DNA of 64,000 nt, taken from IMG/VR virus record IMGVR_UViG_3300025121_000038, positions 16,999 through 80,998 of that record. One strand, given 5' to 3'. A program made the position numbers and the translations under genes. Below, in pieces: positions 1 to 64,000 of this stretch. The notes under the pieces are model-generated. The model did not search any database, was not told where the DNA came from, and saw only the letters and a list, made by a program, of their open reading frames with translations. Position 1 is the first letter of the stretch, and the number at the start of each line of letters is the position of its first letter. The stretch comes from a virus.

Positions 1-326
1 CCAAGCTCTAATCTTTCTTGACCATCTATATCATTATTGAGACCGACTCCAAAGTCTCTCCAGAAAGACCCCATTTGGTCCAGCATGCTCCAACAAGATT
101 TGAATACTTTAGGCTTTGCCCAATCTTCTGTGGATCTAATATTTCTAACACAATCTTCAGGCTTTTGAACATCGTACCGTTCTGCAAATCCATCTAAAAT
201 TGCGAGACATTTGTGGACATAATCTCTTTCTGGACTGATTTTGGCTTCTTTATACGGCAGAAGAGTCAAGTAATAGCTGGCTAGAAGGCCTTCAAACTCT
301 TCATATCGAAAGTCTGTATTAGGCAT
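1..326 (-). CDS. hypothetical protein, runs off window edge
   Basis: Open frame from ATG at 326 (MPNTDFRYEEF...) to the window start. Confidence 0.55.
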   Translation of the reverse strand, partial: MPNTDFRYEEFEGLLASYYLTLLPYKEAKISPERDYVHKCLAILDGFAERYDVQKPEDCVRNIRSTEDWAKPKVFKSCWSMLDQMGSFWRDFGVGLNNDIDGQERLEL

Positions 327-350
327 ACATCCGGAATTCATAGGTCCCTC

Positions 351-1009
351 TTACTCATAGATTACAGAAATAAATTTGACGTTATCATTTCTATGAACTT
401 TTTTCCAAGCTTCTACTGCTTTGTAATGTTGATTTTTGTCTTCAAAACAATAACGTTCAAAGCGTTGTTCCCAATATCTATCCTCTTTCTGGAACCAGAA
501 CTTTACTACATAAGATTCCGACAATATGGGAGTATGTGTTTTATGTGTATGTTTCCGTTTCATACAATCTCTTATTCTGGTTTTTATATTAAGATATGAC
601 GATAAAAGGATGGGATAAGTAAGAAACGAAATTAAGTAAGAAGAGACCATTCACAAGGTATGACATTAAGATTGTAATCAATCCTGATAGGACGTATTAG
701 GTCTCCATCATCCATTTCATTAGCAAGAGATCCGCAACCCCAAGCCTCTCCTGGTTTATCTCGTTTATAATAAACCATAGAGAGGAAATCATCCAATCGA
801 GTCTCTATAAAAAACTGACCGTGACGAACGGATGGGGTTAATTTCATTAAGGAGGTAAATTCTTGTATTGGACCGAGACTTGTATATTCTTCTGATCCTT
901 CGTCCCATTCAACTTTGGAATATACTTGCCAGTAATGAGGCCATTCGAGGTCTTCTACGTCAGGGAGAGTAGGTCTAAAAAAAGACATATCCATAAATAT
1001 TGAACACAA
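351..1009 (-). CDS. two hypothetical phage proteins (351-650, 632-1009)
   Basis: Co-oriented minus-strand ORFs in the track; no motif recognised. Confidence 0.55.
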
Positions 1010-1031
1010 AATATAGGATTATAAAAGGGAA

Positions 1032-1334
1032 GAGAAGTCAGGGGAGTTTGCAAGACTCCCAACATCCAACTTAGTAGAATATTTCAGTCACTCATATCAG
1101 ATTATATGTTTGCGCAAACATATAATCGTCATTTATGAGGAGAGCCTTTACCCTCAATGCAGCCGACCCATAGCCTAGTAACGACTGCATATCCGACCCG
1201 ATATAACTGCTCTCATTAGCCTCGTACAATCGGTCTATCGGTACTTTATTCACCCAAGCCATCCGCACCCCTCTTTAAGAGCGAGAGGGTACATTTCCTC
1301 CGGAGTCAGAGGAACATTCTGTCACTGACTTCTC
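1032..1334 (-). ncRNA. candidate structured ncRNA (~300 nt)
   Basis: Ends pair (GAGAAGTCAG/CTGACTTCTC); internal palindrome GATTATATGTTTGCGCAAACATATAATC and further hairpins; no ORF; directly 3' of tRNA-Pro. Confidence 0.5.
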
Positions 1335-1336
1335 CA

Positions 1337-1414
1337 TGGTATGAGTGAGAGGAGTCGAACCTCCATGATGTCCTGTTTCCAAAACAGGCGACTTAGCCAT
1401 TAGTCCACACCCAT
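1337..1414 (-). tRNA. tRNA-Pro(UGG)
   Basis: Cloverleaf; anticodon arm CCTGT-TTTGGAA-ACAGG; CCA encoded. Confidence 0.9.
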
Positions 1415-1491
1415 TGGTCGAGGCGAAAGGAATTGAACCTTCATGATGTCCTGCTTCCGACGCAGGCGACTTACCATTAGTCCACGCCTCG
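1415..1491 (-). tRNA. tRNA-Pro(CGG)
   Basis: Anticodon arm CCTGC-GTCGGAA-GCAGG; CCA. Confidence 0.9.
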
Positions 1492-1511
1492 ATTTTTAGA
1501 TACTTAAAACA

Positions 1512-1587
1512 TGGTGGAGCTGGTCAGGGTCGAACTGACATCCTCTTGATTGCAGGTCAAGTGCTCACCCAATTGAGCTACAGCCCC
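1512..1587 (-). tRNA. tRNA-Ala(UGC), C at position 33
   Basis: GGGGCTG/CAGCTCC acceptor with G3:U70; loop CCTGCAA; CCA. Confidence 0.9.
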
Positions 1588-1593
1588 AATTTA

Positions 1594-1848
1594 TCAATAC
1601 ATCACATACTCTTTAGTAGGGTCACCATTTGGGCGTCTACGTCCACTTTGGGGGTTACGCATCCATCCATCAGGCTCTCCTACCCCATCCCATGCTTCAA
1701 AAACTGCGACCGCAGTCGAATATTCGTCGTATCACCAACTATCATCATAAAACATCTCGGAGCCTATGGCTATACGACCCCTTCCAAAAGTCAAAGGAAA
1801 TACAGATAAAACTTTCCCTGTAGTCAAAACTTTTTGTTTAACAGACAT
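1594..1848 (-). CDS. 84-aa protein with in-frame UGA (codon 39); candidate selenoprotein
   Basis: MSVKQKVLTTGKVLSVFPLTFGRGRIAIGSEMFYDDSW*YDEYSTAVAVFEAWDGVGEPDGWMRNPQSGRRRPNGDPTKEYVMY; hairpin GACTGC-GGTC-GCAGTT begins 15 nt after the UGA; ends TGA TAA. Confidence 0.65.
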
Positions 1849-1931
1849 ATAAGATCCATTGGTAAGGTCTTCAATAAATACTTATCCGTATAAACAAAGA
1901 TCAGGTCAAAAAGTGCGAATGGAATATCTAA

Positions 1932-2701
1932 TCAGGCTAGAAAAATCTGAGCTATCTTGCGAAAATCTGAAAATGACATATGAACATCTTTGATGTCTGG
2001 TCCAGTCTTCTGTAATAGAGTAATTCTGTCGTCTTTTATCAATAAATCTAACGTGTTTGTAAGTTTAGTCTTATGACCTTTCTTCAATAAAGTAGCCACA
2101 GAGTCTAACTCTTGTTCTAATTTTGTTTTCTCTCCAATCAAAGATTCAGATAAAGCTAATGTTTTCATAAGATCCGAGAGTTCGAAATCTTCTATCTCTT
2201 CTGGTAAAAGAACTTTTAATTTGTCATTTATGGGTGTAGATGGAAATGCTACTTTAACAGGTGCTGTAAGATCGCCCTGAGTATATTTAAGTCGTTTACA
2301 ATTGTGGCGCTTTATAGTTTTAGAGTCCCACTCTACCGTTACACCATATGTATCAATACCTATCACCACACCTACAGCCCCCAGAGGGATACCGTATCTT
2401 CTCACAGAATCATTTAAAAGAACAAAATCACCAATCTTGAATTTGTGTATAGGCATCTAAAGACTCCGAAGTGTTAATTGCGATCGGGAACTAACTCATG
2501 AACTATACCACGCCACCCACATGCACATACAGCTCTGTTGTTGTCTACTGCTGTCTGTAGATCTGTAAATATGACACCTTTACAAGTAGTTTCCACATCT
2601 TGAGACCCACATGTTGGACAACACCTATGTATATTGTGATATTGGGTATAAACAGACTCTCTAACAGTCGGCTCTGGTATTGAAGATATTAGTATAATCA
2701 T
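1932..2701 (-). CDS. two hypothetical proteins (1932-2456; 2474-2701 zinc-ribbon-like)
   Basis: ORF track; CPTC...CAC in the second, whose ATG abuts a tRNA CCA. Confidence 0.65.
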
Positions 2702-2775
2702 TGGAGCGGAATAAGGAAATTGAATCCTTAACTACGGCTTGGGAAGACGTCGTGTTACCCTTACACTAATCCCGC
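2702..2775 (-). tRNA. tRNA-Gly(CCC)
   Basis: GCGGGAT acceptor, loop TTCCCAA, U73, CCA. Confidence 0.85.
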
Positions 2776-2831
2776 ATATACTAGCATACTGAACAATATG
2801 AAGGTAAGCAAAATTTGAGATTTAGTCTAAA

Positions 2832-3092
2832 TTAATTTGACGGACCACATTCTAGTTCGTAGTCTATAATGGCTTGTTGTATTCTGGTGAGATTAACGAA
2901 AGAAATTCTACCCATTTGTTCAGAGGATAAAAAAGCAAAAGCTGTGTTAGCAAAACTAGGGGAGATATGTGTTACACACGTAAAATCTAAAATAATACTT
3001 TGGGATCCAGACAGGAACTTTTCTCTAAAGGTCTTACCGCCGTCTCTGCCCGACAGTCTAGATTTAAACTCAGAGGCAATGTCTATAAGCAA
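2832..3092 (-). CDS. STAS-like (DUF4325-type) small protein
   Basis: LSGRDGG...ILDFTCVTHISPSFANTAF pattern. Confidence 0.6.
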   Translation of the reverse strand: MLIDIASEFKSRLSGRDGGKTFREKFLSGSQSIILDFTCVTHISPSFANTAFAFLSSEQMGRISFVNLTRIQQAIIDYELECGPSN

Positions 3093-4600
3093 TTGTACAC
3101 TCCACTTGTTGAGGGGTTAGAGAGCCTATACCTTTCCATCTTGCGGAATTGTCTTCAATTTCTATTAAACCGGAGTCTCTATACGAAGATAAAGTGTCGT
3201 ATAGTAGGTCTCCTAAAGTGTTGTTGGTCCAAAAGATATGTTTATTATCTCGAAACTCTTGAAATTTATCTTCCGAAGAACTAACACCTTGGAAAATACC
3301 TAGAGTAACTCCTAAATAATAAGCAGCTACATCAAGATCTGTCCAATCCGTAAGATATTCTTTAAGTCTTTTCATAATTTTGAACTCAAAACAAAGACCA
3401 TTGTGGTCCCCTCTATAGCCGTGATGTCAACTATTCTCAAAATCTCTTGAGTGTTATCCATAAACTCTACATTCAAAGATTTAACAAACATCGCCTTTTC
3501 AAAAGTATGCTCAAGATGAGTTTTACACCCTAGGTACCACCATGCGTTTGGGTGTTTCTCATCGTTCTCACTCAAAGTTATGTCATCAGAGTTTGTTTTT
3601 AGCAAAACTCGTTTAAGGATATATTTGTCGGGTACCTTTATATCCTCTCTTGCTTCTGCTTCTTCTATATCTATACCTAGAAGGACTTCCATTCTAGAAT
3701 ATAAGTCATCCATAGAGATGAACATTTTCTTATTTAACGCGTCATGAAATTCTGGATCGTTGTATCTAGGTATATTCATGAATCAAACCTTATATCAAAC
3801 ATCTGTCTATGACTATATTCTCTATAATCTTGTATAACAAGATCAAATTTGTGATTGTGTACTATGGGAATATCCGACCAAAATACTTTTAAATATGCTG
3901 GGTTTGACCGTGGATAATCACTTGATACTACACATGCCAATTTTTCTGGCAGATCCTCACACAAATGCCCTTTAACAAAACCAGCAGAAGAAAATATATT
4001 CCATCCTTCATATAAAAGCTCTTCAAAAGAGAATTTCTTGATACCAGAGTAGGAATTTCTAACCTGGATAGAAGCAGCTTTAGACAAATGGATAGTTTGT
4101 GGAGCTATATTAGAATAGACGACATATATGGTCTATGACAAAAGGCGTACACCGGGTAACATAACACGCATCAACAGGTAGAGTAATTATGGTTTTAGAA
4201 TTTCTATGAATCCAAGGACCTATATTAGAAAAATTACTTCCACAATTCATGGAATTGGTACTCTAGAATCACCCCAACCACCGTGTTCTAAGCCACCCAA
4301 TAAGGGTTTTACGGGCCTGCCTAGTTCTATTAGAACCTTTTCTATTTCTTTATATGCTCTATTTCTATTTGGAAGTACTTTCTCAGGTACAGGTAGAGTT
4401 ATAGTCAAAATACCTATCAACACACTAAGGTTGTCTTTAAGGTCAAAGGCATGGTCCGCGAAGATACCACATAAATCATCAGAAATTTTGAACTCCCCTT
4501 TCCGGTGTAAGTCATCTAACTCACCGAACATTATATCCAGAGCACCCTCTATTAGGGGTTCTGCAAGTATTTTGTTATAAAGTTCTTGAGCTTCTGTCAT
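3070..4600 (-). CDS. run of hypothetical proteins (3070-3375, 3372-3779, 3776-4087, 4247-4600)
   Basis: Co-oriented ORFs, several with ATGA overlaps. Confidence 0.6.
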
Positions 4601-4659
4601 AATTTATTCTAAGATTGATATATTATTAGATAACACTATTCAAAATGGATTAGTGTAGA

Positions 4660-4700
4660 ACAAAGAAGGGGATTAGAATTATTCTAATCCCCTTCTTTGT
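4660..4700. terminator. long hairpin, probable terminator
   Basis: 20-bp perfect inverted repeat ACAAAGAAGGGGATTAGAAT-T-ATTCTAATCCCCTTCTTTGT. Confidence 0.7.
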
Positions 4701-5162
4701 GATGAAGTTGCCTGTTCCCATCTCGATCGGCTTTTTGCCAACTTACATGTTAGTAAGTGTAATCAACCTCATCAGACCTTCTGCGTGTCCTAGCACTGGT
4801 TTTATCCAGTTGCAGAATTGCTCTTCCATAATCTGGCACTTAGCAGGCTTATCTATCAGATTGAGCTAGGCTCTCGAAGTCCTAGCACCGAAAGTGCTCC
4901 CATGCTCTTGTGTGGCACGAAAGGTATCAGTTAAGGTATAGGATGAGTTACTCCGTCGGACATTTCTTAGGAAACATACACGGTTAAAATCCGCAGTAAA
5001 CCTAAGCCGTCTTCCCAACCAGTTTTACTCTCAAACTTCTTTTCACAGAAATTTCGCAGTCCTATACTACGGCTTTGACAAGCAGCCCGTCTTTTCCAGG
5101 AGCAACCCTGGTTCTCATCGTGAGTTGTAACGGCTCTCACTAGCTGGAAGCTAACCAGCACG
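4701..5162 (-). ncRNA. candidate large structured ncRNA (~460 nt)
   Basis: GC-richer than flanks, many hairpins (CCAGG-GTTGCT-CCTGG, GCAC-TTTCG-GTGC, ACTTAC-TAACAT-GTAAGT); lies between tRNA-Met and a terminator; no credible ORF. Confidence 0.55.
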
Positions 5163-5163
5163 T

Positions 5164-5242
5164 TGGTAGCGGGGGCTGGATTTGAACACAGCGATCTTTT
5201 GGTTATGAGCCAAATGAGATGACCAAGCTTCTCTACCCCGCT
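5164..5242 (-). tRNA. tRNA-Met(CAU), initiator-like body
   Basis: AGCGGGG/CCCCGCT acceptor, loop CTCATAA, CCA; lacks the three G-C anticodon-stem pairs. Confidence 0.85.
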
Positions 5243-5248
5243 ATATGA

Positions 5249-5331
5249 TTTTCTGAAAGGGATTCGAACCCCTAAGTCTTTCGACCGGACCTTTTATGGG
5301 CCCTTTGTTTACCAATTTCATCATCAGAAAA
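5249..5331 (-). ncRNA. degenerate tRNA-Leu(UAA)-like element
   Basis: Long variable arm, T arm AGGGG-TTCGAAT-CCCTT, A33, AT-rich acceptor, no CCA. Confidence 0.55.
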
Positions 5332-5335
5332 TTGC

Positions 5336-5420
5336 GCCTTGGAGAGGGGTTTTAACCCTCACGCCACGTCTGGCAGAGTATTTATAGTACTCCACGTCTG
5401 TCTTTTCCGTCATCCAAGAC
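5336..5420 (-). ncRNA. degenerate class II tRNA-like element (loop CT-ATA-AA)
   Basis: GTCTTGGA/TCCAAGGC stem, GAGTA-CTATAAA-TACTC arm, long variable arm, aberrant T loop. Confidence 0.5.
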
Positions 5421-5543
5421 TAAAGCCCGCATTTTGTTGGGTGCCAGCCCTTCTCCATGCACTATATAACTGGCATATATAGTGAGTTCAAGCCACTTAC
5501 CATGTGTGCATGGTAGTAATACTATCTACCTCAGGCTCTTTTT

Positions 5544-5646
5544 ATACTCAAGGAAGGGTTCGAACCTTCAACCTAACAAGTGTATTGTTAGGTGCCTTAA
5601 TGACTAAAGCCATTAATTGATATGTTTTACAACATTTCTTGAGTAT
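5544..5646 (-). ncRNA. tRNA-like RNA with 9-bp acceptor and closed anticodon arm
   Basis: ATACTCAAG/CTTGAGTAT; T arm GAAGG-TTCGAAC-CCTTC; 8-bp variable arm. Confidence 0.55.
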
Positions 5647-5734
5647 GTATCAAGTATCAGAGACCAGGGTCAGTCCACCACTGGAACGTCTGAACTAGGA
5701 ATAGAATGAAGTCCATTTGTGTATCCTTTCTGTG

Positions 5735-5953
5735 TTAGTTGTTTAGCTTTTGAAGCTCGCTCTCAGCCCAGTTTTTGAGGCTAGTCCAGTGTCTACACTG
5801 CTCGTCCAGACTATATTCTGAAGGGCCTTCTTCAGATCCGAAAGTATCTTGGCCCAAGTTACAATGGGTCAAACTACTATTTGCAGTAGTAAGCATATGC
5901 TCAAACTCAGTACGACGACTTTCGGTAGATTCTGGTTCACGAGAGCTAAACAT
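5735..5953 (-). CDS. hypothetical protein
   Basis: ORF track. Confidence 0.6.
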   Translation of the reverse strand: MFSSREPESTESRRTEFEHMLTTANSSLTHCNLGQDTFGSEEGPSEYSLDEQCRHWTSLKNWAESELQKLNN

Positions 5954-6028
5954 GGGTTTTACCTTTTGTTAATATTGATGTATTTAGTCTTCTTGCAACA
6001 TATATACAACGATATAATCAAATCAAAA

Positions 6029-7049
6029 TTAAGAGCGTTTCTTAAGTTTTCTATAATCTAAACCGTAATCAAAAGCCCATTTTCTGATCGCATTATCTGA
6101 AACACCGTATTTTAACCCAAGTGCGGGTATAGTATTAAATTTTATATCTTGTTCGAGTACTTTTTGATGGTCTTCCACATCTTCTACGACTTTTTGAAAA
6201 ACATTCTTGAGAACATGTTTTCATAGTGGGTCTTACTTTTAAGACCTGTTTTCCACAAATACATACAAAATATATTTTAGGTTTCAAGTCAACATCTTTC
6301 TTTTCTTGAAGAGATTTTGCTTGAAAAGCATCATATATTATATCGAATTTTTCTGAACATAAATCTTGGAATTCTTCTATGTTTTGAGTATTACTCAATT
6401 GAGTAAGTTGTTTGTACCTAACAAACAAGAGTTTTATATCATTAGATGATAATATCCTTTGTAATTTGTCTAAATCATACGCGGAGAAAAATCCCTTTAC
6501 TTCTACATACAAATCATAATTAGGCAAATAAAAATCGGGAGCATATGTTTTTAATACATCGCTTGATGAAAGGTACTTTAGGTATACTTTTCTAATCCAT
6601 AATATACCTTTAGAGTTAAACCATTCTGCTACTTTTACTTCCCAGGTTCCTCTACATACATATTCTTCTCCTTGTATGTTTTTAATAGTGTACCACTTCA
6701 CATCTTTAAATCCACCTCCACCTTTTTCTTCCAAAAATTTAGATCTTGCTGCGGATATTTTCTCTTTAGCTTCTTTCGACATTATCTTTGTAGGTTGTAG
6801 TTTAGCTTTTTCTGATCTTTTAGCTTTAATAGAAGCAAGATTGGGGTTTAGAGAGCATTTTAAAGTATGTGCCCCCAACCGGACCCAGTCAAAAGATTGA
6901 TGGCAAAATTTACACGAATAAATATTCGAAAGCTGTGCTAGAAATACTTCTCTATGAATGGTTTTGGATTTTTGTGAGTGAGAATTATTATGGCCGCCTA
7001 ATTGGGCCACCGTATCAAAAGTTTTATCGCATTTTGAACATTTATACAT
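6029..7049 (-). CDS. zinc-finger PD-(D/E)XK homing-type endonuclease; C-terminal HTH out of frame
   Basis: C2H2 finger, YAPDFYLP...VEVKG; GVSDNAIRKW continues in another frame (about 6160-6029). Confidence 0.8.
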
Positions 7050-7063
7050 ACCCGTCCTAAAAT

Positions 7064-7096
7064 AAAAAAGGGCTCTGAAATGTTTCAGAGCCCTTT
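7064..7096 (-). terminator. intrinsic terminator
   Basis: AAAGGGCTCTGAAA/TTTCAGAGCCCTTT stem with minus-strand U tract. Confidence 0.8.
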
Positions 7097-7182
7097 GGTC
7101 CGAGTCGCGGGAGTTGAACCCGCATCCAACCAGTTACCTCATTATAATGGACCGCTTATAAGACGGGAAGGTTACACTCGGA
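7096..7182 (-). ncRNA. rearranged tRNA-like RNA with UAU loop and CCA
   Basis: Acceptor and T arm present; no D arm before the CCGT-CTTATAA-GCGG hairpin. Confidence 0.6.
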
Positions 7183-7225
7183 TATTAACTTTTCTAACTG
7201 CAATCTTCTGTACACTATCAAAATC

Positions 7226-7300
7226 TGGTGACCCTAGAGGGGATCGAACCCTGCGTTACCGGATTGAGAATCCAGCGTTCTACCATTAAACTATAGGGCC
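7226..7300 (-). tRNA. tRNA-Glu(CUC)
   Basis: CTGGA-TTCTCAA-TCCGG; CCA. Confidence 0.85.
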
Positions 7301-7315
7301 GTATTTATCTTACTT

Positions 7316-7347
7316 CTATATAACGTTTCTATCTTAAAAAAGTTAAG
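7316..7347 (-). promoter_or_regulatory. putative phage promoter CTWAN-N16/17-CGTTATAT
   Basis: Motif recurs at 6007, 12663, 14530, 52859 and 62937 upstream of minus-strand units. Confidence 0.5.
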
Positions 7348-7687
7348 AGAGAAAAACAAAAATTCGAGAAAAATTTGAGATCGATTGGATTTTAACCAAT
7401 ACCTCGACGATGCCCCCTCGACAACGTGCGAAACTTTTAGGGTTTCTCTAGAGGCTGTCCTGTGAATAATCACCCCGTTCGCATCCTTTTTTACATCGGC
7501 TTTTCATCTATGGATAACCTTTGTTGATTATGTTTCTACCATAGATCCGAAAACTGAGGCAGTGCCCTCTACCTGTACTCTCCACGAGCTACGATCTCAA
7601 AGGATTAAAAAATCACGGTCTCCCTTAGATTGTTATTGCCAAGTCTGGTGGCCAGCCGTGACAATCAACACGTTATATGTGGGTTTT

Positions 7688-7759
7688 TGGTAGGAGAGCA
7701 GGGAATCGGACCCTGTAAACATCCTTATAAGAGACGCGTCTGCAACCAGCAACTCTCCC
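7688..7759 (-). tRNA. compact non-canonical tRNA-Ile(UAU)
   Basis: Small D arm, 6-bp anticodon stem GCGTCT-CTTATAA-GGATGT, 3-nt variable loop, CCA. Confidence 0.65.
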
Positions 7760-7994
7760 ATTATAACTTATCTAGCTCAACATTCCTCTGGGTTCTCCTA
7801 CATACGTATCTATTATAGCGTCCACTTATACGGGATCAACTTAATAGCCCTACCTTATGTAAAAGGTGCAATACCCCTTCTCAGAGCCTTCGTTTAAACT
7901 GCACTTGGTTCTTACTCTAGCTCAATGGCTTAATCCTCCATGTACTCACTAATGTTAGAGTAACGAAAGGTCTTAGCAAAAAGTAAGAGATTTA

Positions 7995-8177
7995 TTAAAA
8001 TCCGTCAAATTCAGGTAAAGCTTTATATTTGTCTTCTTCCATTTCTTCGACATGGATAATTAATTTACTGCTTTGACATAACTCTGTTAACTCTTGAGTT
8101 ACAAATTGTCCTATTGCATCTGCACTGGTATCTATGTAACCACCTTTTTCACTGTCTAAGACTCTATATACAATCAT
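7995..8177 (-). CDS. hypothetical protein (start reassigned to MIVYRV)
   Basis: GAGG Shine-Dalgarno; the longer ORF would run through a tRNA half. Confidence 0.65.
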   Translation of the reverse strand: MIVYRVLDSEKGGYIDTSADAIGQFVTQELTELCQSSKLIIHVEEMEEDKYKALPEFDGF

Positions 8178-8198
8178 TTGTATTGCCTCTTTATGTTT

Positions 8199-8237
8199 TG
8201 GCGGTCCCAGAGAGAATCGAACTCTCGTTTTTTCACG
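8199..8237 (-). pseudogene. 3' half of split tRNA (Asp-type acceptor)
   Basis: CGTGA-AAAAC-GAGAG-TTCGATT-CTCTC-TGGGACC-G-CCA; pairs with 9153-9183. Confidence 0.85.
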
Positions 8238-8305
8238 TTTTATTAATGTTATATAACAAGCAAATTTGACTTCATTTAAAATAAATCGTACATTCATGGA
8301 TAAAC

Positions 8306-9157
8306 ATGCAAAAACAATATATTAAGAGTAGGCGTAAAGATCAAAAAAGAGAGATGCTAACCTACAAAGGTGGATCATGTCAATTATGTAATTACGCGAT
8401 ATGTGCTAGAGCAATGGATTTTCATCACAAAGACCCTACTCAAAAAGACTTCGGAATATGTGGTATGAATAAATCTTGGGAAGAAATTAAGACAGAATTA
8501 GACAAATGTATTTTAGTCTGTAAAAACTGTCACGGAGAAATACACGATGGCCTTCACGACCAATTTAAAATACTCAATGTAAAAGTGCGCTCAAACTATG
8601 CTAATAGAATATATTATTATCGAAAACAATTCAAACACAATTTAGTCCAATACGCGGGTGGGTATTGTGCTATTTGTACTTACAAAAAGAGTTACAGATG
8701 TTTATCTTTTCACCATTTGAACAAATCAACAAAAACATTTGAAATAAATGAAGCTACTCAGAAAACTTTGGAAGAGATAGCAGTAGAACTTGATAAATGT
8801 ATTTTATTATGTCTAAACTGTCACTCTGAGGTACATGACGAAATTTCTGACATAAGCGATGTTAAACCAATAAAAAATCTTGAATATCTCGATATCATAA
8901 AATCTCTCATTCAAAAAGATGAAAAACCATTAATAATAGAAAAATATTATTGTTTAGATTGTAATGTGGAAAAGAAAACATCCGCCGCAAGATGTGTTCC
9001 TTGCAGTCAAAAATACCAAGAGAAAGTGAAATGGCCAGAAATAGAAGAATTGATAGAAATGTTAAAAACAAGTAATAAAGTGTTATTGGCTAAACAACTC
9101 GGTGTTTCAGAAGCTGCTATACGGAAAAGGTTGTCAAAATATATGTTCAATACATGA
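8306..9157 (+). CDS. tandem-domain HNH endonuclease with C-terminal HTH
   Basis: Two CxxC...FHH...CxNCH units; LGVSEAAIRK. Confidence 0.9.
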   Translation: MQKQYIKSRRKDQKREMLTYKGGSCQLCNYAICARAMDFHHKDPTQKDFGICGMNKSWEEIKTELDKCILVCKNCHGEIHDGLHDQFKILNVKVRSNYANRIYYYRKQFKHNLVQYAGGYCAICTYKKSYRCLSFHHLNKSTKTFEINEATQKTLEEIAVELDKCILLCLNCHSEVHDEISDISDVKPIKNLEYLDIIKSLIQKDEKPLIIEKYYCLDCNVEKKTSAARCVPCSQKYQEKVKWPEIEELIEMLKTSNKVLLAKQLGVSEAAIRKRLSKYMFNT

Positions 9158-9183
9158 CGTACTAACCACTGTACGATGGAACC
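9153..9183 (-). pseudogene. 5' half of split tRNA
   Basis: GGTTCCA-TC-GTAC-AGTGGTTA-GTAC-G-TCATG. Confidence 0.85.
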
Positions 9184-9187
9184 CTTT

Positions 9188-10243
9188 TTAATGACAGCCA
9201 GTTTCTTTCATAGTCTTTCTAAACATAGAAACTATGCTTGAACGACATAATATTTTCACATCTTCAGGTAAGCGTTTATCTTTATTGACCCGTTTCAAAG
9301 ACTCGTCTCTACACAAAATAGCAATTCTCTGTCTCATATGATTGTCTTGTATATCCCTTATCGCAGACATACATTCAGACATATACGTAAGACAATGGGT
9401 TACTTTTTTAAATACTGCCTCCTTGTTTTCATCCATTCTATGGATAGCTTCTTTTAGTTCGGAGGTTATTAAAACATGTTCCATAATTTTCATTTTTAAA
9501 ATATCTGGTTAAACTACAAATCATCCTAAGCATTAACCTATGGAACCTTAGCTACCAGGTCAGTAGTCCACTTTTATCCCCACTAAACCATTTGCCTTGA
9601 TGAACCGTATCATGTCCCTTTATTTGGTGACATACAACCTGTTTGTTATCTTTATGTTCTTCACCACAAAGACCCAAACCTTGAGCCATTTTTGAAAAAT
9701 TGGGAGTAGGTAAATAAGGAGTCAAAGGTAAATCAGACTGGAGATATTGGTTCATTAATAAGTCCATGTCTTTAGAGGAAATCATTATTAAATATATCCG
9801 TTTTAGTTGTTAATCAAAATTATGTAACCTTAAACATCAACAACAGTATAACCGTGATCCTCTAAGATGGATGTCAATAAATTTACGTGATAATCAGAAC
9901 CTTGAAATGAGGTATTCACACAAAGGTACGAATGTAATGGCTCTAGAGTCTCTGGTAAGGCTCTAGACAAAATCTCTTGCCTTATGGCTCTAACCTCAGG
10001 ATCCAACTCTTTGAGGTCTGAGATTACTTTTTTATTCCAACATACTCTTTTCATAGCTCACCACTGAACAGAAGAAAAAACTACAACACAGGTACGTAGA
10101 AAATCTTCCCGAGCTTTACGTTCATTTGGGTCATAGCCCCACTCCGTCGCGGCTTTGTCTTTAGCCTCTTCTTCACTAAGAGCTTTTATCATCTTAGCGC
10201 CATCTTCGGTATATTCTGGGTCGTAAACAAAGTAGCAATTCAT
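9188..10243 (-). CDS. four hypothetical proteins (9188-9493, 9552-9785, 9830-10054, 10058-10243)
   Basis: ORF track, co-oriented. Confidence 0.6.
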
Positions 10244-10314
10244 GTCTAAGTTCCTCCTAAGGAGGAAAACGATTTGGTAGGAGAAAGACTTAGAGAGTTT
10301 TTGAAGATATAGAG

Positions 10315-10403
10315 CGGAGACGGAGAGATTCGAACTCTCGGACCTTTTTAGGGGCCACTTCCTTAGCAGGGAAGTACCTTAAACCAGACTCAGACACGTC
10401 TCC
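10315..10403 (-). tRNA. tRNA-Ser(GCU)
   Basis: CTTCC-CTGCTAA-GGAAG, long variable arm, G73; CCA not encoded. Confidence 0.9.
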
Positions 10404-10408
10404 ATAAA

Positions 10409-10497
10409 TGGCGGAGAGTTGGGGAATTGAACCCCAGAACGGGTATTAGCCGCCAGCCGCCTTCCAAGCGGGTTCCTCGACCAACCGGACACTCTCC
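10409..10497 (-). tRNA. tRNA-Ser(GGA)
   Basis: Loop TTGGAAG, long variable arm, G73, CCA. Confidence 0.85.
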
Positions 10498-10577
10498 AAA
10501 AATCAGCAAAATCTAATAATTTAAACAATAGTGTAGCAATAGTTTAAATTATTTGGTCAGGGGCTATCCTGGATTAT

Positions 10578-10610
10578 AGCAGGTGCCATAAGCCGCTCGA
10601 CCACCCTTCT
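10578..10610 (-). pseudogene. orphan 5' half of a class II tRNA
   Basis: AGAAGGG-TG-GTCGAGCGGCTTATGGC-A-CCTGCT with no T arm following. Confidence 0.5.
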
Positions 10611-10615
10611 ATAAA

Positions 10616-10689
10616 TGGAGCTCCTGAGAGGAATCGAACCCCTATCCTCTGAGTACAAAACAGACATTCTACCGTTGAACTACAGGAGC
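10616..10689 (-). tRNA. tRNA-Thr(UGU)
   Basis: Loop TTTGTAC; CCA. Confidence 0.9.
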
Positions 10690-10691
10690 AT

Positions 10692-10765
10692 TGGAGCGGG
10701 TAGAGAGAATCGAACTCTCAATTGTAACTTGGAAGGATACCGTGTTACCTTTACACTACACCCGC
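10692..10765 (-). tRNA. tRNA-Gly(UCC)
   Basis: Loop CTTCCAA, U73, CCA. Confidence 0.9.
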
Positions 10766-10849
10766 AATCGATTCGAACCCCGACCAAACATCAAAATTTA
10801 ATCTTTTTATACTTCTCTTGATTAGACTAAATAATTGACGAGAAGTTAA

Positions 10850-11590
10850 ATGCACATAACAAAAAATTTTTCTGAAGAAGGATTTGTTAAAAATATTAAA
10901 TGTTCTGACTCGGACTTCATAATTGCTGTAAATAAAACCATAAGTATCGCAGAATTACTAAGATACTTAAACATACCTCAACATAGGGGCAGGCATTATG
11001 AGTCTGTTAAATTTAAAATAAAACAATTAAAATTAGACACATCTCATTGGGGTCCTTATGTTAAACGTAATGGTCATAAAAGAAAAGATTTAAAAGACAT
11101 TCTTACAATAGGCACTTCCATATGTCATTTAAAAAGATTATTAGATGAAAATGTCTTAAAAAATGAATGTTATGAGTGTGGCCTAATACCCTATTGGAAA
11201 GAAAAACCTCTTAAATTACAAATTGACCATATCAATGGTATAAATACAGACAATAGACTTGAAAATCTAAGACTATTGTGTCCCAATTGTCACTCTCAAA
11301 CAGACACGTTTTGTGGTAGAAATGTAACAAAACGACATAAAAAGCCAACTTGCATAGATTGCAATACACAAATAAGCAGGAAATCTTTAAGGTGTACTAT
11401 TTGTCAAGCAAAAATTAATAAAGTTACTACAAAAATTACATGGCCAGAAACAAGAGATCTTATAAAGATGATAGAAAATAGTTCTGTATTGGCCACTTCA
11501 AGAAATTTAAAGTGTTCTGATGCAGCCGTATATAAACACTTAGAATCAAGAGGGTTTGTAGTAAAAAACAAAAAAGTTTATAAAGACTGA
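10850..11590 (+). CDS. HNH endonuclease with C-terminal HTH
   Basis: LQIDHINGINTDNRLENLRLLCPNCHSQT. Confidence 0.92.
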   Translation: MHITKNFSEEGFVKNIKCSDSDFIIAVNKTISIAELLRYLNIPQHRGRHYESVKFKIKQLKLDTSHWGPYVKRNGHKRKDLKDILTIGTSICHLKRLLDENVLKNECYECGLIPYWKEKPLKLQIDHINGINTDNRLENLRLLCPNCHSQTDTFCGRNVTKRHKKPTCIDCNTQISRKSLRCTICQAKINKVTTKITWPETRDLIKMIENSSVLATSRNLKCSDAAVYKHLESRGFVVKNKKVYKD

Positions 11591-11615
11591 CACACTACCA
11601 TTGTGTTATACCCGC
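11583..11615 (-). pseudogene. 5' half of tRNA-Gly
   Basis: GCGGGTA-TA-ACAC-AATGGTA-GTGT-G-TCAGT-CTT, then HNH sequence. Confidence 0.85.
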
Positions 11616-11746
11616 ATAAATTTTATCAGAGCGTAGGTCGAATTCCACTCCACCGTGTCCAGGTCTTTACCCTATTGGACCCTGTCTGCGAATGCCCGGT
11701 TCGACTCACGCATCCACCTTCACAGATTACGGTATGATAAAATTGT

Positions 11747-11820
11747 TGGCGGTCCCAAGGGGAATCGAACCCCTACAGTCTCGTAGACAGCGAGACATAC
11801 TGCCGTTATATTATGGAACC
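11747..11820 (-). tRNA. tRNA-Asp(GUC)
   Basis: Loop CTGTCTA, G73, CCA. Confidence 0.88.
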
Positions 11821-11824
11821 AAAT

Positions 11825-12269
11825 GCTACTTAAGCGTGCTTTTACGCCAAAGACCTCAAAGGGTTGATTAGGAAGTCCCAGAAATACCCCTATCCTATTA
11901 CCTGTATTTCTAGTCAGACCCTCAGTTCCTCTGGTACTGTGAGGGCAATTCCTAACCCGCTACTGCTATGTTTTACAGATCTTTACCTTACGAGGGGAAC
12001 TTCAGCTATTGCTAACTTACTAAACCTCCGACAAAGATCCATAACCCATCATTCACACGCCCATTCGTAGTTTAATCTTACATATTCCGGAGCACATAGA
12101 GTATATGTTAAGGTCTTAAACCTTCAAACCTCTATGAGGGTCTCCCCGCTTATTAATTCGGATCAACAACCAAGTAAGATATCTTGATTTCGGATGCGCT
12201 TTCCTACTTTCTTCTACATTTCGGTCACTCATTAAGGGTGGACGCTTCTAATCCTACCTCTTAAGTAGC
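11825..12269 (-). ncRNA. candidate large structured ncRNA (~445 nt)
   Basis: Closing stem GCTACTTAAG/CTTAAGTAGC; fills the gap between two tRNA-Asp genes; many internal stems. Confidence 0.6.
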
Positions 12270-12343
12270 TGGCGGTCCCGAAGGGAGTCGAACCCTCAAA
12301 TCTTGATAGACAATCAAGCATTTTACCGTTAAATTACGGGACC
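12270..12343 (-). tRNA. tRNA-Asp(GUC)
   Basis: CTTGA-TTGTCTA-TCAAG; CCA. Confidence 0.9.
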
Positions 12344-12491
12344 GTTACCTGTGTAATATGCTCCTCAGGCCGGAGTTTTAAGGTTTAGATAGAGCTCCAA
12401 AGCTCTAGTTTCTTAACAGATTGAAGGTTTGGAGTCCCTCGTGTGTTAATTGACTAAAGGATCTGTCCTTGCGGTACAGTACCCTATCTAA

Positions 12492-12566
12492 TGGTGGTCT
12501 CGGAGAGGATCGAACTCTCTTCTCCAGGTTGAAAGCCAAGCGTCTTAGCCAATGGACCACGAGACC
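12492..12566 (-). tRNA. tRNA-Glu(UUC)
   Basis: Loop CTTTCAA; CCA. Confidence 0.9.
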
Positions 12567-12775
12567 AAAATTGTAAACTCACAAACAGATAATCGCATTC
12601 CCAAATGCGCGCTCTTGTAATGTAAAGAGGGGTCTTGTTCTCTTTACTTTTCGTTTACTCACTTATAACGTTCTTAAGTTGCACAAAGTTAGATGTTATT
12701 TTAAAATAAAGCGGAACAGGTGGTGCGACCCACACTCGGATCCTAGTTCACTTCGCGCTAGCTGTGACTGTCCGC

Positions 12776-12850
12776 TGGCTGGGGTAATAGGATTCGAACC
12801 TATAATAAGAGATTCAGAGTCTCCTGGTTTGCCAATTAGCCTATACCCCA
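12776..12850 (-). tRNA. tRNA-Gln(CUG)
   Basis: TGGGGTA/TACCCCA, loop CTCTGAA; CCA. Confidence 0.92.
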
Positions 12851-12856
12851 ATTATC

Positions 12857-13264
12857 TTATGCTATAAGATGTTTACGCATCTTATCATATTCAAGGTTTA
12901 GATACTCTATGTGTTTCTTTAGTCTTTCACAATTTTCCTCTACTAAAGAATTATAATGTCTTACACATTCTTCTTTATTGTCAAATATACATATAAATTC
13001 TGGAAATCTAGTATTATCCCACATGGGAATCTTCTTTCCAGATTTAGTTTTAATCTCTTTCAAATTTGGTTGATAAATTTGCGGCACGACAAGACATGTT
13101 ACTTCTGTAGGTTTTACATGTCTTGTCGGAGTATATTTACGTACATCAGAAAATCTATAATCACATACCCAATATGTCATACCTTCTTGAAGGGTAGTGT
13201 CTGATAAAATTTTCAAAATAATTCCTATAAATGTTGGATGGGGAGGAAGGATTTGAACCTTCAA
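12857..13264 (-). CDS. hypothetical protein (true start probably downstream of the tRNA fragment)
   Basis: ORF track. Confidence 0.6.
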   Translation of the reverse strand: MKVQILPPHPTFIGIILKILSDTTLQEGMTYWVCDYRFSDVRKYTPTRHVKPTEVTCLVVPQIYQPNLKEIKTKSGKKIPMWDNTRFPEFICIFDNKEECVRHYNSLVEENCERLKKHIEYLNLEYDKMRKHLIA

Positions 13265-13272
13265 CCTCTTGG
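13235..13272 (-). pseudogene. 3' half of split tRNA (Gln-type)
   Basis: GAAGG-TTCAAAT-CCTTC-CTCCCCA-T-CCA; pairs with TGGGGAG at 14098-14104. Confidence 0.8.
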
Positions 13273-13300
13273 TGCTGAGTCTGATGTAGTGCCACTTCTG

Positions 13301-13978
13301 CTATAATTTAAACAGATGTTTTCTTATAGCCGCCTCAGAAACCCCTAATCTTTTGGCAACCGTAGTTCTATTTGTTAATTTTATTTCTTCCAATAAATCT
13401 ATATCAGATGGCCAAATTATTTTCTTTTTCTTAGGGAGACTGTTAAAACACTTTTTGCATGTTGAAGCATTCAACGTTATTGTCTTTTGACAATGTGGAC
13501 ACTTATTACCAACAAAATCTGTCTTTTTCTTATTACGACCAGCAAAAGTAGGAGTTTGACTATGACAATTTGGACACAACAATCTTAAATTTTCTAACCT
13601 ATTGTCGGTATTAACCCCATTGATATGGTCAAGATGTAAAACCAAGGGTTCACCTTGCCAGATTGAACTTACCCCGCATTTCTCACACTTCTCTTGTATT
13701 ATATTATCTCGTATCAATTTTGTTTTCAAATCACGAGGTCTAAAGTTGGAATTGTCCCGTAATGGTTCTAATTTTAGACTTTTTCTATCATTAGGTTTCT
13801 TCAAGTCTGAAAGAGACAGGTTTTCTTCAGCCATTCTATTTTTTAATGTCTGACAATTTCCACCGGCTTGTTGCAGACCATAATGTGCTAGAATTTCAGT
13901 TAAAGTCTCACAACTTAAAACAATGTTTTTAAAATTCTCAGAAGAATCTTTCCAAATTGGACTTCGTCGTTTATTCAT
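13301..13978 (-). CDS. HNH endonuclease with C-terminal HTH
   Basis: LHLDHINGVNTDNRLENLRLLCPNCHSQT; LGVSEAAIRK. Confidence 0.92.
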   Translation of the reverse strand: MNKRRSPIWKDSSENFKNIVLSCETLTEILAHYGLQQAGGNCQTLKNRMAEENLSLSDLKKPNDRKSLKLEPLRDNSNFRPRDLKTKLIRDNIIQEKCEKCGVSSIWQGEPLVLHLDHINGVNTDNRLENLRLLCPNCHSQTPTFAGRNKKKTDFVGNKCPHCQKTITLNASTCKKCFNSLPKKKKIIWPSDIDLLEEIKLTNRTTVAKRLGVSEAAIRKHLFKL

Positions 13979-14058
13979 TGGCAGACGTGGTAGGATTCGA
14001 ACCTACATAAATGACCTGGGTTCAAAGCCCAGCGCAACGCCAATTTTGCTACACGTCT
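13979..14058 (-). tRNA. tRNA-Gln(UUG)
   Basis: CTGGG-CTTTGAA-CCCAG; CCA directly followed by the HNH ATG. Confidence 0.88.
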
Positions 14059-14089
14059 AAAACCTTTTAAAATTACTTCAAACCTGAAA

Positions 14090-14104
14090 TTGTGCTACTC
14101 CCCA
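14090..14104 (-). pseudogene. 5' stub of split tRNA
   Basis: TGGGGAG-TA-GCAC-AA. Confidence 0.6.
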
Positions 14105-14171
14105 ATTATGTTGAGGTCACCTAATTTTCATGTTTGATACACCTCAAGGTCTCAAACACTAGATGGTTTCG

Positions 14172-14225
14172 TTATCCATCTCCATATTTGCCTTCATGTT
14201 CTCCAAAACACATCTCACATATCAT
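14172..14225 (-). pseudogene. N-terminal remnant of a zinc-finger endonuclease gene
   Basis: MICEMCFGEHEGKYGDG*; resembles the CExCxxEHxGxYG start of phage HNH proteins (from memory). Confidence 0.5.
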
Positions 14226-14253
14226 TTTTTACCTTTAATTTCTTCCAAATCTT

Positions 14254-14340
14254 TAGTGGCTGTGGAGAGACTCGAACTCTCACATCCTTTCGGACCCTGG
14301 TTCTGAGCCAGGTGCGTCATACCAATTGCGCTACACAGCC
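14254..14340 (-). tRNA. tRNA-Leu(CAG), long variable arm
   Basis: CCTGG-CTCAGAA-CCAGG; ends A-CTA. Confidence 0.9.
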
Positions 14341-14343
14341 AAA

Positions 14344-14370
14344 TTGCCTCTACCGTTGGGCTACACCGGC
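14344..14370 (-). pseudogene. orphan 5' half of a tRNA (Leu-type D arm)
   Basis: GCCGGTG-TA-GCCCAACGGTAGAGGC-A, abutting the intact tRNA-Leu. Confidence 0.8.
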
Positions 14371-14571
14371 ATTTTTCAAAATAACAAATTACAAATGGTT
14401 TGAAACACTAACAAAGCCATCAAATCATAAGTAACAACGTTAACAAAGACTCCATTCAAAAGTAGGTTCTCAAATGCTTCTTTTATTTTGGTCGTTTCGT
14501 TATATAACCTTAGTTTAAGGGTTCAAGTTGATAACGAAATCTGTTTCAAGTATCTAAGATATAAAGTTTAT

Positions 14572-14648
14572 TGGTCGGAACGGCGGGATTTGAACCCACG
14601 ACCCCTACCACCCCAAGGTAGTGCTCTACCAAGCTGAGCCACGTTCCG
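14572..14648 (-). tRNA. tRNA-Pro(GGG)
   Basis: CTACC-TTGGGGT-GGTAG; CCA. Confidence 0.93.
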
Positions 14649-14724
14649 TGGTCTAGGTGACTGGATTCGAACCAGCGTGAACCTGCTTCCAACGCAGGTA
14701 GGTCAACCACTGCCTTACACCTAG
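14649..14724 (-). tRNA. tRNA-Pro(UGG)
   Basis: CCTGC-GTTGGAA-GCAGG; CCA. Confidence 0.88.
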
Positions 14725-14727
14725 ATA

Positions 14728-14931
14728 CTAATCTGTAACAGTCGAATCAATCTCGATGCGGTAATCTCCGCCGTCATAAAGATCATAGCCGAAACATTGA
14801 AACTGCTTATAATCGATATCAAGGCTAACCTTGGAGAGATCTACATCATCCCCGTACTTGGCCTTAATTGCGTCAATAAGGTCCTGAGCGGTAACCTGGA
14901 TCGAACTGCCACACATCAAAAGAGCATCCAT
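14728..14931 (-). CDS. hypothetical protein
   Basis: ORF track; AGGA upstream. Confidence 0.65.
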   Translation of the reverse strand: MDALLMCGSSIQVTAQDLIDAIKAKYGDDVDLSKVSLDIDYKQFQCFGYDLYDGGDYRIEIDSTVTD

Positions 14932-15014
14932 GATAAAGTTCCTTTTTGGTTTTAAGGTTTGTTTATCGTAAACGTTCTTTCCTACAAAGAAATCAGATAA
15001 GTTCTGAAATAAAT

Positions 15015-15088
15015 TGGAGCGGATGGAGAGAATCGAACTCTCACCTTCTGCATGGCAAGCAGATACACTACCATTGTGTTACACCCGC
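15015..15088 (-). tRNA. tRNA-Gly(GCC)
   Basis: TCTGC-TTGCCAT-GCAGA; CCA. Confidence 0.92.
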
Positions 15089-15162
15089 AAATGTGAGATG
15101 GTTACAACCAACGGCAGTGAGCTGTAGCAACGACGGGCCTACTAATTATCCGTCTCATCTCA

Positions 15163-15237
15163 TGGTCAGGGTGGCTGGGATCGAACCAGCGACCGCCTGC
15201 TTCCAAGGCAGGAAAGCTACCACTGCTCTACACCCTG
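15163..15237 (-). tRNA. tRNA-Pro(UGG)
   Basis: CCTGC-CTTGGAA-GCAGG; CCA. Confidence 0.92.
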
Positions 15238-15240
15238 ATT

Positions 15241-15426
15241 GCGGACACCGTGAAAACGATGTCTGAACTCCTTGTACACATGGTACATGAGCTAAAGCTT
15301 ATTATCAATCACTAATAGAAGCCATCTGTCAAGGTTTTCACAATTGAATAGATTTAGATCCTATTAGCTGAGCTAGTTGCATCCCTTATGTCCCTTAATG
15401 GGACTCTGGTTAGCAAATAATAAGCT
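15241..15426 (-). ncRNA. candidate pseudoknotted ncRNA
   Basis: AGCTTATTAT/ATAATAAGCT stem; loop GTTTTCAC complementary to upstream GTGAAAAC. Confidence 0.5.
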
Positions 15427-15427
15427 A

Positions 15428-15514
15428 TGGTAGCTGTGGTCGGATTCGAACCGACACGTCCATTACAGACACGGATTTTGAGTCCGCTTCGTCATGCCAA
15501 TTGCGTACACAGCC
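15428..15514 (-). tRNA. tRNA-Leu(CAA), long variable arm
   Basis: GCGGA-CTCAAAA-TCCGT; CCA. Confidence 0.88.
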
Positions 15515-15712
15515 ACAAAATTAATTGTCGAGTTTACCTTTACATCAAATCCGGTGCCACCGTAGGTTTCCCGGTTTGGTACTGGAACCACAAGAGGATT
15601 GGTTACCCCTACTTTTTCGGCTTAGTGCCTATGCCTCTAGTTGGGCTATGTGGTTTAAAATGAGGTGCAAGTTGTTAACATTTTATTCTGTCCATACACC
15701 TGTGTTTTAATA

Positions 15713-15792
15713 TGGTGGAGCACCTGGGATTTGAACCCAGCTAAATATCCGAATTGCAAGTCCGGCGACCACCCCTAGCAGTCTCGTGCCCC
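15713..15792 (-). tRNA. tRNA-Ala(UGC)
   Basis: G3:U70; loop CTTGCAA; CCA. Confidence 0.88.
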
Positions 15793-15814
15793 ATAAATAT
15801 GTTTCTACCAAAAC

Positions 15815-15891
15815 TGGTGGCCGTGAGAAGATTTGAACTTCCACTGAACAGGCTCTCAACCTGCTTCCTCTGCCAGTTGGGATACACGGCC
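15815..15891 (-). tRNA. tRNA-Leu(GAG), short variable loop
   Basis: GCAGG-TTGAGAG-CCTGT; 5-nt variable loop; CCA. Confidence 0.85.
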
Positions 15892-15946
15892 AATTTGAGT
15901 GTGATGTTCACACTCGTTTCTATATTCAATTGTCAAAGATCTAATG

Positions 15947-15967
15947 GGGTGCTATGAGAGAGTTGAA
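15947..15967. repeat. 21-bp direct repeat (second copy 16652-16672), the displaced tRNA-His 3' end
   Basis: GGGTGCTATGAGAGAGTTGAA identical at both sites; this copy carries the CCA. Confidence 0.9.
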
Positions 15968-15998
15968 AACTAATTTTCTCTTTATAACTTACCCATTT

Positions 15999-16712
15999 AT
16001 GATAAAAAAATTTACATATGACCAATATAACCAAGCTAAAAGTCTAGATAATCTATTACTAGAATGTCTATTTTGTAAACAAGATTTTCTATGTACAAAA
16101 CGAAATATTAAGCATGCATTACTCAACTCAACAAAAGACAAACGAAAATTCTGTACATTAAAATGTAGCAAAGAATATTTAAAGTCACTAAACTTCATTA
16201 TTTGTTCTTATTGTAACAATAAATCACATAGACAAAAAGCTCTTATAAATGTTGGCAATAATTTTTGTACTCAATCATGTGCGGCAAAATACAATAATGC
16301 ACATAAAACAAAAGGTACTAGAAGATCCAAACTTGAACAATGGTTAGAAATAAAATTACTTGAACTTTATCCAGACTTAGAATTTCACTTCAATAAAACA
16401 GATGCTATAAATGCTGAGCTTGACATATACATACCAAGTCTTAAACTGGCTTTTGAGCTAAATGGTATCTTTCATTATGAACCAATCTATGGTCAAGATA
16501 AATTAGATAAAATTCAATCTAATGATCACAGAAAATTTCAAGCATGTATAGAACATGACATATCCCTTTGTATTATTGATACATCAAATCAACTTTATTT
16601 CAAAGAACAAACATCTAAAAAATATTTAGACATTATAACTAATATAATTGAGGGTGCTATGAGAGAGTTGAACTCTCGTATTCGGATCCACAAACCGACG
16701 TTCTACCGTTGA
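15999..16712 (+). CDS. zinc-finger PD-(D/E)XK (Vsr-like) endonuclease
   Basis: FCxxxC repeats; ELDIYIPSLKLAFELNGIFHY; frame is open from 15954. Confidence 0.85.
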   Translation: MIKKFTYDQYNQAKSLDNLLLECLFCKQDFLCTKRNIKHALLNSTKDKRKFCTLKCSKEYLKSLNFIICSYCNNKSHRQKALINVGNNFCTQSCAAKYNNAHKTKGTRRSKLEQWLEIKLLELYPDLEFHFNKTDAINAELDIYIPSLKLAFELNGIFHYEPIYGQDKLDKIQSNDHRKFQACIEHDISLCIIDTSNQLYFKEQTSKKYLDIITNIIEGAMRELNSRIRIHKPTFYR

Positions 16713-16724
16713 ACTAATAACACC
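16652..16724 (-). tRNA. tRNA-His(GUG)
   Basis: G-1:C73, loop TTGTGGA; CCA not encoded; overlaps the endonuclease 3' end. Confidence 0.88.
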
Positions 16725-16948
16725 ATAATTTAGAACTGATATTAACAATTACCTTGAGTTGTTAATACCTATAGCAGAGTCTAGAACTTAAGATCTGCCT
16801 CGTAGTGTTCACACCATACCATTTTTATTGGTAGAGAGGTGTCGTCCACATCTCTTTTCAGAAATGCACTCCCCTAAGTATAGGATGCAGAGTGTCAAGG
16901 GTTTCGCATCCTTAGTGTTGAAGTCAGTAGTTCCGTACCGTATCAACT

Positions 16949-17024
16949 TGGTGCCCCTCCCCGAATTCGAATCGGGACTTTACAGATTTTAAGTCTGTTG
17001 CCTCTGCCGTTGGGCTAGAAGGGC
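16949..17024 (-). tRNA. tRNA-Leu(UAA), short variable loop
   Basis: ACAGA-CTTAAAA-TCTGT; CCA. Confidence 0.87.
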
Positions 17025-17101
17025 ATATTGTCTTGCTTACTCATTATACAACATACAGGCTTATAAGTGCGAATGGTCTATAAACTTATTCAGCCTATTT
17101 T

Positions 17102-17130
17102 TGGTGGTCCTGGAGAGTATCGATCTCTCG
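17102..17130 (-). pseudogene. orphan tRNA 3' end (Glu-type T loop)
   Basis: GAGAG-ATCGATA-CTCTC-CAGGACC-A-CCA directly after the endonuclease stop. Confidence 0.8.
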
Positions 17131-17820
17131 CTACTGATAATGTATCCATTTATATATCTTCTTAGACTTTATAAGAGTCACAGTACTTCTAGACACTCCG
17201 TATTCAAAAGCTAATTCTTTATGTAATTTATCAGTATGATATATCTCTAATGCTTGTTCTTTCGTTAATTTTAAAGGTTTGCCATCTAGACCATGAGTCC
17301 AAACATCCCCTTTTTCTGACATAATTCTATTCGTATTATACAATCCAAAACAAGACTTTGAACAAAAAGGTAGTACATTATATTTGACATCTCTAGAAAA
17401 AATCTTTTGACAATATGTACATTTAAACTCATGTTTAGGTTTAAAATTATCATATAAAATGTGATAATTTTTTGTTCCAAATTTATTCTTTACATAATCG
17501 AAAGCGAACTGTAAATCTTTTTCACGCAAAACTATTACTGTAAAACCATGATGTTCTGCTACTTTAGTTTTTGCTTCTACCTTCGAAGGAAGTTCATACC
17601 CTTTTATTTCTATTATGGTTTTATAGTCATCAAGTAAAAAATCAGGGACATACTTCAACCCATTATTTTCTAATATGCCAGAAAATCTTGTAAAGTTAAT
17701 ATTATGGTCTAAAGCATATACTACCCAACATAATTCATATGTTGACCCACAATAAATACCTTTATAATAACCATGTTTTGATCTTCCAGATCCTTTTCTA
17801 TACCCACCAATTTGTTTCAT
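17131..17820 (-). CDS. PD-(D/E)XK homing-type endonuclease with C-terminal HTH
   Basis: STYE...YVPDF...IEIKG; LAFEYGVSRSTV. Confidence 0.85.
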   Translation of the reverse strand: MKQIGGYRKGSGRSKHGYYKGIYCGSTYELCWVVYALDHNINFTRFSGILENNGLKYVPDFLLDDYKTIIEIKGYELPSKVEAKTKVAEHHGFTVIVLREKDLQFAFDYVKNKFGTKNYHILYDNFKPKHEFKCTYCQKIFSRDVKYNVLPFCSKSCFGLYNTNRIMSEKGDVWTHGLDGKPLKLTKEQALEIYHTDKLHKELAFEYGVSRSTVTLIKSKKIYKWIHYQ

Positions 17821-17894
17821 TGGTGCTCTCGGAGGGTGTCGATCCCTCGTTACCAGATTGAAAGCCTAGCGTTCTACTGTTGAACTACGAGAGA
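17821..17894 (-). tRNA. tRNA-Glu(UUC)
   Basis: CTAGG-CTTTCAA-TCTGG; U1:C72 mismatch; CCA directly followed by ATG. Confidence 0.82.
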
Positions 17895-17909
17895 AAACTT
17901 TCAAAAAAC

Positions 17910-18014
17910 TAGTGAGTACGGGAGGAATCGAACCTCATTGCACCCTTGCCATCTGTAGGAATCGAACCTACAATTACAGACGTCTCTGTAGTCACCTGAC
18001 TTTCATACTCACTA
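17910..18014 (-). ncRNA. tRNA-like RNA with two T arms
   Basis: 11-bp closing stem; GTAGG-TTCGATT-CCTAC and GAGG-TTCGATT-CCTC. Confidence 0.6.
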
Positions 18015-18018
18015 AAAA

Positions 18019-18192
18019 TGGTGGCGTTTAATGGATGCTACACGCCAAAGTCTAATCATGAACATTAAGGATTCGAACCTCAGTCTCTGAAGAGCGATAA
18101 AGGCCTCCGATGGCTTCGGGATTCGAACCCTCTTTATCGACTTATAACATCAGTGCTCTCCCGTTGAGCTATTTTGTTCATTTTAAAACGCC
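18019..18192 (-). ncRNA. nested tRNA-like RNA with two T loops and terminal ACCA
   Basis: Outer GGCGTTT/AAACGCC-A-CCA; inner cloverleaf with a T-loop module in its anticodon arm. Confidence 0.6.
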
Positions 18193-18539
18193 CCTGCATT
18201 GTTTCAACATAGTTTCTCTCGGGTCAAGAGCTATGCTATGTGTAGATAAAACAATGCTGCATCCAACCCTGCTCTCTGTCAGTCCGGTTTCTCGTGGGTC
18301 ACAAGCTATGCCGGGTTTTACAACAATGAGCTAATACCTACTTAATAAACTCTACTGAGTGGGTTTCAACAAATGACCCTTTATGTATTTTAATACATAA
18401 AGTAGTAAAAGTTGGCCTTGTTAGGGCTCATTTACTCTACACAAATGTTTCTACCTCGTCTAACCTATTATACTACAGTTACATAACTGTAGTATACTCT
18501 AAAATATATAACATATAATAACAAAATATAAGATAAATT

Positions 18540-18925
18540 TGGAGGAAGTTGGTCTTATGAGGACGCGTCCTCCGTTTTTTATTAGTTGCTAACTCTTCTA
18601 AATCTCTACAATGGGTTAGCATTCATTGTAGCGGAAGCATTACTTTCAACAAGCCCTCAGTCACTGTTACACCTTTTACAGTGTCCATCAACGCGTCCTA
18701 AAACGCTCAGACGTACTTTATCAGTACCGTTTTAAGGGCTCTCCAGTTTTTCTTCCGTCGCTCACAAGTGCTTGTCTTTTCCCCGCGTTACTTTGCATTT
18801 CTCGCGATTATTTAAGTCAAAACACTAATTTGCTTTTTTGCCCTTTGGAAGTGGATAATGGCTCGACCCTTTCAGGTATTAGCAACTGGGTCCATTATGC
18901 CGCTTTTGTTCCGCTCTTTACTTCC
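18540..18925 (-). ncRNA. candidate large structured ncRNA ending in CCA (~385 nt)
   Basis: GGAAGT/ACTTCC-T-CCA termini; long-range AGTTGCTAA/TTAGCAACT; many hairpins. Confidence 0.55.
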
Positions 18926-19001
18926 ATCGTTCATATAATACTAACGAACTACTATCAAAGTTAATCAGAGAGATTCTAAATTATTTTAAAATTATCCAAA
19001 A

Positions 19002-19292
19002 TCATTCAGACAAATTCTTGAACCCAGGTAAAAATCGAACCCCCACCGTCGCAACAATAGAAGGTCTCCATACCATGCCACATTTTTGACATGCATGAGT
19101 ATGATGTGCTTTTGTTTCAAACTCACCCGTATCTATATGTCTTTCGCCACATGAAGGACACCATAGCAACATCGGTATAGGCCTGGACAATACAAAGACT
19201 GCCTCTGTAAGGTCTTTTAAAGTAAACAGTACAGGGGCAGTCTTAATAGTTTCTACGCCCTCAATTATCTTGCGCAGATAGTCCTGGTTCAT
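19002..19292 (-). CDS. zinc-binding hypothetical protein
   Basis: CPSC...HHTHACQKC. Confidence 0.7.
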
Positions 19293-20482
19293 ACATTACC
19301 AATATTAGTGATCACCCCAGCCCCAATGGTACGACTACCTTCTCTAACCGCGAAGCGAGAGTTCACCTCAAAGCCAGCTGGTTTATTCAGTTCAACCTTG
19401 ATAGTAGTACGGTCACCTGGGTTGACACACTCTAACCCTTCTGGAAGAGTGATTACCCCAGTAACATCTGTAGTACCGAAATAGAATTGAGGTCTATACC
19501 CACTCTTGAATGGTTTCTCACGACCCCCTTCTTTTGCGGTCAAGGTATAAAACTCAGCCTCGAATTTTGCATTGCTTCTAATAGACCCAGGAGCGGCCAA
19601 AACTTGACCTCTCCGTATCTCGTCTCTCTTAACCCCACGGAGCAACATACCGATGTTCATACCAGCAAGACCTTCCGGTACATCTTTACGGAACATCTGG
19701 ACTCCTGTAACGACTACCTTTCTGGGTTTGCCACCCTCGTCTTCGGTAAGACCTACTATCTCAACCTCGTCTCCGATCTTGACCTTACCACGGTCAATAC
19801 GGCCTGTAGCTACCGTACCACGCCCAGATATTGTAACAACGTCTTCTACCGACATTCGGAACGGAGAGTCCATATCTCTAACAGGCTCTGGAATAGTATT
19901 GTCCAAAGCATCCATCAATTCTGGGATGGATCCGATCCAAGGGCTAGTCCAGTCTCCTGCATTAGCCGCTTCAAGAGCCTTAAGAGCGGATCCTCTCACG
20001 AACTTGACATCAGTATACCCATAGCTCTCGAGGATTTCGTTTGCTTCCATTTCTACGAGAGACAAGAGCTCTTCGTCTTCACAACGATCAACTTTGTTCA
20101 CGAAAACAACGATATGCTTTACCCCTACTTGAGATGCAAGCAATACGTGTTCCTTGGTTTGGGGCTCAGGTCCTTGAGATCCATCGACCAAAAGTATAGC
20201 ACCGTCCATCTGAGCAGCACCCGTGATCATGTTCTTGATGTAGTCAGCATGTCCTGGACAGTCAATATGTGCATAATGTCTGTTCTTTGTTACATACTCT
20301 ACGTGAGCGGTATTGATTGTAATACCACGAGCTTTTTCTTCAGGAGCTTTATCTATTTGATCATAGTTAAGGGCTTGCCCACCATGTTCTTTAGCCTGTA
20401 TCTTTGTGATAGCTGCCGTAAGAGTGGTTTTACCATGGTCGATGTGACCTATACTTCCGACTGTTAACATTACTCTACCCAT
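19289..20482 (-). CDS. tuf: elongation factor Tu with atypical (replacement) N-terminus
   Basis: [26 protein letters not shown]; GGAG before ATG at 20482. Confidence 0.96.
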
Positions 20483-20583
20483 CTTTTTCTCCAAATTTAA
20501 TTTACCACAGAACAACTAACGGATAATAACAATATTCCTTTTATGAAGTACTTCATCGAACCTAAAATTCATGGAGACTTCAT

Positions 20584-21501
20584 TTGCCAAATAACATTTC
20601 TACACGCACTAGGATTTGTCCAAATTGTCAAAACTCATATCTCTTAAATGTGACTATTGACGGAGAACGAATAGCCCTCCACAAACGTAAATATTGCTTA
20701 GATTGTTCTCCTTTTATCAAAGGTAGCAACAAAATAAGTAACCGAAAGACCTTAGAAAAACACAACAAGTCTGAATCTTTTTGCAAAGAATGTAACTCAA
20801 TAAAACCTATAGATCAATTCTATTTTAGGCACAGTGGACTACCCTTGTCTATCTGTAAAAAATGTCATCACGAAGAATCTAAACAACAAACTAAATCTTA
20901 TAAGGAGCAGGCAGTCGCTTATAAAGGCGGATCCTGCGAGCTTTGTAATTATAGCAAATGTTTAGATGCAATGGACTTTCATCACAAAGACCCTACTCAA
21001 AAAGATTTCACTTTTAGTAGAAGATTTCCATGTTTCAAAACAGCTAAACCAGAACTCGATAAATGTATGCTCTTATGTGCCAACTGTCACCGCGAAGAAC
21101 ATCAGCGTATGGCAGACATAGATTTTAAAAATTCTGACCACGGGCAGCTTGACCCATTAGGCCATAGATGTCGTAGATGCAACCTACATAAAACTATAAA
21201 TTCTTTCCCTATAGATAAAGGAATACCAAAACCTTGGTGTAAGTCATGTACTCGTTTATATGGTAGACAAGGTAGAGCAAAAATCAAACAAGAAATTATC
21301 TCCTATAAAGGAGGGGTTTGTGAAATATGCTCCTATAACAAAAACATTGCTGCATTAGATTTACATCACAAAGACCCAACTCAAAAATCTTTTGGCATTG
21401 CCGAAATGAGAGATAAATATCTCTCTGAAATCAAAGATGAGGTAGATAAGTGCATTTTAACCTGTGTAAACTGCCATAGAGAACAACACGTTAAACCTTA
21501 A
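20584..21501 (+). CDS. tandem-domain HNH endonuclease
   Basis: Two YKGGxCExC...HHKDPTQK...CxNCHRE units; related to 8306-9157. Confidence 0.9.
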   Translation: MPNNISTRTRICPNCQNSYLLNVTIDGERIALHKRKYCLDCSPFIKGSNKISNRKTLEKHNKSESFCKECNSIKPIDQFYFRHSGLPLSICKKCHHEESKQQTKSYKEQAVAYKGGSCELCNYSKCLDAMDFHHKDPTQKDFTFSRRFPCFKTAKPELDKCMLLCANCHREEHQRMADIDFKNSDHGQLDPLGHRCRRCNLHKTINSFPIDKGIPKPWCKSCTRLYGRQGRAKIKQEIISYKGGVCEICSYNKNIAALDLHHKDPTQKSFGIAEMRDKYLSEIKDEVDKCILTCVNCHREQHVKP

Positions 21502-21544
21502 TCTCCACGTGTCCTACCGTCCCTGTGTTAACATGAGTCTTCAT
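21491..21544 (-). pseudogene. tuf: stranded original 5' end of tuf
   Basis: AAAGGA, then MKTHVNTGTVGHV, matching the canonical EF-Tu N-terminus. Confidence 0.85.
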
Positions 21545-21632
21545 AAGGTCCTTTCTAGGTTTTTTGATTATGCAAACATTTGGATTCGAACCCTTGACCT
21601 ATTTAGTCATCATACCTATCTCATATGTCTGC

Positions 21633-21711
21633 TGGTGCCGGAAGTGGGGTTCGAACCCACACTGTCCACCTTCTGAAGATGGCGACTCCTTGCCAATTGG
21701 TCTATTCCGGC
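21633..21711 (-). tRNA. tRNA-Leu(CAG), short variable loop
   Basis: CCATC-TTCAGAA-GGTGG; CCA. Confidence 0.86.
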
Positions 21712-21717
21712 ATATAT

Positions 21718-22178
21718 TTATTCTACTGTCGTAACATAAGTACGAACAATACGTTCATATCTCTCAAGCCTTACTAACTTTATTCTGATATTATTTTTCT
21801 CCCCAAATTCGACAGCTCGTTGTTTCAACAATTGTAACACTCTTTGATTTCTTAGAGTAAAGTCTCCTTCATCTTCTGTATCTGAGCTAAAAAGATTGCT
21901 ACATCTTTGCAACCTTCTCCAGTTATAGTACAAACAACAGACCCGTATTCACTATACACATAATCGAGTTCAAATATGGGATCATACTCTTTAGATTCTG
22001 GAAAATGCTTATGCCAGAATTTCTTGGCATCCTTTGCATATTTCTCACATTTCCCATGGTAGTGTTCGCCAACATAACCAGTAAGATATGAGGTCATATC
22101 TCGTTCGAAATTACCAGCATAACTGTCCGTCTCTATGATCAATGCCTGTGATATTTGTTTTGCAAAATTTGATACCAT
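21718..22178 (-). CDS. hypothetical protein split by a frameshift in a T run (about 21889-21893)
   Basis: ORFs 21852-22178 and 21718-21933 join as ...DVAIF/FSSDTED... if one T is added. Confidence 0.55.
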
Positions 22179-22541
22179 TTAATCCTCCATCAGATCATAC
22201 CAGGAAACAATAGGCTGAGCAAAAGCTTTCAAGTTAGACATGTACGTATCTAACTGACCTTTCAATCTAATTCTTTCTTCATCTTCCAATCCAAACTGGA
22301 TTGCGTCTTCTAATGAGTCATGTTCACTAGAAGATCCATTCTCTTGTCAGCCCCATCCAGTATAATCACAACCAGCTCTGACTACACCATATTTGCCATT
22401 CTGAAGACAAAATAGACCTATCCAATTAGGTCCATCATTATCTCCATCTTCTTGAGCTATAGACTCAATGACGTCTTCTCTTGAAAAAGAAGCATATTTG
22501 AAAACTTCTGCCCAATCGGAATCGTCAATATCTAATATCAT
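22179..22541 (-). CDS. 120-aa protein with in-frame UGA (codon 65); candidate selenoprotein
   Basis: ...AGCDYTGWG*QENG... stays open 55 more codons to a TAA abutting the next ATG; 11-bp hairpin begins 13 nt after the UGA. Confidence 0.7.
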
Positions 22542-22550
22542 AAATCCTCC

Positions 22551-22627
22551 TGGTGCCTCTCCTCAGATTTGAACTGAGACTGTGTAGATTTTGAGTCTAC
22601 TGACTCTAACCGTTGGTCTAGAGAGGC
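22551..22627 (-). tRNA. tRNA-Leu(CAA), short variable loop
   Basis: GTAGA-CTCAAAA-TCTAC; CCA. Confidence 0.87.
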
Positions 22628-22823
22628 TTTTAAGGGAATAGGTTATCACCCTTTATGCACGAATCAACCTAGACGTGCTTTCAGAAATTGATTGATCGGA
22701 ACCAATTTCCACAATGTCCCTCGTTCTATCCGATCCTGAGTATTAAACTACATCCGCAACTATGGGCATAATGCCGTGTCTCAAACCGGATGCCAGGATT
22801 TCATACCTGGATTAAGGGCCTAA

Positions 22824-22906
22824 TGCGAGAGGTGGGATTCGAACCCACACGATCTTTCGATCGCCAGCCCCTCAAGCTGGTGCGGCTACCATTACGCCAC
22901 TCTCGC
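22824..22906 (-). tRNA. tRNA-Leu(GAG), long variable arm
   Basis: CCAGC-TTGAGGG-GCTGG; CCA not encoded. Confidence 0.9.
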
Positions 22907-22910
22907 ATAT

Positions 22911-23234
22911 TTATCGTCTGCTGCTTCGAAATCTGGGTCTAGGATCATGAACGTGTGAACCTTTTTTATCCAAAACAGTCACAATAGCTTTTTCTATACA
23001 TACGAAAACACAATCATCACTAACATAGAAACTATATTTTCTATCATAACCATACCGTTCACCAAGATAAATCATGAAAGGAGTGTTATTCAAATATGTT
23101 CTGTCTTCTTTAGACCTTTTATATAATTCAACAGCCACTGCTTTATATACGTCGCCATCAAATTCATCAACCTTTTTTGGAAACCGTTCTTTAAATCGAT
23201 TTAAGGCATGATATCTAAAACTAAAAGACTTCAT
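22911..23234 (-). CDS. hypothetical protein (HALxRFxER motif)
   Basis: YHALNRFKERF...IVTV; a similar motif occurs in 50947-51414. Confidence 0.65.
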   Translation of the reverse strand: MKSFSFRYHALNRFKERFPKKVDEFDGDVYKAVAVELYKRSKEDRTYLNNTPFMIYLGERYGYDRKYSFYVSDDCVFVCIEKAIVTVLDKKGSHVHDPRPRFRSSRR

Positions 23235-23413
23235 TTCAGTCTACCAAGTTTTTAGTGTTCCTTCTACTTTTAATCTTTCATGATCAGACATCTTGTACCA
23301 CAAAACATCCAGTTCATCTAGCAAATCATCTTCCTCTTTTGAATCGATTCCGTTATTCTTTCTACGTATCTCTAAAACTTGTTTTGCTAATGCTAAACAT
23401 GCCTCAACTAACA

Positions 23414-24169
23414 TCATATCTCCACAACGAAGTCAGATATAAAACCTGACTTCTCTTTAGGGTAACCTCGGGGGTTAGACACAATCCTAGTCTGTCCTAA
23501 CATGTAATCATTATGATCATGTATATGACCGTGTATCCATAACTCAGGTTTAAAGGTTTCGATATATGTCTCCATGTTAGAGGCATATGTTGGAGACAAC
23601 TCATCGGATTTCCACCCAGGCTCTAAAGACTTGGCACTTGGAGCATGATGTGTAATAACAACCTTCTTACCTGTATACGAACTATCTATCTGTTTTTCCA
23701 ACCAAGATTTAGAAAATGCATTTATAGCTGCTGTATCTCTTGTCCTAAGTTTCCTAAAGTCTGAACTAACACGTATTTTTCTGTAGTCATTCATTCGATC
23801 TTGAGCGGCAGTATAACTAGAGACCGAAGTACCAAAAAGATCAAAATCTGTCCAAAGGGTACACCCATAAAATCTGGTATTATCAATATCTATGAACTCA
23901 TTCTCTAAAAAGATTACGTTCGAGGTTTTGGACGCAGCCTCTCTCAATTTCTCAGCAAACCTAGGATAAGAGTTACTATAATACTCATGATTACCCGCTA
24001 TGTATAGGACCATCTGATTTGGGAAAGACTCAGATGCCCAGAGAATGCCTCGTATACCCTCAATAGTATCACCCGCCAATATGACCACATCTGCGTCTGT
24101 ATTGACAGGTTTATACCAGTGATTGGTAATCCCTATATGTAAGTCTGACATTATCTGTATCTTCACCAT
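23414..24169 (-). CDS. calcineurin-like metallophosphoesterase
   Basis: SDLH, AGD, GNHE, THH, HGHIH. Confidence 0.92.
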   Translation of the reverse strand: MVKIQIMSDLHIGITNHWYKPVNTDADVVILAGDTIEGIRGILWASESFPNQMVLYIAGNHEYYSNSYPRFAEKLREAASKTSNVIFLENEFIDIDNTRFYGCTLWTDFDLFGTSVSSYTAAQDRMNDYRKIRVSSDFRKLRTRDTAAINAFSKSWLEKQIDSSYTGKKVVITHHAPSAKSLEPGWKSDELSPTYASNMETYIETFKPELWIHGHIHDHNDYMLGQTRIVSNPRGYPKEKSGFISDFVVEI

Positions 24170-24182
24170 TGCCCCATAAAAT

Positions 24183-24216
24183 AAAAAGCCCGTCTTCTGT
24201 ATTAGAAGTACGGGCT
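24183..24216 (-). terminator. intrinsic terminator
   Basis: AGCCCGT...ACGGGCT stem with U tract. Confidence 0.7.
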
Positions 24217-24582
24217 CTTAAAGGTCTCAATCTTAACAAGATCCTCTAAGGCCCTCCATCCAACAGATCTTCCAGAGATAGGAAGATCTGTTCTAAACTA
24301 TCTAACGATAGCGAATATGGAATGGTAAGAGATATAGGTACGGAATTAATCATGTAGGCTTAAACTGTTCTTCTGTCGAGAAAGTTGTATCAAGGTCAAA
24401 AGATTTATTCAGAAGGATCTAACAAAAGTTTCTCTAATTCATTAGCTGCTTCAACAGACAAGAATATGGTTGGGACTTGTGTCATACCTGAAACAGCTTT
24501 TAAATACACGGTCCTATATGAAACACCTATACCATGTATAGTAGGGCCGATAGCTAATACATGTTCTGGGTCTATTAGAAAA

Positions 24583-24852
24583 TCACTTACTTGTACAAAC
24601 ATTATTATCCTCTATATGTAGTTCTATGCGTTTATCTAATTTTCCGCCTACGGCTTTCAAAATAGTGTTTATAGTTTCATATGCTCCAGAAGATGTTAGT
24701 TTTTGGTTATCTTTGGCATTTACAGAGAGACGTAAAGTCAAAAAAGACCCCTCATCAACTAAAGAGGAATGAACTTCTGCCGGGCTGTCTACTATAGACT
24801 TGACTAGTTGTTCAAGAAGCTTATCTGGGTTCATGTTTAATATGATTGTCAA
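24583..24852 (-). CDS. KhpA/YlqC-like KH-domain protein (GxxG loop degenerate)
   Basis: LLEQLVKSIVDSP...LSVNAKD...INTILKAVG...RIELHI. Confidence 0.7.
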   Translation of the reverse strand: MTIILNMNPDKLLEQLVKSIVDSPAEVHSSLVDEGSFLTLRLSVNAKDNQKLTSSGAYETINTILKAVGGKLDKRIELHIEDNNVCTSK

Positions 24853-25411
24853 GAGCGTTTAATATTATTTTCCAGATGTAAGTACCAATAGGAGCGGGAG
24901 GTTTTAAAATGTTATTACCTACTGCCAATTCTTGACTAGTAGGCAACCCTCCAAACCAATTAGCAACATTAATAGCTGGTTCCCAAGTATCCCACCCAGC
25001 TATCCACATTTCTACACATAAAGCACGTATGTCAACATGCTTTATCTTTTCTTGCATAGCATGTGTAGGCGGCCATGTAAAACCCAGTGCGGTATGGACT
25101 CTGGCTTCCCACTTTTCTTCAATGGCACAGTAGTCTGGAAGTACTTCTTTCAAACCTTTCGGTAAATCGTTTATATAACTCTCGTGTAGATCATGGGCAG
25201 CACAATAAGCTATCTCTTCTACAGAGTACCCGTATAGCTGAGATAGGCCCGTGCATATAGCACTATGTTGCATAATGCTTACGAGGTTTTGACCGGAGTA
25301 CCTTATATTACGTTGACCGGCGTATATGTCTTCTAAAAGAATTTGAGTTTTCTCTGGGTATAGATACCAAATAGGTTGGCCAGAGGCAGTTCGTATGTTT
25401 GTTTTTTGCAT
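24821..25411 (-). CDS. HD-domain phosphohydrolase (YfbR-like)
   Basis: RYSGQ...SIMQHS...HDLHESYINDLPKGLK. Confidence 0.8.
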   Translation of the reverse strand: MQKTNIRTASGQPIWYLYPEKTQILLEDIYAGQRNIRYSGQNLVSIMQHSAICTGLSQLYGYSVEEIAYCAAHDLHESYINDLPKGLKEVLPDYCAIEEKWEARVHTALGFTWPPTHAMQEKIKHVDIRALCVEMWIAGWDTWEPAINVANWFGGLPTSQELAVGNNILKPPAPIGTYIWKIILNALDNHIKHEPR

Positions 25412-25484
25412 GTGTTTCCTTTTAATTTTAATATCTTATCAAGGAAACATGCAAAAAAGAAAGGCTTATATAAATGTAGGAATA

Positions 25485-25808
25485 TTAGACAGAGAAGCTC
25501 TCTCCACACCCACAAGATTTGGTAGCATTAGGGTTCAGAAACTTAAACCCTGTTTCCATTAATGACTCTACATAATCTAATGTAGTACCAGATAAATATA
25601 TGTGACTTTTAGGATCTACGAATATTTTAAGTCCTTCAATGTCCCATATTAAATCGTCTTCCTCTGGGTCCTCCGCAAACTCTATTAAATAGCTTAAACC
25701 CGAACAACCACCCCCACGGACACCTATCTTAAGTCCGTAATGCGGTATATTATCTTGTTCTTTGAGATATTTGATTTTAGTCGATGCTTTAGGAGTGATA
25801 TTTATCAT
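25485..25808 (-). CDS. iscA: Fe-S cluster A-type carrier
   Basis: GGGCSGLSY...NPNATKSCGCGESF. Confidence 0.95.
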   Translation of the reverse strand: MINITPKASTKIKYLKEQDNIPHYGLKIGVRGGGCSGLSYLIEFAEDPEEDDLIWDIEGLKIFVDPKSHIYLSGTTLDYVESLMETGFKFLNPNATKSCGCGESFSV

Positions 25809-26188
25809 TTGATTTGTTTCTTCTTGTAGTCAGTTATAGCTGCTAATATGGCATCTTGAGACAACACACTGCAATGAATTTTTACAGGAGGAAGAGACAA
25901 CTCTTGAGCTATTTCTTGATTGGATATTTTTGAAGCTTGGTCTAAACTCTTACCATTAATTAATTCAGTCACATAACTAGAACTGGATATCATTGCCCCA
26001 CACCCAAAAGCTTTAAACCTTGCCTCTTCTATTATACCTTTCTCATTCACTCGTATTTGTAATTTAAGTAAGTCCCCACAACTCGGAGCGCCTACTAAGC
26101 CTGTACCTACATTTGGGTCAGACTTATCTAAGGATCCTACATTTCTGGGGTTTTCGTAATGGTCTAAAACTTTTTCGCTGTATGCCAT
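25805..26188 (-). CDS. iscU: Fe-S cluster scaffold
   Basis: MAYSEKVLDHYENPRNVG, GAPSCGD, FGCG, LPPVKIHCS. Confidence 0.96.
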   Translation of the reverse strand: MAYSEKVLDHYENPRNVGSLDKSDPNVGTGLVGAPSCGDLLKLQIRVNEKGIIEEARFKAFGCGAMISSSSYVTELINGKSLDQASKISNQEIAQELSLPPVKIHCSVLSQDAILAAITDYKKKQIK

Positions 26189-26401
26189 GGAGGGTCTCCG
26201 TATATATCGCTTAAACAAAGGTATATACGGAGTATGATTTAAAATAAGGCAGGAAAGTTGCTAAGGATCTCCAGAATCTTTTGAACCACATCCCAAGCCA
26301 CATTTGTCAGCATATTGCACCCAGCTATTGTGTTGAAGGTTGACCAATAACGGGTAAATGTAAGGGCTTTATGGCACAAGTAAAGCAAACTCGTCTAATG
26401 A

Positions 26402-26743
26402 CTATTCATCGTCTAACCGTATTTCTGAAACTTTTTTCCAAGATAAGTTTTTATATACCAAGTCTCTTTCTGGAACATTTAAAACACCATTCTCATCTTC
26501 TATATTTATTAACTCTGAAATGTCTTCCATAGACAATAAAGTGGTAGATAGAATAGATACTCTTTCTTCAGAAGAAAGAGTATCGAAAACTTGGTCTGTG
26601 TAGTCATAATCATAAGCATCAGATAAGTCTATGTTCCAAGGTACTTCTTTATTCCCGTCATGGGTAGGTATTTCTTGTGTTAAGACATACTCTGTTTTAG
26701 ACAGAATTTTTATCTTTTTGATAGTTCTAAGATCAGGCATCAT
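26402..26743 (-). CDS. hypothetical protein
   Basis: ORF track. Confidence 0.65.
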   Translation of the reverse strand: MMPDLRTIKKIKILSKTEYVLTQEIPTHDGNKEVPWNIDLSDAYDYDYTDQVFDTLSSEERVSILSTTLLSMEDISELINIEDENGVLNVPERDLVYKNLSWKKVSEIRLDDE

Positions 26744-27378
26744 ATCCTCACAATACTACGCATGAACTTACTGTTGTTGCGTACCGTGTCATCAATTCTA
26801 TCCGCAACTTCTTCTACAGATAAATAATTATTCCAATCCAAAGTCAATACAGGCACGAAGTTTCCAATTTCTGAGATAAAAGTTTCATACCCTTCATAAA
26901 GATCCTCTAAATAAGAGAGTGGTATACCTGCCTCACAATCCCTTGAACGTTTGTTTATTCTTTCCAAGGCTAGCTCTGGGTACACCTTCAAATATACTAT
27001 AACATCAGGGTATTGAAGAAATCTCTTCATGACGTTGAAATGACTTATGTAGGTGTTATAGTCTCTCTCATCCATCAAACAGTCTCTATAATGCATTCTG
27101 GCAAAGATAGTATCTTCATATATAGTACGGTCTTGTACCACACCAGAACCTATTTGATGACATGGATCCCATATTACTTCTTGATGTTGCTGGTATCTTT
27201 TAGCTAAGAGGAACATTTGCATAGGGAAGGTCCATCTAGACATATCCTTGTAAAAGTCTTCTAAGTATGGGTTTGTTTGAACAGGCTCGTAATAAGCTTT
27301 ATAATTTAGATGTTCCGCTAAAGATTTTGTAAGGGTAGACTTACCGACTCCAATCAATCCAGAAATGCCTATAAACAT
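26740..27378 (-). CDS. deoxynucleoside kinase
   Basis: GLIGVGKST, DRTIYED, RINKRSRDCE lid. Confidence 0.92.
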   Translation of the reverse strand: MFIGISGLIGVGKSTLTKSLAEHLNYKAYYEPVQTNPYLEDFYKDMSRWTFPMQMFLLAKRYQQHQEVIWDPCHQIGSGVVQDRTIYEDTIFARMHYRDCLMDERDYNTYISHFNVMKRFLQYPDVIVYLKVYPELALERINKRSRDCEAGIPLSYLEDLYEGYETFISEIGNFVPVLTLDWNNYLSVEEVADRIDDTVRNNSKFMRSIVRI

Positions 27379-27429
27379 TAAATCCTCTTATATGGTGGGG
27401 TTCTAACAGCATTTTCTGGTCAGGTAGAA

Positions 27430-27981
27430 TTAGCTCTGATCTTCGAAAGTATCTTCAAAAGATTCAGCACTCACTGAAGTCTCGGTCGGAGTTACAGACT
27501 TACGTAAAATACCTTTCAGATCCTCCTCATAAACTGCCTTCATGATCTGGTAAGCATCCCGTAATTCGTCAAGGACGAGTCCGTTTCTCTTTATAACGTC
27601 TGGGTAAAACGCAATAGGGTAAGGGATTGACCAATAATGCATGTCTCCGCCCTTGTCGTCTTCTTCTCCTGTAATACCAGACAACAAAGTATCTACCCAG
27701 TATCGTCTTTGAGCTACAGAATATTCCTGCCATATATCATATCCAAACTCTAATACTAAGTCTTTCTTAGTTAGAAGTTCATACTTTCCAGCTCCCATCT
27801 TAGTAAAATTGCCGGGTATTACTTGAGTAGTTTCTCCATCTAGGGTCAGATTTTTTCTAGATGCTTTATCTTTGAAAAGATACGCAATCTTAGCGCTCGC
27901 CAAATATGGATGAGCGTTGGCAATTAGATCTTCAGCTAGTTCTTTTAATTCGTCACTTTCCCAATAATCAGCCATTGTCAT
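27430..27981 (-). CDS. putative phage metallopeptidase-like protein lacking HExxH
   Basis: HPYL...IAYLF...W.......WVD pattern; catalytic motif absent. Confidence 0.45.
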   Translation of the reverse strand: MTMADYWESDELKELAEDLIANAHPYLASAKIAYLFKDKASRKNLTLDGETTQVIPGNFTKMGAGKYELLTKKDLVLEFGYDIWQEYSVAQRRYWVDTLLSGITGEEDDKGGDMHYWSIPYPIAFYPDVIKRNGLVLDELRDAYQIMKAVYEEDLKGILRKSVTPTETSVSAESFEDTFEDQS

Positions 27982-28418
27982 TTTCTCCTGACACGTAATG
28001 CTCGTTGTTTGTTTTCGATAACTGCTAGTAAGTATGATACTTCATCGCCTATTGTAAAATCATCATACATTACATCCGCAAAGTGGAAAAACACGTCTCC
28101 TTTTGTAGAACCTACAAATCCATATCCTAGATTGTCAAACTTTTTGGTTATTAATCCGATTTGGGTTGGAAGTGTTAAAGGATTTAGTCTTCTAACCCTT
28201 AGAGCTGAAGGTCCACGCCTAAAGTCATGTAGATCATATTCTACAAGCTCTCCAGGAATCAAAATGTCAGAAGGGTCTCCTTCATTCTCTAATATATTAG
28301 AGACATGAACGAATACATCTGCATCTAAGGTCTGAATATATCCAGAAGTATCTTGAGAAGATTTATGGATAAATCCACTTCCGTTTTTTGTTTTGAATGA
28401 TTTGACTTTTCCGAACAC
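27978..28418 (-). CDS. double cold-shock-domain protein
   Basis: GKVKSF...GFI...DVFVH; GYGFV...DVFFH. Confidence 0.88.
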   Translation of the reverse strand: MFGKVKSFKTKNGSGFIHKSSQDTSGYIQTLDADVFVHVSNILENEGDPSDILIPGELVEYDLHDFRRGPSALRVRRLNPLTLPTQIGLITKKFDNLGYGFVGSTKGDVFFHFADVMYDDFTIGDEVSYLLAVIENKQRALRVRRK

Positions 28419-28488
28419 TGATACCTCGTTCTAGAAAAAAGCGTCTACGGTAGGTTACAACAATAAAGATTAGATTGGATATGGAATT

Positions 28489-31400
28489 TTAATAAGAACG
28501 ATCTTGCACTCTTTCTAAGTGTACAACGTACAGTACTCTTATTCTACTTACATCTGCAATTGCATACTCAGCGTCTCTACCGCCATATCCATTATTGTCT
28601 ACTTTCTTGGGCCAGTAAACGCTATCATACCCGGCTGAGTTCCAAGACCTCTTTTGATGATCGTTTTTGTCATTTAAGATCAAACAATTACCTAAATCTA
28701 CTTCACAAATTAAAAAGGCTCCGGATTCAGTATATACCCCAAACCCACCGCTGATATATTGAGCACTCTTGCTTCCGCAATCTGTAAAATATATACCATC
28801 CCCCAACATTCTACCGCTCTTCGCGGTAGTCATGACTTTGAAATGATTTTGTATAATTAATCCAGCTGCAAAGTAGTGAGTGCCATGTATCAATGTTTTT
28901 ACATTTGTAGTGGGGTTTTTCCTCTTCTCATATTCTTTTTGAGGAGGGTTAACAACCTTAAATACACTTTTGATATTTGGTTTGATACCTCGATCTGCAC
29001 CTTTCCAGGTATCCTTTATGAATTTTTCAATCTTATCATGTTCATCGTTAGCTACCGCGTCTATTCTAACCGTAGATTTAGATGCGTCTGCTTCTGGTTT
29101 AATAAAATCAAAAACTCTAAGAGGATTTGATAATAACCATCCTCGAATGTCAGTATCCGACGCACGTTCAAGGGACATACTGAACAATTCTTTGTGCGTG
29201 ATAGTCCTAGATTTGGATTTGATAAGATTCAAAAACTCAGAGGTCTTGCTAGAATCATTAGTTCCAAGAGTAAATTCTGTATCTAAAGGAGCTGATAAAG
29301 GTATGGCTCTTTCTACTAAACTTTGTAGTAATGTTTCTGTGGTACTTCTGTTATTGGTCTCATCAAGCCATTTTTCTTTAGCAGACTGAGTCTTTAAGCC
29401 ATCCCAATAATCTAGTACACTTCCAATTTTCTCTGAGCGAACTCTACCAGACCCATTGAATTTTTCATTTAAAGGGGCTGAGTCTATCTTAGTGACTATA
29501 GGAATCATGTCCAGAGTAAACTGCTTCTTTCTTAATTTGAACTCCTTAGACAACAAGAATGTTAGCAAAATATTTTTGAAGTCTGAGTCTAGATCCAATT
29601 TTTCAAGAAAGGCTTCTCTCACCTTAGGACCAAAAGTACCTTGTACTTCGTAATAATATTTGAAGAGATCTAATGTCTGTGTGGAGTCAGCCCTCTCAAT
29701 CATAGATGCTTTAGTTCTAGTATCCTCTGTAACATAAGATGGGTTTGGCCATTTTACACCCTTAACTTCCATAATACCTTTACCACGCATATATTCTATC
29801 ATGCCAGGTAAGCGTGTGTCAAATTCCCATTTCGGACATGCCTGTATTAAAAGGGTTCTAGAGTTTGTATCAAACTCCCACAAAAAGTCTAAAAGCTCTT
29901 TGGATCCATACTGTACAACTGCCATTTTAAACCCAAAATTTACAGATTTGGATTTCAAAAAATTGGTCAGTACCGTATGAGAAGCGGTATCTAGTGCTGT
30001 TGTACCAGGCTTCCATAAGAGGTTTGCACAAGAAACGGGATCTTGATTTGTAATAGCTTCTGTTATCAAATCAGAATGACTATGTTCTTTCTCTTTTTCT
30101 CTTAAGGTCTGCCTACGTCTCAATTCTTCTTCAAATCTTCCTCTCGGACCCCAACCTAACTCATAATCTTTAGACGCTTTTACAAGGTCTGCGTCATCTA
30201 CCGCAGAAAGCCATACAGGGTGTTTAACATAAAAGCTAAAACATACATCTACTAAATCTCGGAATACCGGGAAAAGTGGTAGTATTGGGGACCTGTACAT
30301 ATCCCAAATAGGGAACCTTGAAGTTAGTTCGGTGAGAGATAAATTATCTAGTATAAATCTACAGTTATTCTGTCCAATATTGTAAAGATCTTTATCCTTT
30401 AAAGATACGATCCGCATCACAGTATTGGGTCCGAATGGTCTCATAGATCTTATGCAAGCTTGTACATCTAAAGTTGTAGCATTACCAAGAGCCAGAGCCC
30501 CTAACGCTGACTTAAATTGGTCATCCGACATCTTTAATACAGCTTCATCAAATCCAATTAAAGATGATTGCCAATTCCCATCCATACGATAGGAATAAGA
30601 ACTAGCCATTCGTTCTAAATGTGCGTTCAGATACATTGGGGCGTTTTCAGCAAAATCATCTCTACCAAAAACACCATTTATTATTGGGTTAGAGGATGCG
30701 GTTATTGTACTCACAACAGTATTAGAGTCTACTCCAATAACTGCTGCTGCTTGGATTAAGTGTGATGAGGATCCAATATAATTGGCGGCTATATCAGGCA
30801 TTGTACGTATGATACAAGCTATAGTAGCATCTCTAGTGTCTGGTCCTACCTCTCTGACTACGGCTCTATCTTCTAACAGAGACAAAATATACTGTTTATC
30901 TGTTTTAGAGAATTCAGTTATTCTGTTGCAAATTTGTGAAATTAATTTATATTTAGACTTCTTAACTTGTTTGATTAACTCATCTGGCGGTATATTGTTA
31001 CCTACCCATGCTTGTATACCATCAACCTCTATGTCCAATAATTCCAAATAATCTCCAGGACGTAATCTAGGCAGAACTACTTCAAGGACATCTCTTGTAT
31101 AATAGAACATATTATGCATGGTCAAAAATTTAGCTAAAGTAGCTACAGACGCTCTTCTTGCTACACATATATCAATATCGGATGATCTGCTATATCTTGT
31201 CAACAAGGCATACTTATCTACTAATTTGTCAGGATCTAAACATTCGAAATATTGCAATAACTGAGAGGAAGACATACTATTGATATCTGAGTATCTTCTT
31301 TCCATTTCTTCAGCTTTTACCTTCAAGCCCTTTGATTTCAACTCTATCGCATCTGACAATTTAGCATGTAAAGGGTCGGATGCATCTACAGACTCTTGCA

Positions 31401-32931
31401 AAACGTCTATATATTTAGACGGCAAAAAAGTAAATAACCATATGTGAACCGGATTAGATGAAACACGCCATATATCTGAGATATAAGCAAGAGACCCACC
31501 CGGATAAGACCCTAAACTATTTTCTAAATAATCTATGAATCCTTTCTTAAAAGTAGTCTCTTCAAGGAAGAGTATGTCTTCTCTAGACAATTTTTGGAAA
31601 AAAGTAAGAAACAAATTGAGGTCTACTGCACTACGAGACCATCTATCAGCTCTTACAGCTTTGATTATCTCACCCCAAGGTCTTCCAAAGATGCTGTTTA
31701 TGAATGTCGCATCTTTCACAAGATTAGCTTTTAACAAGGGTTCTATTTCTGCTCGGGTACAGTCAAAAAGCCACAATACTTCAAGGTTTCTATCACTGTT
31801 ACCATTACGTACAATTTCATTGAATAAAGTTATTCTCTCCGGCTTAGAGAGTCTGTGTATTAATGGATCTGGATCGGGAGCGTAACCCCATATTTGGGAG
31901 ATTTGTGCATTTGTCCACCGTTCTGGACTTACTACAATCACAGCAGCTTTATAAAAATCAGAATTAGCAAACAAACTGTAATCCATCATCTTAAGAGTTA
32001 GACTCTCTCTTCCTTTTAGGAGCGTTTTATAAGTTGCTTCCCAGTTTTTCGGAAACTTAGATCTCCAGCCGTAATTCCCTAAAGTATATCGTAGATACTC
32101 AAATAATATATCATCTTTGAGTTTAGAGAAATTACCTACTGTTACAAGTCCATTTGCCTCATACTTAGGCATTAAATAACCTTGCATGTATCCACGAGCA
32201 AACAAGGCACTTAATACACTCTTATCACCTTCATCTGCTATGGTCGCTAAATTCTTTAATGTCTGATCATCTGTAGTATGTTGAGCAAGGTATAATCTAT
32301 CGCCTTTGGACATTACCCGTATATCAGCTAAATCCGCTATAAAGTTAGTTGGGATACCAGTTTCTGTCGGCTGTGGAGCAGAAGCCACCATTTTGTCTAG
32401 GTCCAACAAAATCATATCCAACATTCTTCGTATGCGTGGGTTACGGAGATTATCTAAGGACTCAATCAACTGTAGCTCTACATCTTTGTTAGGAACAGAC
32501 CCATTCCTGAAATAAATCGTTGCAGGAATCAATACAGCTCTTAACTTAGGAACATGGACATGTTTAATATCATCTCGTATAGATGTGAATATTCTCTTTA
32601 GAGAAGGAGCATGATAGTTACCCGCTGCAACACGGGTCTGCACTTGATCAAATAAAGCTTTTACTTCTCCATACTCACCTGGATTCAAAATACTTTGGAG
32701 GAACTCATAAAACTCTGTAGAATTATTCTCCAAATGCTTGTATCTATTCATAGTGGTTATGAATTGACTACCATTGTAGAGAGTAGTAGCGTCTATAGAC
32801 TTTGAGTCATTTTTATAGAAATCAGACTTCGAGAATATGTACAATATCGCCAAGAATTGGACTATTTCAATCCACTCTGATCTATATTGATCAATTGGGT
32901 GTAAAGAAGGATCAACAGCTACTTTATTCAT
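28489..32931 (-). CDS. 1480-aa protein with C-terminal PARP-type ADP-ribosyltransferase domain
   Basis: LIHGT...GRMLGDGIYF...SKSAQY...CEVDLG...YDSV...EYAI (H-Y-E triad). Confidence 0.88.
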   Translation of the reverse strand: MNKVAVDPSLHPIDQYRSEWIEIVQFLAILYIFSKSDFYKNDSKSIDATTLYNGSQFITTMNRYKHLENNSTEFYEFLQSILNPGEYGEVKALFDQVQTRVAAGNYHAPSLKRIFTSIRDDIKHVHVPKLRAVLIPATIYFRNGSVPNKDVELQLIESLDNLRNPRIRRMLDMILLDLDKMVASAPQPTETGIPTNFIADLADIRVMSKGDRLYLAQHTTDDQTLKNLATIADEGDKSVLSALFARGYMQGYLMPKYEANGLVTVGNFSKLKDDILFEYLRYTLGNYGWRSKFPKNWEATYKTLLKGRESLTLKMMDYSLFANSDFYKAAVIVVSPERWTNAQISQIWGYAPDPDPLIHRLSKPERITLFNEIVRNGNSDRNLEVLWLFDCTRAEIEPLLKANLVKDATFINSIFGRPWGEIIKAVRADRWSRSAVDLNLFLTFFQKLSREDILFLEETTFKKGFIDYLENSLGSYPGGSLAYISDIWRVSSNPVHIWLFTFLPSKYIDVLQESVDASDPLHAKLSDAIELKSKGLKVKAEEMERRYSDINSMSSSQLLQYFECLDPDKLVDKYALLTRYSRSSDIDICVARRASVATLAKFLTMHNMFYYTRDVLEVVLPRLRPGDYLELLDIEVDGIQAWVGNNIPPDELIKQVKKSKYKLISQICNRITEFSKTDKQYILSLLEDRAVVREVGPDTRDATIACIIRTMPDIAANYIGSSSHLIQAAAVIGVDSNTVVSTITASSNPIINGVFGRDDFAENAPMYLNAHLERMASSYSYRMDGNWQSSLIGFDEAVLKMSDDQFKSALGALALGNATTLDVQACIRSMRPFGPNTVMRIVSLKDKDLYNIGQNNCRFILDNLSLTELTSRFPIWDMYRSPILPLFPVFRDLVDVCFSFYVKHPVWLSAVDDADLVKASKDYELGWGPRGRFEEELRRRQTLREKEKEHSHSDLITEAITNQDPVSCANLLWKPGTTALDTASHTVLTNFLKSKSVNFGFKMAVVQYGSKELLDFLWEFDTNSRTLLIQACPKWEFDTRLPGMIEYMRGKGIMEVKGVKWPNPSYVTEDTRTKASMIERADSTQTLDLFKYYYEVQGTFGPKVREAFLEKLDLDSDFKNILLTFLLSKEFKLRKKQFTLDMIPIVTKIDSAPLNEKFNGSGRVRSEKIGSVLDYWDGLKTQSAKEKWLDETNNRSTTETLLQSLVERAIPLSAPLDTEFTLGTNDSSKTSEFLNLIKSKSRTITHKELFSMSLERASDTDIRGWLLSNPLRVFDFIKPEADASKSTVRIDAVANDEHDKIEKFIKDTWKGADRGIKPNIKSVFKVVNPPQKEYEKRKNPTTNVKTLIHGTHYFAAGLIIQNHFKVMTTAKSGRMLGDGIYFTDCGSKSAQYISGGFGVYTESGAFLICEVDLGNCLILNDKNDHQKRSWNSAGYDSVYWPKKVDNNGYGGRDAEYAIADVSRIRVLYVVHLERVQDRSY

Positions 32932-33149
32932 TCAACATCTCCAACTTGTTTTGCTTCAACATAGGCATACGGGTCTTTTATTTCTATTACTTCTTCCTCG
33001 TCTGTGACGACACACTCTCTACCTAAGCCTTGTAGGCTGCTCCTATAAAAAGGACAGCGGAAACAATCCAATAATACCCCGTGTCTAACAGCGTCTTCCT
33101 TCACACAATAGAGATAGCCATCTGGGTTAGCGTGGCTGTAATATTTCAT
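32928..33149 (-). CDS. small Cys-rich hypothetical protein
   Basis: ORF track, overlap with the PARP gene. Confidence 0.6.
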   Translation of the reverse strand: MKYYSHANPDGYLYCVKEDAVRHGVLLDCFRCPFYRSSLQGLGRECVVTDEEEVIEIKDPYAYVEAKQVGDVE

Positions 33150-33150
33150 A

Positions 33151-33846
33151 TTATCCTCTTAATAAGTCTAATTTCCCATCTTCCCAATCTTGTAGTCTAA
33201 TCTTTTTATCAGTCCTATGATCAAATACAAAACCATCTTGATACCTTATGGTTCTAATTTTATCCCCACGCATTCCAGAACCTACTTGACTCTGTCGATG
33301 TTGAGATATTTCTGATTTATTCTTCGATTCCATTTCTTCATGTATTCTTGATCTAAGAACAGATAATGCCATCTTTTTATTGGCATTTTGAGACTTAGAA
33401 GCAGAGTATGCTGTAATCTTTGTTGGCACATGAGTTATACGTACCGCAGAGTCTGTAGTATTCCTATGTTGTCCACCTGGACCTGATCCTCTCATAGTTT
33501 CATATATAAGATCCGAAGGTTTTATTTGCAAATCAAAGTCTGTAGGCTCTTTCAATACAGCTACTGTGACGGTAGAAGATTGTCTTCTACCTTTCTTTTC
33601 AGTAGGAGGAACTCTCTGTACTCTGTGCCCTCCAGCCTCGTTTACTAAAAGATTATAAACATCTCTACCAGTTACCATAAACGATATCTCATGGTAACCT
33701 TTAGAGGCTTCTTTCATTTCCAATATTTCAGTATCCCATTTATGGATAGAACAATATCGGACTAACACTTTAAACATATCATAGACAAATAATTTTGCAT
33801 CATCTCCACCTTCGGCGGATCTGATTTCTATAATGACGGTATCCAT
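33151..33846 (-). CDS. prfA: class I release factor, RF1-type, lacking the N-terminal domain
   Basis: HRVQRVPPTE (PxT), GPGGQ, IRT; 231 aa. Confidence 0.88.
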   Translation of the reverse strand: MDTVIIEIRSAEGGDDAKLFVYDMFKVLVRYCSIHKWDTEILEMKEASKGYHEISFMVTGRDVYNLLVNEAGGHRVQRVPPTEKKGRRQSSTVTVAVLKEPTDFDLQIKPSDLIYETMRGSGPGGQHRNTTDSAVRITHVPTKITAYSASKSQNANKKMALSVLRSRIHEEMESKNKSEISQHRQSQVGSGMRGDKIRTIRYQDGFVFDHRTDKKIRLQDWEDGKLDLLRG

Positions 33847-34102
33847 ACTCCAATTCCTTTCTTGTTATTTGAGATTTCTAGTTTCTTTTTATCTAGAAAA
33901 TTCAACTACAAGAAAGGAAGAAGATGGACTTGTATCTAACTTTGAGTGACTTTAGGCGAGGCGATAGGATTTTTTGGTACAGCAACAAGTGCTGGTTCTG
34001 GTTCATATTGTTTTACTTCTGGCTGATCAGTCTTTATATAAGATCTATTCACGAATGTACGAGGCGGTCTTAGTATCTTGCCACCTTTTTTATCAGACAT
34101 TG

Positions 34103-36330
34103 TCAACTCCAATTTACAGCAGTATGTATATTTTCTATAGGCTCTATTTTAGAAAAGTGATCTATAGCATCTTGTAACAGGTCTATCATTGTTTGTGGAC
34201 TATATTGAGTACTTACTATCCAATTGCCTGTATCAGAGTCCACATAAAACTTGATCAAACTATCATATGGGATCTGTTGACCGTTGATTTCAACAAACTT
34301 CTGCTTTCCTTTTTCAAGCTCTCGCATATCGTCTCCTTATAGAGACAAGCGATTACAAACAGATTAGGCTTCAGCAGGATTTTAGGTTTTATGCTTCTGT
34401 TCGAAAAGATCTCAGACTTTGGATAAGTCTGCTATTTGCTGACACACCAGGATCAATTCTGAAATAGAATTTGACAAGTCATCATATGTAGAATCAATAA
34501 TGAACTCTCCCCCTATACGTTTTACTTTAAACCTGCTACAAATTTGCTCTATAGCCTCGCCCTTCTCACAAAGAGCCTTAAAGTCAATAAACACGTTTAA
34601 CAAATAAGAAATAGTATGTCCAAGGTCAGTCAATAAGATTTTATCTCTCTGGTCCAAAAATAAATCTATGTTATCCTCATCAGGATACAAGAACGGAGTT
34701 TGCATCCTCAACATACCATTAGCTATAATGTCACATTTGACTACTAATGATTCAGAGACAAAATCATGTATGTTATTACAGGTAATCAGCATAGTAATTC
34801 AGAAACTTCTTTACGCATAAAATCTTGCAACCTGCGAAGCAATGTGGATGCATATAATCTTGCTTCATGAGGCCAAGGATCATCTTCATCTATAGGTTCA
34901 GTCCGTGGGTATTCTATAATAGAAAGGACTTCCTCTATAGACAACTCTGGCATTTTCACATAAGTATCTGCGGGACCTACCAATACTTTTGCTTCATACA
35001 TAAGATGTTGAACAACTTTTTGCAAATCATTTCTTCTCACTTCAATCATGAATTAACTCTCTAAGTTTAAAATCTGCTGTGTTTACTTCTTCCGCCAAAT
35101 AATCTCTGTCTTGAGGACATTTTCTATACCAATACGGGTCTTCAATATCCCCACCTACTGTAGCCGTGTTAAACTTTTGATGAAATTTCTGGTACACTAA
35201 ATGAGCCAAATCCTCGGGTAAAAACAAACCCCACTGCTCATGAAAGAATATTCCTTTCTTTCGGTCTTCATCATGTTTTCCTATCAACTCTCGTGCTTCT
35301 ACCTCGACAGCCTTTAACATATATTGGGCTGCTTTACATACAGCCATTTCGAAAGTTTCAGCATATATTGTTTCAGGATTCATATATGAGTAACCACACG
35401 GTATGCTTACCGGAGCAATCCATTTTATTTTATGGTTGTAAGATTTCCATCTTACAAAAGTTTCAATATCCTCATCTTCAAAATATTTTTCTATAGGTAG
35501 ACACCAGAATTCAAATTTTTCACGTTTATCTACTCGGTATCTACATGGATAAGGATAACGACTGTCTTTTTGTCCAGTTTGAAGTTTATTTAAAGCAGTG
35601 TAAACGTGTTTTGCATATTCTGGATTAGTGCTATATGGGTACGGATAACCACCTCTGTTGAACATTAATGTATGGATGTTCATGTCCAATTCAGAATATT
35701 TCGTCTTATTGTCTAAAACGTACCTAGTATATTTATTTTTTACAGTTAGTATATGATCATCTATTAAGGTTCGGCCTTCCTCAAAAGTATAACATTTACC
35801 ATGCTCTCCAAATACACGCCACGTATGCCAACCATAACCAAGCTCTAGACCATAGACTCGTCCATAATTATTCCAACGTTCCCATCTTTCCCAAGAACTA
35901 CAAAGAGGGTTGAAAATCCAAGGTCCAATTTTTGTGACAAATTTACGTTTCATGAACGCCCAACATACCAAGAAAGGTTACGAAAAATAGGTACTCCATT
36001 CAAATCCGTGCCGTCATTTCTACAGTAAGGTCCATTACTATATACGGTTATTACATCGCCTGTCTGTACTTTATACCCACCTATATTAATTTTAAGGCCA
36101 TATTCTAAAGTACACCAAGCGCCATTTCCGATATATTCAACTTCTAAAACTTTGTAATTTTGTTTAGGAACATCTTCCCATCTAGGCCCGGTAGAAGGCA
36201 TAGAAACAAGATGTTGATTAAACTGGCTTTCGACAGTATTTTTAACACCTTTTGGGTCTGCTGAAAATGTCACTTCCAAAACAAGTTCCCAAAATAAGTC
36301 GTATCTTGACACAGACTTCTCCTCGAACAT
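34103..36330 (-). CDS. hypothetical proteins (34103-34327, 34412-34792 DUF1828-like, 34786-35049, 35042-35971, 35950-36330)
   Basis: ORF track; TPFLYPDEDNI...LTDLG in 34412-34792. Confidence 0.6.
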
Positions 36331-36371
36331 TTATTTGGATAACGGAATTGGAAATGTATGATTAAGAGATA

Positions 36372-37418
36372 TTAAGTGGGGTCATCTAGAAAATCTGTCA
36401 AATTACGAGTACCTGTTCTTGGGTTGGGTGCTTGAACAACAGAACTACCCTTTGGAACCATAGCTACAGATTTTTGTACGAGGTCATAATTTACTGCGCC
36501 ATAAGCGGTACTGCCTCTCCTTGATTGATAAGAAGAGTTGAAGACCTCGTCTTGATCGGTTCGTCTAGCTACACTAGCTAACATAGTCTCTACCACAAGG
36601 TTAGCTCGGTCCAGTTGTAAAACACGGTCAGGCCCTAAGGTAGTATCCCAATACTGGCGAATAAGTCTAGGGCTGTACTCAGGCATATCCGTTTCTTTAA
36701 GTATCACAAACACTTCCATTTTTCGAAGCAACGCTTGAAATATGTGCCGCACTTCCACAAGCTCTGGTTTCAAGGTCAGGGCCACAGATCTCTTTAGGTT
36801 AGAGGCTAATATTCTAGGAGCAGCAGCTTCATCCGTGATAATGTACGCATATACATGTTTAGCGCTGCTTACATCAACACTCTCTAGAAGATAGTATGCG
36901 GCGAGCTCTGGCGATTCTTCACCATCTCCACCACCACTCATCTTGGTAAAAGCCTGAAGATGAGAATCTAGTTCTGGACCACTTCCAAAAGTAGCTATTT
37001 GTATAGTATCTCCGTACTTTACATCCCCAAAAGCGATAAACAAAATCTCCAAACTCTGGCCTAGAAGAGTTTGACTCTCTTCATAGAGATTTACCAGGAA
37101 TTTGAATATGTCTTCTCTCCATTGACCCATGGACCCAGTCATATCCATCATGACTATGAGTACATTTTCTTTCGTGCTCTTAAGTACCTTAGCACGGAGA
37201 TCTGTATATGCGTGGACTGGTGGGGGTACTGCTACACTACCCATCAAGAGGTCTAGTCTGTCCAGAGGACCGCTGTCTGGGGTTGAGGATCTAGTACCAT
37301 ATTGTGACCTCGTTCGAGGACTATCATATGCCCTACGGGCACTAGAAAAGTCATCTCTGTCATTCTGGGGGTTATAAGAAGATCTATCATTACCGCCCCA
37401 TCCATGTGCTCCACTCAT
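36372..37418 (-). CDS. von Willebrand A domain protein
   Basis: MIDAS DMTGSMG; GGGDGEES; ITDE. Confidence 0.85.
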   Translation of the reverse strand: MSGAHGWGGNDRSSYNPQNDRDDFSSARRAYDSPRTRSQYGTRSSTPDSGPLDRLDLLMGSVAVPPPVHAYTDLRAKVLKSTKENVLIVMMDMTGSMGQWREDIFKFLVNLYEESQTLLGQSLEILFIAFGDVKYGDTIQIATFGSGPELDSHLQAFTKMSGGGDGEESPELAAYYLLESVDVSSAKHVYAYIITDEAAAPRILASNLKRSVALTLKPELVEVRHIFQALLRKMEVFVILKETDMPEYSPRLIRQYWDTTLGPDRVLQLDRANLVVETMLASVARRTDQDEVFNSSYQSRRGSTAYGAVNYDLVQKSVAMVPKGSSVVQAPNPRTGTRNLTDFLDDPT

Positions 37419-38248
37419 ACAGGTCTCCTTTTAAAAGATTCTAGGCACTCAGTACGATCAAACATTCTTTTTCGTAAATCCGCTAATTGAGTTCGAAGTT
37501 CATTGGCATTTGATGGTCTAGCCATAGGGTCCCTGCGTATGAGAGACATCAAAAACTCTCGTAATGGTGGTCTCATATTAGCTGGTGGCTCTCCTTGTTG
37601 TATATTTCCTCCGGCCAGAGCAACCCCTATCTTGCCTACAGAGTAAAAGTCAGACTGAGCTATAGGCGGTAGCCCTAATGCAAACTCTGGCGGCAGATAG
37701 CCCGGAGTCCCACCCTTTGCTAAAGTATCTGCATCGGGTCTTGAAGCTGCCATGCCGAGATCTACTAAGACTACCTCATGGTTTTCTATATTTATAATAC
37801 AGTTACCTGGTTTTAGATCACAGTGTACTATCTGGTGTCTACCATGCAAATAAGCCAGACCATATAAGATACGATCTAATACCCAACAAATATGTTCATC
37901 ATCTATGTGTCTACCAGGATAGTCTCTACCACTAATAGGCCCAGACTCCAGTATTTTATCTAGTGACTCTCCTTGTATGAAGGATAGAACTATAAATCTT
38001 TCTAAACCTTCTTTACCAGGTATCTCTAAGTAATTTTGGAAAGATGGTAAAGCAGGATGTCTCATTTTAGATAAGAGGATAGCCTCTTCCTTGAACATCC
38101 TAATAAAAGGCTCTTGCTGTGTCTTCTCCCTTTTCAGACAGACCGGTACTTCTGTTCCAAGTATAGAATGGTGTCCTGTATATATCCACCCAAAAGACCC
38201 TTCTCCAAGGGCTCCCGTGATATAATAATTACCAACTAATTTTGGCAT
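37415..38248 (-). CDS. Ser/Thr protein kinase
   Basis: LGEGSFG, HCDLKPGN, DLG, GTPGYLPPE. Confidence 0.93.
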   Translation of the reverse strand: MPKLVGNYYITGALGEGSFGWIYTGHHSILGTEVPVCLKREKTQQEPFIRMFKEEAILLSKMRHPALPSFQNYLEIPGKEGLERFIVLSFIQGESLDKILESGPISGRDYPGRHIDDEHICWVLDRILYGLAYLHGRHQIVHCDLKPGNCIINIENHEVVLVDLGMAASRPDADTLAKGGTPGYLPPEFALGLPPIAQSDFYSVGKIGVALAGGNIQQGEPPANMRPPLREFLMSLIRRDPMARPSNANELRTQLADLRKRMFDRTECLESFKRRPV

Positions 38249-39399
38249 GTTTGTCTCTTAGCTAAAGATGGAAAAACAGTTACTAACTCTTCTGTCAATG
38301 CAGACATAGAATCTACATAATCGCGATTTTCTTTTACATTAGAAAACGTGAAGACACGTCCGTATCTATCTTTACGAATACGATTACGTAAAGTTTCTAT
38401 CTTATTTTCGGTAGACAAATCTCTGGAATTATTCAAGGATATAAAATCCTCTGAATAATTGCTTCTCGCAAATTCATCCCTATTTGGACTATCTACTACT
38501 ATCATGACATTATTGGTCCAGCTAGATAAATTATCTTCTAAAAGGCGACCATAATCCACTAAAATAGTCCCCGCAAAAGATGTTGCTAATCTCTCCCTAT
38601 ATAATCGATGTACATGCGGGAGAATTAACTTCCAGATTTCATCTTTGGCTTCAGGCCCAGCTTTCGTTACGGCCTCTATTAGTTTGACCTTATCTACGGA
38701 CAAACTATCTTCCGATAAAACATCATCTTGGAACATAGCGTTCAAATTGTCTCTAACTAACTGAGCCCCAGGTGTGGCTTCTTGAAAAAGTTTTTGAATC
38801 AAATCATCTATAGATATAAATTGGACAACATGACCTGTTTTATACCGGATATAAGACGATAATCTCTCACAAAGGTATGACTTGCCACTTCCTAAACATC
38901 CAGTGACCCCTATCAAAAGATGTTTGTGCATGCGTTTTTCTAAACTAGCTTTTACAGACAGCCTCACCATTGGCGAGACGTCAACATGATGCCAAGCAAA
39001 GGATTTGATTAATGTAGAAGAGATATGGACTAATTCTGGGTTGGCCAATATATATTGAACATTTAGATGTGGGTATATCAATTTATGAAAAGACATCTGT
39101 TTGTCTTCATATGCTTTGTCAGATTCGTTACGTATACCACGGAAGAGAACGTCACAACCTTCTCGTAGATACATATCTACAAGTGGTAGATTGCCAGTCA
39201 CTACTTCATACTTTATACCCGCAGCTCTTATTAATTCGACTCTCTCTTCTTGAGAATATAAATAAGATCCTCTCTTCTCATCATTATCAGTGATATATAT
39301 GACGAAACTTTGACATTTAGAGGAAGCCACTTGGAACAGATGTTCATGTCCTAAATGAACTGGGTCTCCAGATAAAGCTACCATCCCACGTCGATACAT
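38236..39399 (-). CDS. coaD: phosphopantetheine adenylyltransferase fused to dephospho-CoA kinase-like domain
   Basis: DPVHLGH, RGIR, ISSTLIK; then GVTGCLGSGKS. Confidence 0.8.
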   Translation of the reverse strand: MYRRGMVALSGDPVHLGHEHLFQVASSKCQSFVIYITDNDEKRGSYLYSQEERVELIRAAGIKYEVVTGNLPLVDMYLREGCDVLFRGIRNESDKAYEDKQMSFHKLIYPHLNVQYILANPELVHISSTLIKSFAWHHVDVSPMVRLSVKASLEKRMHKHLLIGVTGCLGSGKSYLCERLSSYIRYKTGHVVQFISIDDLIQKLFQEATPGAQLVRDNLNAMFQDDVLSEDSLSVDKVKLIEAVTKAGPEAKDEIWKLILPHVHRLYRERLATSFAGTILVDYGRLLEDNLSSWTNNVMIVVDSPNRDEFARSNYSEDFISLNNSRDLSTENKIETLRNRIRKDRYGRVFTFSNVKENRDYVDSMSALTEELVTVFPSLAKRQTCQN

Positions 39400-39791
39400 T
39401 ACTCTCTTTCTGCTTTCTTCTTATTGATGCCAGTTCGTAAAATTTGCCCAGTCAGATATAGGTTTTCACCGAACATACCTGTGGGCCAGTTAGGGCATGC
39501 TCCATATTTATTAACTGTTACTGGTAAGGCTTGTGTAGTATGAGTTTCTTCGTCAGACTCCTCATACTCAAATCGGACTTCATCTTGGGCTAAAACGCCT
39601 TGAGCTACTAGTAGTCTGAGAGCATTGAAAAGATCGATGTTTTCGATTTTGATTTCAGAGATACGACCTTCTCTATAGTCTTCCAAAATGACCTTAGCTC
39701 GTTCTTGGGCGGATTGGTCAGGATTTTTTAATCTTATTTTTAACATGTTTTGCCTTGACAGACGGGTGAAGCCAGTCGTACATCTTCTCAA
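39399..39791 (-). CDS. stand-alone DUF3696-like protein
   Basis: NALRLLV...NKYG...NWPTGMF. Confidence 0.55.
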   Translation of the reverse strand: MRRCTTGFTRLSRQNMLKIRLKNPDQSAQERAKVILEDYREGRISEIKIENIDLFNALRLLVAQGVLAQDEVRFEYEESDEETHTTQALPVTVNKYGACPNWPTGMFGENLYLTGQILRTGINKKKAERE

Positions 39792-41465
39792 TCAATGGAT
39801 GCCCACAATACCTACAGAACGCATAGTTTCCATCCATAGTTGGAAAGCCGGGTGCATCTTTTGGAATACATTTTCCAGAGTACCTACATGATGTTTTCTT
39901 AACCATTGGATACATTACTATCCTCGCATCGCTACCACACGATTTCCGACTTTAACTCGTTTGGCTGCATACACCCCGCTCTGTCCGACCCAATCAACCA
40001 CCTTCTGAGCCTTGCTGCGGTCAGGGTACACAGTAGCCTTCATGATGTCAGAAAGCCAGGATTCAGTCTTCTTGTCCCAATACTGACTATTTCGAATTAC
40101 AACCCATTCAAAGCCCATGATATATTCCTTTCAAAAGGTTTAGCGGTTGGGGTCAAACATATAAGAAGGGAGCCGGGTCTCGATATAAATCGGTTTTGTG
40201 GGCTGGCTAGGTGTTAGGTCACGCTTGTTGTCTTCGTAGTTTGAGTACCGGAAGTCGTCATCACGGTTTTCGTCACCGTACTGGTCAAGCTCGTTATCGT
40301 AGCTCATTGCTTCTTCATCCTTATGCTTTCGGTTACTGTTCATGTTCATAAAGATAACGATGTGTGGTTAGATTATTTAAGACAAGAAATACATCTTTCT
40401 TGCTTCTGAGGAAGATAAAAGATTCATGCCGAAAATGTTTTCTGGTATTAGTTTATTGGCTCTATTAGCGATATTCATAGTCATGAATGTACCACTGTAC
40501 ATTTTCTTTCCAGTCCAAAAAGCGGCTACCGTGTCACTTAATTCTACTATATGTTCATTCCGAGCACGGTATGTAACTCGACTGTCATGTACTATATCTG
40601 CTGTGTCACATACAGACATGTCTACCTTTTTCTTATCATAAGGTAGAGTCACTATCCTCTTAATGTGAGGATGGTTTATATAGAACCAATGATGGACATA
40701 GACATCGATACCTATACACCCACCTGTAACTATCGTGTCCGGTTGTAGTCTTAAGAATAAATCTTCCAAACACGCATCGACATATGCTTTTTCACCATTA
40801 CGAAGGGTCTGAGTTCCTGTAAATCCTAAGATCATGTTTTTAAGACTTTTGGCCAAAGTTACTTTCAATTATAAGTCTATGTGCTCAATCATTTTGATTT
40901 CCACTTTGAATAATATCGCTTTGCTTAACGTGTTTTATCAACCACGGTCTGAAAGTGTTTATAAACACTTCTCTATCTAAAATTTCTAGTATCGCGCGAT
41001 CTTCGGAATAACGAACCACACACCCACGCAACTCTTTAAAAGCGTCTTTAGCATATTCAGCTTCCGTCCGGCCTTTGAATAGCTCTTCGTTGAACTCAAC
41101 CTCCGCTATAATTCTATAGATGTCGTCCAAACTCGGTCGACCTAATACCATATTCATAAAATTATTCAAAAACTTTTTCATCTAAACTAACCCTTCCATG
41201 AATGATGTGACTAATAACACTTGAGTTCTCGTAAACCCTAAAATCACTGGTCTACAACTAGCTTGTTTAGGTATTTTTCAAACCACGCATCCATACCTGC
41301 TACAAACGCATCTGCATCGACAATACGCAATTCCAAAGCCCCAACAACCTCAACTCCAGGCAGCTCCGAAATAGCTTCTTGAGCTACTTCCTCTTCAGTC
41401 CGCCCTGCCAAAAGCTCCGGTTTGAAACTCATTTTCGTAAAAATCGAAGTCAAGTCTTTAGACAT
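39718..41465 (-). CDS. small hypothetical proteins, including SLOG/DprA-like 40377-40868
   Basis: ILGFTG...TGGCIGID...RNEHIV...SGT in 40377-40868. Confidence 0.6.
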
Positions 41466-41476
41466 GTTACTACCCT

Positions 41477-42325
41477 CTAAAATTTAGTTTCTCCATGTAT
41501 CGGATGATAGACAGACCTAGCATCCAAATCAATTAAGACGTATTTAGGCGGACAAGCCCCAGGTTGTATAGCTAATGTATCTCCTATACTCGTATACCAT
41601 TGTCCTGTGGTCCTTGGAGACTCATGTATATGTCCGTGGAGACTAAGCAAAGGTTGGTGCTTTGCTATGTAATCCAATCCTGCTTTAGATCCTACACGCT
41701 CTCCATTACTGATTACGTCTAAACCTCCGTGTGAGGGAGGTGAGTGCATAACGAAAATGCTTTTGGAAAAATCAGGTGAACCAGGTAACTTTGACAGTCT
41801 TTCTTTAAGAGTTGGTCTTCTGGCTATTTCATCCTCCCATGATCCACTTAGTTTTACAAAATGGAATTGGTCTGTGATAACTGGATCACTATATTGAACA
41901 AGATTTGGAATGGGTTCTAAGTCTCCACAAACCCAGTCTTTTAAACCAAAGGGATAATCAGGAACCCAAGGCATACCTAAAATCCAATACTCACCGAACC
42001 GAATCCATCCTCTTTCATCTAAACGAATCATAGTACCAAGACTATCTGCTTTATCTAAAAGATGGACAATGCCTTTTGCATCGTCATTACCAAATTGAGT
42101 ATAGAACCGGATTCCATTTTGTCTCAATCTCTCAGCTTCGGGTAATAACCAGGATTGAAAAAATTCCTGCTGTGACTTACTAAAAGGAGTTCCTGATTTG
42201 AAATTCTTGGGTAATATATCTCCACCGTTTACTATTACTTGACATTTAAAATCAATAGCCGCTTGGAACGCTTCTTTATATGCACTATGGTTACCATGAA
42301 AATCTGTGATATAAATAAATCTCAT
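41477..42325 (-). CDS. metallophosphoesterase
   Basis: TDFHG, GGD, GNDD, HSPP, HGHIHE. Confidence 0.9.
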   Translation of the reverse strand: MRFIYITDFHGNHSAYKEAFQAAIDFKCQVIVNGGDILPKNFKSGTPFSKSQQEFFQSWLLPEAERLRQNGIRFYTQFGNDDAKGIVHLLDKADSLGTMIRLDERGWIRFGEYWILGMPWVPDYPFGLKDWVCGDLEPIPNLVQYSDPVITDQFHFVKLSGSWEDEIARRPTLKERLSKLPGSPDFSKSIFVMHSPPSHGGLDVISNGERVGSKAGLDYIAKHQPLLSLHGHIHESPRTTGQWYTSIGDTLAIQPGACPPKYVLIDLDARSVYHPIHGETKF

Positions 42326-42968
42326 TTATTCCTCAAAAATTAGGTCTAGTTTGTTTACATGTCTAAGAAACTGTGAAGGAATTCCATATACAGGGTTCTT
42401 CTTTTTACCGTCTTGTATGACCGCTACTATACCGGGACAATCTGAAACTCCAAAATCACAATCTCGATAAAGTTTTACAGGATGGAATTTAGACCCTTTG
42501 AAAAGCGTTACAGAATTGGTCCATATTTCATAATCTTGGGTGAGAATATAAACTTGACTAGATATTTCTCGTATTTCTGTATTACGAACTCTCCCCATCT
42601 AAAACCCTTTTTCTAATCTTATGAGATGTCAACATTATAAGCATTGTGATTGCCGTGAAAATCCATGATATAAATAAATCTCATATATCCTCAAACAAAA
42701 GACCTAATTTTGTTACACTATAAACAAGTTTTAATTTTTGTGATGGGAACCCACGTACTTTTGATTTTGTTATATTATCAATATTCACAACAGCCACATA
42801 ATCTGGGGCAACGTCTAAACAATGTCCAAAAGGTTTATCTGGATATATTTTGACAAGTTTGACTTTATCTCCTATCTTAAAATCAAACTTACTACCAAAG
42901 TCCCAAGAGTGAGACTCTACTACCTCATAAGTTTCTTCAGAAACTCCCAATATATCAAGAAACATCAT
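42326..42968 (-). CDS. two related small proteins (42326-42598, 42681-42968)
   Basis: Share G(I/F)PSQxL and the C-terminal KLxL(I/L)FE motif. Confidence 0.7.
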
Positions 42969-43416
42969 TAACCAACCGGTCTCTAATATTATGTAGCCTA
43001 GAGCAAAACTCTGTTTCTGTTAAAACCGTGTCTGATTTTTTGCTTTTACCCATACTATGAGTCAGGACAGCATTACCTGTAGAAAGAAGTGCTCTTCGAA
43101 AACCCTGATTTTTAGACAAAGCATCAAAAGCTCTATCCAATAAGTCTTGATACTCTTCAGAATCTCGTTTGTAAGCTACATCATTCCACCACAGAGTCTG
43201 AACAGATTTCCAGGCTTTATTACGTTTCTGTCCTCTGCGCTTTGCGGCTAAACCAACAAGCTTACATACTTCTACCTGGATGTGGATCTTATCAAACTTA
43301 AAGGACTGTAGGAGGCCTTCAAAACTGTTACATTCTACTCCATCAAACACGAACGGATGAGGAGCAAAATTACTCAAAGAGCTAGAAGCTCCTCCACTTT
43401 TTGACCCTATGTTCAT
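42955..43416 (-). CDS. T4 gp30.3-like NADAR-family protein
   Basis: LSNFAPHPFVFDG...SFEGLLQSFKF...ALLSTG..LTHS. Confidence 0.8.
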   Translation of the reverse strand: MNIGSKSGGASSSLSNFAPHPFVFDGVECNSFEGLLQSFKFDKIHIQVEVCKLVGLAAKRRGQKRNKAWKSVQTLWWNDVAYKRDSEEYQDLLDRAFDALSKNQGFRRALLSTGNAVLTHSMGKSKKSDTVLTETEFCSRLHNIRDRLVNDVS

Positions 43417-43425
43417 GATTTTCTT

Positions 43426-44060
43426 CTACTCCTCAAATAATAAAGATTCCCGTGTTGGTAAATTTGACCATAAAGTCAAACTACTTCTAAGTATTCCCAT
43501 AGCCCAACACTTTGGCTGAGGTATAAAATAGTCTTTTACTGCTAAAACATAAGACGAATTCCACTTATAAAAACCATAGGGCACATCATCTTTTTCACGT
43601 ATTAGTCTAACTCTTTCACCAACATAGAAATTATATTCTATTACGCCAACTGTCATAGGTGTTGTTATGATATATATTTCAGGAGAACATTCCATGACCA
43701 CTATGCTTCCATCTGTAGAATGATTACAAACGTTAGCATATATCATATCACAAGTCATTTTTTGAATTTCCTGGGATTATACTGAGCTTTATAACACAAA
43801 GCAATATAGAGACCTTTATCTATCCCCATTCCTTTCCAAAATCTCTTCTCAGCCTCTACGAAGAGATTCCCATAAATATCTTGGGATTTTTCCAGAAAAG
43901 AGTAATACAGGGTCGTCATACGTCTTATGTCCGCCACTGTATATTTTGAATATGCAGCCTTAATAGCTATACCTTTTTCAGACTGCGACATTTCTTCGTA
44001 AAGTTTTGAAGAGACAATAGACTTAGATAGGTCGGTCAATCTAGAAGGAACATCAGACAT
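43426..44060 (-). CDS. two hypothetical proteins (43426-43758, 43755-44060)
   Basis: ORF track. Confidence 0.65.
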
Positions 44061-44099
44061 AGGTCACTCCATATTTTTATGTTATGGAGTACAAACGCA

Positions 44100-45281
44100 T
44101 TACAGCCCAATAAGATAAGGAGCAAATGTTTGCGGATGCAGATTAATATACCAGGCACCATAACCAATCACAACACAACATATCAAACCCACAAAGGCAT
44201 ATCCTACCAGGCTCTTCGCGGGTATCTCAAACAGTTTGATCAATACCCATAGTCCAAGAGCTGTTCCTGCGTATTTTGATAGACCCACAAAGTCAAAATA
44301 CTGCCCGAAGAAAACCATACCTAAAGCACCACCTACCATCAGGAGGTTAGCGAGAAGCCGCTCCGGATCAAACCCGTCACTGTAGTACCATTTAGCAGAG
44401 TAAATTAAGAGTCCGCCGAATCCTGCTATGGAACATATGTGGAAAACGCCTGGCTCAAATATAGATACAAAACCTAACTGACTACCTCCTAGCCTAAACA
44501 TCACGAATGCGGATAACATAAGAAGGGCTGTGATGGTAGTACGAGGTACTAGTCTCTCAAACATTTTACCATACGCGTCGCTAAACCAAATGGACAACAT
44601 TAAGGTCAATATAGCTACAGCTGCGGTCAGTTGGGATCCAAAATATATAGCTAGGATCGCAGTCCCTACCCCGTGTATAAATAGTAAAACCGGACCAGCG
44701 TCTTCTAATTTGACATTGATGTGCAAATACGAGCTGAGCGAAAGTCCACATCCAAACAGTACCGAGGCTAGTAATGTCAAGTATGTTTGTACAGCCGGGT
44801 CAGAACCTGGAAGGATAGATACTACATAGGCTATGAGCGCATAAAGTCCTAACTCCCAAACCACTTTAGGCACAGCTAGTATCACCTCTGATAGATGGAA
44901 AAGTATCACCCCTAAACAGAATACCCCAAGCCCTATTACAAGGACCCATACAAAATTAATGAAAGTGATGTATGCGGCCACCTTTTGCATCACATTTAAT
45001 TCGGGTGTTGTCTCTAACCCCACTTTCAAATTCATTAAAGATTCAATATTAAGAGTTGACTTTGTCAAACTAGAGGCATCTTTAAGATATTGATTTATAA
45101 TAGGTTGGGCTTGTCCTTCTGTGATAGCTTGGCCAGAAACCATCTTTTGAACTGTATCTACTCGTATTTGAAGAACAGCTATGTCTCTTGGATTTGGAGA
45201 ACCATTTTGACTTTGAGCCGACAGGGGTACGGTTAACATACAGAAAAACAAACTTAACATCCAAACCAATCTTTTCAACAT
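44100..45281 (-). CDS. polytopic membrane protein with signal peptide
   Basis: MLKRLVW...LSAQ signal, about 10 hydrophobic segments. Confidence 0.8.
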   Translation of the reverse strand: MLKRLVWMLSLFFCMLTVPLSAQSQNGSPNPRDIAVLQIRVDTVQKMVSGQAITEGQAQPIINQYLKDASSLTKSTLNIESLMNLKVGLETTPELNVMQKVAAYITFINFVWVLVIGLGVFCLGVILFHLSEVILAVPKVVWELGLYALIAYVVSILPGSDPAVQTYLTLLASVLFGCGLSLSSYLHINVKLEDAGPVLLFIHGVGTAILAIYFGSQLTAAVAILTLMLSIWFSDAYGKMFERLVPRTTITALLMLSAFVMFRLGGSQLGFVSIFEPGVFHICSIAGFGGLLIYSAKWYYSDGFDPERLLANLLMVGGALGMVFFGQYFDFVGLSKYAGTALGLWVLIKLFEIPAKSLVGYAFVGLICCVVIGYGAWYINLHPQTFAPYLIGL

Positions 45282-45628
45282 ACTTTTCCTTTCATAGAAT
45301 GTGTATTGCATCTGACTCCCAAATAATCTGATCTTGAATAAACCCATATAAGACGACATCTAAATGTATGTAATGACTAGAGGATCTACGTCTATCATCA
45401 ATACGGTATGTACCTTGATGATATATAAATTCTAGTCCTGGATTGCTTTTATCTAAACCCCTCAATATGTTCTTTTTTCTGAGGATTATACGTGACCCTT
45501 CAGATAAAACTTCAAACCCAACAAATAGTTGATCATTACAGATAAATACAGATTATACAGAAAAGACTCTAAAGCCTCTTCTGTATAATCTGTCTCTTCT
45601 TCAAAAAGTAAGCTTAGTCTATCCATAT

Positions 45629-45704
45629 AGGTGCCCCTGGTGGGTTTTGATCCCACTGCCTTGGTATTTAAAGTACCTCGCTCTTCCAATTGAGCTACAG
45701 GGAC
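45629..45704 (-). tRNA. putative ochre suppressor tRNA (UUA)
   Basis: Full cloverleaf; GGTA-CTTTAAA-TACC; ends A-CCT. Confidence 0.7.
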
Positions 45705-46515
45705 ATTTTTAATTTTATATCTTCTAATGCTTCCTTAATATGTTTTGGAAGACACAAATCTCTCATCCATTTAGGGTATTGTCTTAGCTCTTTATAGTCC
45801 AGGTCAACCCTATACACCCACCATCCATATCTATCATGACCATTCGGAAAGGGTAGTCTGAGCTGTTCGATATAATCTATTATCCATTCTATACACTCTG
45901 AACATGTAGGAGCATTTGACGTTGTCCAGACGCAACTCCCTATGTTCATATAATATAACCTTAAACCACATCTAAAATAGATACTTCCGAATTTGTCTAC
46001 TCTATCTATCATGTGGATAGGTTCTTCATCTTGTTGATACCAACATTGCGATATTGGGTAATGTCCTACGTCTATCATCAATCGAACAATAACTCCATGC
46101 GTGACGTAAGTTCTGCTTGAGTCAAACCTTCAGTATTCGGACCCAGATAAACATCACATTCCATCATGTTTACATCTTTAAGCTTTGCCCAGAATAGACC
46201 CGCTTTAATAACTTTTTTGCCAGTTCCATTCCAGTCAAGGTGTTTTACACTGAAAGTAAGACTGTCGTACGTATCCGCTGTTCCCTGACGGATATATACT
46301 CGCCTCACCCGAAAGATGGTGCCTTTAGGTAATGTTACAGATACCACGACATTTACCATGTTTTCTCCGTAAAGTCCCCAATTAGCCCTAATATCTGTAA
46401 AGTGTCCAAGCTTTTGCCCAAAAGACATATTGCGTCGTTCTGGGTACAGGCGAAACGTCCAAGGAGCGGTAAGTATTAGCTCTGTTTTACAATTAGGCAC
46501 GAACAATTTCATCAT
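45695..46515 (-). CDS. two hypothetical proteins (45695-46081, 46078-46515)
   Basis: ORF track. Confidence 0.65.
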
Positions 46516-46910
46516 ATCTCCATCTTCAATCGAGTTGTTGGTATCACTATGGCTTTTACTTCACACACTTCTAATATAGCAACTATCTTCTTAGACTCGT
46601 CTTTACTCCAATACCCAAGAAGGAAAGGACCTACCATAGAAGCCATTGCTTCTACCTTTATCTTTGCATCGTATAGTCCGATATCAAAAATCTTTCTAAA
46701 AGCTTTGATTAAATGTAGTTTCCCTCTATGCTCCTGCACTATAACTACGTCATCTTCTCTATATGCATTATCGAATAACGTTTCCGACCCAGGTGAAAAC
46801 TCAGACAAATCTCTGTCAAAATACTTAGAATCTTTAAGTAAGTAGAATATTTCACCTACTTCTTCTAAGTTACTGTTCAAAAGGTATGTCAGAACTTCTT
46901 CTTTAGTCAT
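46512..46910 (-). CDS. protein with ribosomal L7/L12 C-terminal-like domain
   Basis: KLHLIKAFRKIFDIGLYDAKIKVEA. Confidence 0.65.
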   Translation of the reverse strand: MTKEEVLTYLLNSNLEEVGEIFYLLKDSKYFDRDLSEFSPGSETLFDNAYREDDVVIVQEHRGKLHLIKAFRKIFDIGLYDAKIKVEAMASMVGPFLLGYWSKDESKKIVAILEVCEVKAIVIPTTRLKMEI

Positions 46911-47935
46911 TGAAGTAATGCGAAAATACCGGCCAGTTCAGAGTCTACAACGGGAGTCTGTCCATCCGGAACCAGGGTTCCATTTAAGCAGTCCGTCTTA
47001 CCCATATACTTTTTGAACGTATACGAGATATAACCCATGTTGTTATAATTTTGATTCCACTGGGTATAGTACTCAATAATACTCGTCCTAAACCTAGGAC
47101 CCAGCTCTGCAAGTAGGTTAGGTGGCAGTGGCATGTCACCTACCTTATCTACATAAGAGCAATTCTTCACCACGTTGATTCTGTGGGTCATTTTCTTTTC
47201 TACCATGTACTCATGAAAAGTTCTTAGCCCTTCCTCTTCATCGTGAAACTCGTAAAATTCAAACCACACTTGGTATCGGTCTGTAGATCCATGTCGTCGA
47301 GCAAACCCAATGAAAACACCTCTCTCGCCAGCGGGTCTCGCATAGATACCCCCAGGTACAAGGTCTTTTGCCGAAATTTTCTTAAGCTCCCGTCGCTCCG
47401 TGGTCTTGGTCAAATCTCGATATAGAGGAGACCCTACTCGAGTGAGTTTCATTTGGCTACCTTGAACAGCCCATACATACTCGCCGTTTAGGATCCCACC
47501 CCTCTCAATACCCGCTTCAATCATCGCTTCCAGAATCACGTCTTCTCGAAGATCATAACAGTAACCTTCTTCACTCACTACCTTATAGGCTCGTCCTCCT
47601 TCACCACGAATCTCAAGGGTGATGATACGAAGACCCTTGATCGGAGAGTTAGGCACGTCTTCAAAAAGCTCAGTATCATCTTCAAATAGGACTTGAAGGC
47701 GATTCAGGGTGGGTGCTAGAAAAGGATGTGCCTTCGACCAGCTATCTGCGGTCTGATTAAAGCCTTTACTGTCACGGTCAACCGCAAAGGCTTTTCTAGC
47801 GACTACCTTATTGACCATTTCTGCCTTGTCTTGATACCACCATCCACGTCCCCACATCTCACTGAGGGTGAATGTTTCCGGTTTGCGACTGTAGATACGG
47901 AGATTCTTGGGGATGTGTCCCTTCACGTTTGCCAT
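46907..47935 (-). CDS. hypothetical protein, paralogue of 57387-58421
   Basis: Shared IPxNLRxYSRK, GGRAYKVV, YDxRED, LNGE.VWA. Confidence 0.85.
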   Translation of the reverse strand: MANVKGHIPKNLRIYSRKPETFTLSEMWGRGWWYQDKAEMVNKVVARKAFAVDRDSKGFNQTADSWSKAHPFLAPTLNRLQVLFEDDTELFEDVPNSPIKGLRIITLEIRGEGGRAYKVVSEEGYCYDLREDVILEAMIEAGIERGGILNGEYVWAVQGSQMKLTRVGSPLYRDLTKTTERRELKKISAKDLVPGGIYARPAGERGVFIGFARRHGSTDRYQVWFEFYEFHDEEEGLRTFHEYMVEKKMTHRINVVKNCSYVDKVGDMPLPPNLLAELGPRFRTSIIEYYTQWNQNYNNMGYISYTFKKYMGKTDCLNGTLVPDGQTPVVDSELAGIFALLQ

Positions 47936-48105
47936 TTTTTACTTATCCTTGATTGGGGTATTTATAACAAAAAACCATACATACCCTATCAACAAAGTGA
48001 CGGGTATGTTTATACTTAAAGCGATCAAAAGCTTGCAATCAATAATCATAAAATCTCCAAAGCTACTTTCTTAAATCCTTTAAAAATATATTGGATATTT
48101 GATTT

Positions 48106-49161
48106 TTAATCGCTAAAAATAACAGTTTCTTTAGTATCTTCCCATTTCCACTCAGTACAAGGAAGATTTCTAACTATAGACTCAGTCCTACCAGAAACAT
48201 CCAAAAGAATCATTTCTCTTTCAAAATGATGATTTTGTTCTCGAATATTTTCTCTATACACATTGAGTACCGAGACTTTTTGGAGATTGCCTCTGTACAT
48301 TAAATAAAAAGTAAGGGTATAGCTCATAAAACCTCTGTTATTATGAAGTTCTAACAACAATCATCTTTTGTAGGTTAGCGAAAGGAGTGTGAGTAAGAAC
48401 TTGGTCTTGAACGCCACCATAAACAGGAGGTGTTACTCGTCGCTCCACAGGATACTCTGTTTCACCGATGGACCTGTAATACTCATTCCAGCGTGTCCGC
48501 TCATCGTCCCAGGAGTCAAAGAGCATTTGGTATGCATCTGCAATAGGCAGAGCACCAGGAGTGCCAAAAGGAACTTCGATAACAGTGTCTCCATCAGAAA
48601 TCTTATCGAAATATTCGATGCCCTCAAGATAGCCGTTCACAACTCGTCCATATCCAGTATGACGACCCTCGTATTCTTCCAGAACCTGAAGTGTCGAACC
48701 ATCCGTACAGGTAAGCGTAATAAACTTGATGTCCTCAGACATTTAGGTAATCTCCGAATGTTGTTTATGGTTTGATATAAACGACATCGATGTTATTAAA
48801 CTCAGATAGAAATATGTAGATATGTCTTTTCTTTCGAAGAGAGATTCTCTACAGATGTGTTTAGAATTCCTGAGTGGGCCTTATAAAAAGCCCTAACTTC
48901 GGCCCATGCAAAGGCCTCTACCAATTGCATATCTGATTCCATCTCTGCCTTAGACGTCACAGTGTTAGCATGTGTCAACATCTTAAGAAAAGTGTCTCGA
49001 ATGCTATTCAGAAGATCCTGATGGATTTGGACCATCTCTAGGAGATCGAACTGAGCCTGGACGGCACTTTGAGCACTGCGAGATAGTACAGCCCGAAGCA
49101 CTGGATCCGAGATAATGTTCTTTTCCAACATATAATCAACACGTTCTTGAAGCGACTTCAT
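48106..49161 (-). CDS. three hypothetical proteins (48106-48360, 48341-48742, 48802-49161)
   Basis: ORF track. Confidence 0.6.
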
Positions 49162-49162
49162 T

Positions 49163-49747
49163 TTATTCCTTTCCGGGGATATAATCGAGAAGGTTGTTTA
49201 AGTGTACCCAGAGAGACTCCAAAGGAGTGTGAGGTACGTAGAGGGTCTGATAAAACTCTGTCTGCTCTTTTTTGTACATGTCCAGCTTGTGTCCGCCCTT
49301 CGTAAACTTTTCTGAAGCGACTACGCTAGCTTCCATGTTGGCGATACGGTCACAAAGCTTAACCAAGGTAGCACCTGGTGTAATAGGGATCAAGCGATAA
49401 GGTCCAGGTACCGCATCCGTACCCCAATGTCGCAATTTCCTGTTAGCCCCTTCGATCTTCGCATCCGAAACCGCAAATACGATAGAGGCAACTACAGTCC
49501 CAAAAAGGGCCTCAATCATAGCTCTGGTAGCGGGAGTGTCCTCAATGGTGTCATGCAGCCAAAGTGCAATGACCAAGATCTCCCTGGTAAGTCCATAAAA
49601 AGCTACCATCTCATCCGTCACACGGCGACGATATACATCTTGCACCTTCTCAAGGTGGTACTCATACGGAAAATCTCCGTACATCTGGTTACCGTGGCAG
49701 GCAAGGGCAAAACGTTTTGCGGTTAGGATTCGTTGAAGCGTGCTCAT
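49163..49747 (-). CDS. HD hydrolase, small alarmone hydrolase (Mesh1/SpoT-HD)-like
   Basis: FA..CHGNQ...PYEYHL...LHDTIEDT...VKLCDRIAN. Confidence 0.85.
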   Translation of the reverse strand: MSTLQRILTAKRFALACHGNQMYGDFPYEYHLEKVQDVYRRRVTDEMVAFYGLTREILVIALWLHDTIEDTPATRAMIEALFGTVVASIVFAVSDAKIEGANRKLRHWGTDAVPGPYRLIPITPGATLVKLCDRIANMEASVVASEKFTKGGHKLDMYKKEQTEFYQTLYVPHTPLESLWVHLNNLLDYIPGKE

Positions 49748-49796
49748 ATGATTCCTTTCGTTGTGTGTCTATTTAACGAAAGGAATTAGATGAATA

Positions 49797-50279
49797 TCAG
49801 AGAGAATTTCGAAGAATTGTTAAACATTGGTCTAAATGGTCTGGGGTAAGTCCTCCAAGATAATGTGTCTTTAAGAAATGAGGTAGTTGCTCATCTAACA
49901 TATCGTCACTATCATCAAGAATAAGATAAGTGGTAGTCCTGTTATGATCATCTCTCCATTTTTTAATCTCATCTCCACGTATCTTACCGTAGGTAGGGGT
50001 CCTGTCCACTATCCTATGTGTATGTGTAAGACCTCCTTGAGTACTAAACCCACGTCGTATTTCTTCTAAGGTATGTATCTTACGCCAAGCAGAAGAAATG
50101 ATAAGATTAGCAGGACATTGGTCCAAAATCTGTTGTAGTATTGCTACATTACCTGGGTCGAACCCATACAGCTTGGAGCTTTCTACAGGCCACCGTTCGA
50201 CGGTAAGCCAATGTTTATTGAACACCCCGTCTATGTCTACAAAAATGTCAGGAAGAGACGGGTCTAGCACATAATTCAA
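49797..50279 (-). CDS. HAD-family phosphatase (RNA-repair-associated type)
   Basis: DIDGV, ISSAWR, RGDEI, ILDD. Confidence 0.82.
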   Translation of the reverse strand: MNYVLDPSLPDIFVDIDGVFNKHWLTVERWPVESSKLYGFDPGNVAILQQILDQCPANLIISSAWRKIHTLEEIRRGFSTQGGLTHTHRIVDRTPTYGKIRGDEIKKWRDDHNRTTTYLILDDSDDMLDEQLPHFLKTHYLGGLTPDHLDQCLTILRNSL

Positions 50280-50357
50280 AATAATCCCTCAGTCTTTAAT
50301 TTTCTGTAAGTCTATTATTGAAAAACGTAAATACTATTGAAATATTTAGAGGAAAGG

Positions 50358-50981
50358 TCAACTAAGACGTGTAAACATAGCTTCTGCTTCTTGCTCGTTT
50401 CTGGATGTAGTCTTACATCGATCTCTTAAAGTTTGATACCAAGCATTACTTTTAATCTTAAACATGTCTGGGCCATGTTTACCTTTACCCTTACATACCA
50501 CACCTTCAAAAGCCATTCCTTCTAAAGTTCCATCTTTAATCTGTCTAATCAAATCTTCATTGATAGGCCCTTGGTATAAACACGGGGCATGATCTATATA
50601 CCTACACCAGTCTAAAAACTCATTTGGTAAAAGAATACCCCTCTTATGGACATGTATGTCAATAAGAGTTACGGTATGTGGCTCGTCATAATGTACACCA
50701 AAGGCTGACGTAGGTCCATAAAACTCAAAAAATGCTGTAGCTTCATCTACTCTCTTGGACCTGAAAATTTCATCAAGTTGGTCTCCGTAAAGACTTAGTA
50801 TGAGATCCTTAGCTTGACTCAGGTAGGGAGTTTGGTCATCTAAGAGACCATTACGTTTTCCAAATTTATAGAAACTTCTCTTTCGATTCCACTGAGCCCT
50901 ACAATTCGACCCATCGAATTTTGGAAATACATAATAGTGACCAGACCTAATCTGGGCATCTATACTGGGGTACTGTATCAT
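50358..50981 (-). CDS. RNA-ligase-like nucleotidyltransferase
   Basis: KFDGSN, EFYG, EGVV, FKIK. Confidence 0.75.
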   Translation of the reverse strand: MIQYPSIDAQIRSGHYYVFPKFDGSNCRAQWNRKRSFYKFGKRNGLLDDQTPYLSQAKDLILSLYGDQLDEIFRSKRVDEATAFFEFYGPTSAFGVHYDEPHTVTLIDIHVHKRGILLPNEFLDWCRYIDHAPCLYQGPINEDLIRQIKDGTLEGMAFEGVVCKGKGKHGPDMFKIKSNAWYQTLRDRCKTTSRNEQEAEAMFTRLS

Positions 50982-51809
50982 ACATTCTTTCTAAAGCTTC
51001 TAAACGAGACTCAATATTGTCATATACTAGCTCTAAACGATCTAGCTCTTTATTGACTTCTAAAAGGGATAAATCTATAGCATCAAACTCTCTATGCATT
51101 TTATTAAGTCTCAAAATTTCTGGAATAGGTAAAAAGCTCACAATCAAATGTCTGAAACAATCATAAACCACCCTCACAATCATTTGATAACCAATGACAC
51201 TAGAAATGTCTAGCTGCCATACCCTTACTCTATTGGATTGAACCTCAACTAGATATTTGCCGGGTCTGTTCTTTTTGATTATATTACAGATCCGGATATA
51301 CTCTTCATCCGTAAGCAATCTATCGTGTCGTTCTAGGAACCTACGTTTCGCATGAGCTACAATAGCGTTTGTTTTGGAGTTTCTAGATCCGAATTTTTTC
51401 TTGATGGTTCTCATTTAAGATATTGTTCTTTGTATGTTTTCATGCACATGATCTCATCATATGTCAAAAGGTCTGCTTCCAGAAAACCTTTCTTATTATA
51501 TTCAAACAACTCCTCCCAAACACCAGCTTCTTTAAGATATTGACATGATTCCTTTATTACCGGATGTATAGGACCATCTTTATGTTTCCTCTGCAACGTC
51601 ACATATGTTGCAGAGTTAGATGCAAATATAAGCCTTACTGTCCATGGCGGTCTTAACTCAATTTCTTTAGGATAGGGGCTTGCATACCCTGTTTTAGCCC
51701 AACGAGCTTTCCAACCCTTTTTAAGGAAAAGCAAATGCTCACATTGAGCTTCTCTTCTCCACAAATCTTGGTATTGATTAAAAAACTCATTCAGCCATTT
51801 ATATTCCAT
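50947..51809 (-). CDS. two hypothetical proteins (50947-51414, 51411-51809)
   Basis: ORF track. Confidence 0.65.
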
Positions 51810-51810
51810 A

Positions 51811-51885
51811 TGGTGACCCCGGAAGGGCTCGAACCTCCGACATCTTCTTTAGGAAAGAAGTGTTCTTCCACTGAACTACGGGGCC
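51811..51885 (-). tRNA. tRNA-Arg(CCU)
   Basis: CTTCT-TTCCTAA-AGAAG; CCA. Confidence 0.92.
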
Positions 51886-51891
51886 GAATTA

Positions 51892-51977
51892 AGAGACCGC
51901 TCAGAATCGAACTGAGATTGAGGTATTACCCTCTTCGGTTTTGCAGGCCGACGGCTTTACCAATCACCCACGGTCTC
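51892..51977 (-). tRNA. tRNA-Cys(GCA) with long variable arm
   Basis: Loop CTGCAAA, U73, variable arm GAGG-GTAATA-CCTC; no CCA. Confidence 0.8.
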
Positions 51978-52325
51978 AAAGTCTATGAAATCCATCCACT
52001 ATATTTATTAACGGGAGGAGCATCTTCCAACATCTTTTTAGCCTGCCTTCGCAGCAGCTTACTGGTCATACGCTTCAGGAAAGCTCTTGTTTTCCGAAAT
52101 GAAGACTTTGTTTGAATATCTATCTGATCGTTGCTTGCGCCCATAACACTCCCTTAAAATTAAATTAGAGGCCCTCAGTTGGCAAACCATTTTATAGGTT
52201 TCTTTTATCCTAGACATCAATCTAGTTAATTCCGGATAAAGGAATCTTTCGATCCTCCAAGTCTCAAGGCTTTACGCCCTGGCATTTTCCTCTACGAGTC
52301 TATGCGAGTCTCTAATACTTAAAAT

Positions 52326-52426
52326 TTGTTGCCCCAGTGGGATTCGAACCCACACCCTCGTCGGATAAAGACGCCATACTAACCAAGAAGACGCCATAAG
52401 CGTCTTTATTTATACTATAGGACAAC
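52326..52426 (-). ncRNA. tRNA-like RNA with extra hairpin in the D loop
   Basis: T arm GTGGG-TTCGAAT-CCCAC; AAGACGC-TTATG-GCGTCTT inserted in the D loop; anticodon loop TTTATCC. Confidence 0.55.
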
Positions 52427-52704
52427 TTACTAGAATGTCCCGCCTGCATATCCGGGACGTGGGGGATGCTATCTTCGTAGCTAATGTCTTTGTGTTGACA
52501 TTCCTACTCGAAACCCCTTGGGCCTCAATTTTACTTATGTCTCCACCAAGTTTTTGCTTGGCTTCTTAGATACACAAGGTCCCTGAAACCCGCTACTGTG
52601 TCACGTAGCCTGCCCGGTTAGTTTCCATGCGTGATTCACCATCAACCGGGTAACTGGTTTTACTGTCGAGCACACCGTCTCGCCTTGTTAATTATGAGTG
52701 ATAA

Positions 52705-52805
52705 GTAAAAACATAAGTAGGAGTTGAACCTACACAAAGCTTAGTATTACTACCTCGCATCACCCAGGCACTGGGCTGCCCTCCCATTAGGCTATTATGT
52801 TTTAC
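52705..52805 (-). ncRNA. tRNA-like RNA with 12-bp acceptor and no anticodon loop
   Basis: GTAAAAACATAA/TTATGTTTTTAC; D and T arms intact. Confidence 0.55.
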
Positions 52806-52906
52806 TTACCTTAAGCTGCTTTTCAACAAGGTAACTAAGTAGCTTCTCACTAGGCTGTCTATATAACGCGATGGGTCAAAGAAAAGTAAGAGGATTTCTA
52901 AAATTT

Positions 52907-53757
52907 TTACTCTTTAACTTCTGGATAAGTATACTTTCCACGATTAAAAATCAACTCACTATCTGTAAGCCATCCTTTCTTAATAGCTACAAACCGCCAA
53001 CGCACCCACACTACATCTATTCCAGAAATACCTGGACAGGATCGCAGGGCTCTATCCAAAGCCTTCCCTTCATCTACGGTCACATTGTCAGCATTGTCCA
53101 TAAGAGTATCAGCGTAATTACGCAAGGCAACTGCTACCATTTTTTCGCTATTCTTAGCTTTCATGACTTACTCCATAAGGTCAAATTAAATACCTATGAG
53201 GAGGTAACGGTCGGTCTACGATAGAAGTAAGACTCTGACTAATATATCACACCATCATCTTCATAACCTATAGATCCTACCGCATAATATTCATCTTCAT
53301 CAAGACAATGATAACCGAGCAGAGATTTCTCAGATTTCTGAAGGCTCCATGGGCAAATCTTTTTCTCACGAGCACATTTACCACATATCTTAGGCTCATG
53401 ACCAATCATAGAGTGAGATATAACTATCTGATCACAATATAAACATTTCTTATCCATGACACGATACCCTCAATGTTTCAGGACATTATGATAGCCGTTA
53501 GTCAATTTATAAGACTTGAATCCTTCTTCATCATTCTTACCTAAAAACTCTACCAAAGTACGATGATATTCAGAAGGGCTATGTCGGTATGTATTTCTTT
53601 TCCTGCCTGCTTTCAAATGAGCGGCAAGACCTTCTTTGTACTCTCCTTCTCCCAGACGTTGAAGATATTTTTGAGCAGCACTTTGCCAATGAGTGTCACT
53701 TCTGTCATCGGAAACGATCCTGTCTGACAAATTTAATATTTTTGAGAACGTGTCCAT
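52907..53757 (-). CDS. three hypothetical proteins (52907-53164, 53239-53457, 53470-53757)
   Basis: ORF track. Confidence 0.65.
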
Positions 53758-53764
53758 GCGTCAC

Positions 53765-54589
53765 CTATTCTGGAAGTAGTAAGGTCACTCTCTTCTCTAA
53801 ATCCTGTGGAAGTTTATTCTGAAAATGTTTGATGACCTCTTCTCTGGTATACCTAGAAGAAAAATGAGTGAACAAAATATGTTGATTCTGTAGATCAGAA
53901 GCCCTCTCAAGTATGTGGTCTATGTGTATATGTCCGTGTTTACGAGCACCTTCTGCCGTTACTCTCTCATACTCCAAAAAAGTGACTTCTAGGATTAACA
54001 CTTTAGCTTGTCGGACAAGAGGCTGGTCTAATACATCAATAGCAGTATCTCCACAGAACACAGCTTCCACTTCTTTTATTTCTTGAGTTACAGTAACACC
54101 TTTAAGTCTCAAATCACGTATCACATTAGAGCTAAAATCTCTAAGTTCCGGAAGCAACTGTTGTTTCTTGGATACTAAAGCGTACCCTAAAGATGGTGTA
54201 GTATGATAATTTTGGAAGGTATGTATCTCTTTACTATTATCCAAAGGTACTACATCACCTACATCTAAAGGGTGTATTGCACATTCTAGATCAGATCCAT
54301 TTAATCTTCTCCAAACTGAGAACAAATCTTTCAAATCTTGTTCTTTAGGTCTAGGAAGCCAATACTCTGTAGGAGTCATTCGTTTCAATTCACGGGTAGC
54401 ACAGTGCATTTGCACTCCACCCATGTGATCAGAATGACAATGTGTAAAGAATACTTTTGGAAATTTAGTAGAGAATAATGGACAATGTCCTATGTCAAAA
54501 CATAATTTCCAGGCGGGAAAACCTATACAAGTTTCCCACCCTCCAACAGATATAGCTTCGATGTTTTGATTGCCTAGTGTTAATTTCAT
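53765..54589 (-). CDS. tRNase Z, short-arm (Thermotoga/plant TRZ1-like) type
   Basis: THCHSDH, H..PSLGY, short basic exosite, GDT, EVTF, HxH, THFSSRY. Confidence 0.8.
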   Translation of the reverse strand: MKLTLGNQNIEAISVGGWETCIGFPAWKLCFDIGHCPLFSTKFPKVFFTHCHSDHMGGVQMHCATRELKRMTPTEYWLPRPKEQDLKDLFSVWRRLNGSDLECAIHPLDVGDVVPLDNSKEIHTFQNYHTTPSLGYALVSKKQQLLPELRDFSSNVIRDLRLKGVTVTQEIKEVEAVFCGDTAIDVLDQPLVRQAKVLILEVTFLEYERVTAEGARKHGHIHIDHILERASDLQNQHILFTHFSSRYTREEVIKHFQNKLPQDLEKRVTLLLPE

Positions 54590-54641
54590 ATGATCCTACA
54601 TGTTGTTGTATCTCATATGATATAGAATAGTACAGATAAGT

Positions 54642-56023
54642 TTAAATAGGCTGTCCATCAATGTTTACTTTCATTTCTTTTAATACTCTTTCTAAATCTT
54701 CAGGTGGTACTTCATTTATAAAATCGTACCACCCGCGTTTCGCAAAATCTATATCTAAATGTTTTCTCTTTTGGAAAAGATCTCCGAATTTTTCTCGAAT
54801 TAAATCTAAAAGAGAGTAAGATCTGCCGCTTTGAATTTGTTTGCTTAATACGGATATCTGATTTGATAATTTCATAATATTCCTTAAGGAAGAGGTTTAG
54901 GAGTCCAACCAGATACTCTTTTTTCCATTATTCGAATATCGGATTTTAATTGTTGTATCTGACCTTCAGTCTGTGCTATTACCATCTTATAAGCCTTGTC
55001 CCATTTATGTTCTCCCTTATGAACAAGTATCGTTCGAGAACTATCTTTAAGATGAAGAGAATCTATTCTTCCGGAGTTTAGGTCCGCTAGGTATTTTTCT
55101 GTACCTTCAAGAGTCGGTATGAGATATGTATCTTTATAATTCTTACACCCAGCAGCGGATATCTCATACGGAGGCCACCCTACCCCAGGACAATCCCCAA
55201 TTACATATCCAATACCAGGTCTTTGGAATCCATGAAGAACCATAACGGGAGGATCCGCTATCTTTAATTTCATGTTCATGTTACATATGGAACATGTGCC
55301 GGTATTCTCTCTAGTCCTTTGATCTGCTGGTATATGTGCGCTTACACCTAATATCTCGGCGGCTTCATCTTTCATTTGACTATTATCTTTAAGCCACCAC
55401 CAAATCTTCTGCATCTCGCTATGGGCAAACGATTTACCATTCGGTAGTCGAATTCTAAAACCTATGGCCCCTCTGTATAAAACTGTTTCAAATCCGTATA
55501 CGTCACCAGAGGTTGAATCAAACCCTGTATTTCTTTTGCTATAAGTCAATCTAGACAGATACGTGGCATAATAGGTCCCTTTCTTTATTTTGTCCGGCAA
55601 CTCATGAACATAAGCTCTAGAGAGTATTTTGTAAGACGTTTCTATTGCTTCTTTTTCTTCTTGATCTCTTTCTTCAATAATTTTTGCTCTCTCAGGGCTT
55701 ACGTTCACTTTCCAACTATCGTCTTTGACTTCTCTATCATAGATATATACATAAATTGACTCCTCGGTAGACCCTCGGGAGGTTAAAAAAACCCCCTTCT
55801 TAAAGTCTTTCTGGAAATCTCTATCAATATAGTCTAATTGAACAGGCACTATATCCTTTTCAAAAGACCATCCTCTGAAATAAGGAATCACCTCTAACAA
55901 TTGTTTAGGGGTTAAACCCATTACAGCCCACTTACGTATCTTTTCTAAGATAGCTTTCGATGTTTGTGGGATGTCATTGATGTCAGCGGATAATTTACGT
56001 ATTTGATTTACTATGTCACTCAT
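54642..56023 (-). CDS. two hypothetical proteins (54642-54875, 54884-56023)
   Basis: ORF track; second start reassigned to MSDIV. Confidence 0.7.
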
Positions 56024-56073
56024 ATGTCCTCTTAATGCATTTTTAGAGGATGAATATAAAAACACTATGGAAC

Positions 56074-56109
56074 AAAAAAGGCCGTCTGGTGTAAAAACCA
56101 GACGGCCTT
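56074..56109 (-). terminator. intrinsic terminator
   Basis: AAGGCCGTCTGGT/ACCAGACGGCCTT with U tract. Confidence 0.85.
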
Positions 56110-56116
56110 CAAATTA

Positions 56117-56262
56117 TCTCTGTACAAGTTTAAAGAGCTGTGTCTTTTTAAGACAGCTTTATGGCTGTTGCCTTTTCCAGTTAGGCTACTTCCCCAAATT
56201 TTAGTGGGGAAGGAAGGATTCGAACCTCCATATTTGTGTATGCTCTAGGTGTAGTACAGAGA
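56117..56262 (-). ncRNA. Y-RNA-like RNA carrying a circularly permuted tRNA
   Basis: Closing stem TCTCTGTAC/GTACAGAGA; order is T arm, closed acceptor, D arm. Confidence 0.65.
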
Positions 56263-56276
56263 AACCTTAAAAATTT

Positions 56277-56383
56277 ACTTTGTGCAAATTTACAGTGCTA
56301 TGAGCGACCTTAAAACCTACTCCGAGGTTTTAAGGTCTAAACATATATCCGTGTTTTTGTATGCACCGTATGAGGCACAAAGT
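56277..56383 (-). ncRNA. second member of the same stem family
   Basis: ACTTTGTGC/GCACAAAGT, second stem, then ATACA. Confidence 0.55.
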
Positions 56384-56384
56384 T

Positions 56385-56418
56385 TGGTAGCGAGAGGTTG
56401 GAATCGAACCAAGTATCC
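56385..56418 (-). pseudogene. orphan tRNA 3' end (Met-type)
   Basis: TTGG-TTCGATT-CCAA-CCTCTCGCT-A-CCA. Confidence 0.75.
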
Positions 56419-56427
56419 GCTATATTA

Positions 56428-56501
56428 ATGCGGCAGAAAGAATTGAACTTTCGTCATTGGCTTATGAGGCCAAGCTGGAACCACCTCCAGTCTATGCCGC
56501 A
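56428..56501 (-). tRNA. tRNA-Met(CAU), atypical D arm, no CCA
   Basis: TTGGC-CTCATAA-GCCAA; acceptor extended to 13 bp. Confidence 0.78.
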
Positions 56502-56548
56502 TTAATAGAAACATTATTTCTTAAATAAAGTTAAATTCAGATCCAAAA

Positions 56549-57283
56549 TTATTTCTTATTCTGCCAGAAACCTTTCTCATACCCAAGACCAGAGTAATAG
56601 TCAAAGTCTTCTGGTTTAATTCTTAAATTTTTCTTTTCTTGGACATTACATATACCGATTAAACCTTTGTACTTCTCTCGGTATATTTCTGAATATTTAT
56701 TTTGCATAGTCTGAGAAAGACTTGATCTCATTTCTTCTGTTCTCTCATATTCGCATAAACGTTTCCCCTTAGAATTTTGAGATATCTTTCTTCTTGTTTC
56801 TTCAGAATGTTTAAACCCATTTTTCATTCTTTCTTTTGCTTTCAAAGAGATTTTCTTAAGGGTTTCTTCAGAAAAGAAATTTCCGTGATTTTTCAACAAT
56901 CTTGTCTCTCGTTCTTTTTGGATAACATCTACAGATTTTTTATAGTGAGTACCTATTCTCTTAAGAGATATTTTCTTTTTAGTTTCTTCAGAATGCTTTC
57001 TACCTTTAAAGGTAGCACCACCCTTACCGCCTGGAGCAAGGTTTAAACATTTTTCATCTTTAAGACACTGTTCTAATAAACATATCTCCAAAGCTAAAGC
57101 TTCTTCATATGTAGGTAAATACGCTATTACGGTCTTAATGAAATTATGTCGTCCATATTTTGTGATGGATCTTTTAATACGGATACCTGAACCCATATAT
57201 TTATCATCAATATTTTCAGTTTGATGTACCCCTATATAATATTGATCCGTTAATATATTGGTTATTTTATAAACTATATTCAT
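56549..57283 (-). CDS. GIY-YIG (Seg-like) homing endonuclease with NUMOD3 repeats
   Basis: IVYKITN...YYIG...YMGSG...YG..NF; HSEETKKKIS repeats. Confidence 0.92.
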   Translation of the reverse strand: MNIVYKITNILTDQYYIGVHQTENIDDKYMGSGIRIKRSITKYGRHNFIKTVIAYLPTYEEALALEICLLEQCLKDEKCLNLAPGGKGGATFKGRKHSEETKKKISLKRIGTHYKKSVDVIQKERETRLLKNHGNFFSEETLKKISLKAKERMKNGFKHSEETRRKISQNSKGKRLCEYERTEEMRSSLSQTMQNKYSEIYREKYKGLIGICNVQEKKNLRIKPEDFDYYSGLGYEKGFWQNKK

Positions 57284-57386
57284 AATTAAACCTAGAAAGT
57301 GTTGAGCTATCTTAATCGAATTAACCTCCTAAAAAAGAATTATTGTTCTTTACTTCAGACCAAATACTAACCAAAATGAGGATAAT

Positions 57387-58421
57387 ATGGCTATACCAGA
57401 AAATTTACGCGTCTATTCTAGAAAAGCGGAGACATTCAACATCCATAGTCTCGACGAGACGGTAAAGGCTCGTAAAGGTTTCGCAGTAGATATCAAAAGT
57501 AAAAATTTCCAGGCAACTGCAAGCAACTGGAGTCAGTCTATAACCCATCTAGCTCCTACCCTAAATAGATTCCAAGTTCTATTTGAAGAGGATGGAGACC
57601 TGTCAGAAGATACTCCCAACACTCCCATCAAGCTTAGGTTAGTGAGTCTTGAACATAGAGGTCAAGGTGGTAGGGCTTATAAGGTCGTCACAGAAACCGG
57701 TTACATTTATGATTTCAGAGAAGACGCTTTGATGGATGTTCTAACTACTGTTGGGGTAAGTCCAAAAGGACATTTGAACGGAGAATTTGTTTGGGCTTCT
57801 ATTGGTGCTCAGATGAAACTTATCCTTGTAGGTGGGAAAATTTGGAAGTCTTTCCAAAAAGACAAAGCAAGACAAGAAACCAAGAAAATAGATAACAAAG
57901 ACCTAGAAGTAGGTTGTGTTTACGAAACAAAGAACGGGGGTAAGACATTATTCTTAGGGTGGGGTCATACAGCTTTAGCTCCTAACAAGAAGGTTGGGGT
58001 ATGGAGAGGCATCGCAGGTTCTAGACGTGAGTGGGATCCTCAAACCAGAGAGATAAAGTATATTGAACTAACACCAGAGGAGGAGGTTGGTGATTTAGAC
58101 CCTATTATAGGGTCTAGAGATGTCATAAAGAAAATATCTGGGCCACATGACCTATTCATAAACAGGTTCACAGACATAAGAGAACCTGGTATACGACAAT
58201 TTGTTCGTGAATACGAACAAGAAATATCAAGAAGGTACAACATATCTGATCATTGGGGTAGACCTGCCAATAGAATACCCCCAACTAAACAGGACTTTTT
58301 CCAAAGTCAAATAAATAGTACATGGGATAGAAAGAACGTTTTGAGAGCGACTTTATTTCTTAGAACAGAACCTATTGTCATAGACCCAAGGTTGGTAGAT
58401 TTCTTCCCGCCTAAAGTATAA
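57387..58421 (+). CDS. hypothetical protein, paralogue of 46907-47935
   Basis: GAGG SD; shared N-terminal half. Confidence 0.85.
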   Translation: MAIPENLRVYSRKAETFNIHSLDETVKARKGFAVDIKSKNFQATASNWSQSITHLAPTLNRFQVLFEEDGDLSEDTPNTPIKLRLVSLEHRGQGGRAYKVVTETGYIYDFREDALMDVLTTVGVSPKGHLNGEFVWASIGAQMKLILVGGKIWKSFQKDKARQETKKIDNKDLEVGCVYETKNGGKTLFLGWGHTALAPNKKVGVWRGIAGSRREWDPQTREIKYIELTPEEEVGDLDPIIGSRDVIKKISGPHDLFINRFTDIREPGIRQFVREYEQEISRRYNISDHWGRPANRIPPTKQDFFQSQINSTWDRKNVLRATLFLRTEPIVIDPRLVDFFPPKV

Positions 58422-59181
58422 AAGCTTGATGTCTACGTACCGCTCCTTTAAATCCCGCACCACTAACATCAATATCCACGGGTACTTTTGTATAATGCAT
58501 CAAATAAGTTTTCTCTTTGATGTCCTTCGGAAGGGAGCATAAATCTTCATAATGAGTATGTACCGTACCTAGATATTTGGGTCCAAAGGTACAGTCATGA
58601 AATATGACATCCGCATTAAACAGTCCACATTGAGGATTGAAGATAGTATCTGAAGTGTAGTAAGCTGTTTTCTCCCCTTGTTTTAAGTATATCCCAAAGG
58701 ATGGTTTGTCAAAATTATTGCCTACCACATGTTCTGTTTTATGGAACCGAAATTGTACCCCGCCAAACTCAAACCATGTTGTCGGTATCTCTTCAATTAG
58801 ATCCTTACTACCTGTATTCTTAATGGTTCCATCCTGTGACGTATAATAATCTATACAGCTTGACAGGTATGGGGCAACATCTTTCAAGACACTGGGGGGA
58901 GACCATACTGTTACGCTTTTCCAGCTCGGGCCTAATAAGCCTGTATAATAGCTTTCCCAAATAAGTTGCTCAAGACCGCCTACATGGTCGCCATGCATAT
59001 GAGTCAAAGCGACTCCAGCTATTTCCCAAGGACGAATACCTAATTCTTTGAGGCTTTGTACGGCTGTAGAACCACAATCTATCAAAACCCATCCTTCAGT
59101 GGTTTCTACTATGACATTGTTGTGGTAGTTGTCTCTGTAATCAGTAAAGGCACCACCAGTCCCGAGGAATATTATTTTCAT
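58411..59181 (-). CDS. MBL-fold hydrolase (RNase Z/BN-like)
   Basis: FLGTGGAF, IDCG, THMHGDH, TSDT, HDC, VHTH. Confidence 0.85.
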   Translation of the reverse strand: MKIIFLGTGGAFTDYRDNYHNNVIVETTEGWVLIDCGSTAVQSLKELGIRPWEIAGVALTHMHGDHVGGLEQLIWESYYTGLLGPSWKSVTVWSPPSVLKDVAPYLSSCIDYYTSQDGTIKNTGSKDLIEEIPTTWFEFGGVQFRFHKTEHVVGNNFDKPSFGIYLKQGEKTAYYTSDTIFNPQCGLFNADVIFHDCTFGPKYLGTVHTHYEDLCSLPKDIKEKTYLMHYTKVPVDIDVSGAGFKGAVRRHQAFIL

Positions 59182-59266
59182 GTCGTATCTCCTTTTGTGT
59201 TTCGAGAAATATGACAACAAAAATGAGAATGGATTGTGAAAGAGATTATTTATTGGATATTTAGAG

Positions 59267-59338
59267 AGCACCTACTCAGATTCGAACTGAGGCTACATCT
59301 TTACGAGGGATGAGTTCTGCCCATTAAACTATAGGTGC
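59267..59338 (-). tRNA. tRNA-Thr(CGU)
   Basis: Loop CTCGTAA; no CCA. Confidence 0.87.
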
Positions 59339-59347
59339 GGAGATGTG

Positions 59348-59434
59348 TGGCGGAGAGTAGAGGAATCGAACCCCGAGCCTTTTAGAGCCCCGACAGTTTT
59401 CGAAACTGCTTGTCGACCATCGACCGTACTCTCC
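59348..59434 (-). tRNA. tRNA-Ser(CGA), 8/4 fold
   Basis: GGAGAGTA/TACTCTCC, 4-bp T stem, loop TTCGAAA, G73, CCA. Confidence 0.85.
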
Positions 59435-59542
59435 GGTTTTTTACTTCTTGTTTTTTCGTTCCCAGATCCAGAACCATACTGTTCTAGCTGATTCCCAAAT
59501 CCAAAAATATGCGTTCTTAAAAAATTTCATATATCCCCTTTG

Positions 59543-59632
59543 TGGCGGTGGATAAGAGAATCGAACTCTTGAGAGGGTATTAGCCTCCAGCCGCTTTCAA
59601 GGCGGTTTCCTCGTCCATGCCGGACACCCACC
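59543..59632 (-). tRNA. tRNA-Ser(UGA)
   Basis: Loop CTTGAAA, long variable arm, G73, CCA. Confidence 0.87.
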
Positions 59633-59856
59633 ATATTTAAGACTCAGCAGTCTACCATTTAAATAGAATATGCACAACTCATATCAACAAGATCTAATAC
59701 TTGACAGTGCAAATTAGTCATAAAAATTGTTTTTATATACGATTTTTTATCTCATGACTTTACATTAGAATGAATAGAACTAGACATACTCCATAACCTT
59801 AACGAAACGATCCGATAAGGTTTGTAATCAAAAACTAGAAAACGAGGGTATGACAC

Positions 59857-60510
59857 ATGAGAGCAACCGCAGCACAAGTCGATCAAATCAAAGAATTCCG
59901 CGCTAAAGGCTTAACCTATGACGCGATAGCGCATAAGGTAGACCCGCCAGTGAGCTACTATATCGCTTCTAGGTACTCGAAAGGGGTCGACAAGCCCATC
60001 AAAGGCAATCGTAAAGTAGGACCCACTCCTCAGACAGATACAGCTACACAGACCGTTCAAGCCGTAGGTCAAATTCAAGATACCACTACAAATCAAAGCG
60101 TGACTCAGCCACCTCAAGCTATCTCCAATGTTCAGCACGAGATGGTAGAGATGAGAGTAGCTCTCGCTCTTGCTAAATCCGGTATTACCCCAAGCAAGCC
60201 TATGTTGTGTGGTACATCTTATGAGCTGATCGCAGACAACGGCTCTGACCTGGTCCGGATCAAGGTGGAAGAAGCCATCATCAAGAATGGTGTCCTGTGT
60301 TTCGACAAAATGGGTGGGAGCGTCGACATTTATGCTATCTACGACAAACGTAATGACACCATCTACTGGGTACCCTCCGACGAAAAGTCAAACAAGCTCA
60401 GTCTCAAAGACCGCAAGCGTGGCAAGATGCCAAACGCTTCTGACTATCAGAAGCCGATATTCTCGGGCCTACGATCTGACCAATCTCAATCGGCTTCTAC
60501 TCACCATTGA
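59857..60510 (+). CDS. HTH plus degenerate PD-(D/E)XK domain protein
   Basis: GLTYDAIA HTH; YELIAD...RIKVE in place of YDL...QVK. Confidence 0.65.
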   Translation: MRATAAQVDQIKEFRAKGLTYDAIAHKVDPPVSYYIASRYSKGVDKPIKGNRKVGPTPQTDTATQTVQAVGQIQDTTTNQSVTQPPQAISNVQHEMVEMRVALALAKSGITPSKPMLCGTSYELIADNGSDLVRIKVEEAIIKNGVLCFDKMGGSVDIYAIYDKRNDTIYWVPSDEKSNKLSLKDRKRGKMPNASDYQKPIFSGLRSDQSQSASTHH

Positions 60511-60793
60511 GATACATTTTTACTTCCTCCGAAATCCCATCCAGTAAGTCCTCGTTCATCTGTCTCATCAAGTCTTTAGCCCTGTCCAAATTACCAGACC
60601 GTAAACTCGCTATTATATAAGTCCAGACCGCTTGATAAATAAAGTCTGGAAGTGATTGTGGATTATTCCTTGTAGATTGGATAGATGTTTGTATAGACGC
60701 TATAACGTTCGAATGATCTTCCTCTTTAATAGACCGTCTAATTTTGTAAATAGTAGTGTCCAACAGGGTATAAACAAAAAGCCCTATGATCAT
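60497..60793 (-). CDS. hypothetical protein
   Basis: ORF track; start uncertain. Confidence 0.45.
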   Translation of the reverse strand: MIIGLFVYTLLDTTIYKIRRSIKEEDHSNVIASIQTSIQSTRNNPQSLPDFIYQAVWTYIIASLRSGNLDRAKDLMRQMNEDLLDGISEEVKMYLNGE

Positions 60794-60811
60794 TTGATCA
60801 TAGGGCTTTTT
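60776..60811. terminator. bidirectional-type terminator
   Basis: AAAAAGCCCTATGATCA-TT-TGATCATAGGGCTTTTT. Confidence 0.85.
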
Positions 60812-60816
60812 AAAAA

Positions 60817-60940
60817 TTACCGTTCAAGTCTTAAGGACTAATGAGTTATATGCAGGTTTCGAGCCTGCTACATTTCGTGTTCAAGACGAATGCTCTACCA
60901 ATGAGCTAATATGTGTATGTCCTAAACGTCAGAACGGCAA
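60817..60940 (-). ncRNA. Y-RNA-like RNA enclosing a tRNA cloverleaf
   Basis: TGCCGTTC/GAACGGTA, AGGAC/GTCCT, ATACACA, then D, anticodon (CTTGAAC) and T arms. Confidence 0.65.
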
Positions 60941-61114
60941 AAACTATTTCCAATAAATCTTGATGAACTTTATAGCAGCATATATCAAGAGTATAATACA
61001 AGTAATTTTTAGAATAAAACCAAAATAATAAATCCCAATAAGAGCTAAAAATCCCATAATTAAGAATTCTAACATGCCCATTTTTGGAATTACATTTGTG
61101 GTCTTTTTTACCAT

Positions 61115-61141
61115 TGGAGCCAACAGAGAGAATCGAACTCC
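61115..61141 (-). pseudogene. 3' end of split tRNA
   Basis: GAG-TTCGATT-CTCTC-TGTTGGC-T-CCA; pairs with 62018-62044. Confidence 0.85.
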
Positions 61142-61190
61142 ATAGTTGTATTAACTTACTTATATAAGTAAGTTAATACAACTATGGAGT
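61137..61190. repeat. perfect 54-bp palindrome
   Basis: ACTCCATAGTTGTATTAACTTACTTAT/ATAAGTAAGTTAATACAACTATGGAGT. Confidence 0.95.
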
Positions 61191-61203
61191 ATAAAAAGGT
61201 ACT

Positions 61204-61965
61204 ATGTTTAAATTTCAAGAAATAATTAAAAATCCAGAATTAATCAAAAACTATACTTACACTCAAGACGTTCCTTTAATATGCGAAGCTTGTAAAGCAA
61301 CCTTCTTAAGGAACAAGTTGGACCTTACAATAAAAATCAAAAAAGGCAGGAAAAAGTCCTATTGTTCTAAACAATGTAGTTATACATCCACAAGAAAAAC
61401 AGAAGAAATAAAATGTACTAATTGTCAAAAAGCTATCTTTCGACTTTCTTCACACATCGGTACAAACAATTTTTGTGGCCATACTTGTTCGGCAATTTTC
61501 AACAATACAGGCAGAAAAACCAAAAAATATGTAGCCCCTTTAACACATTGTTTATTTTGCAACAAGAGTTTATTTTCTTCAGAAAATAAACTCTTCAAAA
61601 CTGGAAAGAAATACTGTAATCATAAATGCCATCATGCATTTGTGCGTCAACAAAAAATAGAAAAATGGCTTTCTAATGAAAATGTAGAGGCTACGCCCCA
61701 TGGGAGTTTACCAAATCATATTTACAATTACATACGAAATTTTTATGAAAATAAATGTTCTAGATGTGGTTGGAATGAAATAAATGAGCAAACGAAAAAA
61801 TCACCCCTAAATATACATCATATAGACGGTAATTATAGAAATAACAGATTTGACAATTTGGAGTTATTGTGCCCAAATTGTCACTCACTGACACATAATT
61901 ATGGAAGTTTAAATAAAGGTAAAGGAAGAGAATTTAGGTACAAAAAAGCTCTCACCGGGACTTGA
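61204..61965 (+). CDS. zinc-finger HNH endonuclease
   Basis: LNIHHIDGNYRNNRFDNLELLCPNCHSLT. Confidence 0.92.
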   Translation: MFKFQEIIKNPELIKNYTYTQDVPLICEACKATFLRNKLDLTIKIKKGRKKSYCSKQCSYTSTRKTEEIKCTNCQKAIFRLSSHIGTNNFCGHTCSAIFNNTGRKTKKYVAPLTHCLFCNKSLFSSENKLFKTGKKYCNHKCHHAFVRQQKIEKWLSNENVEATPHGSLPNHIYNYIRNFYENKCSRCGWNEINEQTKKSPLNIHHIDGNYRNNRFDNLELLCPNCHSLTHNYGSLNKGKGREFRYKKALTGT

Positions 61966-62017
61966 ACCCAGAATTTCACCATACCAAGATGATGTTTTAC
62001 CTTTAAACTATAAGAGC
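61947..62017 (-). tRNA. tRNA-Thr(GGU)
   Basis: TCATC-TTGGTAT-GGTGA; no CCA; overlaps the HNH 3' end. Confidence 0.88.
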
Positions 62018-62044
62018 AGTGTAATACCACTATACTATGTCGGC
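62018..62044 (-). pseudogene. 5' half of split tRNA
   Basis: GCCGACA-TA-GTATAGTGGTATTAC-ACT abutting the intact tRNA-Thr. Confidence 0.85.
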
Positions 62045-62128
62045 ATTTATGAGTGTAAGGTCCGAATCGAACGGACGCTCTCCAGAATATTCCAAACTGA
62101 ATATGACTGTACACGCTTGCTCGTGTAC

Positions 62129-62208
62129 TATCTATGAATAGAGGATTTGAACCTCTGACCTCCAGATTGGGGTCCGGCACTCTACCAGACTGAGCTAATT
62201 CATAGATA
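62129..62208 (-). ncRNA. tRNA-like RNA, 11-bp acceptor, 6-nt anticodon loop
   Basis: CCGGA-CCCCAA-TCTGG; canonical D and T arms; no CCA. Confidence 0.6.
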
Positions 62209-62263
62209 CATATTTAATATGAAACTTCCACGGTGACATTCCACTTTGTCCGCATACACTCAC

Positions 62264-62338
62264 TGGTGCCTCCAGTAGGAGTCGAACCTACGTCTCAATC
62301 TTATGAGGATCATATTCTAACCGTTAAAATATGGAGGC
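62264..62338 (-). tRNA. tRNA(CAU), Ile2 or elongator Met
   Basis: Loop CTCATAA; CCA. Confidence 0.85.
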
Positions 62339-62392
62339 ATTTTATCTTAGTAAGTATACAACAAGAGGCTTTACGGAAAGTTAATCTAGATC

Positions 62393-62908
62393 CTAAAAAT
62401 TCCTCTTCATACCATTAGGTCCAGTCACATACTCATCCCAATGCCCAACAGATAAATGAAGTGGTACTCGAGGATTACGCGGAAGTCCAAAATACTCTCG
62501 AACATCTAGAAGATCCTCACAACGGATTGAGTACCAGATATGACGTGAGTTATACCAAGGCTCCGGGTCAAACTCAAACTTAAAGACCTTACCGTTCAAA
62601 TAACGTCCCCAATCTTGGACATTACGAGTCGGTCGCTCTTGCCGAAAAACAGACACATGACATCCCCAAGGAGGTGGAAGCATTTTGCCCATCAACCCTA
62701 AACGGGTATCTGTAATTTTACCTGAGCTACCCGTTGACCGAAGTTGATCAATAACATTCATCCAAGTCTGCGGAAGCTGTCCTCGAGTGTCATATTCTGT
62801 TTTCCGGAACCAATCATAGTCACACTTCAAGATCAAACACCACTGAGTAAACTCTACCGAAGTGGCTCGGGGATCATATTGAAGTGTTCCAGTAGCAGTC
62901 AAAGTCAT
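62393..62908 (-). CDS. 2H phosphoesterase-like protein
   Basis: Two HxS motifs (HVSV, HLSV). Confidence 0.65.
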   Translation of the reverse strand: MTLTATGTLQYDPRATSVEFTQWCLILKCDYDWFRKTEYDTRGQLPQTWMNVIDQLRSTGSSGKITDTRLGLMGKMLPPPWGCHVSVFRQERPTRNVQDWGRYLNGKVFKFEFDPEPWYNSRHIWYSIRCEDLLDVREYFGLPRNPRVPLHLSVGHWDEYVTGPNGMKRNF

Positions 62909-63264
62909 GATAAACTCGATATAAGGTTTGTATCTAATATAACGAGTTTTAGGCGAGTAGAGTAAGACGAATTATTTGAAGAGTTAAGAAAGTAGATCTG
63001 TTATGCACTCCTCATGAAACACGAATCTGTTCCCGTTTGGAACAAAGTTAGGTCTTACTACTGTCTTTTTAGTGTAGATACCATAAGCTTCTTTCTTAGT
63101 CAGCTTCACTTTGGATAAAAGATAGCCTTCATCTACCACAGGCTTTTTACAGATTGGACATTTCTCACTAACGAACACACCAGCCATTTTTATACCCAAG
63201 ATTGACTAAGTTCAAGACATATATTTCTGAGGAGGATAGGTCAACAATCTTATTACTTGCCGTG

Positions 63265-63705
63265 TCATACCAACATATAAGGTGCAGTTTCTTTTAATTG
63301 TTCAAGTATCTCTTCTCTGTATTCATTATTTTTGTCAAGCATGTCTTCTATAGATATAGGACCATCTATAAGGTGGACTTCCAGATCCTTATAAACTACT
63401 TCCCATAAGCATTCAAAATCTGATTTTGAAAACTGATTGGGGTCATAAATCCTGGTTGTATACATTATATCATGTACTATGTCAAGTCCGGCAGAGTGTA
63501 ACACCTTGGATGCAAAATCAGGTATTAGCTTACCTTTTGTAACTATATAACTATCTCCAGTGACAGGTCTAGCATATCTATTGAGATGAAGTTTATCCGC
63601 ACGATATAAAATTAGAAAAGCTTTGTAGACGTCAATTTTAGGATAGGCAGTAGCTACCCATATTAAGGTTTCTAGTGTTTTCTTTTCATTGACCTTAAAT
63701 TTCAT
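63265..63705 (-). CDS. Panacea (DUF4065/SocA-like) domain protein
   Basis: KAFLILYRADKLHLNRYARPVTGDSY...FSKSDFECL. Confidence 0.75.
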   Translation of the reverse strand: MKFKVNEKKTLETLIWVATAYPKIDVYKAFLILYRADKLHLNRYARPVTGDSYIVTKGKLIPDFASKVLHSAGLDIVHDIMYTTRIYDPNQFSKSDFECLWEVVYKDLEVHLIDGPISIEDMLDKNNEYREEILEQLKETAPYMLV

Positions 63706-64000
63706 TCTAAATCCTCAAAACTTCCATCAAATAGATCCGTTTCTGGGTCCTCCATACGTAATTTTTCGCGGAGTTCCATCAATAAATACCCAAGCCTATT
63801 CTTACCACTTCCGTCTCCACCATCTCCCCAATAAGAGTCTCGTTCAGTATGCTCAACAAGTTTTGCATCTCCGGTACTGAGTAATAATTTCTTAAGATCT
63901 GGATGCTGTGTAAACTTAGCATAGAGTGCCCGTCTCATTATGTTCTCTTTAACCGACTCCCAGTCGCGGCGTAGGGGTAGCTTTCTATCTCTGCCCATAG
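63702..64000 (-). CDS. NADAR (YbiA-like) protein, 5' end outside window
   Basis: LRRDWESVK...AKFTQH...LLSTG...DSYWG...GKNRLG..LM. Confidence 0.92.
   Translation of the reverse strand, partial: MGRDRKLPLRRDWESVKENIMRRALYAKFTQHPDLKKLLLSTGDAKLVEHTERDSYWGDGGDGSGKNRLGYLLMELREKLRMEDPETDLFDGSFEDLE

Follow-up and report, generated by a model that had tools for sequence, protein, structure and literature searches.

The window, a 64,000-nt stretch of a viral record in IMG/VR, carries a complete tuf gene of a giant phage, encoding an EF-Tu of 397 aa, on its minus strand (19289–20482). The product scored above the cut-offs of the Pfam models GTP_EFTU (PF00009, 2.4e-59), D2 (PF03144, 9.5e-17) and D3 (PF03143, 1.7e-28), matched solved EF-Tu chains over residues 6–394 (E 7.4e-164), and contains the G1 motif in the form GHIDHGKT. 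No other tuf is present in the 81-kb record. The gene is located within a minus-strand tRNA array, and its upstream neighbour is a tRNA-Leu(cag) (21633–21711, minus strand), detected by ARAGORN and by the Rfam tRNA model at 49.8 bits. On the minus strand, the gene in use is preceded by a GGAG at 20492–20489, begins with an ATG at 20482–20480 and reaches the C of the Asp codon at 20438. A second tuf start is found further upstream on the same strand (21491–21544). Here an SD-like AAAGGA (21554–21549) precedes an ATG at 21544–21542, and the 14 codons read from it (21544–21504; MKTHVNTGTVGHV) end in the first two bases of the Asp codon, GA, at 21505–21504, after which the frame continues with four unrelated codons (EIKV) and stops at 21493–21491.

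The two parts are separated by an insert of 1065 nt (20439–21503), of which 918 nt are taken up by an ORF running antisense to tuf. This plus-strand ORF (20584–21501) has a TTG start, encodes a tandem-HNH endonuclease of 305 aa, and ends in a stop codon that is 2 nt away from the junction GA. Joining the GA (21504) to the C (20438) would give GHVDHGKT in frame; because GA is common to both sides, the position of the junction can shift by up to 2 nt. The original prediction, from which the bounds of the insert were adopted, had described an AAAGGA SD and a canonical EF-Tu start past the HNH gene, a restored GHVDHGKT, an HNH stop 2 nt from the junction and a separate GGAG SD for the current tuf, and each of these was recovered when positions, frame and the 1065-nt gap were read from the sequence.

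The arrangement is not an assembly artefact. Contigs from four runs in two groundwater studies covered 20225–22600 with 0 differences and no indels, and both junctions were bridged by contigs of the two studies; two of the runs (X1 and X3) may be the source sample, and the other two (X5 and X6) are from the other study. No contig joining 21504 to 20438, and no HNH-free form, was found in the four runs, a result that says little since contigs lose rare variants. The upstream tuf fragment is also not a chance occurrence. When 239 sequences (238 tuf loci and the window) were searched in six frames with an N-terminal-block pattern, only the window had a second, separate tuf N-terminal block, and the split tuf arrangement was not found in the 238 loci. 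A promoter/terminator scan yielded 7 promoter-like sites compared with 7.3 expected.

In an EF-Tu that is otherwise conserved, it is the current N-terminus that stands out as anomalous. Compared with its 23 closest relatives, the window EF-Tu departs in 9 of the 229 columns that are at least 90% conserved. Six of these departures are found in residues 3–14 (6 of 11 conserved positions; nucleotides 20476–20441), as against 3 in the other 218 columns (Fisher p 2e-7). No departure from conserved columns occurs in residues 15 to 63, and the end of the deviant tract coincides exactly with the end of the stranded piece. The stranded piece resembles the relatives more than does the piece in use, with 2 departures only from the consensus (T for V and V for I) compared with 6 of 11 conserved positions, and one of the two variants is found in a functional relative (P0188). 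The closest tuf homologues (70–79% identity) all have x-K-x-HVNVGTIGHVDHGKT; four IMG/VR phage tuf genes begin MKTHVNVGTIGHVDHGKT, and the homologue P0129 begins MKIHVNVG. Among the 119 tuf homologues listed, the N-terminal block was strictly canonical in 116 and loosely so in 2, and 1 had an extended N-terminus. At the protein level, and with no allele closer than 79% identity, 118 of the 119 have an uninterrupted canonical N-terminus. The original prediction had identified, as the observation that would count against it, HNH-free relatives already bearing the current start; 0 of the 119 start MGRVML, and neither MLTVG nor GSIGH was found among them. We had also considered the Val-to-Ile change in the P-loop as a mark of nuclease-linked alleles. 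This was dropped because the Ile form proved widespread: among loci with the motif it was found in 18 of 62 from viruses, 33 of 80 from metagenomes and 32 of 80 from genomes.

We also examined how the two tuf 5' ends are related to each other. They have a block of 13/15 nt in common, and in the 20 nt nearest the P-loop 13 are identical (counted by eye). A plain local alignment of the two ends was weakly significant, its score of 20 being equalled in 67 of 2000 shuffles, and our argument for a slide in reading frame is based on position rather than on this score. The stranded piece and the current start both contain the 8-mer ATGTTAAC, in different reading frames. It occurs four times on the two strands of the window, compared with 4.0 expected. 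Two of these four coincide with the position of the His-Val-Asn codons, one in the stranded piece and the other, shifted out of frame by one base, in the current start; the per-site probability is 3e-5. From the sequence, the new tuf 5' end looks like the canonical one with its His-Val-Asn codons read one base out of frame. The insert had been predicted to consist of the HNH gene and a recoded tuf 5' end; both parts are present, but the second appears to be not just recoded, its His-Val-Asn codons being out of frame by one base.

The antisense ORF matches PHROG 2255 in two stretches (E 9.9e-60), as well as four further PHROGs named HNH endonuclease. Both HNH domains have the Cys/His/Asn motif, with no variation across 45 homologues; the residues invariant among these are C118, C121, H133, H134, C168, H169 and H173 in the first domain and C246, C249, H261, H262, C294, C297, H298 and H302 in the second. 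Full-length homologues (P0002–P0004; 46–52% identical) align from residue 1. The Pfam HNH model gave no match to the window nuclease, and PF01844 is on record for P0002 and P0003. The structure model of the nuclease (pLDDT 89.7) had no Foldseek match at E up to 0.001, no solved structure related to the protein in sequence was found, and the best fold matches, over residues 228–305, were to HNH nucleases and weak (Cap5, Z 3.7, rmsd 3.3 over 60 aligned residues; Gme HNH, Z 3.4). On the basis of its catalytic motif and flanking zinc-binding Cys pairs, the protein can be classed as a probable free-standing nuclease of the HNH (beta-beta-alpha-Me) family. Among the population variants of the HNH protein is one (P0242) that has lost an invariant Cys through the change C290G, and the nuclease may therefore be in decay. 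A hairpin is predicted in the leader of the gene (20543–20583, plus strand; −14.8 kcal/mol, z −2.68, with 4 of 200 shuffles as good), and its 3' arm holds the HNH Shine-Dalgarno sequence GGAG (20573–20576). Hairpins in RNA that sequester the ribosome-binding site of free-standing phage nucleases are described in PMC2988022, and the window has a predicted one.

These data support a phage-borne tuf that was broken at its P-loop codons, between GHV and DHGKT, by an antisense HNH insert bringing a new start. The original prediction of such a split is in keeping with the anomalous N-terminus, with the canonical relatives, and with an insert in which no ribozyme was detected. We consider it probable (about 0.6) that the insert is a non-splicing, intron-less HNH homing cassette inside tuf, carrying a diverged and probably self-immune replacement 5' end. 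Such a cassette would be made up of the nuclease gene on the opposite strand, a short divergent control region, and the substitute tuf 5' end (20438–20482, minus strand), the latter supplying a ribosome-binding site, an ATG and 14 codons in frame with the rest of tuf, to which it is joined at the Asp codon. As the substitute end joins tuf in frame, EF-Tu would be made from the new start, and the original start of the resident gene would be left beyond the nuclease gene as a dead 17-codon ORF. At the right-hand junction the substitute piece would restore a target-like sequence, one heavily diverged and with its His-Val-Asn codons slid by one base, and this divergence probably keeps the nuclease from cutting its own carrier. 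To spread, the nuclease would cut the uninterrupted tuf of co-infecting relatives near the P-loop and His-Val-Asn codons, and repair would copy the cassette, with the stranded piece as the left homology arm and the body of tuf as the right.

The nearest counterparts to this arrangement are the mobile endonuclease ORFs (mORFs) of fungal mitochondria, which, according to PMC3630166, introduce a C-terminal piece of foreign origin and leave the native one stranded. In the mORFs of Allomyces macrogynus atp6 and of Glomus atp6, atp9, cox2 and nad3 treated there, as in the window, a conserved gene has received an endonuclease ORF and, along with it, a diverged version of its own terminal segment that replaces the native one; the native segment, stranded beyond the ORF, is nearer to relatives than the inserted one. 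For Glomus atp6 the same source gives a nucleotide identity of 63.5% between inserted and native pieces, which may be set beside the 13/20 nt of the window. The window locus mirrors the mORF arrangement in that its endonuclease ORF is flanked by an intact hybrid gene on one side and the stranded native end on the other. The mORFs differ from it in that the 3' end (C-terminus) is replaced by an ORF that is in the sense orientation and often in frame, that encodes a LAGLIDADG or GIY-YIG protein, and that resides in mitochondria, whereas in the window the 5' end of a phage-borne tuf is replaced and a tandem HNH gene lies on the opposite strand. Replacement of a 5' end further obliges the cassette to supply a start codon and a ribosome-binding site.

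Gene-splitting free-standing homing endonucleases are known from phage, examples being mobE (nrdA of Aeromonas phage Aeh1), mobA (T4 gene 60/39) and seg (gene 43). The window shares with this group an HNH-family free-standing nuclease gene that is situated, without an intron or intein, in a critical region of a conserved phage gene. In splits of the mobE type both halves of the gene are expressed and must reassemble, whereas the downstream tuf of the window is whole, and its upstream piece is redundant, a complete substitute having come with the cassette. A replacement end for a tRNA or protein gene is also carried by certain integrative elements, which likewise restore the gene they interrupt and leave a partial duplicate at the far junction. 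Such elements use an integrase and att sites; unlike them, the window insert has no integrase, and its only cargo is the nuclease gene. Our literature search found no phage precedent for an end-replacing nuclease cassette or for mobile elements in phage tuf. EF-Tu has been reported in huge phages by Al-Shayeb et al. 2020 (PMC7162821), the main text of which has 0 occurrences of 'intron' or 'homing'.

We weighed the homing-cassette reading against other origins of the same layout. In the first of these, a donor with an HNH gene upstream of tuf would have taken part in a one-sided homing event, the right end being repaired by homology and the left joined illegitimately at a microhomology, so that the stranded piece is a scar. 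A nuclease of the PHROG 2255 family does stand directly upstream of tuf in two other loci, L209 (where its stop overlaps the tuf start) and L025, as such a donor would require. Homologues of the window nuclease annotated as HNH endonuclease were present in 152 cultured-phage records, many of them adjoining tRNA genes; since tRNA arrays are where the family mostly resides, the presence of tuf in such arrays may be all that brings the two together in L209 and L025. One-sided, illegitimate repair of double-strand breaks at microhomologies is among the outcomes of T4 intron homing treated in PMC2988022, the window has GA on both sides of its left junction, and a single carrier is known, all consistent with an accident of this kind. 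A break at 6 of 11 conserved positions, or a frame slide, would nevertheless be surprising in the working start of a donor, and whereas a co-conversion tract should end anywhere downstream, the deviant tract stops exactly where the stranded piece does. The HNH stop 2 nt from the junction also argues against an accident, as does the repetition at tRNA genes of the window of the same geometry of intact gene, nuclease and displaced end. We therefore regard a one-sided event as doubtful.

Less probable still is a local duplication followed by drift, in which about 41 nt of the resident tuf 5' end would have been duplicated, as a long target-site duplication or by a repair slip, with neither a foreign tuf nor selection for immunity. 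This would account for the 13/15-nt block found in both copies, and for the fact that both begin at an ATG at a nearly equal distance from the P-loop codons. Drift under purifying selection should leave the copy in use as the more canonical of the two, and the reverse is seen: the copy in use, with changes at 6 of 11 conserved positions, has diverged further than the dead copy, which has 2 changes and is the more canonical. Identity next to the P-loop is only 13/20 nt.

We also analysed the insert as a possible intron, for which there is a neighbour in the tuf of another huge phage. The tuf of this phage (L199) contains an ORF-less group I intron of 361 nt between its His and Val codons, at a site 5 nt from the junction of the window. 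The intron matches the full Intron_gpI model of Rfam (27.1 bits, E 8.9e-5), shows a U.G pair at its 5' splice site and ends in G. Together with the nucleases upstream of tuf in L209 and L025, it points to this site and its surroundings as favoured by mobile elements. It also lends indirect support to the proposal of the original prediction that the HNH protein may recognise DNA coding for the P-loop; that such DNA could include the tuf genes of the host is a conjecture of that prediction. The ORF upstream of L199 tuf (2937–3494) matches no PHROG or Pfam family and so yields no name for a helper nuclease of the intron, and Rfam scans of six more tuf loci found tRNAs and no further introns. The L199 intron and other group I introns in conserved phage motifs are like the window insert in targeting the most conserved codons of an essential-type gene; the window insert differs in having no ribozyme, the cost of insertion being met by a substitute gene end rather than by splicing. 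Group I introns require a U before the 5' splice site and have G as their last base. In the window, the base preceding each of the three possible junction positions is G, G or A. A search of both strands of 20380–21620 found no match to Intron_gpI or to group II introns at E up to 10, with settings that recover the L199 intron, and neither Intron_gpI nor group II introns were found in 18000–24000 at E up to 1. Lacking both a ribozyme core match and the 5' splice-site U, the insert was rejected as a group I intron; an intein was rejected because of the antisense orientation of the ORF and of the stop that closes the upstream frame 4 codons past the junction. That tuf is nonetheless translated from the upstream ATG after 1065 nt are spliced out, the inner ATG copy being a relic, would fit the in-frame GHVDHGKT at the 21504–20438 join and the true intron 5 nt away in L199, and is very improbable given the missing intron matches and U, the 918 of 1065 nt occupied by an antisense ORF, and a downstream gene with its own SD, ATG and complete P-loop.

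We also looked for other carriers and for uninterrupted alleles. A scan of IMG/VR with the window HNH protein returned 0 relatives, and scans with P0004 and P0002 returned 4 and 18 loci, respectively, all distant and with no second carrier among them. In 80 IMG/VR loci of the HNH family (80 kept of 533; alignment query), tuf was found within 3 kb in 0 cases. A second carrier of the cassette with its substitute piece was not found in the collections searched, which are incomplete for this lineage. The 90% cluster of the window tuf comprised 1 sequence, present on 6 contigs. Scans with tuf yielded no full-length relative above 66% in IMG/VR and, for the tuf protein, relatives of at most 65% identity among the metagenome matches listed, and a genome scan with P0129 yielded solely cellular tuf at no more than 66%. 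These searches returned no uninterrupted tuf allele from the lineage itself, its nearest relatives being proteins of 79% identity, and the direction of the event is therefore judged by comparison with fairly distant kin.

Selfish nucleases are known to persist in essential genes within self-splicing introns, within inteins, or by dividing the gene into two parts that both still work. The window locus would be a further solution in phage, in which the nuclease brings its own copy of the beginning of the gene. If the cassette moves as a unit, it would account for the entry of intron-less nucleases into the codons that a gene conserves most, and it would offer, within 36 nt, a natural example of a nuclease target matched by a recoded, self-immune allele. 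The P-loop codons of phage-borne tuf would also be marked as a recurrent landing site, because an intron is found at the same site in another phage. In practical terms, gene callers will take the odd N-terminus as native and overlook the stranded piece. More tentatively, end-replacing homing cassettes may be a general class in huge phages, directed at the most conserved sites of translation genes (tuf and tRNAs), with an immunised substitute end taking the place of a ribozyme or intein and the displaced resident end becoming the next homology arm. The tuf cassette would then be the first example at a 5' end, bearing a start codon, and the frame-slid His-Val-Asn codons would mark the site of recognition or cleavage. 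We hold this generalisation to be possible rather than probable.

In the window, nuclease genes likewise separate intact tRNA genes from displaced copies of the tRNA 3' ends. Beyond one nuclease ORF, the 3' end of the tRNA-His gene is repeated exactly over 21 nt, and beyond another there is a copy of the 3' end of the tRNA-Glu gene that matches at 26/33 nt.

The record that holds the window is an 81-kb IMG/VR virus record from groundwater metagenomes (estimated completeness 35%) with a single copy of tuf; the window itself carries 42 tRNA genes, almost all on the minus strand. On that strand, downstream from a tRNA-Leu gene (21711-21633), AAAGGA precedes an ATG at 21544 from which the sequence reads MKTHVNTGTVGHV, a stranded tuf start. 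This reading diverges from EF-Tu past GA (21505-21504), the first two bases of a would-be Asp codon, and meets a stop 4 codons on. The plus strand carries an HNH ORF of 305 aa (20584-21501), with its stop codon 2 bases beyond that GA. A spacer of about 100 nt separates the start of this ORF from the tuf side, where GGAG and an ATG (20482) open the downstream tuf gene (19289-20482, minus). The latter encodes a full EF-Tu of 397 aa that contains all three Pfam domains and matches solved EF-Tu chains over residues 6-394 (E 7.4e-164). Independently assembled contigs from four runs and two studies cover 20225-22600 with 0 differences and 0 indels and bridge both junctions; the source sample may underlie two of these runs, and the remaining two come from a different study. 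Because contigs of two studies bridge both junctions unchanged, the odd N-terminus of tuf is not an assembly slip. When 238 tuf loci and the window were searched by pattern in six frames, two separate EF-Tu N-terminal blocks were found in the window only. The stranded upstream fragment is not a chance look-alike.

According to the original prediction, joining 21504 to 20438 restores the P-loop of EF-Tu in frame. Rereading of the sequence on the minus strand confirmed both the coordinates and the in-frame join. An intein was rejected, since the ORF lies on the wrong strand. No group I or group II intron was detected in the region with Rfam at permissive thresholds, a search that does recover a group I intron in the tuf gene of another phage. 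The U required before a group I 5' splice site is absent at all three possible junction positions, and the antisense ORF occupies 918 of the 1065 nt of the insert. Splicing is not needed for the downstream tuf, which already has a ribosome-binding site, a start and a complete P-loop. As judged by anatomy only, splicing can be considered excluded.

Comparison with related genes addresses which of the two tuf starts is original. The start MKTHVNVGTIGHVDHGKT is present in four phage tuf genes of IMG/VR. A strict canonical N-terminal block is found in 116 of the 119 listed homologues, with a loose form in 2 and a long N-terminal extension in 1; neither MLTVG nor GSIGH occurs in any of the 119. Relative to its 23 closest relatives (70-79% identity), the window EF-Tu deviates at 9 of the 229 columns that are at least 90% conserved, with 6 deviations within residues 3-14 (R3, M5, L6, T7, S10 and I14) versus 3 in the other 218 columns (Fisher p 2e-7). 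The last deviant residue directly precedes the Asp codon, the exact end of the stranded piece. Against the same consensus the stranded piece shows only 2 deviations, and one of these variants is present in a working relative (P0188). By this comparison, the canonical copy is the dead one and the odd copy is the one in use. This is the reverse of the expectation from duplication followed by drift.

The two tuf 5' ends have in common a block with 13 of 15 nt identical. Its core, ATGTTAAC, encodes His-Val-Asn in the stranded piece; in the current gene, a frame shifted by one base makes it Met-Leu-Thr. This 8-mer occurs 4 times in the window, on both strands, matching compositional expectation; two of the four occurrences lie at homologous places of the two 5' ends (per-site probability 3e-5). 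Among other tuf genes, CATGTTAAC is one codon choice for His-Val-Asn (11 of 188 loci). The N-terminus of the current tuf is equal in length to that of its closest relatives, and nearer the P-loop the two 5' ends are identical at 13 of 20 nt, as counted by eye. The simplest reading is that the substitute would be a normal tuf 5' end in which one base was lost and one gained, flanking the three His-Val-Asn codons, together with P-loop-proximal substitutions. A plain local alignment of the two 5' ends is only weakly significant, so the proposed slide in frame leans on position.

The antisense ORF matches PHROG 2255 (HNH endonuclease) in two stretches (E 9.9e-60). The Cys-x-x-Cys / His-His / Asn / Cys-x-x-Cys-His / His motif is present in it twice in full, and each set is invariant in alignments with 8 and with 44 homologues. 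The two-domain build is shared by its nearest homologues (46-52% identity), whose alignment with it begins at residue 1; for this reason the TTG start at 20584 is favored over the shorter form of the gene callers. The Pfam HNH model did not match the protein, and no solved chains related to it by sequence were found. A confident structure model (pLDDT 89.7) gave only weak structural matches, the best rows for the C-terminal domain being HNH nucleases at a weak Z of 3.4-3.7. By profile and motif, membership in the HNH family can be regarded as established. Homologues annotated as HNH endonuclease are present in 152 records of cultured phages, often abutting tRNA genes. Within the window, 5 of the 7 real plus-strand ORFs of at least 130 aa belong to HNH or homing-endonuclease families; such genes have therefore colonised this phage heavily, and for them it is usual here to lie antisense.

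Similar arrangements are found at tRNA genes of the window. The 3'-terminal 21 nt of tRNA-His (16652-16723) are repeated exactly at a distance of 705 nt (span 15947-16723). Between the tRNA and this copy is a homing-endonuclease-like ORF on the plus strand (15954-16712), which overlaps the tRNA antisense. The tRNA-Glu(ttc) gene (17821-17894) has a 33-nt copy of its 3' end including CCA, 26 nt of which are identical; between gene and copy (span 17095-17894) is an endonuclease-like ORF (17131-17820) whose ATG abuts the tRNA and whose other end lies close to the copy. A weaker parallel involves tRNA-Gln and an HNH gene (16/19 nt). Thus the order of an intact gene, a nuclease gene and the old gene end displaced beyond it recurs in the window, and tuf is the one case with the 5' end replaced. 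ARAGORN also called tRNAs at 45630-45704 and 62131-62205, one with the anticodon tta, expected to decode the stop codon TAA, and the other with an anticodon of two bases.

Other phage tuf genes are interrupted or damaged at the same place. In a tuf gene on a 224-kb contig (L199; IMGVR_UViG_3300026521_000471, 3577-4015), exon 1 ends at the P-loop His codon (3637-3639) and exon 2 reads Val-Asp-His-Gly-Lys from 4001. The 361 nt between these exons contain no ORF of at least 45 aa and match the full Intron_gpI model of Rfam at 27.1 bits (E 8.9e-5), which is under the Rfam gathering score of 50. By eye, GUGCC at 3647-3651 pairs with the five exon bases next to the intron, the final pair being U.G, and the terminal base of the intron is G. 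The insertion point lies 5 nt from the junction of the window. In a second tuf gene (IMGVR_UViG_3300015360_000106, 3882-4100), the P-loop codons are missing, the match starts from query residue 18, and fused immediately upstream, in the same orientation, is the C-terminal part of an HNH gene; this tuf was probably broken by a nuclease-associated deletion. The sequences indicate that the P-loop codons of phage tuf are a recurrent landing place. The HNH family of the window occurs at 13 of 158 tuf loci (16 ORFs). At one locus (L209; IMGVR_UViG_3300032173_000010, 3504-4060), tuf is immediately preceded, on its own strand, by a single-domain HNH gene of PHROG 2255 whose TGA stop overlaps the GTG start of tuf, and at another (L025) an ORF of the window's family lies 173 nt upstream. 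Nearness in these two may be incidental, because tuf sits in tRNA arrays there too. At a further phage tuf locus (L016), an endonuclease VII-like HNH frame (683-1250) reads in frame into the tuf start region, and another HNH frame, this one belonging to the window's family, is found downstream (2812-3393).

Among described systems, mobile endonuclease ORFs of fungal mitochondria come closest: on insertion they bring in a foreign C-terminal piece, and the native piece is left stranded (PMC3630166). The logic of a replaced gene end and a stranded native end is the same; the two systems differ in which gene end is replaced, in strand, in nuclease family and in host. Unlike the window tuf, mobE in nrdA and the other phage nuclease-in-gene cases need both gene halves (PMC2988022). 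EF-Tu encoded by huge phages is already known (PMC7162821). Searches of open-access main text listed no earlier account of an end-replacing cassette in a phage or of a phage tuf that carries mobile elements.

We infer that uninterrupted tuf genes of phages would be cut by the tandem HNH close to the stretch from the His-Val-Asn codons to the P-loop; with two active sites, a single chain could cleave both strands. Repair from the carrier would follow, with tuf sequence on either side as homology; the 1065 nt would be copied into the recipient, whose own start would become the next stranded piece. Because the substitute piece would re-create target-like sequence at the right junction, it may be kept diverged to escape the nuclease. 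As the main alternative, the arrangement may stem from a single event of illegitimate repair in which the donor had the HNH gene upstream of tuf. Such a repair explains the stranded piece, and one-sided events of this kind are known in T4 (PMC2988022), but it leaves unexplained the sharp boundary of the deviant tract and the extreme divergence of the substitute. Neither an insert-free allele of the same lineage nor a second carrier of the cassette was found in the collections searched.

A predicted plus-strand hairpin (20543-20583; -14.8 kcal/mol, z -2.68), built on a 14-nt perfect palindrome (20543-20556), pairs the GGAG of the HNH gene; such hairpins are known for other phage homing-nuclease genes (PMC2988022). 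Burial of this GGAG, together with antisense transcripts arriving from the tRNA/tuf side, would hold expression of the nuclease down, as is likewise described for other phage homing nucleases in that source. Population variants of the HNH protein on other contigs (protein cluster P0001) include K242I and C290G, the latter at a Cys that is invariant in the second HNH domain; the tuf protein does not vary among all 6 contigs. Because an invariant Cys is changed, part of the population may already carry a decaying nuclease. A paralogous tandem-HNH gene, also of PHROG 2255, is located inside the tRNA array (8306-9157, plus) and is 44% identical to the tuf-associated HNH in the homologue alignment (A1).
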